Source: an uncultured Acidobacteriota bacterium
GTDB lineage: Bacteria > Acidobacteriota > Terriglobia > UBA7540
Reading direction: 5' to 3'
DNA length: 45,223 nucleotides
Assembly (NCBI GenBank): GCA_963804995.1
Contig: CAWDSK010000007.1
Coordinates: forward strand, 1-45,223
Below, piece after piece: positions 1 to 45,223 of the stretch (the first letter of the stretch is position 1; each line of letters opens with the position of its first letter). Under the pieces are notes generated by a model, which worked only from the letters and a program-made list of their open reading frames with translations, searched no databases and had not been told where the DNA came from. Position numbers and translations under genes: made by a program.

Positions 1-1904
1 GATAAACCGGCAGAAAGCAGAGAATGAAAATTTCTCACGAGGAAGGAGCAGCTATTCACTCGGCCCCGAGTTTTGCGCTGGGCGTCGTGAGGCGCACGGT
101 GAAGCGTAAACAGGGGAATAGGTGGGCTGGGTATTGAGCTTCGAAAATGTCCAATCAGGACGCCGACGTTTTCAGACTAAACGGAAGGCAACATGAGGCC
201 GGGACGCCAACGCGAGTTCCGGCACAGTCCTGCGTAGTCGTAGACCCCAGACACGCCTAGACACTTTCTGCACGAGAACCGGGAGACCTCGGAGGCGCCG
301 GCCGCCGTAGATCGTGGCCGGACGGCGGGAAAAGGCGATGGCCGTACAGCCCGCCTGCACGCTTTCGAGGAGTCGGACAGCGGAACAGTACCGATGAATC
401 ATTTGAACAAAGACGGGAAGCCGTTGGCGGAGAATGAGGAGGGAAGGCCGCTGATCAAGGAGAACACCCGTTGGCCTAACACGCACCCGACACAGAGCGG
501 GGCACGCGTGTCCCAGGGACTCGCGGGTGTGCGGAAAGCCGCGAAGGAACACAGGGAGATGAAGTTCACGGCCTTGCTCCACCACTTAACGGTCGATCTG
601 CTGCGGGAAAGCTTTTACGCCTTGAAGCGAAAAGCTGCACCGGGAGTAGACGGCATGACGTGGCAGGAGTATGAAAGCGGGCTGGAAGGTCGACTCGTCG
701 ATCTGCACAGCCGGGTCCACCGCGGAGCATTCCGAGCGAAGCCCTCGCGAAGGGCGTATATCCCGAAAGGCGACGGGCGGCAACGTCCGTTGGGGGTTGC
801 GGCACTGGAGGACAAGATCGTCCAACAGGCCGTGGTCACCATCCTCAATGCGATTTACGAGGAAGACTTTCTGGGCTTCTCGTATGGCTTTCGACCGGGA
901 TGCAGCCAGCATCAAGCGCTGGACGCGCTCTCGTACGCGCTCACGGTGAAGCACGTGAACTACGTTCTTGACGCGGACATTCGTGGATTTTTCGATTCGA
1001 TATCCCACGAATGGATGCTCAAGTTCGTGCAGCATCGCGTCGCCGACCCCCGGATTCTCCGGCTCATCCAGAAATGGCTGAAAGCCGGGGTGAGGGAGGA
1101 AGGCGAATGGTCGGAGACGGAGATGGGTACGCCACAAGGGGCGGTGGTCTCGCCCCTGCTGGCGAATATCTATCTGCACTACGTCTTTGACCTGTGGGTG
1201 CAGGCGTGGCGCAAGAAGCACGCCCGGGGAGACGTGGTCGTGGTGCGGTATGCCGACGATACGGTCCTTGGATTCCAATCGCAGACGGAAGCCGACCGCT
1301 TTCTGGAGGATTTCCGGGAGCGGGTGGGGAAGTTTGGATTGGAACGGCATCCTGACAAAACGCGCCGGATCGAGTTCGGGCCGTTTGCCGAACTTTACCG
1401 GAAACGGAGAGGAGAAGGTAAGCCGGAGACGTTCGACTTTCTGGGCTTCACGCATATCAGCGGGAAGAACCGGAGGGGGCAATTTACCGTGAAGCGGAAG
1501 ACGATCAGCAAGCGCCTGCGGGGGAAGTTGCAGGAACTCAAGCAACAACTCCGGCAGCGTCGGCACGATCCCATCGCGGATACGGGTAAATGGCTCCGGT
1601 CGGTCGTGCAAGGCTACTTCAACTATCACGCGGTACCGGGAAACCTCGACCGCCTGCGAATCTTTCGGGAACGGTTGACCCGACTGTGGCGAACGCAACT
1701 GCGTCAACGCAGTCAACGCCACCGCCTCAACTGGGACCGACTGGGGAAGCTTGCGGCCTGCTGGTTGCCTGCTCCGCACGTTGTGCATCCTTGGCCATCC
1801 CAACGGTTCGCCGCCACACATCCGAGATAAGAGCCGTATGCGCTAACCAGCGCACGTACGGATCCGTGCGGGGGGTACCGGGTAACCGGTATCCCTACCG
1901 CAAC
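1..1904 (+). mobile_element. Group II intron, copy 1 (first 9 nt lie outside the window)
   Basis: Direct repeat of 1983..3886 (offset 1982). Domain V gAGCcgtatgcgct-aacc-agcgcacgtacggatc at 1831..1864; domain VI with bulged A1897; 3' end AAC at 1904; contains an RT ORF. Confidence 0.95.
394..1830 (+). CDS. ltrA: Group II intron reverse transcriptase/maturase, no HNH endonuclease domain
   Basis: Motifs APGVDG, RPLG, SYGFRPG, DADIRGFFD, GTPQG, RYADD and FDFLGF, followed by a domain X region; the ORF stops just before domain V. Start codon uncertain. Confidence 0.93.
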   Translation: MNHLNKDGKPLAENEEGRPLIKENTRWPNTHPTQSGARVSQGLAGVRKAAKEHREMKFTALLHHLTVDLLRESFYALKRKAAPGVDGMTWQEYESGLEGRLVDLHSRVHRGAFRAKPSRRAYIPKGDGRQRPLGVAALEDKIVQQAVVTILNAIYEEDFLGFSYGFRPGCSQHQALDALSYALTVKHVNYVLDADIRGFFDSISHEWMLKFVQHRVADPRILRLIQKWLKAGVREEGEWSETEMGTPQGAVVSPLLANIYLHYVFDLWVQAWRKKHARGDVVVVRYADDTVLGFQSQTEADRFLEDFRERVGKFGLERHPDKTRRIEFGPFAELYRKRRGEGKPETFDFLGFTHISGKNRRGQFTVKRKTISKRLRGKLQELKQQLRQRRHDPIADTGKWLRSVVQGYFNYHAVPGNLDRLRIFRERLTRLWRTQLRQRSQRHRLNWDRLGKLAACWLPAPHVVHPWPSQRFAATHPR

Positions 1905-1973
1905 CGCTACGTTTACTCGGATTGGGTAGCGCGAGCCTCAGGAAGAACCGCAGACCTCAAAGGCGGAGGTCTG
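1905..1973. repeat. 69-bp inter-intron spacer built from REP-like parts
   Basis: cgctac 1905..1910, gtagcg 1926..1931, hairpin cagacctc (1951..1958) / gaggtctg (1966..1973). Confidence 0.8.
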
Positions 1974-3886
1974 GTGCGCCGGGATAAACCGGCAGAAAGC
2001 AGAGAATGAAAATTTCTCACGAGGAAGGAGCAGCGATCCACTCGGCCCCGAGTTTTGCGCTGGGCGTCGTGAGGCGCACGGTGAAGCGTAAACAGGGGAA
2101 TAGGTGGGCTGGGTATTGAGCTTCGAAAATGTCCAATCAGGACGCCGACGTTTTCAGACTAAACGGAAGGCAACATGAGGCCGGGACGCCAACGCGAGTT
2201 CCGGCACAGTCCTGCGTAGTCGTAGACCCCAGACACGCCTAGACACTTTCTGCACGAGAACCGGGAGACCTCGGAGGCGCCGGCCGCCGTAGATCGTGGC
2301 CGGACGGCGGGAAAAGGCGATGGCCGTACAGCCCGCCTGCACGCTTTCGAGGAGTCGGACAGCGGAACAGTACCGATGAATCATTTGAACAAAGACGGGA
2401 AGCCGTTGGCGGAGAATGAGGAGGGAAGGCCGCTGATCAAGGAGAACACCCGTTGGCCTAACACGCACCCGACACAGAGCGGGGCACGCGTGTCCCAGGG
2501 ACTCGCGGGTGTGCGGAAAGCCGCGAAGGAACACAGGGAGATGAAGTTCACGGCCTTGCTCCACCACTTAACGGTCGATCTGCTGCGGGAAAGCTTTTAC
2601 GCCTTGAAGCGAAAAGCTGCACCGGGAGTAGACGGCATGACGTGGCAGGAGTATGAAAGCGGGCTGGAAGGTCGACTCGTCGATCTGCACAGCCGGGTCC
2701 ACCGCGGAGCATTCCGAGCGAAGCCCTCGCGAAGGGCGTATATCCCGAAAGGCGACGGGCGGCAACGTCCGTTGGGGGTTGCGGCACTGGAGGACAAGAT
2801 CGTCCAACAGGCCGTGGTCACCATCCTCAATGCGATTTACGAGGAAGACTTTCTGGGCTTCTCGTATGGCTTTCGACCGGGACGCAGCCAGCATCAAGCG
2901 CTGGACGCGCTCTCGTACGCGCTCACGGTGAAGCACGTGAACTACGTTCTTGACGCGGACATTCGTGGATTTTTCGATTCGATATCCCACGAATGGATGC
3001 TCAAGTTCGTGCAGCATCGCGTCGCCGACCCCCGGATTCTCCGGCTCATCCAGAAATGGCTGAAAGCCGGGGTGAGGGAGGAAGGCGAATGGTCGGAGAC
3101 GGAGATGGGTACGCCACAAGGGGCGGTGGTCTCGCCCCTGCTGGCGAATATCTATCTGCACTACGTCTTTGACCTGTGGGTGCAGGCGTGGCGCAAGAAG
3201 CACGCCCGGGGAGACGTGGTCGTGGTGCGGTATGCCGACGATACGGTCCTTGGATTCCAATCGCAGACGGAAGCCGACCGCTTTCTGGAGGATTTCCGGG
3301 AGCGGGTGGGGAAGTTTGGATTGGAACTGCATCCTGACAAAACGCGCCGGATCGAGTTCGGGCCGTTTGCCGAACTTTACCGGAAACGGAGAGGAGAAGG
3401 TAAGCCGGAGACGTTCGACTTTCTGGGCTTCACGCATATCAGCGGGAAGAACCGGAGGGGGCAATTTACCGTGAAGCGGAAGACGATCAGCAAGCGCCTG
3501 CGGGGGAAGTTGCAGGAACTCAAGCAACAACTCCGGCAGCGTCGGCACGATCCCATCGCGGATACGGGTAAATGGCTCCGGTCGGTCGTGCAAGGCTACT
3601 TCAACTATCACGCGGTACCGGGAAACCTCGACCGCCTGCGAATCTTTCGGGAACGGTTGACCCGACTGTGGCGAACACAACTGCGTCAACGCAGTCAACG
3701 CCACCGCCTCAACTGGGACCGACTGGGGAAGCTTGCGGCCTGCTGGTTGCCTGCTCCGCACGTTGTGCATCCTTGGCCATCCCAACGGTTCGCCGCCACA
3801 CATCCGAGATAAGAGCCGTATGCGCTAACCAGTGCACGTACGGATCCGTGCGGGGGGTACCGGGTAACCGGTATCCCTACCGCAAC
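1974..3886 (+). mobile_element. Group II intron, copy 2 (complete, 1913 nt; IIB-like exon recognition; possibly bacterial class E)
   Basis: Starts GTGCG at 1974 and ends AAC at 3886; domain V 3813..3846; EBS1 loop cagact 2155..2160. The class is a tentative guess from the KFTALLHH N-terminus and the missing endonuclease domain. Confidence 0.95.
2376..3812 (+). CDS. ltrA: Group II intron reverse transcriptase/maturase, no HNH endonuclease domain
   Basis: Same motifs as copy 1 (YADD); keeps consensus-like GFRPGRS and LELHPDKT. Confidence 0.94.
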   Translation: MNHLNKDGKPLAENEEGRPLIKENTRWPNTHPTQSGARVSQGLAGVRKAAKEHREMKFTALLHHLTVDLLRESFYALKRKAAPGVDGMTWQEYESGLEGRLVDLHSRVHRGAFRAKPSRRAYIPKGDGRQRPLGVAALEDKIVQQAVVTILNAIYEEDFLGFSYGFRPGRSQHQALDALSYALTVKHVNYVLDADIRGFFDSISHEWMLKFVQHRVADPRILRLIQKWLKAGVREEGEWSETEMGTPQGAVVSPLLANIYLHYVFDLWVQAWRKKHARGDVVVVRYADDTVLGFQSQTEADRFLEDFRERVGKFGLELHPDKTRRIEFGPFAELYRKRRGEGKPETFDFLGFTHISGKNRRGQFTVKRKTISKRLRGKLQELKQQLRQRRHDPIADTGKWLRSVVQGYFNYHAVPGNLDRLRIFRERLTRLWRTQLRQRSQRHRLNWDRLGKLAACWLPAPHVVHPWPSQRFAATHPR

Positions 3887-3898
3887 CGCTACCTTTAT

Positions 3899-3935
3899 TT
3901 TTGCCTTTTGCCTTTTGCAATTTGCCTTTTGCCTT
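3899..3935. repeat. Heptamer tandem repeat (TTTTGCC), about 5 copies
   Basis: ttttgcc ttttgcc ttttgca atttgcc ttttgcc read directly. Confidence 0.85.
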
Positions 3936-3994
3936 GTACTTCGCCTCTGCCTATCCCGACACATCGGGACTCGCCAACCGCGCCCGCTGCCTAC

Positions 3995-5229
3995 TCACTC
4001 CCTCGCCCGGGTCCCAACCTTCTCCCCGTCGCGCAGGCTTTCCGGACCGCTTACGACGAGCTCATCTCCCGCATTCACTCCGGCGATGACTTCGACATCG
4101 CCGGCGATCCCACGCCCCAGGCTGACGGCGCGGCGTTCCAACTTCCCCTCGCGCACCGTGAACACATAGGAGGCGCTGGCTTCGCCACGCACGGCGCTCT
4201 TCGGGATAATGGCCTTGGCCGCAGGCGCTTCCTCCTTCGCCTTTTTCGGAGAGGGTTCCGCGCTCAAAAAAGCCACTTTCACGCCCATGTCGGGAAGAAT
4301 TCTCGGGTCAAGCTTGTCGAAAGAAATGCGCACTTTGACGGTGGCCTTCTGGCGGTCCGCGGTGGGGATGATGGTCCGCACATGACTCGGGATCTGCCAC
4401 TCGGGATAGGCGTTGAGGGTGGCCGCGACTTTCTGGCCCGGCTGAACGCGAGCGATATAGGCCTCGTTGACGTCCACTTCGATCTCATTCGAGTTCATAT
4501 CGACGATGGTGGCAATGCCGGTCCGGGTGAAGCCGCCGCCCGCGGATAGGGGCGAAACCATTTCCCCCACCTGGGCGTCCTTCGAAACGATAATGCCGCT
4601 GAAAGGCGCCCGGATCACGCAGTTATCCACGTTCTGCTGGGCCTGCTGGATGCGGGTGGCGGAAGCTTCCACCTGGTCCTTGGCCAGGGCAATCTTGGCC
4701 TTAAAGCTGTCCACGTTGGTGCGGGCGATGTCCAGCGCATCCTCGCTCTGTACTTGGGCGGCGCGGAGTCTCCTGGGTGCGGCGCAACGCGATTTCCGCA
4801 TACTTCAACTGCACCTCGTAATCGGCAATGGCCGCCTGCGCCGTTTTGCGATCGGCCACAGCCGACTCGAGGGCCCGCTTGACGTTCCGAATCGTCCAGG
4901 GTAGCAAGAAGCTGGCCTTCCTCGACGCGCATGCCTTCGTCAAAGAGGACGCTAGTGACGCGGCCGGTGATCTTTGCCGCCACCGTAGCGCGCCGTTGAG
5001 GCGTGACGTAGCCGCTGGCGTTGAGCAGCGTCTCCGCCTCCTGGCGGTTTGCCGGGCGCGCCGCGGCAACCTCCACCACCGGCTGCCGGGACCGCATGGC
5101 GAAAACACCTCCGATGACCAGGACCAGCACTCCCAGGGAGGCGGAAAATATCCGCCAAAACTTACCCCCCGATCCGCCCGAGCGGTGGGTGTCGTCAATC
5201 TTCAACGAGGATAGGTCGGGGACCGGCAT
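3995..5229 (-). CDS. Efflux transporter periplasmic adaptor subunit (MacA/HlyD-type); two +1 frameshifts in this sequence
   Basis: N-terminal TM anchor, LNASGYV..AAKITGRV..EGMRV, IRAPFSG and EVDVNE are spread over three frames. Removing one base near 4885 and one near 4769 gives a single ORF of about 410 aa. Confidence 0.85.
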
Positions 5230-5603
5230 ATAGTTATTGATGCCCCTAAAGCAAAAAAATATGCAGCGTTTGGCAAGACTGAGGGCAGAGGATTCACCGG
5301 GCAGAGTCCGTGCCCAGCACTCCTTCGCATCCTTTCTTATTTTGCCTCAGAGCGCGTGTCCGCGCTAATGAAAAATATGCGACAAACTCCGCCCTCCGAT
5401 CGATACATGCTGGTGTAAATTGCGATTCTGGGAACCTGCGGTCAGCGGCCCTGATCAATCGAACCAATCGAATGTGCTCCGGAATTACTGTTAAGTCCCA
5501 CTCCTACTGCTTGTGCCGTGGAATTCCGATTGCGTCCTAGCGTCACTCGCGATGCATCTCCCAGCGAGCTTTGTCCCTCAACATACTTCTTTAATGGGGA
5601 TCC

Positions 5604-5875
5604 CCGGCAGGGTTGGTGCAGGCTCTAGTTTCGGAGTGCGGCGACTCGTCGCCGCTTTCCCTCGCCGCAACTCGATGCGGCGACACACCGACCGCTGACG
5701 AGTCAGCGGTGACAAAAGCGGGAGCAAGCTCCCGCACTCCGAAATTTCGCTTTCCGGCAGGGTTGGTGCAGGCTCTAGTTTCGGAGTGCGGCGACTCGTC
5801 GCCGCTTTCCCTCGCCGCAACTCGATGCGGCGACACACTGACCGCTGACGAGTCAGCGGTGACAAAAGCGGGAGC
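5604..5875. repeat. Two tandem 150-bp units carrying a GGAGTGCG...CGCACTCC REP doublet (second unit truncated)
   Basis: 5604..5753 is repeated from 5754; terminal inverted arms tttcggagtgcgg / ccgcactccgaaa with internal hairpins. Confidence 0.9.
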
Positions 5876-5877
5876 CG

Positions 5878-6015
5878 GTAGCGCAGAGGTAGCCGCAGTT
5901 TGGCTTCCTCTGCGGTTCTTAACTTGGGAACATCGATAATAGAATCCAAACGTGAAACCCCATGGAGGGACGAAGAGCCACAGACGAACGCAAAGAACGC
6001 GTACGTCTGCGCTAC
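5878..6015. repeat. Inverted pair of GTAGCGCAG-family REP-like hairpins
   Basis: gtagcgcagagg...cctctgcgg at 5878..5915 and cagacg...cgtctgcgctac at 5981..6015. Confidence 0.75.
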
Positions 6016-6048
6016 CCCTCCCGGGACGGGTGGATTAGCTCCGCTTTC

Positions 6049-7236
<1,188 letters not shown>

Positions 7237-7330
7237 TTAAATACACCGTGGCAAAGACGTTGCCGGTGTTGGAAATTTGTGGGTTTTTCGGATGAAGAAC
7301 TAGTCAGCGCTACTGCATCTTGTTTTCAGC

Positions 7331-7436
7331 ACCACCCCGGCGCTCCGAGCGACGGGGTGGTTACAGTGGCGCCAGAGGCGACGGGGTGGTTGCGCGGGCG
7401 CCGTAGGCAACGGGGTGGTTACGCGCTTTGGGCGCC
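7331..7436. repeat. Three 29-bp-period repeats with core ACGGGGTGGTT
   Basis: Core at 7352, 7381 and 7410; complementary accacccc at 7331. Confidence 0.75.
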
Positions 7437-7450
7437 GGCGTTGAGCCCGC

Positions 7451-9391
7451 TTAATTCGGTGTGGGGTCGGTAGGGGGAGTGGCTTCAGGCGTCGGATGCT
7501 TCTCATGGACCTCGGTATTGAAAAACTTAAAATCGCTGTAATGATGCTGGTTCTGCAACGTCTTGCCTTTCCACTCCACGGTGACCGTTACCTGGGATGG
7601 CAACGATAGGGGAGTGGGACCTTCTTTGAAGCGGACCAGGGAGTAACTTATTTCCGTGGTTTCGCGCTGCAAACGCACTTTGGGCAAAGGTTCCAGCAAA
7701 TCGGTGCGCAGACGGACGATGCGAGAGTCGCTGGGATCGATCCAGGCCAGCCCCTGGTGCAAGACCAGCACGCTTATGTTAGGCGCGTTGAAGCGCTCGT
7801 TCATCATGGCTTTCGCGGGGACCTGGGCAAAAGCCAACACCTCGCAGTCCGTGCCATTTACCTTGGCGCGCCCCAGGTGGCGAAACTTCGACCCATTTTG
7901 GTAGACAGGGTGGAACAGCAAGGAGGCGGAGGCAAAGCCTGCCGTCAACATGAACCCGTCTTCGATGCCGGTAGGGCCGATCCTCTGCCCGGCAGGATTC
8001 GTCCGGTACTCCTCCAGGCTCAGGCCACCCTGGTACGGCGTGGTTAGCAGCAGGTACTGGAACTTCTGCTCCAGTGCTTGCTTCACTTTGCCATTCTTGT
8101 CCAGCTTCTCCTCTTCGATCCGCTCGCGGGACGTGGCGTTTTGGAAATCCTTGAAGAAGGATTCCACCTTGGCTCCGGCTTTCTCCAGGATGCCCGCCAA
8201 CTGAGTCTGATCCGCCGCGGGTTCCAGGCCTGCGAGCTCGGGCCACTCTTTCAAGATTTGCGGAAGCTCCTCATCGACCAGCGCTTTCGCCCGGCTGAAA
8301 CTCAGCAAGCTGGCCTGAGTTTGAACTTGCTGGTAAAGGGCTCGCACCGGAAAGGGGAGGGTTTTGATCTCGCGGCCGGACAGGTAGGCGCGGATTTCCT
8401 GGTCCGCCTCTTGCACGTCACCTTCTTCCAGGGCGGCGCGGCATCGCAGCAGGCGCGCTTGCGGGGAGGCGCCGGCCTTCTCGGCATTCAGAAGATATTG
8501 GTCGGCGGCTTCCCAGTTCTTTTGATTCAGCAGGACGCGGCCCACCTCCTGAAGCGCCAACGGGTCCTCGGGGGCGAGCTTGGAGGCCTGCATCAGCAAT
8601 CCCAAGGCCTTCGAAGACTCACCTGACCATTCCGCAAAAACCCCCAGCGTAATCAGGGCATTTACGGTCCGACGTTCTTCGGAGGGGCTGAGCTTCACGA
8701 GCGCCGCTTCGGAGAAATCTCGCTGGGCGCTGGCCATGCTGCCCGCCTGAAGTTCGGCCAACCCCAACAGGGTACGGCACTCCACGCATTGCGGAGTCTT
8801 CTTGACCAGCGGCGAAAGCAGAGAGACAACCTTGGCGGAGTTCTGAGGGTCCGGCGCGAGCCCGGCGGCGCGAACAAAATTCTGCCGCGCGGAATCGGCC
8901 TGGAGGTCGGGAGTGCTTGCCGCCTTGTAGCGGGGAATGAGCAAAGCAAGTAGCTGGTCTTGAGAAAGGGAGAAGGCGTCTTCCTCCTGAGGCCGCAGCA
9001 CCAAGTCGATGGCATAAGTCTCGCCTACTTTAGTGAAACTGGCATTTTCATGGGCCGGGAGGAACCCCTCCTTCTGCGCGGAGACTAACACGCTGAGGCT
9101 GGTGTTCGACTCCGCCTCCAGCTCTACGGTATAGCTGTATTTGCCCTGGACATCTGCCACCAGAGAGTTGTTGGGCAGAATTCCTGTCGAAGTACAATGA
9201 ATCGTGACTTGGGCATTGCTGACGGGTTCGCCTCGGAGGCTCTTGACTTGGCCCGCGATGAGCCACCGCCCCTTCTGGACCGATGTCAAGCGTAAGTCGG
9301 CAATGGGGTTCATAACCTGCGCGCCTAAAGGGAGGGAGGGGGCAGCGAGGAAAGCCACTAGCAAGGCGAATATCACACGGATACTTTGCAA
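7451..9391 (-). CDS. Exported protein with carboxypeptidase-regulatory-like beta domain, TPR repeats and an uncharacterised C-terminal domain
   Basis: Signal peptide, IAGQVKSLRGEPVSNAQVTI, helical TPR-like repeats; TTG start at 9391 chosen from an upstream GGAG. Confidence 0.7.
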   Translation of the reverse strand: MQSIRVIFALLVAFLAAPSLPLGAQVMNPIADLRLTSVQKGRWLIAGQVKSLRGEPVSNAQVTIHCTSTGILPNNSLVADVQGKYSYTVELEAESNTSLSVLVSAQKEGFLPAHENASFTKVGETYAIDLVLRPQEEDAFSLSQDQLLALLIPRYKAASTPDLQADSARQNFVRAAGLAPDPQNSAKVVSLLSPLVKKTPQCVECRTLLGLAELQAGSMASAQRDFSEAALVKLSPSEERRTVNALITLGVFAEWSGESSKALGLLMQASKLAPEDPLALQEVGRVLLNQKNWEAADQYLLNAEKAGASPQARLLRCRAALEEGDVQEADQEIRAYLSGREIKTLPFPVRALYQQVQTQASLLSFSRAKALVDEELPQILKEWPELAGLEPAADQTQLAGILEKAGAKVESFFKDFQNATSRERIEEEKLDKNGKVKQALEQKFQYLLLTTPYQGGLSLEEYRTNPAGQRIGPTGIEDGFMLTAGFASASLLFHPVYQNGSKFRHLGRAKVNGTDCEVLAFAQVPAKAMMNERFNAPNISVLVLHQGLAWIDPSDSRIVRLRTDLLEPLPKVRLQRETTEISYSLVRFKEGPTPLSLPSQVTVTVEWKGKTLQNQHHYSDFKFFNTEVHEKHPTPEATPPTDPTPN

Positions 9392-9523
9392 CAGTACATC
9401 TCCGTACGTTCCGACGGTCCCAAGGGTACTCCAAACCGTGCGGCCATGCAATTTTATTGAGGGGTGGAGGGCGCGCGTCAGTTGCCATGCAGCTTCCCGT
9501 ACACTTTCTTGATTTCCTGTGGC

Positions 9524-9640
9524 GCGCGAATGCAATTCGAAAGTCTTGCGCCCTCACGCCGCCGAATGTATGTCGGTTGGATCGATTTCGGTAAGCGACA
9601 AGAAACGAAAATGCGGAGGCGGCGGGAAACAATCGGCCTG
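9524..9640 (+). pseudogene. Fragment resembling a YdeI/OmpD-associated domain
   Basis: ARMQFESLAPSRRRMYVGWIDFGKRQETKMRRRRETIGL fits the F..LAPS.RR.Y..WI..AKR.ET..RR pattern; no N-terminal part. Confidence 0.6.
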
Positions 9641-9993
9641 GGCGGGGCGGGTCGGACATTTCGGCCACCTCAGCCTACCCTGGGTGGGTTCCCAATCGAC
9701 TGTCGTGTTGCCCCCCTCCAAGGACACAATGTCCCAATGTCTGCGCAATAAGCGTCCGGGCAAAGGTCAGGCGCAACTCGGACAAGTGTCCCAGATGTTC
9801 GCCTGCGCGGGGCATAGCGGGCAACGTCCCACATAAAAAGGCCAGGCCTTGCGTTTTTGGTAAGTGATTTTCAAGTCCCATCTGCAGGAGAGAAAAACGC
9901 GAATTGCCCCACCCCCCGGATTGCCCATTGTGTTTCTGCTGCAGCCCGGTATAAGTTAGCGGGGGATTTTGCCCAACGCCAATGCGTAGCGCC

Positions 9994-10755
9994 ATGCGAA
10001 ATATTCGACTGGATCTGGCCTATGATGGAACGGACTTTCACGGATGGCAGCGCCAACCGGCCGCCCCGACGATTCAGTCATGCCTTGAAGAAGCCCTCCA
10101 GAAGCTCACCGGTGAACCGGCACAGGTGCACGGATCAGGGCGGACCGATGCCGGCGTGCACGCTTTGCATCAGGTGGCCAATTTCGAGACGCAATCCCCC
10201 ATCCCTTGCCCGAATCTCGTCAAGGCACTCAACGATCTGCTGCCGCCGACCATACGGGTTAAGGCTGCGAAGGAAGCCGCCCCGACTTTTCATGCCCGCT
10301 ACGATGTACGCTCGAAGACTTATCGATATCGGATTTTGCTGACCCCGGTGTGCTCCCCATTCTTGTGGCGTTTTGTGTGCCACCATCCCTATCCCCTCGA
10401 CTGGGAGCGAATGGCCCAGGCAGCGCGATTCCTGGAAGGCGAGCATGACTTCACTTCCTTTGCGGGAGCGAATGGGCAGGAGGACGAGGGTCAGGGTACA
10501 AAATCCATGGTTCGGGTCATCTTTCGATCGCACCTGCAATGGCGGCCCGAGACTTCCATGCTCGTGTACGACGTCGCGGGAAGCGGTTTTTTCCACCACA
10601 TGGTCCGGAACATCGTAGGTACCTTGGTGGAAGTGGGAAGAGGGAAGCTTGCGCCGCGTGACGTTTTGCGGGTTCTCGCCGCGCGCGATCGCACCCAGGC
10701 CGGTCCTACAGCCCCCCCCCAAGGTCTATGCCTGGTGAAGGTCGAGTACACCTGA
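9994..10755 (+). CDS. truA: tRNA pseudouridine(38-40) synthase
   Basis: AYDGTDFHGWQ, GSGRTDAGVHA, FHARY, GEHDFTSF, HMVRNIVG, TAPPQGL. Confidence 0.96.
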   Translation: MRNIRLDLAYDGTDFHGWQRQPAAPTIQSCLEEALQKLTGEPAQVHGSGRTDAGVHALHQVANFETQSPIPCPNLVKALNDLLPPTIRVKAAKEAAPTFHARYDVRSKTYRYRILLTPVCSPFLWRFVCHHPYPLDWERMAQAARFLEGEHDFTSFAGANGQEDEGQGTKSMVRVIFRSHLQWRPETSMLVYDVAGSGFFHHMVRNIVGTLVEVGRGKLAPRDVLRVLAARDRTQAGPTAPPQGLCLVKVEYT

Positions 10756-10903
10756 CCGGGAGTTCTGACCACGGCGAGCTTGTACTTCAGGAGTGTGTTT
10801 CGGTAAAATACCTTGGCTGTGGGTCAGGCGAGTTTAAAACGCTCCTCACGGCGTTGCTGCCACTCTGATTATTGAATCCAGCGTCCAACGGGAGAATTGC
10901 TCA

Positions 10904-11215
10904 GTGAGTCCTGTAGCCTTGAAAATCAAAGAGAAGAAGCCTGGCCAGCGCGCCTGTGACGAAAAGGACGCCAAGGGGGAGCTGTGTATGGGGCACCTCA
11001 AGCGCTGGTGGTACTACCACCCGCTGCGCCTTACTGCCAGCGAGGAAGAAGAGGCGGCCCTGAAAGAGTTCGGCAAGAATGCCGAGGTTTATCGCTGCGA
11101 GCGCTGCCACACGTTGTATCGCCCCGTCGCGGCTGACCACTCAACCGCGGGCCAAAAGTTTGAATTGCATCCCGTGAACCTGTGGGGGGCATTCTTCGGC
11201 AAAACCTCCAAATAG
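10904..11215 (+). CDS. Small hypothetical protein, possible zinc-binding
   Basis: 103 aa, GTG start after GGGAG; Cys pattern C-x9-C ... CxxC (CERC). Confidence 0.65.
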   Translation: MSPVALKIKEKKPGQRACDEKDAKGELCMGHLKRWWYYHPLRLTASEEEEAALKEFGKNAEVYRCERCHTLYRPVAADHSTAGQKFELHPVNLWGAFFGKTSK

Positions 11216-11393
11216 TTGCGCCCACCCTTACGACCCGGGGGCCAATCGGGAGGGAATTCCGACGCGGAATTCCTGAAGGTGTGTAGCCAACCTGCCCATT
11301 GAGCGGCGGTGCCGGCCCGAGGCATCCACCCTCCGCTGTGTGCTGAATCCATCTCACACCGCGACGCATTTTAATCTTACGGAGCAGCCCGTC

Positions 11394-12263
11394 TTGAGTC
11401 TACGCAGCAAAGCGGAAATCCTCCTGGTGGTCAACACCTTCATCTGGGGCTCGACCTTTGTGGTTGTGAAGGGTGCGCTTTCCGATGCCTCACCCTTTCC
11501 TTTTCTCGCGGCCCGATTCACTATCGCGGGACTGTTGATGTGGCTGGTCATGGCCCGTGGCCGGGTTGACCGCCAGGCAATGTTCCCCAGTTTGGTGCTG
11601 GGCATTCTTCTTTTCGCGGGTTTCGCCCTCCAGACCTGGGGCCTTATTTTCACCACGCCCTCCAAGAGCGCGTTTATTACGGGGGCGAGCGTCATCCTGG
11701 TGCCGGTGCTCTCGCTGATTTCCGGGTATCGCATGCGTGCTGCGAACTTCAGCGGCGCCGTGCTCGGCCTCGGTGGTCTCTACTTTCTTGTGCTCCCCGC
11801 GGGCCTCAGCGCTGTGAATCGAGGCGACATTCTCACTTTGCTGGGAGCCATTTCCTTCGCTGTACATATCATCCTGGTGGGCAGCTACACTCAACGATTC
11901 TCATTCCAACAACTTGCTCCCGGGCAAGTTCTGGTTGCGGGGGCCCTCGCGACGCTGGCCGGTCCGTTCGGCCCTGCCTGGGTCGTGCATTGGAGCGGCC
12001 GCCTCGTTTTCGCAGTTGTGGTAACGGCAATTTTTGCCACAGCTTTTGCCTTCGGAAGCCAAGTGTGGGCGCAACAATACACTCCGCCGGCCCATACCGC
12101 TCTGATTTTTGCCCTTGAACCGGTCTTCGCTGCCCTCACTTCGTGGCTGGTTATCGGGGAGCGCTTAGGCGGAAAAATGCTGCTGGGCTCCGTCCTGATC
12201 CTGGCGGGCATGGTGGTCTCGGAAATATGGGGTGGAGCAGCGCCCGCGCCTGTCGAGGGATAG
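11394..12263 (+). CDS. DMT/EamA family transporter
   Basis: IWGSTFVVVK, SAFITG, GD..TL, ALEPVFAA, GERL; about 10 TM segments. Start approximate. Confidence 0.9.
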   Translation: MSLRSKAEILLVVNTFIWGSTFVVVKGALSDASPFPFLAARFTIAGLLMWLVMARGRVDRQAMFPSLVLGILLFAGFALQTWGLIFTTPSKSAFITGASVILVPVLSLISGYRMRAANFSGAVLGLGGLYFLVLPAGLSAVNRGDILTLLGAISFAVHIILVGSYTQRFSFQQLAPGQVLVAGALATLAGPFGPAWVVHWSGRLVFAVVVTAIFATAFAFGSQVWAQQYTPPAHTALIFALEPVFAALTSWLVIGERLGGKMLLGSVLILAGMVVSEIWGGAAPAPVEG

Positions 12264-12405
12264 ACCCGGTGCGCCCGGGCTTACCGGGGTCACGGCAAGG
12301 CGTCTAAGCTTTCGTGGGGCAGCACTCACGGATGTGTGCTTTGTAGTGTATACTTGTGAAATTGGGGCGAGCTAGGGCAGATTGGGATTGAGGGGAGGGA
12401 CGTAG

Positions 12406-13983
12406 ATGAGCACGCAAGGTCGGCGGGTTGTGCCCGCGCTGGTTATTGTAGTAACGCTGGGCATCGGCATTTTGATTGGTACAGTAGTTTCCCACGGCGT
12501 GCGCGCTGCCAAAAGCAATCCGCTCGCAGCAGATGCCAAACCCTTACCGATACCTTCCCCGGTTGAACTCTCCAACTCCTTCGCGCAGATTGCGGAGAGG
12601 ATTGAAGACTCAGTTGTCAACATCAACACTGAAACTACAGTACGAGTCAGCCGTCGTCAGTTCCACTCTCCCGATGATTCACCTTTGAACGATCTCTTCG
12701 ACCACTTCTTTCAGGGCAACCCCGGTTCGCCCATGGGCGAAGGTGGAGATTTCCGCCAGCAGAGCCTGGGCTCGGGGGTGATCCTGGACAAGAATGGGTA
12801 CATCCTCACCAACTATCACGTCATTACCCAGAGCTCGGAGGACAAGCCAGTCGACCGCATCAACGTGCAATTGCACGGCGACGAGACGACGAAGTTCAAG
12901 GCAAAGATTATTGGCGCTGACAAGTGGACGGATCTCGCCGTGATCAAAATCGAAGCCGATAGGCCGCTGCATGCCGCCGAGCTCGGCAACTCCGATACCA
13001 TGCGGGTAGGGGACTGGGTATTAGCGGTTGGCAGTCCCTTCGGCCTTGACTCGACGGTGACCGCCGGCATTGTCAGTGCCAAGGGCCGCGACATCGAAGG
13101 GGGAACCCAGGGCCAGTTCAAGCGCTTTATTCAAACCGATGCTGCCATCAATCCCGGCAACAGCGGCGGACCGTTGGTGAACTTGGCGGGCCAGGTGATT
13201 GGCATCAATACCGCCATCGCCACGCGCCGAGGCAGTTACGACGGTGTGGGCTTCGCCATTCCCTCCGACACCGCGCGCAAGGTCTACAACTCCTTGGTGA
13301 CCAGTGGCGCAGTAAAGCGGGGCGCCATCGGGGTGCAATTCCAAGGACAGACCAACGCCGCGCTGCTGCGCAGCTTTGGCACGGATCACGGCATCGTGAT
13401 CGAAAACGTCCAGGCTGACAGCCCTGCGGACCACGCAGGCCTGAAACGCGGTGACGTGATTTTGAGCGTAAATGGCCAACCCGTGCACAGTGGTGACGAA
13501 CTCGTCGCCATAGTTTCCGACACCAACGTCGGCAAGAAACTGCACGTGGAGTTTCTTCGGGACGGCAAGCGGGCTACCACGGATGTGGAGGTTGCTGACC
13601 GCAACAAGATCATCGGTGAGAGCCGCACCGGCGAGGACGAAGAAAACGGCGAGGAGTCTGAGCACCCCGTCTCCGGGATTATTGGCCTCGCAGTGAAGAA
13701 CCTTACGCATGAACAGTCACAGGAGCTCACCTCGCAACTTCACCTCGACGCGAATCAGGGCGTTCTGGTGGTGGATGTTCAGGTGAACGGCTTTGCTTCC
13801 GACCTGGGGGTAACGCGCGGCGACATCATTTTGAGCATCAATCGCCATCCCGTTTCTTCCGTCGACGATTACAATAAGCTTCAGGCCCAGCTAAAGTCCG
13901 GCAGCGACGTGGTTCTGCTGATCGCGCGCCACAGCGGCCCCCGGAGCTTTACAACGCTCTTCCTGGCGGACCGGCTGCCCTAG
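12406..13983 (+). CDS. Do/DegP (HtrA) family serine endoprotease with two PDZ domains
   Basis: Catalytic triad motifs TNYHV, TDLAV and GNSGGPL; QTDAAIN; PDZ repeats; N-terminal anchor. Confidence 0.95.
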   Translation: MSTQGRRVVPALVIVVTLGIGILIGTVVSHGVRAAKSNPLAADAKPLPIPSPVELSNSFAQIAERIEDSVVNINTETTVRVSRRQFHSPDDSPLNDLFDHFFQGNPGSPMGEGGDFRQQSLGSGVILDKNGYILTNYHVITQSSEDKPVDRINVQLHGDETTKFKAKIIGADKWTDLAVIKIEADRPLHAAELGNSDTMRVGDWVLAVGSPFGLDSTVTAGIVSAKGRDIEGGTQGQFKRFIQTDAAINPGNSGGPLVNLAGQVIGINTAIATRRGSYDGVGFAIPSDTARKVYNSLVTSGAVKRGAIGVQFQGQTNAALLRSFGTDHGIVIENVQADSPADHAGLKRGDVILSVNGQPVHSGDELVAIVSDTNVGKKLHVEFLRDGKRATTDVEVADRNKIIGESRTGEDEENGEESEHPVSGIIGLAVKNLTHEQSQELTSQLHLDANQGVLVVDVQVNGFASDLGVTRGDIILSINRHPVSSVDDYNKLQAQLKSGSDVVLLIARHSGPRSFTTLFLADRLP

Positions 13984-14002
13984 GAAAGGAGAAGGGAGCG
14001 GT

Positions 14003-14716
14003 TTGAATCCTCACAGCCTGAAACCTGGCGGCCTCACAGCCGCCCTGACGCTGGGCGTTTGTCTCGCTGCCTCCTCACTCTGCCCGGCCCAAAGCTTGAC
14101 GCCGGAAACCACCCAGGCGCCCGCCGCTAAGAAGTCTACGACCTCAACCAGCGCACACCCAGCCACTAAGACGGCCACGGCGCACCCCGCCACGCATACG
14201 GTGGCAAGGAAAGCCTCTAGTAGCAAAGCGTCCTCCACGCGGAAATCTACGGCACACGCCACCACCCAGGCGGCCACAAAAAGCTCGGCCAATCACCCCT
14301 CAACGAGTTCCGCGCGTAAGACGACCACAGCCAGTAATTCCAAGGCACGGACCCGGAAGCCTCGACCTCTGACCGGGGCACAACGTTTGGCCCGTCTCCA
14401 CCTCGCGCCAGAACGCATTCAAGAGATCCAGCAGGCACTCAGCCGCGAAGGCTACTTGCAGCAGGAACCGAACGGCCAGTGGGATGCTCGTACCCGCGAA
14501 GCCATGTTGCGCTACCAGACGGATCACGGCTTTCCCGCCACCGGCCTGCCAGAGGCCAAATCGCTTATGAAACTCGGCCTGGGCTCGCACCCCCTGCCGC
14601 CCGATCTTGACCCCAGCTTGGCGCATGCCACCCTGCCCGAGGCCGGGAAGGAAGAACCTTCCGTGGTACAAACCCCGCCCCCAACTTCCCAAGAAATCGC
14701 TCCGCAACACCAGTGA
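14003..14716 (+). CDS. Exported peptidoglycan-binding domain protein with a Thr/Ala/Ser/Lys-rich linker
   Basis: Signal peptide; IQEIQQALSREGY...NGQWD..T..AM.RYQ..HG...TG pattern (PG_binding_1-like). Confidence 0.8.
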   Translation: MNPHSLKPGGLTAALTLGVCLAASSLCPAQSLTPETTQAPAAKKSTTSTSAHPATKTATAHPATHTVARKASSSKASSTRKSTAHATTQAATKSSANHPSTSSARKTTTASNSKARTRKPRPLTGAQRLARLHLAPERIQEIQQALSREGYLQQEPNGQWDARTREAMLRYQTDHGFPATGLPEAKSLMKLGLGSHPLPPDLDPSLAHATLPEAGKEEPSVVQTPPPTSQEIAPQHQ

Positions 14717-14733
14717 TTAACGAGGAGAACCCG

Positions 14734-16227
14734 CTACGTGTCGATTTGCGCACGTTGCAGCTTGTCGCTGTAATCCACGTAGATGGATTTCCACTCTGAA
14801 TAGAAATCCAGAGCCGCGGTAGCTGCTTCGCGATGGCCGTTACCGGTCTGCTTGGTGCCGCCGAAGGGCAGGTGGGTCTCAGCGCCAATGGTGGGTGCGT
14901 TCACGTAGAAAATACCGGTTTCCAGGTCGCGCATAGCTTTGAAAGCGTTGTTCACATTGCGGGTATACAGGGAGGAAGAGAGCCCGTACTCGACGCTGTT
15001 ACTGATTTCGATGGCTTCGTCCAAGTTGTCGCAGGGAAGGACGGAGACTACCGGACCGAAGATCTCTTCCCGGGCAATTCGCATCTTGCGGTCGCAGTCG
15101 CCGAAAATCGTGGGCGCATAGAACCAACCGTCGTCGTACCCGCTGCCAGAGAGGCACTCACCGCCGCAGAGAAGCTTCGCACCCTCTTTCTTGCCAGTTT
15201 CAACATAGGATTCCACAGTCCGGAGCTGGGCTTCGTTGATAAGGGGGCCCACCTGCACCGAAGGATCAAGCCCATTGCCAACCTTCAGCGCATGGGCGCG
15301 CGTGACGAAACGGTCGACAAACTCCTTATACACGTTCTTGTGCACGACTACGCGGCTCGCCGCCGTGCAGCGCTGGCCGGTGGTTCCAAAGCCTCCCCAC
15401 ACGGCGCCCTCCACGGCCAGGTCCAGATTCGCGTCTTCCATCACCAGGATGGCGTTCTTGCCACCCATCTCAAGACAGCAGTGCTTGAACTTCGCGGCGC
15501 AAGCCTGCGAAACCTTACGCCCTGTCTCCGTCGAGCCTGTGAAGGAGATCACCCGCACGTCATCGTGCTCCATTAAGGGGGTGCCCACATCGTTCCCCGT
15601 GCCCGTAATCAGATTCACCACCCCTCGTGGCACCCCTGCTTCTTCCAGAACTTTCATCAGGTTGTGCGCAGAAAGGGGCGTGTCCGTGGCCGGCTTCAGC
15701 ACCACCGTATTTCCACAGATCAGCGCCGGCATGATTTTCCAGGAGGGGATCGCCATGGGGAAGTTCCAGGGCGTGATCAGCCCGCATACGCCGATCGAAC
15801 TTCGCACGGTCATACAGAACTTATTGGGCAATTCGGAAGTGGTGGTCTGGCCAAAGAGCCGCCGGCCCTCGCCCGCCATGTAAAACGTCATGTCGATGGC
15901 TTCCTGCACGTCGCCACGCGTTTCTTCCAGTACCTTTCCCATCTCGCGGGTCATGGCTTTGGCCAGTTCTTCCTTGCGTTCCTTCAGTAACGACGCGACG
16001 CGATAGAGGATCTCTCCGCGCTTGGGTGGCGGAGTATCTTTCCAGGATCTGTAAGCTTGCTTAGCCGCCGCCACCGCCTCATCCACATCCTGCGGGCGTG
16101 ATTTCTGGAAGAGTCCGAGACTTTCATGGTGGTTGGCAGGGTTCACATTCGCAAAGGTCCGGCCTCCGGAGGAAACCACCCATTCGCCGTTGATGAAGTT
16201 CGTATAGATCTTCGCCGTTGAGATCAT
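14734..16227 (-). CDS. NAD(P)-dependent aldehyde dehydrogenase
   Basis: [38 protein letters not shown]. Confidence 0.95.
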
Positions 16228-16324
16228 GACAGTACCTCCCGTGGTCTGCGGAATTATACCGCCACTCTGGGGCGAAGTAAGTGCCCAGTAGCAATGGCGA
16301 AAGCTTCAAAGATAGTAAACTCGT

Positions 16325-16530
16325 TCAGGGAAAGAAAGTGTTGCTCGCGGCGTCCATGTCCTGGAGGGTGGGGACGTTCTCAACCAGGATTCCAATTCTT
16401 TCCAAGCCTGCGGAGCGGATCTCAGCTAATACCATCATAACGTCTCCGTACCTCGCGTGGCTGTCAACTTTCATATAAGCTTTCCGTTCTGAGCCGCTGG
16501 CTACGCGGAGGCGGATTGCTATCGGCAGTT
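16325..16530 (-). pseudogene. ExbD/TolR periplasmic-domain fragment
   Basis: ERKAYMKVDSHARYGDVMMVLAEIRSAGLERIGILVE resembles the ExbD/TolR C-terminus; no TM anchor upstream. Confidence 0.6.
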
Positions 16531-16625
16531 TGTCAGCTCGGCTATCACAGGATAGCAAACGGCGAGGAAGGCTTGTAGAATGCTCTTGCGCACATTACCG
16601 GGATTCCAGGAATAAGGAGTTGAAT

Positions 16626-17372
16626 ATGAACCTCACACGCCGGAGTTTCTCATCCCGTCTCGGATGGCTGCTGGCGGGGGCCTCGGCAGGGAATGCCTGG
16701 GCGGAGGCGGCCACACCGCAGGAGCCTCAGCACTCGCGCGAACCGATGACCACCCATGCCTGGGGGAGTGCAGAGAACAAGCTCGCGCCAGAGGACGAAC
16801 TCTGGGCGAATCTTTTGGCAGGAAACCAGCGCTTTGTGGCAGGCAAGCCCGCGCCGCGCGAGCTGGTCAAGCGGAGAGAAGAATTGCTGGCCGGTCAGCA
16901 TCCGCAGGTCGCCGTGCTCACTTGTTCCGACAGCCGCGTGGACCCCACCCTTATCTTTGACCAGAATCTGGGCAACTTGTTCGTGGTGCGCACGGCCGGC
17001 AATGTGGCGGATGCCATAGCGTTGGGGAGCATGGAATATGCGGTTTCGCATATGCCCATCCGGCTTCTGGTAATCCTCGGCCACGAAAAATGTGGGGCCG
17101 TGGCGGCCGCGGCTTCCGGTGAGAAGATGGCTTCGCCAAACCTGGCTGCAGTAATCGCTAAGATTGCTCCCGCCGTCGCCAAGGTAAAGGGGAAAGCGGA
17201 GGGCGAAGCTTTGCTGCGCGCGGCCGAGGAGGCCAACGTTCAGCAGGTTGCCGCGGATGTTCTTGCCAACAGTTCGATAGTTTTGCAGGAAACGGCCGCC
17301 CAGAATCTCGAGATCATCAAGGCCATTTACAGTTTGAAAACAGGGCAGGTCAGACGGCTGACGGCGTCGTGA
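16626..17372 (+). CDS. Beta-class carbonic anhydrase with Tat signal peptide
   Basis: MNLTRRSF; zinc ligands in CSDSRV and HEKCGA; VRTAGN; AAGGAG ribosome-binding site. Confidence 0.92.
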   Translation: MNLTRRSFSSRLGWLLAGASAGNAWAEAATPQEPQHSREPMTTHAWGSAENKLAPEDELWANLLAGNQRFVAGKPAPRELVKRREELLAGQHPQVAVLTCSDSRVDPTLIFDQNLGNLFVVRTAGNVADAIALGSMEYAVSHMPIRLLVILGHEKCGAVAAAASGEKMASPNLAAVIAKIAPAVAKVKGKAEGEALLRAAEEANVQQVAADVLANSSIVLQETAAQNLEIIKAIYSLKTGQVRRLTAS

Positions 17373-17560
17373 CGCAGATTGATGCGGATATTCGCAGCCT
17401 TGTTCGCCTGAGGGGATGGCCGGGGAAACACTGGCCGTGTCGGGCGAGCCTATCAATTCTGAAGAGATGAGGATTGCACCTCGCGACACTCAGTTGTACA
17501 TTACCGCACGGTTGGCAAACGTCCACAAAACGATCTATTTAGTGAGCAGAGGAGAGAGAC

Positions 17561-19675
17561 ATGCGAGCACGTTCCCGATTGGTCCCATCTGTAATCGCGA
17601 GACTGCTGATGTTCGGAGCGGTTGTGGCAGGCTTGATGTTCTCAGCCGAGTGGTGCCATGCCCAGGGCCTGGTGAGCAGTGATCTTTACCGCTTCCGCGC
17701 CGTTGGCGAGGTGGCGCTTTCACCTGACAACCATCGGATCGCTTACACCGTGACCATGCACGATCGGCCCGGGCGCCCTTATTCCCAGACCTGGATCATG
17801 GACCTTTCCACTGCGGCCTCCGTGCGTCTGGGCGGCGAAAAGGAAGCAAGTTCGAATCCCCTCTGGTCGCCGGACGGCAAGTGGCTGAGCTTCTCAGCGG
17901 GCGAGGGCGACAAGTCCGGCCTGTGGGTGGCGCATCCCGACGGCTCCGGCGCAACGTTCCTGGCTCCGACCAGCGGTACGAACTCACCCTTGCCCGGCCA
18001 GGGTGAAAGCGTCACGTGGTCGCCAGACAGTAAGCAGATTGCCTTTGTCTCCTCTACCCCGGGCCCGGAAACTGCCGAGGCGAACGGGGACCCGATGGTG
18101 ATCACACGCTACCTCTATAAGCCCACGGCGAGTGAAGGACTCTCGCACTTCAACGACAACCGCCGCCTCCACATTTTCACAGTTGATGTTGCTACTCGCC
18201 AGGTGCGCCAACTTACTCAGGGCACGAATGACGAGCATTCCATCGACTGGTCCCCCGACGGCAAGGAAATCCTCTTCGAGTCGAATCATGAGCCCAACGC
18301 CGACGAGTTCTTTAATTATGACATCTTTGCATTGAAGGTGGCTGACGGTAGCGTGCGGCGCCTGACCGCGACGGAGAGTTTTGAATATGCCCCGCGTTGG
18401 TCCCCGGACGGCAAAAGGATTATCTACTCGGCCAACCGGCGCGGCCTTACCGACCGCGAAACCAATATGGAAGACTCGCACGTGTGGTTGATGGATGCAG
18501 ACGGGTCGCACCGGCATGAAGTCAGCGGGATGATCGACAACCGCCAAGGCTTCCCCCACTGGTCGCCGGAAGGGAACGCTGTCTACTTCACCGTGCAGGA
18601 GCGAGGCAACGTTCGCTTGGTGGTCCTGCCCATCTCTGGCTCCGGTTCAGCAGGCGAGCCGCGAAAGGTGGTGGATGAGCCGGGCACGGTCGGAAGCGTT
18701 TCCGTTGGCCGGGATGGTCTGCTGGCCTATGCGCTGAACACGCCGCAGGACATGCCGCAACTCTTTTTGAAGACGGGAACCGGCACGCCGCGGCGGTTGA
18801 CGGACTTGAATGCGGAGGTCCTACGAGGCAAGCCCCTCGGGGCAGTCGAATCCTTCACATTCATTAGCAACGACAACAAGTATGAGGTGGAAGCCTTCCT
18901 CACCAAGCCCGTGGGGCTTACGGAGGATTTGCCTGACATGGCGGCGGCGCCCAAGCACCCCCTCATTGTGAATCTTCATGGCGGTCCCCATGGCCAGAAC
19001 GGTCCAGCCTTCGCCTTCAAGAATCAGGTCTACGCCTCCCACGGCTGGGCGACTTTGCAGGTGAATTATCGCGGATCCACCGGGTACGGCCAGAAGTTTG
19101 CCGACGCGGTTTTCGGCGACCAGAACGGGAACGAAGCCCAGGACGTGTTGTATGCCGTCAGTGCCGCGGTGCGCCGCTACCTTTGGATTGATCGCGAGCG
19201 GATGGGCGTTGAGGGGGTCAGCTACGGAGGCCAGCTCAGCGATTGGCTAATTACCCAGACCAATGAGTTCAAAGCGGCCATCCCGATTGCCGGAATCTCG
19301 AATCTGGTCAGCTATAACTACATGACGTATTACAACCAATATGAAGAGATGGAATTTGGGCAATTCCTGCACCAGGGTAACTGGATGGATTTCGCCTGGC
19401 AGCGCTCCGCCCTAAAGTACGTGGCAAATGTTCACACACCCACTCTGCTCATGCATGGGGAGAACGACCCCGACGTGCCCATCGCCGAGGCCGAGCAGTA
19501 TTTCGTCGCGCTTAAGGATGTAGGCGTGGAGACCGTCTTTGTTCGTTACCCGCGGGAGGGTCATGGCTTGGCCGAGACCGCGCACCAAGTGGATTCCACC
19601 GACCGCTGTATCGCGTGGTATGAGAAACACTTCCCGCGGCCTGGCGCCGAAGGGGTCACGAACGTACAGCCATAG
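17561..19675 (+). CDS. S9 family peptidase (acylaminoacyl/dipeptidyl-peptidase-like) with PD40 propeller repeats
   Basis: WSPDGK repeats, HGGPH, NYRGSTGYG, nucleophile GVSYGG, EGHG; signal peptide. Confidence 0.93.
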   Translation: MRARSRLVPSVIARLLMFGAVVAGLMFSAEWCHAQGLVSSDLYRFRAVGEVALSPDNHRIAYTVTMHDRPGRPYSQTWIMDLSTAASVRLGGEKEASSNPLWSPDGKWLSFSAGEGDKSGLWVAHPDGSGATFLAPTSGTNSPLPGQGESVTWSPDSKQIAFVSSTPGPETAEANGDPMVITRYLYKPTASEGLSHFNDNRRLHIFTVDVATRQVRQLTQGTNDEHSIDWSPDGKEILFESNHEPNADEFFNYDIFALKVADGSVRRLTATESFEYAPRWSPDGKRIIYSANRRGLTDRETNMEDSHVWLMDADGSHRHEVSGMIDNRQGFPHWSPEGNAVYFTVQERGNVRLVVLPISGSGSAGEPRKVVDEPGTVGSVSVGRDGLLAYALNTPQDMPQLFLKTGTGTPRRLTDLNAEVLRGKPLGAVESFTFISNDNKYEVEAFLTKPVGLTEDLPDMAAAPKHPLIVNLHGGPHGQNGPAFAFKNQVYASHGWATLQVNYRGSTGYGQKFADAVFGDQNGNEAQDVLYAVSAAVRRYLWIDRERMGVEGVSYGGQLSDWLITQTNEFKAAIPIAGISNLVSYNYMTYYNQYEEMEFGQFLHQGNWMDFAWQRSALKYVANVHTPTLLMHGENDPDVPIAEAEQYFVALKDVGVETVFVRYPREGHGLAETAHQVDSTDRCIAWYEKHFPRPGAEGVTNVQP

Positions 19676-19712
19676 CCGGGGTTTCATACCCGGCAGAGCC
19701 GTTTTGCACGAA

Positions 19713-19752
19713 CGGCCGGAAGCGGGAGTCTGAAGTTCCGCGCTTCCGGCCG
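19713..19752. terminator. Hairpin between convergent genes
   Basis: 12-bp perfect stem cggccggaagcg / cgcttccggccg; no clear U-tract. Confidence 0.5.
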
Positions 19753-19789
19753 CCCACTTAAAGCGTCGAAGCGTCGTGAGATTTCTTCG

Positions 19790-21229
19790 CTACGACCGCA
19801 TCACACCCATGTACACCTTACGCACGGCGGCGATGATGTCGCTTACGTCCTGATCGCTGTACTTCGGGTCCATATAGATCTCGACGTGGCGGTTCCAAAT
19901 CTCCAGCGTCTTCGGGCAGCATTGGGCGCCGTAAGCAATCGTCTTGCCGTGCGGCGTGGACCATGACGGCCAGCCTTCCTCCAGCCCCTGCTTGGCCTCG
20001 ATGTGCGGGATGATGGGCAGTAAGGCCGAGCCACCCGAGTGGCTCGCCCCCACGTTCTCCGCATGCATGGCCTTGATGAAGAGGTCGCATTGCTCCTTGC
20101 TCTCGGTCCAGATGAGGATGCGCGAGCCAGTTCCGCCTTCCGGGGTATTCTTCTTGCGCAGTTCCAGTCCGGGCAGGTCCGCGATCCCTGCCAGTACGCG
20201 GGATTGTTTGTCGCGCTGGTCGGCCAGGATGCGATCCAGCTTGCGCACTTGCGCCCGCATGACACCCGCGGTGAACTCATTCATGCGGAAATTCCCGCCG
20301 GCGATTTGTTTCAACTGCGGCGGTTGTCCGAGCCACTCGGCGTGTTCCTTGCGCATCATGCCGACGTCGTGGAAGCGCGTGGCGCGCTCGAAAATCAAGG
20401 GGTCGCTGGTGACCACGGCGCCGCCCTCGCCCGCCGTAATAGTTTTGCTTTCCTGGAAACTATAAATTCCCACGTCGCCAATGGATCCCACGCGGCGGCC
20501 TTTATAGACACCGCCTACACACTGTGCGGAATCCTCCAGGACTTTCAGATTATGCTTTTTCGCAATGCCCAGGATCGCATCGAGATCCGAGGGCTCGCCC
20601 TGAATATTGACCGTCATGATGACCTTGGTGTTGGGCGTGATGTGTCGCTCAATGTCAGAGGGGTCGAGGTCCATGGAGCGGTCAATCTCCGCAAAGACCG
20701 GCAGCGCGCCGTGGAAAAGGATGGCGTCGTAGCAGGCATACCACGTCCAAGCGGGCAGGATGACCTCATCTCCCGGTCCGATGCCGAGACCTGCCAACGC
20801 CGTAATCAGGGCGGTGGTTCCCAACGTCACGCCGAGACAGTACTTGGTCCCCTGGTGCTCGGCGAATTCCTTTTCGAAGCCGAGGGTTTTGGAGGGTACA
20901 CTCTTGCTATCGAAGCGGCTCCAGCGGAAGGGGCTGCGGCTATCCAGGACCTCCAAAACTTCGCGCCGCTCTTCCTCGTCATAATACTGGGGGCCGGGGT
21001 TCTTGGCATGGAGCATGGTGTCACGGACCGGCGTGCCCCCCTTCATTGCCAGCGGGCCCGTGGCCGCAGCCGTCGTAACCCCTGCTGGAGTTGCAGCCGC
21101 CGGCTGGCCCTTGGCAAGCAAGGTTGATGTGGCAAGGCCCGTCGTAGCTGCCAGGAAAGTTCGGCGATCGATTCCCGCCGTCTCCGGCCGGGCATCATTG
21201 CCATGCTCGGAATTTCTTGAATTAGACAT
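19790..21229 (-). CDS. DegT/DnrJ/EryC1/StrS PLP aminotransferase with Tat-like signal
   Basis: GPGDEVI, LEDSAQ, YSFQESKTITAGEGG (PLP lysine); N-terminal DRRTFL; ATG after GGAGGAG. Confidence 0.9.
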   Translation of the reverse strand: MSNSRNSEHGNDARPETAGIDRRTFLAATTGLATSTLLAKGQPAAATPAGVTTAAATGPLAMKGGTPVRDTMLHAKNPGPQYYDEEERREVLEVLDSRSPFRWSRFDSKSVPSKTLGFEKEFAEHQGTKYCLGVTLGTTALITALAGLGIGPGDEVILPAWTWYACYDAILFHGALPVFAEIDRSMDLDPSDIERHITPNTKVIMTVNIQGEPSDLDAILGIAKKHNLKVLEDSAQCVGGVYKGRRVGSIGDVGIYSFQESKTITAGEGGAVVTSDPLIFERATRFHDVGMMRKEHAEWLGQPPQLKQIAGGNFRMNEFTAGVMRAQVRKLDRILADQRDKQSRVLAGIADLPGLELRKKNTPEGGTGSRILIWTESKEQCDLFIKAMHAENVGASHSGGSALLPIIPHIEAKQGLEEGWPSWSTPHGKTIAYGAQCCPKTLEIWNRHVEIYMDPKYSDQDVSDIIAAVRKVYMGVMRS

Positions 21230-21555
21230 GATCTCCTCCCACGATTTCAATATTCAAAGACTTGAGATTTGGCTCACCTAACCACGGGGCAGCCTTCTCC
21301 AGGAAGAACGCGCCCCTGTGTGGTTGACCTGTCAGCCATAAGGTGGACCTTGTCGGGCTGAACTTCCCACCGAGTCATGGCCGCCCGCCAGGCCATGAAC
21401 GCTTTGATAGCCGCCATGGTACACCCGATTCCCGGTCCAGGCACGCAGATTTCGGAGGGGGGGGCGTAACGCAACACGTCCCTACTATTCGACTCTCATT
21501 CCCAGCGGCGAAATTTGTTCGCCTGGACTCCGTCGGCTTAGATTACAATTGGCGC

Positions 21556-22512
21556 ATGAAAACTCGATTATGGCTTCCTCTCTTGCTTCTACTACCTCTG
21601 GCGCTTCAGGCTGAAGACATAAAAGTTGGCATCATTGGTTTGGACACTTCCCACGTTACCGCCATCGCTCACTTGCTGAACGATCCCTCCAACCCGGAGC
21701 ATGTTCCGGGCGCGCGCATTGTGGCCGCCTTTCCGGGGGGCAGTCCCGATGTGGACGACAGCCGCAACCGGGTGGCCGGTTTCACGGAGAAGATGCGAAC
21801 CCAGTATGGCGTGGAAATCGTGCCCGACATTGCCACCTTGCTCACTAAGGTTAACGTCGTGATGCTCGAAAGTGTCGACGGCCGCAGGCACCTGGAGCAA
21901 GTCAGGCCGGTTTTCGCCGCGAAGAAACGCGTGTTCATCGACAAACCTCTTGCCTCCACTTACGCCGATGCCAAGGAAATTGCGCGTCTGGGCCGGGAGA
22001 GTGGCGTCCCCTGGTTTTCCTCTTCGGATCTCCGCTTCATGGATTTCATACCCTCTCTGAAAACCGAACCGGTCTTGGGCGCGATCATTTGGGGGCCTGC
22101 ACACTTTGAACCGCACCAGCCCTTGCAACTTTCCTGGTATGGGATTCATATCGTCGAATTGCTTTACACCTTGATGGGCACGGGGTGCGAGTCTGTGACG
22201 TGGACCTATACACCAAACGCCGACATGGTGGTGGGCCGCTGGAAAGATGGCAGAACGGGAGCCGTCCGCGGCGCCCGCAATCTTCCCAGTGCGCACGATT
22301 TCGGTGCGGTGACCTTTGCCGCCAAGCATGTTTATGAATCCGGTCCTTCGAACGGCGATGCCTATCACCAGCTCGCCGTCGAGGTGGTGAAATTCTTCCA
22401 GACCGGCGTGGCTCCGGTATCGACCGAGGAAACGCTGGAGATTTTCAGTTTCCTCAACGCTGCCCAGCGCAGCAAAGACGCGGGCGGCGCACCCATGCGA
22501 CTGGAGCCGTAG
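21556..22512 (+). CDS. Gfo/Idh/MocA family oxidoreductase with signal peptide
   Basis: IKVGIIGLDTSH, FIDKPLA, WYGIH; MKTRLWLPLLLLLPLALQA leader. Confidence 0.85.
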   Translation: MKTRLWLPLLLLLPLALQAEDIKVGIIGLDTSHVTAIAHLLNDPSNPEHVPGARIVAAFPGGSPDVDDSRNRVAGFTEKMRTQYGVEIVPDIATLLTKVNVVMLESVDGRRHLEQVRPVFAAKKRVFIDKPLASTYADAKEIARLGRESGVPWFSSSDLRFMDFIPSLKTEPVLGAIIWGPAHFEPHQPLQLSWYGIHIVELLYTLMGTGCESVTWTYTPNADMVVGRWKDGRTGAVRGARNLPSAHDFGAVTFAAKHVYESGPSNGDAYHQLAVEVVKFFQTGVAPVSTEETLEIFSFLNAAQRSKDAGGAPMRLEP

Positions 22513-22542
22513 CCAAATCCATCCGAGGTTTAATCGACACTT

Positions 22543-23655
22543 ATGATCATCACCGACGTTGAAGCACTGCACCTGCGCCTGCCTAATGTGGAGGAGATTG
22601 CCGACGGGACGCAGGACGTTCTGGTTATCCGCATCCACACCGACGCGGGTTTGGTGGGCATCGGCGAAGTCAGCAGTCAGTCCTACGTGTGCAAGGCCAT
22701 CTTTGAAGCGCCGCGTTCGGCGGAACGCCGCCACGGGCTTGCCTACATCTTGCGCGGGCAGGACCCCATGGATGTCGAGGGCCTCTGGAACCGCATGTAC
22801 TACAACACCAATCGCTACGGGAGGCGCGGCGCGGTCCTGCACGCCATGAGCGGGGCAGACATTGCTCTCTGGGACCTGCGCGGCAAGGCCCTCAATCAAC
22901 CCGTCAGCGAACTCATGGGAGGGACCAAACGCAAATCGATTCGCGCCTACTCCAGCAACCTCCTCGGTGCAACAATCCAGGAGACCGCTGATCTGGCCCG
23001 CCAGGCCGTCGACCTGGGGTTGACCGCCGCCAAGTTTGGTTGGGGAGCCTTTGGACGTGATCTCCCCAGCGACATCGCGCACGTCGAAGCCGCCCGCAAG
23101 GTGCTGGGTGACCAGCGCGATTTGATGATCGACGCGGGGCTTAAGTTTGATGTGGCGTCGGCCCTCAAGTGGGCGAACCAGCTTGCTCGCTTTGGAATAG
23201 CGTGGCTGGAAGAACCCCTCTCCCAGGATGACCTCAAGGGCTACTCGGAGCTCTGCCACCTCTCGCCGGTTCCCATTGCCGGCGGTGAATGTGAAGTCAC
23301 GCACTGGGGGTTTGAAGATTTGATCGAACGCGGGATGCACGTTCTCCAACCGGACGTGGCAATTTGTGGAGGCCTTACGGTGGCGCGGCAAGCCTCGACA
23401 TTGGCTGAGGCCGCCGGACGGCGCTGCGTGCCACATTGCTTCAGTACCGGGATCAACCTTGCAGCTTCTCTGCACTGGATGGCTTCCTGCACGAACGGCG
23501 ACCTGGTGGAATACTGCTTCCGCCCCTCGCCGCTGATGCGCAATTTGGTTCGTAATCTGCCGCCTGTCATCGATGGTCGCGTGCCGGTGCCCCAAGGCCC
23601 GGGTCTGGGCATCGAACTCAACGAAGCGGTCATCGCCCAGTTCCGGGTGTCGTAG
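22543..23655 (+). CDS. Mandelate racemase/muconate lactonizing enzyme family protein (acid-sugar dehydratase-like)
   Basis: TDAGLVGIGE, DIALWDLRGK, MIDA, WLEEP, AGGE, QPD, GPGLGIE. Confidence 0.9.
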   Translation: MIITDVEALHLRLPNVEEIADGTQDVLVIRIHTDAGLVGIGEVSSQSYVCKAIFEAPRSAERRHGLAYILRGQDPMDVEGLWNRMYYNTNRYGRRGAVLHAMSGADIALWDLRGKALNQPVSELMGGTKRKSIRAYSSNLLGATIQETADLARQAVDLGLTAAKFGWGAFGRDLPSDIAHVEAARKVLGDQRDLMIDAGLKFDVASALKWANQLARFGIAWLEEPLSQDDLKGYSELCHLSPVPIAGGECEVTHWGFEDLIERGMHVLQPDVAICGGLTVARQASTLAEAAGRRCVPHCFSTGINLAASLHWMASCTNGDLVEYCFRPSPLMRNLVRNLPPVIDGRVPVPQGPGLGIELNEAVIAQFRVS

Positions 23656-23665
23656 CGGTTTGATT

Positions 23666-23715
23666 TGTAGCGGCGGTCTCAGACCGCCGTCCGTCGATCA
23701 GGGATCGACGCTACA
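23666..23715. repeat. GTAG-type REP doublet between convergent genes
   Basis: tgtagcggcggtctcagaccgccg ... cgtcgatcagggatcgacgctaca. Confidence 0.7.
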
Positions 23716-23748
23716 ATCGCACTCCGTACTGCCGATCCCCGCAAACCG

Positions 23749-25308
23749 TCAAGGCGTCGGCGTTCCCAAATAGGTTTCATGCGGGATGGACGGATGATGC
23801 GGCAAAGCTTCCGGATACTCTGACACATTCCACAACCAACTCGCGATCACGGCCGCTGCCTGATTGATCTCCTCGGGCACCGCTTTGTCAAAGGTGTCGG
23901 ATTGGCTGTGGTGCACTTCTCGGTATAGCGCGGGCGCCTGCACGCAGATGTAGCCAGGCACGCCAGCACGGATGAACGAGATGTGATCAGATCCGTCGTA
24001 AAAGCGCGCTTCGAGAGGGAAGAGGTCGAACACATCTTGGAGCGGATGGTAGATGGTGGACATTTGGCGCGCCGTCTCCCACAGATTCTCAAGCGCAATG
24101 CTGGTGACGCGTCCGGTGCCCGTGTCGAGTACCAACGCGGCGTCTATCTTGGGGACTTCCGCCTGGTGATTCGATAAGTAGAGTTTCGAGCCGATTCCTC
24201 CCAGCTCCTCGCCCACAAAGAGAATAAACGTGAGGGTGCGCTTGGGTTTCCAGCCCAGGGCCTTCATGGCACGTGCTGCTTCCAGCGTGGCCATGGCGCC
24301 GGTGCCGTTATCGAGCGCTCCCTGGCCAAGGTCCCAGGAATCCAGGTGGCCACCGATGATGACACGCTCCTCAGGGAGTTCGCTTCCCTTGATTTCCGCC
24401 ACCGTGATGGACGCAGGCGCCGGGCCAGGGCTGAAGGTGCCCTTGAGGTTGATCCGCATGCTTACGGGCCCCGCTTGCGAAAGCCGGTAAAGCCAGCCGT
24501 AGTCTTCGTGGGTGATGAAGGCCGCGGGCAGAGGACCAGGGTCGCAACACGGGGCGACGCGGCTCATATTGAAAAGGCCATCCGGCTTATTGCTGTCCGA
24601 TAGAAGCGCGAGGGCCCCGGCATCCGCCACCAACTTGTAGACGTTCAGGCGATCCGCAAAGGAGAGTCCCGGCGGAGCGTTCGGGTCACGGTGGTGCCCC
24701 GGCGCGCTCTCCGGCTCGCTGGCATCGAAGGCGTTCGCCGCCGGTTGCCCGGCCGGTGGCACAGGGCGGGGATTTCCCATAGCCACGATGGCGCCTTTGA
24801 GTTTGTCGCGCTGCTTCTCAACTGCCTCCTGTGAGACATCGGCCAGGAAGACGACCGGTCCCGTCGCGTCACCGTCCGTCGCCTTGCCCCATCCGTAGGA
24901 GTGAATTTCCAGCGTGCGGCGGAGAGGGGTCACGATTTCCGCCGAATCCAGGCCGCGATACCAGGCGTGTGAGACCTGGGTTGTTTCCAGGTGCGCGTCA
25001 AATCCGTAGTCCTTAAAGCGCTGAAGCGTCCAAGCGCTGGCCTTTTGCATTTCGGGCGATCCCGTCAGGCGCGGGCCAATCTGGGTTGTCAGGTATTCCA
25101 GGTTCTTCATCAACTCGGAGTGCGCTTTCACCTCCGCCGCGATTTGCCGGTCGGCGGTTTCCATCCTGGCCCAGTACTTTTTCTCTTGCTCTGTCGGGCC
25201 AGCGGCAGGATTTTGCGCGCGCCGCACCGATGCGGACATCAGGATAGAAACGCCCAGGATCAGGGCGAGACGAGGCATGCCGGGCAGGAATCGAGTGACT
25301 TGCTTCAT
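23749..25308 (-). CDS. M28 family metallopeptidase (carboxypeptidase Q-like, PA domain)
   Basis: IGPRLTGS, GHLDSWD, GALDNGTG, GEE, SDH, HHSQSDT; signal peptide. Start approximate. Confidence 0.9.
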   Translation of the reverse strand: MKQVTRFLPGMPRLALILGVSILMSASVRRAQNPAAGPTEQEKKYWARMETADRQIAAEVKAHSELMKNLEYLTTQIGPRLTGSPEMQKASAWTLQRFKDYGFDAHLETTQVSHAWYRGLDSAEIVTPLRRTLEIHSYGWGKATDGDATGPVVFLADVSQEAVEKQRDKLKGAIVAMGNPRPVPPAGQPAANAFDASEPESAPGHHRDPNAPPGLSFADRLNVYKLVADAGALALLSDSNKPDGLFNMSRVAPCCDPGPLPAAFITHEDYGWLYRLSQAGPVSMRINLKGTFSPGPAPASITVAEIKGSELPEERVIIGGHLDSWDLGQGALDNGTGAMATLEAARAMKALGWKPKRTLTFILFVGEELGGIGSKLYLSNHQAEVPKIDAALVLDTGTGRVTSIALENLWETARQMSTIYHPLQDVFDLFPLEARFYDGSDHISFIRAGVPGYICVQAPALYREVHHSQSDTFDKAVPEEINQAAAVIASWLWNVSEYPEALPHHPSIPHETYLGTPTP

Positions 25309-25652
25309 GGGATACCTTTCGACGGGTTTGGAGGAACCTGCTTGGGCAGGTCCGTTTTCCCCATTCTCAGATTTGAGTTTCATCGCGAGTAGGAGCTGAC
25401 GAATTGAGTCTGAATTATGAATTGTCAAGCCGCAGTCGCGAGGATATTTCATAATTCACGAATCCGCAAGATAGAAGGAAGCGGAAACAAGGTCTGAATA
25501 TTGCCACGCCACGACTGAACCTGACGACAACGCGCCTGCTTGCTGAGTCCCACGACGAGGTCGAGATGTGGATGACCTTGGGTTTACTTCATCAATATCC
25601 ACCACGCAGAACACGCAGCATCTTTCTTCATTCCTTTTTCCATTACCTTCAC

Positions 25653-25998
25653 TAACTACCTTTCTTTTCATAAATATCGTTAGAAAATACACGTAACTTA
25701 TTTGTTTTCATCATCCTCTGCTTCCTGCAGGTTCATCCCGGCGCACAACTCCCTTTATTTTCATACACTTCGTTAGAAAAAACGAATAACTTACTTGTTT
25801 TCATCAACATCGTTAGACTTGCCAATTTGTCGCTTTTATTTTCCTTTATTTTCATACACATCGTTAGACTATCCGAATTGAAAAAATGTTGCCCTCTTCT
25901 TCTTTCCTCAGTAAAGACAACTCATTTTATTTCAACTAGATAGATTTTTGCCAAAAAACTCCTCGCCACCCCTAACCTCCTGTGTTTTCATGAACATC
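25653..25998. repeat. AT-rich degenerate direct-repeat array (about AACT-n-TTTRTTTTCATnnACATCGTTAGA)
   Basis: TTTTCAT cores at 25665, 25705, 25758, 25798, 25849 and 25985; four are followed by TCGTTAGA. Confidence 0.8.
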
Positions 25999-26574
25999 TT
26001 CACAAACAGCGGGCGCTGCGGGCCGAAAAACGGAAGAAATTGTGCCGAGTCTTGGCACGGCGCTGCTCTCCCCCCAGAGCGTCTCCGTGACCTCGGTGTG
26101 AAAGCTCTTCGGGACAGAGAGGGGAAATGTTTGCCAAGAAAATCAGCCTTCATGGTAGGACATGGCAGATCCCCGATCTTGGGGCCGGTGGATGTTCGAC
26201 TGCTGCTGGGACGCATCGGGGCGCTACGCCTCCTCACCTCTATTGTGCTCTTAATCGACTGGGTTATGTCAATAAGATAAACGCACCTTCGGGCTACCGG
26301 TAGCCCGAAAATGCAAAGCGGGCAACGAATTGTCCGAAAAAGGTGGCACAGGCGACTTGCCCCGATGAATCGGGGCGTGCGACCCTGGCCACAACGGCAT
26401 GGGCGGCGATGCCAGAGGAACGCCTGGAGCAGGGAATTGATTGCTGAGAATCGGAGGAGGTGTGAATGTATACTGGGCCGGGTACTACATATATTGTGGC
26501 GGCGCTCTATTATTGCCGACCGCCGCTCATAGACTACCATTACAGGACAATGCGCAGAAACTTATGTCGCTCTG

Positions 26575-26580
26575 TATAAT
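26575..26580 (+). promoter_or_regulatory. Candidate sigma70 -10 box for the permease
   Basis: Perfect TATAAT 28 nt upstream of the ATG at 26609 in a GC-rich genome; no clear -35. Confidence 0.4.
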
Positions 26581-26608
26581 AGGCCCCGGATTTCTCGGGG
26601 TCTGACCT

Positions 26609-27895
26609 ATGGCCCAAACCCGTCATCTTGAGTTGGTACGCGGCATCGGCCGTTGGAGCCTTGCCGCCCTTGTCGTGAACACCGTCATCGGTAGCGGGAT
26701 CTTCGGCTTGCCTTCGGTCATAGCAGGCTTGCTGGGCGGATACAGTCCGATCGCTTATCTCATGGGGGCGGCGGGCATTGGGGTCATCGCAGCCTGCTTT
26801 GCGGAGGTGGCCTCGCGGTTTCGAGAAGCGGGCGGTCCCTACCTTTATGCACGGGAAGCCTTTGGACCCCTGCTGGGCATACAAGCCGCGTGGTTCTTCT
26901 ATTTGACCCGCGTGACCGGCCTGGCGGCAAACTCAAATCTCTTCGTCATCTATGTAGCACTGTTCTGGCCTCAGGCGACGCAGCCCGTGACGCGAATCGC
27001 AATCATTGTCCTGCTGATTGGCGGCTTGGCGGCGATCAATTACCGTGGCGTAACCGCGGGGGCGAAAGTCAGCACCATTTTCGCCGTCGCGAAGCTCTTG
27101 CCGCTGACGGTGTTCGTGGGCGTGGGATTGTTTTTCATCCGCAGCATTAATTTTACGGCCGTGCCAGCGGGCGGAATCAAAGCGGGCAATTGGTTCGAAG
27201 CGTTGTTGATGCTGGTCTTCGCGTTCAAGGGATTCGAGGCGGCATTGGTCCCTGTAGGTGAGGCCAAAGATCCGCAGCGTGACGCGCCCTGGGCGGTCTT
27301 CACTGGCCTCGGCGTCGCAGCGGTTCTGTACACGTTGATTCAAGTTGTGGTGACCGGAGTCCTTGTAAATGCCGCCAAAACCGATCGCCCCTTGGCCGAT
27401 GCCGCACGCGTGTTCATGGGCCCTGCAGGAGCGGTGTTTCTGGCGGTGGGCGCGCTGCTTTCGATTTACGGCCTGGTGAGCTCCATGATGTTGAACACTC
27501 CGCGGCTTACTTTCGCGCTGGCAGAGCGCGGAGACTTTCCGCGCTTTATGGCGGCGGTGCATCCACGCTTTCGCACGCCGCACGTTTCGATTATCGTCTT
27601 TGCCAGTCTGGTGATTTTGCTTGCCGCGGCAGGCACCTTCCGTTGGAACGTCACGCTCTCCGCCATTGCCAGCCTGTTCATTTACGGCTCGACTTGCGCA
27701 TCGGTGCCGGCGTTGCGCAGGAAGGCCACTGCACCTGCCACATTTTTGTTACCGGCGGGGTCAGTGTTTGCCTTTCTGGGGATTGCTTTTTGTGTTCCGC
27801 TGGCCTTGCGTATGGACCGCGCCGCTTTCTGGATTGTTTCCGCAACGGTGGGGGTGGGGCTGGTGAATTATTTGTGGACCAGGCGTTTTTCGTAG
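26609..27895 (+). CDS. APC family amino acid permease
   Basis: VIGSGIF, GGPYLYAREAFG, GFE...GEAKDPQR, VHPRFRTP; about 12 TM segments. Confidence 0.93.
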   Translation: MAQTRHLELVRGIGRWSLAALVVNTVIGSGIFGLPSVIAGLLGGYSPIAYLMGAAGIGVIAACFAEVASRFREAGGPYLYAREAFGPLLGIQAAWFFYLTRVTGLAANSNLFVIYVALFWPQATQPVTRIAIIVLLIGGLAAINYRGVTAGAKVSTIFAVAKLLPLTVFVGVGLFFIRSINFTAVPAGGIKAGNWFEALLMLVFAFKGFEAALVPVGEAKDPQRDAPWAVFTGLGVAAVLYTLIQVVVTGVLVNAAKTDRPLADAARVFMGPAGAVFLAVGALLSIYGLVSSMMLNTPRLTFALAERGDFPRFMAAVHPRFRTPHVSIIVFASLVILLAAAGTFRWNVTLSAIASLFIYGSTCASVPALRRKATAPATFLLPAGSVFAFLGIAFCVPLALRMDRAAFWIVSATVGVGLVNYLWTRRFS

Positions 27896-28199
27896 GGTTA
27901 AATTCGCCTGGGGCGCCACGTTTAAGTGGGACCTCGCCCGCTATAGCCCGCGGAGGCGAACATCTGGGACGGAAGTTGGGCGCGACTATCGCAGCAGATT
28001 GACCTTGAAACCCCACCCTTAGCTACTGACAATTTGACCGCACTCTGGCCAAACCGTAACGACTTGGCGGTCTTTATGTCTACTCGATTGTCTGGCTGGA
28101 TTGGGCAAGCGTCAGTCCCGCGAGCTTCTTCGGGGCTGAGGGTGGGCTCGGCCCCGGAGAAGCGTTGGCGTGTTCCACAAGGCGGACCAGATCAATCAA

Positions 28200-29558
28200 C
28201 TAACTCATCAGCGCCGCGTGGACCTTGGTTACGGCGCTGACGATATCCTTCACATCGTCATCCGAATATTTCGGGCCAATGGAAAGCGTTGCGGCGCGGT
28301 TCCACAGGTCAACCGTACGCCGGCAGCAGTGCTCGCCGTAGCCCATAGCTTTCCCGTTGGGGCGGCTGAAGGTGGGCCACTCCGCGTGGGGCTGTTGTTT
28401 GCTCTCGATGTAAGGTGACAAGGGCAGAAGCACGGCCGCGCCGACGGTTGCCATGGGCACATTCTCCGCGGTCATGGCTTTGATGAATTTGTCGCGCAGG
28501 TCTTTGTTGGGAAGCAGGATATCGAGGGTCAGGCCAATCTCGCCTTCAACGTCGTTTGAGGCGCGCAGCTTCATTCCCTGCAAGCTGCTGAGTTGCTGGT
28601 GCACGGTGCGATACATCTCCCGGTGCCGGGCCAGCATGCCTTCGATCTTGGCCAGTTGCGCGCCCATAACGGCCCCCGACTCTTCATTCATCCGGTAGTT
28701 AATTCCCACCAGGGCGGGGATGCCGTGCTCATGCAGGCCCAAGGGTTCCTGGAGGTTCGGTCTTACGGAGCCCAGATCGTGGAAGCGGATGGCGCGTTCG
28801 TAGAGGTGGGGATCGCTGGTAACGACGGCGCCACCCTCGCCGGAAGAAATCATCTTGTTGATCTGGAAACTGTAAATGGCGATATCGCCCATCGAACCCG
28901 TGCGCCTGCCTTTATAGAGGCAACCACAGCTTTGCGCGGAATCTTCCAGCACCTTCAGATTATGCTCGCGCGCGATGGGAAGGATCTTGTCCATATCCAC
29001 GGGAGACCCGAAGAGGTGCACGGGCATGACCACCTTGGTATGGGGAGTAATCTTTTTCTTCACGTCCTCGGGGTCCATCAGGAAAGATTCGTCGGACTCG
29101 GCGAAGACGGGCAGCGCGCCGGTCATGACGATGGCGTTGTAACAGGAGTACCACGTCCAGGCGGGGAGAATAACCTCATCGCCGGGGCCCACGCCCAGAG
29201 CGCTTAAGGCGACGTGCAGGGCGGCCGTTCCGGAGGTGACCGCCAAGGCGTATTTCGTCCCAATGAACTTGGCAAAATTCAGCTCGAAGTCTCTGGTCTT
29301 CGTGGGGTTTTCGAAGCCGTAAAAACGGAATAAGCTGCGGGATTTGACCGCTTCCACGACTTGCATCTCTTCCTTTTCATCGATGAAATTGGCGCCCTCA
29401 AAATGCGTGGTAAGGGGGGTGGCACGCACGGGTTTGCCGCCCTCTACGGCCAGGTCCTGATGGTTGATGGCAGCTCCCAGCAGCGGGGCGGAGGCGGCCG
29501 CAGATACCGCCGCCAGAAACGTACGACGGCTCATTTCGGATACATCATCTTTTTTCAT
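28200..29558 (-). CDS. Second DegT/DnrJ/EryC1/StrS PLP aminotransferase with Tat-like signal
   Basis: VTSGTAAL, GPGDEVI, LEDSAQ, YSFQINKMISSGEGG; N-terminal SRRTFL; ATG after GAGGAG. Confidence 0.9.
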   Translation of the reverse strand: MKKDDVSEMSRRTFLAAVSAAASAPLLGAAINHQDLAVEGGKPVRATPLTTHFEGANFIDEKEEMQVVEAVKSRSLFRFYGFENPTKTRDFELNFAKFIGTKYALAVTSGTAALHVALSALGVGPGDEVILPAWTWYSCYNAIVMTGALPVFAESDESFLMDPEDVKKKITPHTKVVMPVHLFGSPVDMDKILPIAREHNLKVLEDSAQSCGCLYKGRRTGSMGDIAIYSFQINKMISSGEGGAVVTSDPHLYERAIRFHDLGSVRPNLQEPLGLHEHGIPALVGINYRMNEESGAVMGAQLAKIEGMLARHREMYRTVHQQLSSLQGMKLRASNDVEGEIGLTLDILLPNKDLRDKFIKAMTAENVPMATVGAAVLLPLSPYIESKQQPHAEWPTFSRPNGKAMGYGEHCCRRTVDLWNRAATLSIGPKYSDDDVKDIVSAVTKVHAALMS

Positions 29559-29996
29559 AAGGCTCCTCACTGAACTGAATTGTTGACAATCAATCATCCG
29601 CCCGAGGGCAGCTCGGCACCAAAGCAGTGTTGGCCCGCCAGGAGATCTTGTGTGGCCCTTGGAAAACGCGTTTACGGTAGCGTCCCAACCCGCCGGGAAA
29701 CCTGCCACCCTTAAGCCCGACTTCGGAGTTTATACCTTTCTCGTGGGGTGCGCAGCTATTTCCTGAGGTCCCTAGGAGCGCAGATTAGAAGACGGATTAG
29801 CGCTCATCCTGGTGGCGGATTTGGTTGACTCTCTCACTTGCAGTGGTACAAAATCACGGGCAGCTTAAGTCTGCTGTTCCTGCGTGTGAGTTCATGAGTG
29901 CGTTCTGAACTTCTTCGAGTGTTTTGAGGACTGGGGATCGGCAACCGATGAACACTTGGCGCCGGCGGGGTCCCCCCGGCCAAGAAGGAGGGCCAC

Positions 29997-31640
29997 ATGT
30001 TGAAACGACTCTGGATTCTGGTTCTGGCGTTACCCCTGCTGGCGCACGCGGCGCCGCCGGCAAAGTTGCCCCTGCGCGGCTGGCTGGTGGATGCCGCGCG
30101 GATGCCCGAGACCATGGACTACTATCGGCGGCTGGTTCGCTTCTGCGGGGACTGGGGGATAAACGTCGTGTTGTTCCGGGTTACGGACGACCAAGGCAGT
30201 AACATCCGCTTCAGCAGCCATCCTGAGCTGATCTACCACAAGCACGCGTTCACGCCCGACGAGGTCCGTGGTCTGGTTGCGTACGCCAGGGAGTACGGCG
30301 TCGAGATCATCCCCGAAGTGGAATCCTTCGGCCACACCGAGTACATCACACGCGCGCCGGAGCACGCGAAGTTGCTGGACCGCGATCCCTCCCGCAGCGA
30401 CAATGGACTGATTCCCACGCATTCGGAAGGACTGCGAATCATCGCGGATCTTTACGGCGAACTGGCCACCATTTTCCCCTCCAGGTACCTGCACGGTGGC
30501 GGCGACGAGCTAAACTTTGGACATTCGGAGTATTCAAAGCAGTTGCTCAAGACCCGGACGTGGGAGCAGGTCTTCGCCGAACATATGAACCTGCTGAACA
30601 AACTGGCCAAGGGGCAGGGCAAGGAACTGATCATATGGGCGGATCACGTGCTATACAGGCAGCCCGGCATCCTGCCGTATCTCGACAAGGACATCATACT
30701 GTGCGAATGGAACTACGAGGACGCTGACACTGAGGCGGTCGAGAAGCGGGCGCGTAAGGTGATTGAAAGTGGTCACCCCATCATTGGCAGTCCGGCTTTG
30801 GGTTTCAGTGGGTTTGGCCCACGCGTGGACTCGGAGCAGTTACGGAACATCGGTGCCTACGTGGATGCTTACCGGCGCATCGACGACGCGCGTGTCCTCG
30901 GGGTCATCGTTACCAACTGGGTCCCGACCCGGTACTTGCAGAACTCCATCTGGGACGGCATCGCTTACGCGGGTGTGGCGCTCAACGAAGGCAGCGCAAC
31001 AGCGCTGGACACAGCTTTCCGGCGCTTCGCCGAAAGGCATTACGGCGCCGCCTGGGACGACACCTGGGCCGACGTGTTCCGAAGCGTTTACGACCTGGCG
31101 CCGCATCAGGGTTTCAAGCCGGGCGATCCCGACTTCCCCTGGTGGGACGAGGACGGGCTGACTGCGGCGGTCAAGGACAACAGGAGCCAGATTCCGCCCT
31201 TTACCCGACTACTGGGCGAGATGAGAATGTGCCAGTCTGGGGTGAAGCGGAACTTTGCGGACTTCCAGGCTTTTCAACTCAGTGTCGAGTACCTCGACAA
31301 CGCCTATTGGCGCCACGTGATGCCGGGCCTCGAGGCGCGGGGCAATCTGAGGCGCGAGTCTGCGGCGGACCTGGTCCGCACGATCGCGGAACGGGACCGG
31401 CAGCTCGTGGACGCGCTCAACGCAGAGTGGAACCGCGGGCGTTTCCCCGATGATCCACATCTCAGCGGTTACATGCTCGCTTTGAGTGACCCGCAGGACC
31501 CGCAAATATGGGGAGAATCTGGCTGGCAGTGGCAATTGCTTTTCAACATGCGAAAGGCCGCCAAGTTTTCCTCCCAACTAGCCGTGGATCCGGAGCGGTT
31601 CTACCAAATCCTCCTGCGTGCCGGGAGGTCCATCCCATGA
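29997..31640 (+). CDS. Glycoside hydrolase family 20-like (beta-N-acetylhexosaminidase-like), exported
   Basis: LRGWLVD, IIPEVESFGH, catalytic HGGGDE, IIWAD; signal peptide; AAGGAGG ribosome-binding site. Confidence 0.85.
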   Translation: MLKRLWILVLALPLLAHAAPPAKLPLRGWLVDAARMPETMDYYRRLVRFCGDWGINVVLFRVTDDQGSNIRFSSHPELIYHKHAFTPDEVRGLVAYAREYGVEIIPEVESFGHTEYITRAPEHAKLLDRDPSRSDNGLIPTHSEGLRIIADLYGELATIFPSRYLHGGGDELNFGHSEYSKQLLKTRTWEQVFAEHMNLLNKLAKGQGKELIIWADHVLYRQPGILPYLDKDIILCEWNYEDADTEAVEKRARKVIESGHPIIGSPALGFSGFGPRVDSEQLRNIGAYVDAYRRIDDARVLGVIVTNWVPTRYLQNSIWDGIAYAGVALNEGSATALDTAFRRFAERHYGAAWDDTWADVFRSVYDLAPHQGFKPGDPDFPWWDEDGLTAAVKDNRSQIPPFTRLLGEMRMCQSGVKRNFADFQAFQLSVEYLDNAYWRHVMPGLEARGNLRRESAADLVRTIAERDRQLVDALNAEWNRGRFPDDPHLSGYMLALSDPQDPQIWGESGWQWQLLFNMRKAAKFSSQLAVDPERFYQILLRAGRSIP

Positions 31641-31721
31641 TTGACCGCAGGGGCTTTCTGCGCGTCCAGGCGCGCAGGCCATTACCCCGAGATCCCAGAA
31701 ACTAGCTTGCCTTTGGGAGCA

Positions 31722-31849
31722 AAATTTCGGAGTGCGGGAGCTTGGTCCCGCTTTTGCTACCGCTGACTCGTCAGCGGTCGGTGTAGCGCCGCATCGAGTT
31801 GCGGCGCGGGAAAGCGGCGACGAGTCGCCGCACTCCGAAACTAGGGCCT
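31722..31849. repeat. Third, inverted copy of the GGAGTGCG REP doublet seen at 5604..5875
   Basis: Reverse complement of about 5620..5747 with a few substitutions. Confidence 0.9.
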
Positions 31850-32071
31850 ACCCCCACCGAAGAGGTACGTGGGAGCCGTTAACGACTTCGGCTTCGGCCC
31901 TTCAAGGGAGTAAGATGAGCGAGTGCCCGGGCAGAAAGGTTCTAGCGGTCTCAATCATCTGTGTTACATCACCCGCAAGCTGGTTGGGAAACGCGGCGAT
32001 TGCTCGCGGTCCAGTTGCGGATTCTATTTTCTGAACGATGATTCCATGCTCTCGGTACTGGTGCAGTTTGA

Positions 32072-32142
32072 TGTAGAGGCGGCGGCATTAATCCCGATCT
32101 GATCGGGACGCCGCCATACGGCGAGGTAAACTCGCCGCTACA
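32072..32142. repeat. GTAG-type REP doublet with a nested hairpin
   Basis: tgtagaggcggcg ... cgccgcc ... cggcgag-gtaaa-ctcgccgctaca; internal tcccgatc-t-gatcggga. Confidence 0.65.
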
Positions 32143-32249
32143 AGATCAGACTGCACCACTACCATGCTCTCGATGGACCGAATATTGAGATTGCATACAT
32201 GCCGAAAGGCAGCACGTATGTGCCACCCGCGAAAGGGGAGGGAAACCAA

Positions 32250-33641
32250 TTGCGACTCACTACACGATGCATGTTCATAATCCTTTGGGCTCTTACTCCT
32301 GCTTGGGCAGGATCTTTGCGCATGGGCCGGGCATCTGTCGACATCACGCCGCCGCGCGGAATGCCGATGGGAGGTTACTACCGCGTCCGCCTGAACACGG
32401 GGACCCACGACCCACTCTACGCCAAGGCGATTGTTCTGGAAGAAGATGGCGTGGAGGCGGGATTAGTGGTGTGCGATCTTGAGAGCATTCCGGGCAGCTT
32501 CGTTGAGGCTGCGCGCCGCATCATTGGGGAGAAAACGCATGTGCCTCCTAACCACGTGATGATCAGTGCCACGCACACCCATACGGGACCCGAGATGCTT
32601 CACTTTTTCCTGGATCGGATCGAGGGGGAACCTGCGCAGATTGCAAGAGATTACCGCGCGGCGCTGCCCGGGAAAATAGCTGAGGCGGTTCGCCAGGCGG
32701 AGGCGGACCTGACGCCCTCGCAGGCTTGGGCGGGCATTGGACGTGAGAGCTCACTTTGCTTCAATCGCCGCTTCCTGATGAAGGATGGCACCATCGGATG
32801 GAATCCCGGCAAGTTGAACCCCAACATTGTGCGGCCCGCCGGGCCTGTTGATCCTGACGTTTCGGTTGTTTACTTCAAGGCTCCGACCTCCACACCGCTG
32901 GCAACTTTTGTGAATTACCCCATGCACCTGGACACAACAGGCGGCACAGATTTCTCCGCTGATTACCCTTATACGCTTGGCAAGCTACTGGGCGAAGCGA
33001 AGGGCCCCAGCATGCTGACTGTCTTCGCCATTGGGACGGCGGGAAACATCAACCACATCGATGTCAAGAGTTCCGAGCCCCAAAGCAGCCTCCAGGAGGC
33101 CGCCCGGATCGGCACAATCCTGGCAAGCGACGTATTGAAAACTTATCCCCGTCTTACACCGGTCGATGGAGCCTTGCGCGTTCGCCGCGAAATTATCAAG
33201 TTACCTGTGCAGGGATTACAGCCGGGGGGATTGGAAAAGTCGCGGGAGATCTCGACTCGCCTCATCAAAGAAGGTCCGGAACACTTCGAGTTTCTTGACT
33301 TGGTGCAGGCTTTTAAAGTCCTTTGGGTGGATGAGTACCAGGGTAAGCCCATCGACGCGGAAGTACAGGTCATTGCCTTGGGCAACGACGTCGCCTGGGT
33401 CGGATTGCCGGGTGAGGTATTTGTCGAATTGGGGATGGCCATCAAGCAGGCTTCTCCCTTCCGGTACACGATTGTGAACGAGCTGTCGGGTGATGCCATC
33501 GACTATGTGCCCGACCGAAAGGCGTTCGCGGAAGGAGCCTATGAAGTCGTTAACTCGCTTTGCGCTCCCGGGGGCGGGGAAGATTTGGTGAACGCCGCCA
33601 CCCGGCTGTTGATCGACGCCTACAAGGCTTCCGTTAAATGA
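32250..33641 (+). CDS. Neutral/alkaline ceramidase-like metallo-amidohydrolase, exported
   Basis: DITPP, HDPLYAKA, SATHTHTGP, FNRR, NYPMH, SADYP, LPGEVFVE; TTG start after GGGGAGG. Confidence 0.8.
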   Translation: MRLTTRCMFIILWALTPAWAGSLRMGRASVDITPPRGMPMGGYYRVRLNTGTHDPLYAKAIVLEEDGVEAGLVVCDLESIPGSFVEAARRIIGEKTHVPPNHVMISATHTHTGPEMLHFFLDRIEGEPAQIARDYRAALPGKIAEAVRQAEADLTPSQAWAGIGRESSLCFNRRFLMKDGTIGWNPGKLNPNIVRPAGPVDPDVSVVYFKAPTSTPLATFVNYPMHLDTTGGTDFSADYPYTLGKLLGEAKGPSMLTVFAIGTAGNINHIDVKSSEPQSSLQEAARIGTILASDVLKTYPRLTPVDGALRVRREIIKLPVQGLQPGGLEKSREISTRLIKEGPEHFEFLDLVQAFKVLWVDEYQGKPIDAEVQVIALGNDVAWVGLPGEVFVELGMAIKQASPFRYTIVNELSGDAIDYVPDRKAFAEGAYEVVNSLCAPGGGEDLVNAATRLLIDAYKASVK

Positions 33642-34085
33642 TACCTGCGACAACTAAGCCCTGCCGCTGAAAGAGGGAATCTGTCATGCTGAGGGACCTC
33701 GGCTTTCGAGGCTTACGGCCTCGAGGCAGAGGAATATGGGTTTATCGGTCGCGTGCACGAGGAGCGGCTTTGCCACCCCCGCACGGTAGCACAGGTACTC
33801 CTGCCTGTGAAGGCGGCTTGAGGTTCGAGCTGAACGACAGAGGGGTAGCCACGGTCAGCGCCTTTCTGACCGTGGGTTCTTCTGGCGGTGCTCGATCTAC
33901 AACAATTTTGCGTTGGCGAGGGCGACGGTAACGGCGTACCCCATTCAGATTGATGATGTGCGGTTGCTGCTGGGATATCGGGCATGAGAAAAGCCCACGG
34001 TCAGAACGGCACTGACCGTGGTTACCCGCTGTGCCACAGGCATCGTGAATCCGAAATCCCCAGACTCTGGTTTCCCCCTCGCCCC

Positions 34086-34113
34086 TCCAAAATCTAAAAT
34101 CCAAAATCGAATC
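34086..34113. repeat. Heptamer tandem repeat (TCCAAAA-like), about 4 copies
   Basis: tccaaaa tctaaaa tccaaaa tcgaatc. Confidence 0.7.
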
Positions 34114-34118
34114 TCCTC

Positions 34119-34127
34119 TGTTACAAT
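34119..34127 (+). promoter_or_regulatory. Candidate extended -10 promoter of dnaE
   Basis: TG-t-TACAAT ending 8 nt before the ATG. Confidence 0.45.
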
Positions 34128-34135
34128 TATTCCGA

Positions 34136-37100
34136 ATGTCTTCCGAAAATTTTGTTCATCTGCACCTTCATACCGACTACAGTCTGCTCGACGGCGCTTG
34201 CGAAATCGGCAAGCTCATGGACCGTGCGGCGGAACTGAAGATGCCGGCCGTCGCCATCACGGACCACGGCAATCTATTTGGGGCCATAAAGTTTTACCAG
34301 CAGGCGCAGAAGCGCAACATCAAGCCCATTATCGGCTGCGAAGTTTACGTCGCTCCCGCCAGCCGGTTCGATCGCGCCGCCGACACCGACCGTCCCAACC
34401 ACCTGGTGCTGCTGTGTGAAAACGAGCGGGGCTACCGCAACCTGGTAAAGCTCGCTTCCCTGGCCTATATCGAGGGCTATTACTACAAGCCGCGGATTGA
34501 CAAGGACCTGCTGGCCCGCCATGCGGATGGCCTGATCGCGCTCTCTGCCTGCCTGCGGGGTGAGGTCGCGGTGGCGCTGATGTCCGACCGCTACGAGGCG
34601 GCGCGCCAGTCCGCCTACGACCTGCGCGACATTTTCGGGAAGGGAAACTTCTTCCTGGAGCTTCAGGACCAGGGCCTGGAGGAAGACAAGCGCGTTAATC
34701 CGCAAATGGTGCGGCTCTCCGGTGAGACGGGCATTCCGCTGGTAGCCACCAACGATACCCACTATCTCAATCAGGCGGACGCGCGCGCTCAGGAAGTGCT
34801 GGTGTGCATTCAAACCGGCAAGACCATGAGCGACACGAGCCGCATGAAGTTCCGCACCAATGAGTTCTATTTCAAGACCTGTGAGGAGATGGCGGCTATT
34901 TTTGGCCGTGAGGTGCCGGAGGCGTTGGCCCACACGCTCGATATCGCTGAGCGCTGCAATCTGCACCTGGAAGCGAAAGAACACGTTTTCCCCCACTTTG
35001 AAGTTCCTGCCGGGGAGACGCTCGACAGCTATTTTGAAAAGGTCACACGCGAAGGCTATGGCCGCCGGCGGGAGCGCCTGGAACGCCTGAAGGCCGCGGG
35101 CCGATTAAAGTATCCGCTGGAAGCTTACGAGGAGCGCCTGCACCGCGAGATTGAGCTCATCAAGCAGATGCGCTTTGCGGGTTACTTCCTGATTGTTTGG
35201 GACTTTATCCGCCATGCGCGTGAGCATTGCATTCCCGTGGGCCCGGGCCGCGGATCGGCAGCGGGCAGTCTGGTGGCCTACTCGCTGCACATCACGGATA
35301 TCGACCCCCTGCAAAACGAATTGCTCTTTGAGCGCTTTCTCAATCCGGAGCGCGTTTCCTTCCCGGATATCGATATCGATTTTTGCATGCGGGGCCGGGG
35401 CGATGTAATCGACTACGTCACGCGCAAGTACGGGCGCGACAACGTCAGCCAGATTATCACCTTCGGGACCATGGGGGCCAAGGCCGTCATCCGCGACGCC
35501 GGCCGCGCCCTGGACATGCCTTACGCGGAAGCCGATAAGATCGCCAAGCTCATCCCCAACACTCTTAACATATCGCTTGCCGACTCACTGAAGCAGACCC
35601 CGGAACTGGCGCAACTGCAACAAACCGATGAGCGCGTCAAGGATTTGCTCCAGGTGGCGATGCATCTGGAAGGGTTCGTTCGCCACGCCTCCACGCACGC
35701 GGCGGGGGTGGTCATCTCACCCCAGCCGTTGCAGGAAATCGTTCCGCTTTACAAGAGTAACAAGGATGAAATCACCACGCAGTACGCGATGGACGACCTT
35801 GAGAAAATCGGCTTGCTGAAGATGGATTTCCTCGGCCTCACCACGCTTACCGTCATCGACGACTGTGTGAAATTGATTCAAGGGACGCGCGGCGAAAAGC
35901 TCGACCTGGAAAACCTGCCCCTGGACGACGCCGCGTCTTATGAGCTGCTGGGGAAGGGACTGACGTTCCGGCATCTTCCAGTTTGAAAGTGGCGGCATGA
36001 CGGACATCCTGCGCCGCGTTAAACCCAATCGGCTTGCTGACCTTACCGCTCTCAATGCGCTCTACCGCCCTGGACCCATCCAGGGAGGCATGATTGACGA
36101 TTACATCCTGCGCCGTTCCGGCAAGAAGAAGGTTACCTACGACCTGCCGCAGCTCGAAGAAATCCTGGAAGAAACCTACGGCGTGATCGTCTACCAGGAA
36201 CAAGTCATTCAGATCTTCCATAAGATCGGGGGCTTTACCCTGGGTGAGGCCGACGTGGTGCGCCGCGCCATGGGCAAGAAGAAGATTGAAGAGATGGTCG
36301 CGAACAAGGAGAAGTTCCTGGCCGGCGCGCGCCAGAACGGCGTTAGTGCCGCAAAAGCTCAAAAGCTTTGGGACCTGGTCGAACAGTTTGCGGGTTACGG
36401 GTTCAATAAATCTCACTCCGCCGCCTATGCGGTTGTGGCCTATCACACGGCTTACCTGAAAACGCATTACCCGGTGGAGTTCATGTCGGCGCTGCTGTCC
36501 TCGGAAGCGGGCAACCAGGACAAGCTCATCCGTTACGTGAACGAATGCAAAGACATGTCGATCGGAATCCTTCCTCCCGACGTAAACTCGAGCAACGTTG
36601 GGTTCACCCCTGACGGGGACAATATCCGCTTCGGCCTTACGGCCATCAAGAACGTCGGGGAAACCGCCATCAAATCGGTGCTGGACGCTCGAAAACGGCT
36701 GGGGCGCTTTGATAACCTGGTGGAATTCTGCGAAAATGTGGATCTGCGCCTTTTGAATAAGCGCGTTCTGGAGAGCCTGATCAAGGCCGGGGCGTTTGAT
36801 TCCTTCGGGGCGCGGCGCCCGCAATTGCTGGCGGTGCTCGACCGGGTTATGGAGTTGGGCCAGAAACTCCAGCGGGAGTCTGAAACCGGCCAGCACGGCT
36901 TGTTCATAGGCGGGTCGGATACCCCGCCTCCGCCGCCCTTCGAGCTGCCCGATGTGCCGGAGTGGAGCGAAGCTGAGCGCCTGGCGAGCGAAAAGGAAGT
37001 TCTGGGGTTTTACGTGACCGGTCATCCGCTCGAAAAGTTCTCGGCACGCCTGGCGGCGCTTACCCGCCACGACACGTCTTCCGTCGAGGCGATGGCGAAC

Positions 37101-37622
37101 GAGGCTCCTGTGACGCTGGCGGGAATCCTGCGCGGCCTGCGCGTGAAACCGAGCAAGAAAGGCGACCTTTGGGCCAGCGCCCAGCTTGAAGACCTGCGAG
37201 GTTCGGTAGAGTTGCTGGTTTTCCCGCAATCCTACCAACAGCTCCAGGGCGTGCTGAAGCCCGACGCGGTGCTGCTGATTAAAGGCCGGGTGCGGCACGA
37301 GGAGAACCAGAAGCCTCGCGTTGTGGTGAGTGAGGCTCGGCCACTGGAATCGGCGGTGAATGGCGCGAAAGCCCAGTTGCGCATTCGTGTCAACCTGGAT
37401 TCCGCACCGGCTGGCCTCGCGGATGAGATCGCCGGCCTGCTGGCGGCCTACCCAGGCGAAAGCCCGGTGCTTTTCGAGCTGGTTCGCCCTGGCGATTTTG
37501 TGGTGCGCCTCCAGCCGCGCGCAACGCGAGCGGTCAAGACGGATGACGAACTGCTCAACCGGCTACGCAAACTATGCGGCGAAGATGCGGTCCGCCTGGA
37601 GAAGCAGTCACAAGTGATGTAA
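34136..37622 (+). CDS. dnaE: DNA polymerase III alpha subunit (one +1 frameshift at 35966/35967 in this sequence)
   Basis: PHP domain HLHLHTDYSLLDG, GPGRGSAAGS, PDIDIDF, KMDFLG, YGFNKSH. Deleting one T restores GLTSGIFQFES and a 1161-aa ORF. Confidence 0.96.
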
Positions 37623-37677
37623 GGAATGGTCCAGGAGCAAGGATTCAAGATTTAGGTAAGCGCAAAATCGAGGCCTT

Positions 37678-38631
37678 ATGGGGAATTCAGAAGACAATCA
37701 AGCGGTCGCGCAGGAACTGGAGAAGCAAATTGCCGAACTCGAGACCGGTGCGCACTCCGGCGCCTCGCAGGAGGAGGTCGAGCGTTTGCGCCAGCAGGTG
37801 ATCGCGCTTCGGCAGAAAGTATCGGGGCCCCCGCAGGATGCCTGGGAGCGGGTCCTCATGGCCCGCCACCCGCAAAGGCCGTACACCCTTGACTACCTTA
37901 AATTGCTCTGCACGGATTTCATCGAATTACATGGCGACCGCCGCTTTGCCGACAACCCTGCCCTGATCGCGGGTTTCGCACAATTCGAAGATCGCCCGGT
38001 GGTTGTGGTCGGGCATCAGAAGGGCCGTGATACCAAGCAGAAACTGTACCGCAACTTCGGCATGGTGAATCCCGAAGGCTACCGCAAGGCCATGCGGGTA
38101 ATGGCACTCGGCTCCAAGTTTGGCATGCCCATCATCAGCTTCATCGACACGCCTGGCGCTTACCCAGGTATCGGCGCGGAAGAACGGGGCCAGGCGGAGG
38201 CCATTGCCTTTAACTTAAAGGAAATCTGCAAGCTGCTGGTTCCCATTGTGGTGATCGTGCATGGAGAAGGGGGTAGCGGCGGAGCGCTGGCCATCGCCAT
38301 CGGCGACGAAGTGTTGATGCACGAAAACGCCGTTTACTCCGTGATCTCGCCGGAGAGCTGCTCGTCGATCCTCTGGCGCGACTGGGACCACAAGCAGGAA
38401 GCGGCGCGCATGCTGAAACTGACAGCGGAGGACCTCTACGGCATGAAGATCGTGGATGAAGTCGTGCCAGAGCCGGCGGGTGGGGCGCACTCGGACCATT
38501 ACCAAACGGCCGAACTGCTGCGGCCTGTTTTGCGCGCCTGCCTGGACAGGCTTACCAAGCTTTCGACGAGTGATCTCCTGAAACGCCGCCAGGAGAAGCT
38601 CCGTCGCCTCGCTTGCTTCGTCAGCGAGTAG
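37678..38631 (+). CDS. accA: Acetyl-CoA carboxylase carboxyltransferase alpha subunit
   Basis: ARHPQRP, ELHGDR, GHQKGR, PEGYRKA, DTPGAYPG, GEGGSGGALA; follows dnaE. Confidence 0.96.
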   Translation: MGNSEDNQAVAQELEKQIAELETGAHSGASQEEVERLRQQVIALRQKVSGPPQDAWERVLMARHPQRPYTLDYLKLLCTDFIELHGDRRFADNPALIAGFAQFEDRPVVVVGHQKGRDTKQKLYRNFGMVNPEGYRKAMRVMALGSKFGMPIISFIDTPGAYPGIGAEERGQAEAIAFNLKEICKLLVPIVVIVHGEGGSGGALAIAIGDEVLMHENAVYSVISPESCSSILWRDWDHKQEAARMLKLTAEDLYGMKIVDEVVPEPAGGAHSDHYQTAELLRPVLRACLDRLTKLSTSDLLKRRQEKLRRLACFVSE

Positions 38632-38697
38632 GGAAGCTGGCGGGCACGGACAATCGCTGATAATCCCGAACTGGTGGCAGGGAAGTCCGGGTACTCG

Positions 38698-39069
38698 ATG
38701 GGCAATCCACTCTTTCGCGATTACGAGAGGCTGGTCCAGATCACTCTCCTCGGAAAACCCTTCCAGGTGCCGGAGAAAAATACCTGCCTGCGCGCTTTCC
38801 AATACATCTCCCCGGAGACCATTCCCTACGGCCGCTTCTGCTGGAATCAGGAATGCCAGCTTTGCCGGGTGACGTACACCATGGCCGGCCAGCCGGATTC
38901 CCCACCGCGCGCTATCCTGGCGTGCAAGGTCATTGTCGCTGACGGGATGCAAATTACCGAGGTTTCTGACGAGTTGCGCTGTTGCCTGATGGGAGCAATC
39001 CGCCCCCCGCAGCCGCGGCCATCCTATGACAACGAAGGCGGGAGTGGGCCTGAGGACCTTCGTTTTTGA
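38698..39069 (+). CDS. Small 2Fe-2S ferredoxin-like protein
   Basis: FCWNQECQLC...ILAC (C-x4-C-x2-C-xn-C) in a beta-grasp-like context. Confidence 0.7.
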   Translation: MGNPLFRDYERLVQITLLGKPFQVPEKNTCLRAFQYISPETIPYGRFCWNQECQLCRVTYTMAGQPDSPPRAILACKVIVADGMQITEVSDELRCCLMGAIRPPQPRPSYDNEGGSGPEDLRF

Positions 39070-39530
39070 AGAGGGATAAAGCCCGACTAGCCCGCACAAA
39101 CCCGCAAAAGGCCGAACATCGACGCTCGGTAAGGAAATCTGGTAGCCGTCAAAATGCCCGATTTGTGTATTGCCTCCTCATTACTCTAAAAACGCCTCTT
39201 GGAGCCCCTAAATTTCCCCTAACAATTTGAATAATCAGTAGTTACACTTCAATGCCTACTCTCCCCACTTGGGGCATCTAAAATCCCCGTTCAATGGAAG
39301 GGAATTTACTTTGACAGCCCTCAAGTAGCATTATGCCGACCGTCAGGCAGGGCTGGCCCCGCAATCAGGGCCACAGGGGAAATTTATCGCAGGGAATGTC
39401 TGGAGACAGCCGAGAGTGAGGTTCCAGCTCAGAGCGGCCGCGCTGGAGGAGTGTAGTGGCCCCAAGAGTAAGGCGCGCCCGTGTATGCCTGCCGTCCACA
39501 AAAATGCTTGATTGCCAGGTGAGGTGACCT

Positions 39531-41312
39531 ATGAGTACTGTGCCCTTCAATGAAGCGCCCCAAGGTAGCGGGGGCTTGATTCAGATTTCCTCGAAAGAGG
39601 AGGTTATACGCCAGCGGCTGGAGGATGAACGCCGGCGATTGGAAAAAGAGGCGGGCATCGAGCGGCGGGCCACGCAGCAGTTCCACAAACCCATCGAGCA
39701 TGCCTTTACTAAATCGCAACGCGACCACACCACCATTCTCTTCGGCGGCCTCACCTGGAAGCACGAAAAGTTGATCCACGGCGCGCTCGAAGGCCTCGGC
39801 TACAAGTGCGAGGCATTGCCGGTGCCCAACAAGCGCGCGTTCCAGCTTGGCAAGGAGTATGGCAACAACGGCCAATGCAACCCCACCTACTTCACCGTCG
39901 GCAACCTGGTGCAATTTGTGCAGACCCTGGAAGAGAAGGGCCTGACCAAGCAGGAAATTATCGATCGTTACGTGTTCATGACGGCCGGCGCCTGCGGACC
40001 CTGCCGGTTCGGGATGTACGAGGCGGAGTATCGGCTGGCCCTGCGCAACTCGGGTTTTGACGGTTTCCGCGTGCTCCTCTTTCAGCAATCGGGCGGACTG
40101 AATCAGGCTGAAGCCGAAGCCGGGCTGGAAATGAATCTCGACTTTTTCCTCAACATTCTGAACGCGATGAACATTGGCGACATCATTAACGACGTTGCCT
40201 ACCAGATTCGACCCTACGAAGTCAACGCCGGGGAGACGGACCGCGTCCTGGATGAGTGCATGGACCTGCTCCAGGAAGTGATGCGCAGCAAGCGTCCCTG
40301 GACGCTCGAAGGCAACCTTGCCTCGATCCTCAACAAGACGGCGTTTGCCGGCACGGCGCAATACGTGGGCAAATTCCTTAACCAGCTTTATGGCGACAAC
40401 TACACCGCGGCGCTCCACGAAGTCCGCGATCGTTTCAACGCCATTCCGATTGACCGTACCCGCGTGAAGCCCATCGTGAAGGTCACTGGTGAATTCTGGG
40501 CGCAGACGACGGAGGGTGACGGCAATTTCAACATGTTCCGTTTCCTCGAGAAGGAAGGCGCGCAAGTGCTGGTGGAGCCCATCGGCACCTGGATCATGTA
40601 CATGATCCATCAGGCCAAGCAGCAGATTCGTGACCAGAAAGGCCTCAACCTGGTCCAGGGGAATGTCCCCAAGTGGAACTTGAAGCGCTTGATGGGCAGC
40701 CACTTGGACACACAGCAAAGACTGGCCAAGCTGACCACCGCGGAAAAGGTTTTCAAGCGCGAATACCACCGCTTAATCGACGCCCTGGGCGGCATTGCGC
40801 ATCACCTGACCGATCAGTATGAGCTGCAACGGATCGGCCATCCCTTCTACAACTCCCGTGCGGGCGGCGGCGAAGGCCACCTGGAAGTCGCCAAGAACAT
40901 TTACTACTCGAACAAGGACCTCTGCCACATGGTGCTCAGCCTGAAGCCCTTCGGCTGCATGCCTTCGACACAGTCGGACGGCGCGCAATCCGCCGTCGTT
41001 TCGACCTACAAGGACATGATCTTTATCCCGATTGAAACCTCCGGCGAAGGGGATGTTAACGCTCACAGCCGCGTGCAGATGGCGCTAGGCGAAGCGAAAG
41101 TCCGCTCCAAGAACGAAATGAAGCGGGTGCTGGACGAGACGGGTACCACCCTCGAAGACGTCCGCGCCTTTGTCCAGGACCATCCGGAAATGCAGCAGCC
41201 CATGTACAAGTACGGGCACCACAAGGGTGTGATCAGCGTGGCGGCGAATTTCGCCCTGCACGCTGCCGAGCGCATGAAGGTGGAGAGCCGCGAGACAGTG
41301 GCAGTTGGCTAA
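39531..41312 (+). CDS. 2-hydroxyacyl-CoA dehydratase/reductase-related protein (PlsR-like)
   Basis: GQCNPTY, GACGPCRFGMY, VTGEFW, GGEG and KPFGCMP motifs; adjacent to the activase gene. Confidence 0.8.
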   Translation: MSTVPFNEAPQGSGGLIQISSKEEVIRQRLEDERRRLEKEAGIERRATQQFHKPIEHAFTKSQRDHTTILFGGLTWKHEKLIHGALEGLGYKCEALPVPNKRAFQLGKEYGNNGQCNPTYFTVGNLVQFVQTLEEKGLTKQEIIDRYVFMTAGACGPCRFGMYEAEYRLALRNSGFDGFRVLLFQQSGGLNQAEAEAGLEMNLDFFLNILNAMNIGDIINDVAYQIRPYEVNAGETDRVLDECMDLLQEVMRSKRPWTLEGNLASILNKTAFAGTAQYVGKFLNQLYGDNYTAALHEVRDRFNAIPIDRTRVKPIVKVTGEFWAQTTEGDGNFNMFRFLEKEGAQVLVEPIGTWIMYMIHQAKQQIRDQKGLNLVQGNVPKWNLKRLMGSHLDTQQRLAKLTTAEKVFKREYHRLIDALGGIAHHLTDQYELQRIGHPFYNSRAGGGEGHLEVAKNIYYSNKDLCHMVLSLKPFGCMPSTQSDGAQSAVVSTYKDMIFIPIETSGEGDVNAHSRVQMALGEAKVRSKNEMKRVLDETGTTLEDVRAFVQDHPEMQQPMYKYGHHKGVISVAANFALHAAERMKVESRETVAVG

Positions 41313-41321
41313 CCGGATATC

Positions 41322-41397
41322 TCACCGCAGAGGCGCGGAGGCGCAGAGGTTCGAAAACAAGTGGTCTTTGCTCTGCGTCTCAGCGCCTCTGCGGTGA
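41322..41397. repeat. 27-bp inverted repeat built from 9-mer units
   Basis: tcaccgcagaggcgcggaggcgcagag / ctctgcgtctcagcgcctctgcggtga. Confidence 0.85.
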
Positions 41398-41429
41398 AGC
41401 TTGGAAACGTAAATGGATAGGAGCATCGC

Positions 41430-44400
41430 ATGCCTGAAGCAGATCCCAAGAATTTGATCGTCGGCTTTGATGTGGGTTCGACCACGGTGAAATCCGTGGT
41501 GGTAGACGCCTTGACGGATCAGATTCTTTGGAGCGACTACCAGCGTCACGATACCAAGCAACCGGAAAAGTGCCTGGAATTCCTCAAGCGCATGGAAGCC
41601 GAGGCCGGCATCAAGGCGGGCGAGAGCCGCGTTTTCGTGACGGGCAGCGGTGGCGGGCCGGTAGGCGCCCACATTGGCGCCAAGTTTGTCCAGGAAGTGA
41701 ACGCCGTTTCGCTCGCCGTCGAAAAACTTTATCCCGAGTGCGGTTCGGTGGTGGAACTGGGCGGCCAGGACGCCAAGATTATCATTTTCAAGGAAGACCC
41801 GGAGACTGGCCGCAAAAAGAAAATCCCCTCCATGAACGACAAGTGCGCTGGTGGCACGGGCGCCGTCATTGACAAGATGAACGCTAAGGTCCGCATTCCC
41901 GCGGAAGAGCTTTGCAACATGGGGTACCTGGGGTTGAAGCTGCATCCCGTGGCAGGGAAGTGCGGCGTGTTCGCCGAGACGGACATCAATGGGCTCCAGA
42001 AGAGTGGCGTACCGCCCTCGGAGTTGATGGCCTCGCTGTTTGAAGCCATCATCCAGCAAAACCTGGCGGTGCTGACGCGCGGCAACACGCTGCGTCCTAC
42101 CGTGCTCCTGCTCGGCGGCCCCAACACTTACATCAAAGGGATGCAGGATTGCTGGAGGTTCAACATCCCCAAAGTTTGGGAGGAGCGCAATTTCCCGCTG
42201 CCGGAAGGCAAGGGCCCCAAAGACCTCATCATGGTTCCAGACAACGCCCAGTATTTTGCCGCGCTGGGTTGCGTGCGGTTCGCCATGGATGAAGACGCGG
42301 ACATTGGCATCTACAAGGGTTACGAAAAGCTGGAGTGGTACATCAACTTTGGCCGCCTGGAAGAAAAGCAGAAAAAGGGCGGTAGCGGATTGTACAAGAC
42401 CGAAGACGAGCTCAGCGAATTCAAAGATCGGTACAAGCCGAAGAAGTTTATCCCTCGCACCTTCAAGCCGGGTGAGCACGTCGAAGCCTTTATGGGCATC
42501 GACGGTGGCTCCACCTCCACCAAAGCCGTCCTGGTAAGCCACGAGGGCGAGGTGATGGTGAAGTGCTACCAGCTTTCCAAGGGCAATCCCCTGGAAGACA
42601 CCATGGAAATGTTTGCGAACCTGCGCAAGCAGGTGGAGTCGCAGGGCGCGACAGTGGAGTTGTTGGGCGTGGGCTCGAACGGGTTACGCCAAGGACATCC
42701 TGAAGGATGTGCTGAACGCTGACGTGGCGCTGGTCGAAACCGTGGCGCACACCCAGGCGGCGCTGCACTTCTATCCCCACGCGGACGTTATCTGCGACGT
42801 GGGCGGCCAGGACATCAAGCTCATCATCCTGCAAGACGGCCGGGTGAAAGACTTCAAACTGAACACCCAGTGTTCCGCCGGCAACGGCTACTTCCTGCAA
42901 TCCACCTGTGTGGGCTTTGGCCACGACGTCATGAACTATGCTGACCTCGCCTTCAGCGCAAAAGCCATGCCCATGTTCGGTTACGGCTGCGCCGTGTTCA
43001 TGCAATCGGATATCGTCGATTTCCAGCGCCAGGGTTGGAAGCCTGAGGAGATTATGGCGGGCCTGGCCAATGTGCTGCCCAAGAACATTTGGCTTTATGT
43101 TTCACAGATTCCCAACCTGGCTTCGCTCGGGAACACCTTCATTCTGCAAGGGGGCACACAACACAACCTGGCCGCGGTGAAATCGCAGGTGGATTTCATC
43201 GAGTCGCGCTTTAAGGACAAGGGCGCCAAGCCCAACGTCATCGTGCACGAGCACTGCGGTGAAGCGGGCGCTATCGGCTCCGCCATCGAAGCGCGCCGGC
43301 TGTACAATAACGGCCACCGCACCAGCTTCGTCGGTTTCGAGGCCGTCGAAAAAATCACCTACGTTACGCACCGCAGTGAGAACACCCGCTGCTATTTCTG
43401 CAAGAACAAGTGCATGCGCACCTTCATCGACGTGCAGATTGCCAGCTCCGACGAGTCGTGGAAGAAATCCAAGATTCCCATACCGGTTGGCGTAAAGCGG
43501 CTGATCGTGGGCAATAGTTGCGAAAAGGGCCTGGTGGAAGACGTGGCCGACATGCGCGAAATCAAGAAGGGCCTGGACGCCGCCAAGAAAGAAAACCCCA
43601 ACATGGTGGAAGTGGCCGCCAAGGCTGCGTTCAAATCCTACGCGCCGGCGGTCGTGGCTGACCCCCTGCCTAAGTTCGCCGTAACGGCCAAGCAAAAGAA
43701 GCGCGTGGAATTGATGAAGAAGCGCGCGAGCCTGCGCATCGGCATCCCGCGCATTCTCAACATGTATACGGTGAACCCCATTTTCAGCGCCTACTTTGAA
43801 GCCCTGGGGATCCCCGGAGAAAATCTGATCTACTCAGATTACACCAACGAGCAGCTTTACAAAGAAGGGGCCAAACGCGGGGCCATCGATCCCTGCTTCC
43901 CGTCGAAGGTGGGCATTCCCCATGTGCACAACATGCTGCACGTGCACCACAAGAAGAAGCCGCTCAACATCATCTTCTGCCCCATGATCGACAACCTGCC
44001 GAGCGACATGAAGCATGCGCAGTCGCATCGCTCCTGCCCCACGGTGGCGTCCACACCCGAAGCGGTGAAGGCCGCGTTTATCAAAGAAGGAGACCTTTTC
44101 AAGGAAAATAACATCCTTTTCCTTGATACTTTCGTGAATCCGGGCAAACCAACGCTGCTGGCGAGGCAGATGTACGAACAGTTTGTGGATATCCTCGGAT
44201 TGTCCGAGGAGGAGAACGCCCGCGCTGTTGAGGCAGGTCTGCAAGCCCAAAGTGATTTTGAGAATAAGGTGATGCGCGCCCAGGGCCGCGAAATTCTGAA
44301 GCGCCTGGAAGCAGAAGACCGCATTGGCATCGTGATGCTGGGCCGGCCGTACCACAACGACCCCGGCATCAACCACGAGATCATGGAAGAGTTCCAAAAG

Positions 44401-44952
44401 ATTGGCTACCCGGTGCTGACCTTGGGCTCGTTGCCCATCGATCAAGACATCCTGTGGCGGCTTTTCGGTGAAGACGTCCGGGCGGGCTTGATCAAAGACC
44501 CCATGGACGTGAGTGACGCGTGGAAGAACAGTTATAGCGAGAACACCACGCAGAAGATTTGGGCCGCCAAGTATACGGCCCGGCACCCGAACCTGGTGGC
44601 GCTGGAACTTTCCAGCTTCAAGTGTGGTCACGATGCGCCCATTTACACTGCCGTGGAAGAAACCGTGACCAAGTCCGGCACCCCGTACTTTTCCTTCAAG
44701 GACATCGACGAGAATAAGCCCATGGGATCCATCAAAATTCGCGTCGAGACTATCAGCTACTTCCTGAAGCGCTACCGCGAAGACATGGTGCGCAACAAGC
44801 AGAAGCAGGCAGATGTCGACGCCAAGCTCCGCGAATTCGAGGCGAAGCTCCGCGCTGAATTCGATGCTGACTCGCTGATGCCCAGCCCTCCACCCGCGCC
44901 CTACGAGATCGAGACGCCCGTCGGCATCAACGCTATCCGGCGGGAAGAATAG
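41430..44952 (+). CDS. BadF/BadG/BcrA/BcrD-type double-ATPase activase fused to a DUF2229-like domain (PlsA/Ger-like); one +1 frameshift at 42678/42679
   Basis: Two ASKHA modules (DVGSTTVK..ELGGQDAK..KCAGGTG..CGVFAETD; DGGSTSTK..DVGGQDIK..QCSAGNG..CAVFMQSD), CYFCKNKC, CFPSK, SSFKCGHD. Removing one A restores GSTGYAK and 1173 aa. Confidence 0.85.
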
Positions 44953-44978
44953 TTCTGAGGGTGGGGCGAAAAAAAGAT

Positions 44979-45007
44979 TCACCACAGAGCACACAGAGAC
45001 CACAGAG
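44979..45007. repeat. 9-mer tandem repeat (CACAGAG core x3), related to the 41322 element
   Basis: tcaccacagag cacacagag accacagag. Confidence 0.7.
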
Positions 45008-45031
45008 AAAGGCACTTCAGACTGCGCTGGC

Positions 45032-45223
45032 TGGCGCAGACCCCTGTCTTTTGGGGTCTGCGGTGCCCCGAAGGGGCAGGGGTTGCGGCCAGCTCCAGCG
45101 GTGATGGATTGCAATTGTCCTGCCTGTAAGTACACTTCTAGAAAGGAGTGTACACCCACGCTAATCTCTTGTTGGATGAGTGTCCCTCCGGGACATCGCA
45201 GACCCCAAAGAACGGGGGTCCGG
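45032..45223. repeat. Inverted pair of CGCAGACCCC REP-like hairpins (same family as the intron target)
   Basis: tggcgcagacccc-tgtctttt-ggggtctgcgg at 45032..45063 and cgcagacccc-aaagaacg-ggggtc at 45197..45220. Confidence 0.8.

What the first reader, a model, noticed from the sequence alone, without database searches (positions are those of the whole stretch)
1905..3892. Group II intron that appears to home into REP-like palindromes
Seen: both introns are followed by CGCTAC. Deleting intron 2 rebuilds cgcagacctc-aaaggcg-gaggtctg|cgctac, a 10-bp hairpin with a GTAG-type tail, cut inside its 3' arm. The EBS1 loop (cagact at 173..178 and 2155..2160, closed by cgttt/aaacg) is complementary to the last six 5'-exon bases ggtctg, with one G-U pair. 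T172/A166 fit delta/delta', and G184 fits EBS3 pairing with the first 3'-exon C. EBS1 therefore mimics the hairpin's own 5' arm. Established: IIC introns target terminator or attC hairpins, some introns target IS elements, and some IS elements target REPs. Inference: this endonuclease-less intron uses a multicopy intergenic REP family as a safe-haven target. I do not know of this as a well-described strategy but cannot check the literature.
Basis: partly seen in the sequence, partly recalled or inferred. Interest (0 to 1): 0.85.

Follow-up and report, generated by a model that had tools for sequence, protein, structure and literature searches.

The report
Group II intron homing into REP repeats
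A mobile self-splicing intron has copied itself about forty times in this soil bacterium, always into the same spot of a small hairpin repeat (REP) found hundreds of times between genes, which it finds by RNA-DNA base pairing: ordinary intron homing aimed at an unusually abundant, harmless target.

Summary
Window 1-1904 and 1974-3886 are two tandem copies of a 1913-nt group II intron (Rfam RF02005, intact 478-aa RT/maturase without an endonuclease domain). The genome holds 40 copies at 99.6% identity or more. Every copy with a visible flank sits at ...GGTCYG|CGCYA inside a REP hairpin. The hairpin belongs to two extragenic REP families (278 and 52 uninterrupted copies), and each family lies beside a REP-associated tyrosine transposase gene.

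EBS1 (CAGACT) is confirmed by covariation across more than 15 target types. A sister genome's intron has CGGACT and sits in GGTCCG REPs.

Insertion is biased to the G-rich strand (30 of 97 sites against 1 of 116), to GGTCTG over GGTCCG, and to one REP orientation (0 of 234 in the other).

The intron is bacterial class E (IIB-like), not IIC. IBS1 lies inside the stem, and relatives' targets are not enriched for hairpins, so this is sequence-guided retrohoming, not IIC-like structure targeting. However, 0 of 41 non-REP sites with matching IBS are occupied, which leaves an extra REP determinant open.

The scan reached the same reading before on other copies in this genome. It is a new variant of a known kind.

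The parts
1..1904 (+). Group II intron copy 1 (intron nt 10-1913; the 5' end is cut by the contig start)
   Evidence: blastn 99.7% to copy 2; RF02005 at 27-247, 166 bits
394..1830 (+). Intron-encoded RT/maturase ORF, copy 1 (478 aa, intact)
148..151 (+). EBS2 (UGUC), copy 1
   Evidence: covariation with exon -12..-9 across relatives
173..178 (+). EBS1 (CAGACT), copy 1
240..240 (+). EBS3 (G), copy 1
1905..1910 (+). 3' exon of copy 1: REP tail CGCTAC (reverse complement GTAGCG)
1941..1973 (+). REP family a unit, 5' part: ggaagaac, 5' arm 1949-1958, loop 1959-1965 (IBS2 GGCG at 1962-1965), 3' arm 1966-1973 (IBS1 GGTCTG at 1968-1973)
1974..3886 (+). Group II intron copy 2, complete, 1913 nt
   Evidence: RF02005 at 2009-2229, 170 bits; the ends are fixed by 290 uninterrupted GGTCYGCGCYA sites
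2130..2133 (+). EBS2 (UGUC), copy 2
2155..2160 (+). EBS1 (CAGACT), copy 2
2222..2222 (+). EBS3 (G), copy 2
2376..3812 (+). RT/maturase ORF, copy 2 (478 aa; YADD present; no endonuclease domain)
   Evidence: TIGR04416 347.8 bits; RVT_1 is the only Pfam match
3813..3884 (+). Domains V (3813-3846) and VI (3849-3884), with bulged branch-point A3879 followed by 7 nt before the 3' end
   Evidence: fold -42.2 kcal/mol, z -4.88
3887..3892 (+). 3' exon of copy 2: IBS3 C3887 and REP tail CGCTAC
45029..45066 (-). Empty REP family b site (…ggggtctg|cgccagcc) on the disfavoured strand of this contig

Best explanation
This is a recently expanded, still active bacterial class E (IIB-like) group II intron that lacks an endonuclease domain. 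Its homing site is a REP element. Shown: the intron's three guide segments match one strand of the REP, namely EBS2 UGUC with GGCG in the loop (-12..-9), EBS1 CAGACT with GGTCTG in the 3' arm (-6..-1), and EBS3 G with the C at +1. All copies lie at that one position and in one REP orientation. They favour perfect IBS1 sites and the G-rich strand. Inferred: the spliced intron RNA, bound to its RT, reverse-splices into the REP strand when that strand is single-stranded on the lagging-strand template at a replication fork. A nascent lagging strand then primes cDNA synthesis, as for RmInt1 and other endonuclease-less introns. Because REPs are extragenic and number in the hundreds, insertion is nearly neutral and the element could reach about 40 copies. 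On the favoured strand it fills 27 of 49 perfect-stem GGTCTG sites. Tandem REPs give tandem introns, as in this window. Related introns have retargeted by changing their EBS sequences. The closest one, in a sister genome, has EBS1 CGGACT and sits in the GGTCCG variant of the same REP.
For: Copies and sites: 40 copies at 99.6-100% identity, all in the REP. 37 of 38 scripted copies have an intact ORF, and window copy 1 is intact too. All 38 carry identical EBS1 and EBS3 segments; one differs by a single base near EBS2.

EBS1: it covaries with the last 6-7 exon bases in more than 15 target types among 63 aligned relatives, counted by eye.

EBS2: 180 of 228 possible pairs, against 132.7 +/- 4.4 in shuffles; 0 of 2000 shuffles reach the observed value.

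EBS3: Watson-Crick in 60 of 63 relatives.

Occupancy among 237 tail-oriented perfect-stem sites: GGTCTG 33 of 136 against GGTCCG 3 of 101 (p 2e-6); G-rich strand 30 of 97 against C-rich strand 1 of 116 (p 6e-11). The opposite REP orientation has 0 of 234 occupied (p 7e-12).

REP identity: 278 + 52 uninterrupted copies and 0 in the reversed-sequence control. The sites are extragenic: the median longest spanning ORF is 396 nt against 1174 nt at random sites, p 6e-46. RAYT genes (NF047646, 112-117 bits, cut-off 80) lie beside both families.

Class E: the IEP is 56-57% identical to plasmid introns that Miura et al. 2022 type as E (PMC8919778, Table S3 rows). Those introns hit the same Rfam model at 184-198 bits. 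The ribozyme part is 476 nt, within the 450-700 nt given for IIE/IIF (PMC3753933, passages).

Sister genome: 31 GGTCCGCGCTAC against 14 GGTCTGCGCTAC.
Against: No RNA or mobility data exist: no RNA run holds the locus, so splicing and present-day activity are inferred from intact sequence.

The strand call rests on weak contig-level GC skew (|0.001-0.026|) and on the usual rule that the G-rich strand is the leading strand, which was not verified for this organism. Contig C2 is mixed.

The EBS2 effect is not significant within this genome (22 of 36 against 5 of 13, p 0.20).

Base pairing alone does not explain the specificity. 0 of 41 non-REP sites on the favoured strand that match RCRNNGGTCTG|C are occupied, against 22 of 36 REP sites (p 4e-10). 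Either further REP features are read (3' exon +2..+5, positions -7/-8, or the hairpin), or insertions in genes were purged by selection.

The class was assigned by identity to typed introns, not by a tree.
Confidence: 0.85

Rival explanations
1. IIC-like, structure-dependent targeting. In this reading the RNP recognises the folded REP DNA hairpin, as IIC introns recognise terminator or attC stem-loops, and base pairing only fine-tunes the site.
For: Every insertion abuts a strong 8-10-bp hairpin. 0 of 41 non-REP sites with matching IBS1-3 are occupied, against 22 of 36 REP sites. The target repeat of another relative (G002) is partly palindromic.
Against: IBS1 is the outer 6 nt of the 3' arm and IBS2 lies in the loop, so pairing requires the hairpin to be open. 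The intron has a 6-bp EBS1 and an EBS2, which IIC introns lack (PMC3753933, passage). Its IEP and RNA match class E. In G002 the junction lies at the 5' edge of the 3' arm, a different geometry. Across 51 distinct reconstructed targets of relatives there is no hairpin excess (11 of 51 against 23 of 149 controls with an inverted repeat of 6 bp or more, and the folding energy is no lower).
Confidence: 0.1
2. The intron did not choose REPs. Instead, an intron-bearing REP was copied around by the RAYT transposase or by recombination between REPs, so the REP context travelled with the intron.
For: RAYT genes lie next to three intron copies. Y1 transposases also act on the lagging-strand template (PMC6006769, abstract in the search listing).
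Against: Occupied REPs belong to two families and at least 11 distinct hairpin/loop variants, which mirror the empty population. This means pre-existing, diverse REPs were hit independently. Flanks outside the REP are unique. The insertion point coincides with the EBS1/EBS3 pairing, and occupancy drops 8-fold with one IBS1 mismatch, which a DNA transposase would not produce.
Confidence: 0.03
3. The intron inserts into any sequence matching its EBS segments, and only REP insertions survive because insertions in genes are purged. On this view REP specificity is a product of selection, not of targeting.
For: The 41 unoccupied matching sites are mostly non-repeat and probably genic (sequences seen; genic status not tested). 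REPs are extragenic.
Against: Group II introns in sense orientation can splice and be tolerated. An earlier scan note reports an intron inside a kinase gene in this genome, but that was not checked here and its family is unknown. Three non-REP or degenerate sites share -12..+2 with REP a and are still empty. More than half of the favoured REP sites are filled and no other site is, a very sharp contrast for a burst this young (99.6% identity or more).
Confidence: 0.1

Closest known systems
Bacterial class E (IIE) group II introns (e.g. Cl.be.I2; S.me.I4; the ltrA intron of Klebsiella IncF plasmids)
   Same: Same Rfam D1-D4 model (RF02005). The IEP is 56-57% identical to introns typed E. The ribozyme is small and IIB-like, both EBS1 and EBS2 are present, and there is no En domain (PMC3753933, passages).
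   Different: In the papers I read, no REP target and no 40-copy burst is described for class E. In vitro, IIE splicing did not need EBS2 (PMC3753933).
RmInt1 / RmInt2 of Sinorhizobium meliloti (class D, En-less) homing into ISRm2011-2 and the inverted repeats of ISRm17
   Same: An endonuclease-less intron whose homing site lies in another multicopy mobile element. Insertion is into the lagging-strand template, and related introns diverge in target specificity (PMC5894124, passages; PMC8914252, abstract).
   Different: The target here is a roughly 38-nt non-coding REP present in hundreds of copies rather than an IS with a transposase gene, and the intron belongs to a different class.
IIC (class C) introns inserting after terminator hairpins or into attC sites
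   Same: En-less, inserted next to a DNA hairpin in intergenic DNA, with strand bias towards the lagging-strand template (PMC4424553 and PMC8919778, passages).
   Different: IIC introns have a 3-4-nt EBS1 and no EBS2, and they read the folded stem-loop upstream of the site. Here IBS1 and IBS2 lie inside the hairpin, and the intron is class E.
REP-targeting insertion sequences (ISPpu9, ISPpu10, ISPsy8, ISPa11) and the P. putida KT2440 group II intron (2 of 9 copies REP-associated)
   Same: REPs serve as landing sites for mobile elements. The table in Tobes & Pareja 2006 lists a group II intron among them (PMC1525189, table passage).
   Different: That paper reports only 2 of 9 copies and gives no mechanism. 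Here 40 of 40 copies sit at one nucleotide position, with demonstrated EBS-IBS covariation.

Membership tests
Group II intron | Domain I-IV ribozyme structure | tested here: met
   RF02005, 166 and 170 bits against gathering score 49, full model 1-225
Group II intron | Domain V/VI with a bulged branch-point A near the 3' end; GUGYG 5' end | tested here: met
   GTGCG at 1974. The fold of 3806-3886 gives two hairpins, with bulged A3879 followed by 7 nt before the 3' end, z -4.88. RF00029 did not reach its gathering score in the window but does in relatives L014, L017 and L105.
Group II intron | Intron-encoded RT/maturase in domain IV | tested here: met
   TIGR04416, 347.8 bits against cut-off 300; YADD present
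Bacterial class E (IIE) | IEP belongs to the class E clade | tested here: inconclusive
   56-57% identity to plasmid introns typed E by Miura 2022. No tree with all classes was built.
Bacterial class E (IIE) | IIB-like small ribozyme (450-700 nt) with EBS1 and EBS2 | tested here: met
   1913 nt minus the 1437-nt ORF leaves 476 nt. EBS1 and EBS2 are supported by covariation. Introns typed E hit the same Rfam model.
Bacterial class E (IIE) | 5-nt domain V loop; alpha' at the tip of a DId3 stem-loop | tested here: inconclusive
   The domain V apical loop folds as 4-8 nt depending on which pairs are closed. The alpha' position was not examined.
Class C (IIC) | Short (3-4 nt) EBS1 and no EBS2 | tested here: not met
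   6-7-bp EBS1 and 3-4-bp EBS2, both covarying
Class C (IIC) | Insertion downstream of a folded stem-loop (terminator or attC) | tested here: not met
   The junction lies inside the 3' arm and IBS1 is part of the stem. Relatives' targets show no hairpin excess.
REP / RAYT system (the target) | Short imperfect palindrome present in high copy number | tested here: met
   8-10-bp stem; 278 (family a) + 52 (family b) uninterrupted copies; 0 in the reversed control
REP / RAYT system (the target) | Extragenic location | tested here: met
   The median longest ORF spanning a site is 396 nt against 1174 nt at 600 random sites, p 6e-46
REP / RAYT system (the target) | A cognate RAYT gene flanked by the REPs | tested here: met
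   NF047646 at 116 and 111.5 bits, cut-off 80. The gene at C6:722336-722818 lies between inverted family b REPs. The gene at C5:58407-58817 lies between family a REPs, here in direct orientation.
REP / RAYT system (the target) | Conserved GTAG tetranucleotide at one end | tested here: met
   Family a: the reverse complement of the tail CGCTAC is GTAGCG. Family b has CTGG instead.

The most novel reading that the evidence does not exclude
This class E sublineage is a specialised hyperparasite of REP/RAYT systems. Besides EBS pairing, it needs a REP-specific feature: the GTAG-side tail, or transient hairpin extrusion or fork pausing at REPs on the lagging-strand template. By splitting the GTAG tag from the stem, each insertion also disables that REP as a RAYT substrate. 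On this reading, introns and REPINs compete inside one genome, and EBS1 tracks the host's dominant REP variant.
Probability: 0.25. Interest if true: 0.75.

Novelty: new variant of a known kind. Interest (0 to 1): 0.6.

Why it matters
Three kinds of target are described for bacterial group II introns: ordinary homing sites (often in IS elements), terminator hairpins and attC sites (PMC4424553). A class E intron whose homing site is a REP adds the most abundant class of bacterial non-coding repeats to that list. It also shows how an endonuclease-less intron can reach about 40 copies without hitting genes.

The genome is a clean natural experiment. It offers hundreds of near-identical targets that differ in one IBS1 base, in orientation and in strand, so occupancy can be read as a function of each variable. 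It also gives class E, a lineage with almost no mobility data, a testable target rule (-12..+1 plus something REP-specific).

It bears on REP/REPIN biology as well: insertions separate the GTAG tag from the hairpin and sit next to RAYT genes.

Tried and rejected
- RNA evidence: the look-up of sequencing runs listed no RNA holder and only small-share metagenome DNA runs.
- Class from solved structures: the IIB, IIC and IIA RTs all score alike (1.9e-41 to 6.5e-34), which is not discriminating.
- Rfam-to-class mapping from the literature: a search for RF02005 gave only method lists.
- Orthologous empty site: in congeners the downstream gene is conserved, but the REP is absent (G008) or lies about 190 nt upstream in the other orientation (G004), so there is no direct empty allele of this locus.
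- RAYT genes near relatives' introns: none within +/-1.5 kb in 79 loci.
- EBS2 effect within the genome: a trend only (p 0.20 to 0.36).
- delta/delta' pairing: inspected by eye on the alignment, with no consistent pairing.
- Literature on REP-homing introns: four searches found only the 2-of-9 entry in a table of PMC1525189. A search on Acidobacteria and group II introns found nothing. The library lacks most subscription journals (e.g. Toro 2002, Gene 299:245, not seen), so a prior description cannot be excluded.
Full report
WHAT IS THERE

The window is the first 45,223 bases of contig C7 of a 7.55-Mb, 58.5% G+C genome in 9 contigs. It opens inside a group II intron.

- Copy 1 occupies 1-1904. 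Its first 9 nt are lost at the contig start.
- Copy 2 occupies 1974-3886 and is complete: 1913 nt, GTGCG...CCGCAAC.
- Both copies match Rfam RF02005 (group-II-D1D4-6) over the whole model, at 166 and 170 bits against a gathering score of 49.
- Each encodes an intact 478-aa protein (394-1830 and 2376-3812). The protein matches TIGR04416, group II intron RT/maturase, at 347.8 bits. Pfam finds only RVT_1, so there is no endonuclease domain.
- The last 81 nt fold into domains V and VI, with a bulged A at 3879 followed by 7 nt before the 3' end (z -4.88).

The 69 bases between the two copies (1905-1973), together with CGCTAC after copy 2, are REP sequence.

GENOME-WIDE CHECK

- blastn finds 40 copies at 99.6-100% identity. 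38 are full length, one is cut by the C7 start and one by the C2 start. There are also six short matches to other, diverged introns.
- All 38 copies with 35 nt or more of 5' flank follow a hairpin cRgaccYY-loop-RRggtcYg.
- All 39 copies with a 3' flank are followed by CGCYA: 24 CGCTAC, 13 CGCCAG, 1 CGCCAT and 1 CGCCAA.
- 37 of the 38 copies examined by script keep the 478-aa ORF, and one has a 1-nt insertion. All 38 carry identical EBS1 and EBS3 segments; one differs by a single base near EBS2. Window copy 1 is intact.
- Contig ends at the C7 start, C2 start, C6 end and C9 end fall in intron copies, so the assembly breaks at this repeat.

THE TARGET IS A REP

Two families carry the site:
- family a: gaagaaccgcRgacctcaaNNNcggaggtcYg|cgctac;
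- family b: cgcagacccc-loop-ggggtctg|cgccag.

With mismatch-tolerant consensus patterns, family a has 278 uninterrupted copies and family b has 52. Neither occurs in the reversed-sequence control. Copies occur singly, as inverted doublets (REPIN-like), and in tandem arrays with periods of 146-210 nt.

The sites are extragenic. The longest ORF spanning an empty site has a median of 396 nt (n = 201), against 1174 nt at 600 random positions (p 6e-46).

The genome has six matches above the cut-off to NCBIfam NF047646, REP-associated tyrosine transposase.
- The gene at C6:722336-722818 lies between two inverted family b REPs. One of these carries an intron.
- The gene at C5:58407-58817 lies directly after an intron in a family a REP. 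Four more family a REPs follow it.

The reverse complement of the family a tail is GTAGCG, the GTAG tag of many REPs (title and abstract of PMC3733652 seen in the listings; the REP literature is otherwise recalled).

HOW THE SITE IS READ

I fetched 79 loci encoding relatives of the IEP (64-93% aa identity). Nearly all come from Acidobacteriota/Terriglobia. I aligned their domain I and flanks.

EBS1.
- CAGACT with ggtctg (window);
- CGGACT with ggtccg (L017, L018);
- TGCATT with aatgca;
- TGTAAT with attaca;
- TAACAT with atgtta;
- TGAAAT with atttca;
- AACTAC with gtagtt;
- TGGTCT with agacca, and others.

EBS2. Four bases in an internal loop (window 148-151 and 2130-2133, UGUC) covary with exon -12..-9 (or -13..-10). 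180 of 228 possible pairs form in 57 distinct combinations, against 132.7 +/- 4.4 when exons are shuffled; 0 of 2000 shuffles reach 180. Six loci with unclear 5' ends or tandem copies were left out. Relatedness inflates this test, but independent pairs such as CACC with ggtg, TACC with ggta, TTGC with gcaa and CGTT with gacg are plain.

EBS3. Intron nt 249 (window 240 and 2222) is Watson-Crick to the first 3'-exon base in 60 of 63 relatives, with all four base pairs seen.

The intron therefore pairs with the loop and the 3' arm of one REP strand, and the hairpin must be open for this pairing.

WHICH SITES ARE FILLED

Among 237 perfect-stem sites in the tail orientation, 36 are occupied.
- IBS1: GGTCTG 33 of 136 against GGTCCG 3 of 101 (p 2e-6). 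GGTCCG gives one A-C mismatch with EBS1.
- Strand: taking the sign of contig-level GC skew as the strand marker, 30 of 97 sites on the G-rich strand are occupied against 1 of 116 on the C-rich strand (p 6e-11). Contig C2, which is mixed, was set aside (5 of 24).
- GGTCTG sites on the G-rich strand: 27 of 49 are filled.
- Counted by copy, 37 of 40 introns agree with the skew sign of their contig.
- The other REP orientation also ends GGTCYG|C but has a non-matching IBS2. There, 0 of 234 sites are occupied (p 7e-12).

The skew is weak, and the rule that the G-rich strand is the leading strand is assumed. Under that rule the intron's sense strand is the lagging-strand template, as described for endonuclease-less introns (PMC8914252, abstract; PMC8919778 and PMC4424553, passages).

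Two results cut against a pure base-pairing account.
- The EBS2 match has no significant effect within this genome (p 0.20).
- 0 of 41 non-REP sites on the favoured strand that match RCRNNGGTCTG|C are occupied, against 22 of 36 REP sites (p 4e-10).

So either something more in the REP is read, or insertions in genes were lost to selection.

CLASS

The solved RTs do not discriminate between classes. The IEP is 56-57% identical to the ltrA intron of Klebsiella plasmids and to one on a Rhizobium jaguaris plasmid. Miura et al. 2022 type exactly those elements (NZ_CP012993, NZ_CP028955, NZ_CP032697) as bacterial class E (supplementary Table 3 rows). Both hit RF02005 at 184-198 bits. The 476-nt ribozyme, the presence of both EBS1 and EBS2, and the lack of an En domain fit the IIE description in PMC3753933 (passages). 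I built no tree, so this rests on identity to typed members. It is not IIC.

RELATIVES

The closest relatives, L017 and L018 (90% nt and 92-93% aa identity), sit in the same REP family in a sister genome, at ...gggggtccg|cgctac. Their EBS1 is CGGACT. That genome holds 31 GGTCCGCGCTAC and 14 GGTCTGCGCTAC, with 0 in the control. L010 sits after cagacttt...aaagtctg, followed by cgctac.

More distant relatives use other sites. One of these, in a complete Tunturiibacter chromosome, is a 29-copy repeat (3 mismatches or fewer, control 0). Some of its copies are palindromic (CTCAATGAG...CTCATTGAG), with the junction at the 5' edge of the 3' arm. That geometry differs from the one here.

Over 51 distinct reconstructed targets there is no excess of inverted repeats (11 of 51 against 23 of 149 controls) and no lower folding energy. 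No RAYT gene lies within 1.5 kb of the relatives' introns. Hairpin targeting is therefore not a family trait. Retargeting by EBS change is.

COMPARISON AND NOVELTY

The behaviour is that of RmInt1 and RmInt2, which home into ISRm2011-2 and into the inverted repeats of ISRm17 (PMC5894124, passages). Here it is applied to a REP.

REPs are known targets of IS elements. A table in PMC1525189 lists the P. putida KT2440 group II intron as REP-associated in 2 of 9 copies. Four full-text searches found no description of systematic, base-pair-guided REP homing. The library lacks most subscription journals.

Earlier notes of this scan on other copies in the same genome reached the same reading. I saw them after my own analysis.

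VERDICT

It is a new variant of a known kind. Interest is 0.6.

Noticed in passing
window 3897-3945: A run of TTTTGCC-like heptamers directly after the REP tail. Bases 6-65 of the query window:3887-5400 match dozens of places in this genome and in congeners. In a congener, two such runs face each other as an inverted pair beside a REP. It looks like a second dispersed palindromic repeat family.
   Followed up: partly
G000 C6:842519-842675, C2:652258-652371, C5:460088-460194, C1:440891-441114, C1:206514-206551, C9:36920-36979: Short, diverged (69-89% identical) matches to the intron's ends. They appear to be other group II introns or fragments, with non-REP 5' flanks. Two share a flank of the form tatgttgRtgaaaagaaa..gg.gtt|. 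An earlier scan note reports an ORF-less REP-homing intron in this genome, which I did not check.
   Followed up: partly
G000 C5:58407-58817; C6:722336-722818; C6:165735-165950: RAYT genes or fragments lie within a few hundred bases of intron copies. At C5 the intron ends about 55 nt upstream of the RAYT match, on the same strand, so it may affect RAYT expression.
   Followed up: partly
G000 C1:614809-615247; C3:230424-230925; C2:582483-582903: Family a REPs occur in tandem arrays with periods of 146, 167 and 210 nt, and whole units including the spacers are repeated.
   Followed up: no
loci L009, L022, L032, L035, L036, L056 (5' ends); L010, L020: Some related introns begin GAGCG or AAGCG instead of GTGCG. 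In L056 a second copy starts directly after the last base of the first, with no exon between them.
   Followed up: no
window 3813-3846 (domain V): The G of the AGC triad faces an A (G in some relatives) rather than the usual U, and the fold leaves it unpaired. Copy 2 differs from copy 1 by a C-to-T change in the upper helix (3833 against 1851) that keeps pairing as G-U.
   Followed up: no
window 45029-45066 (- strand): An empty family b REP with a perfect GGTCTG|CGCCAG site, on the strand that is almost never occupied.
   Followed up: yes
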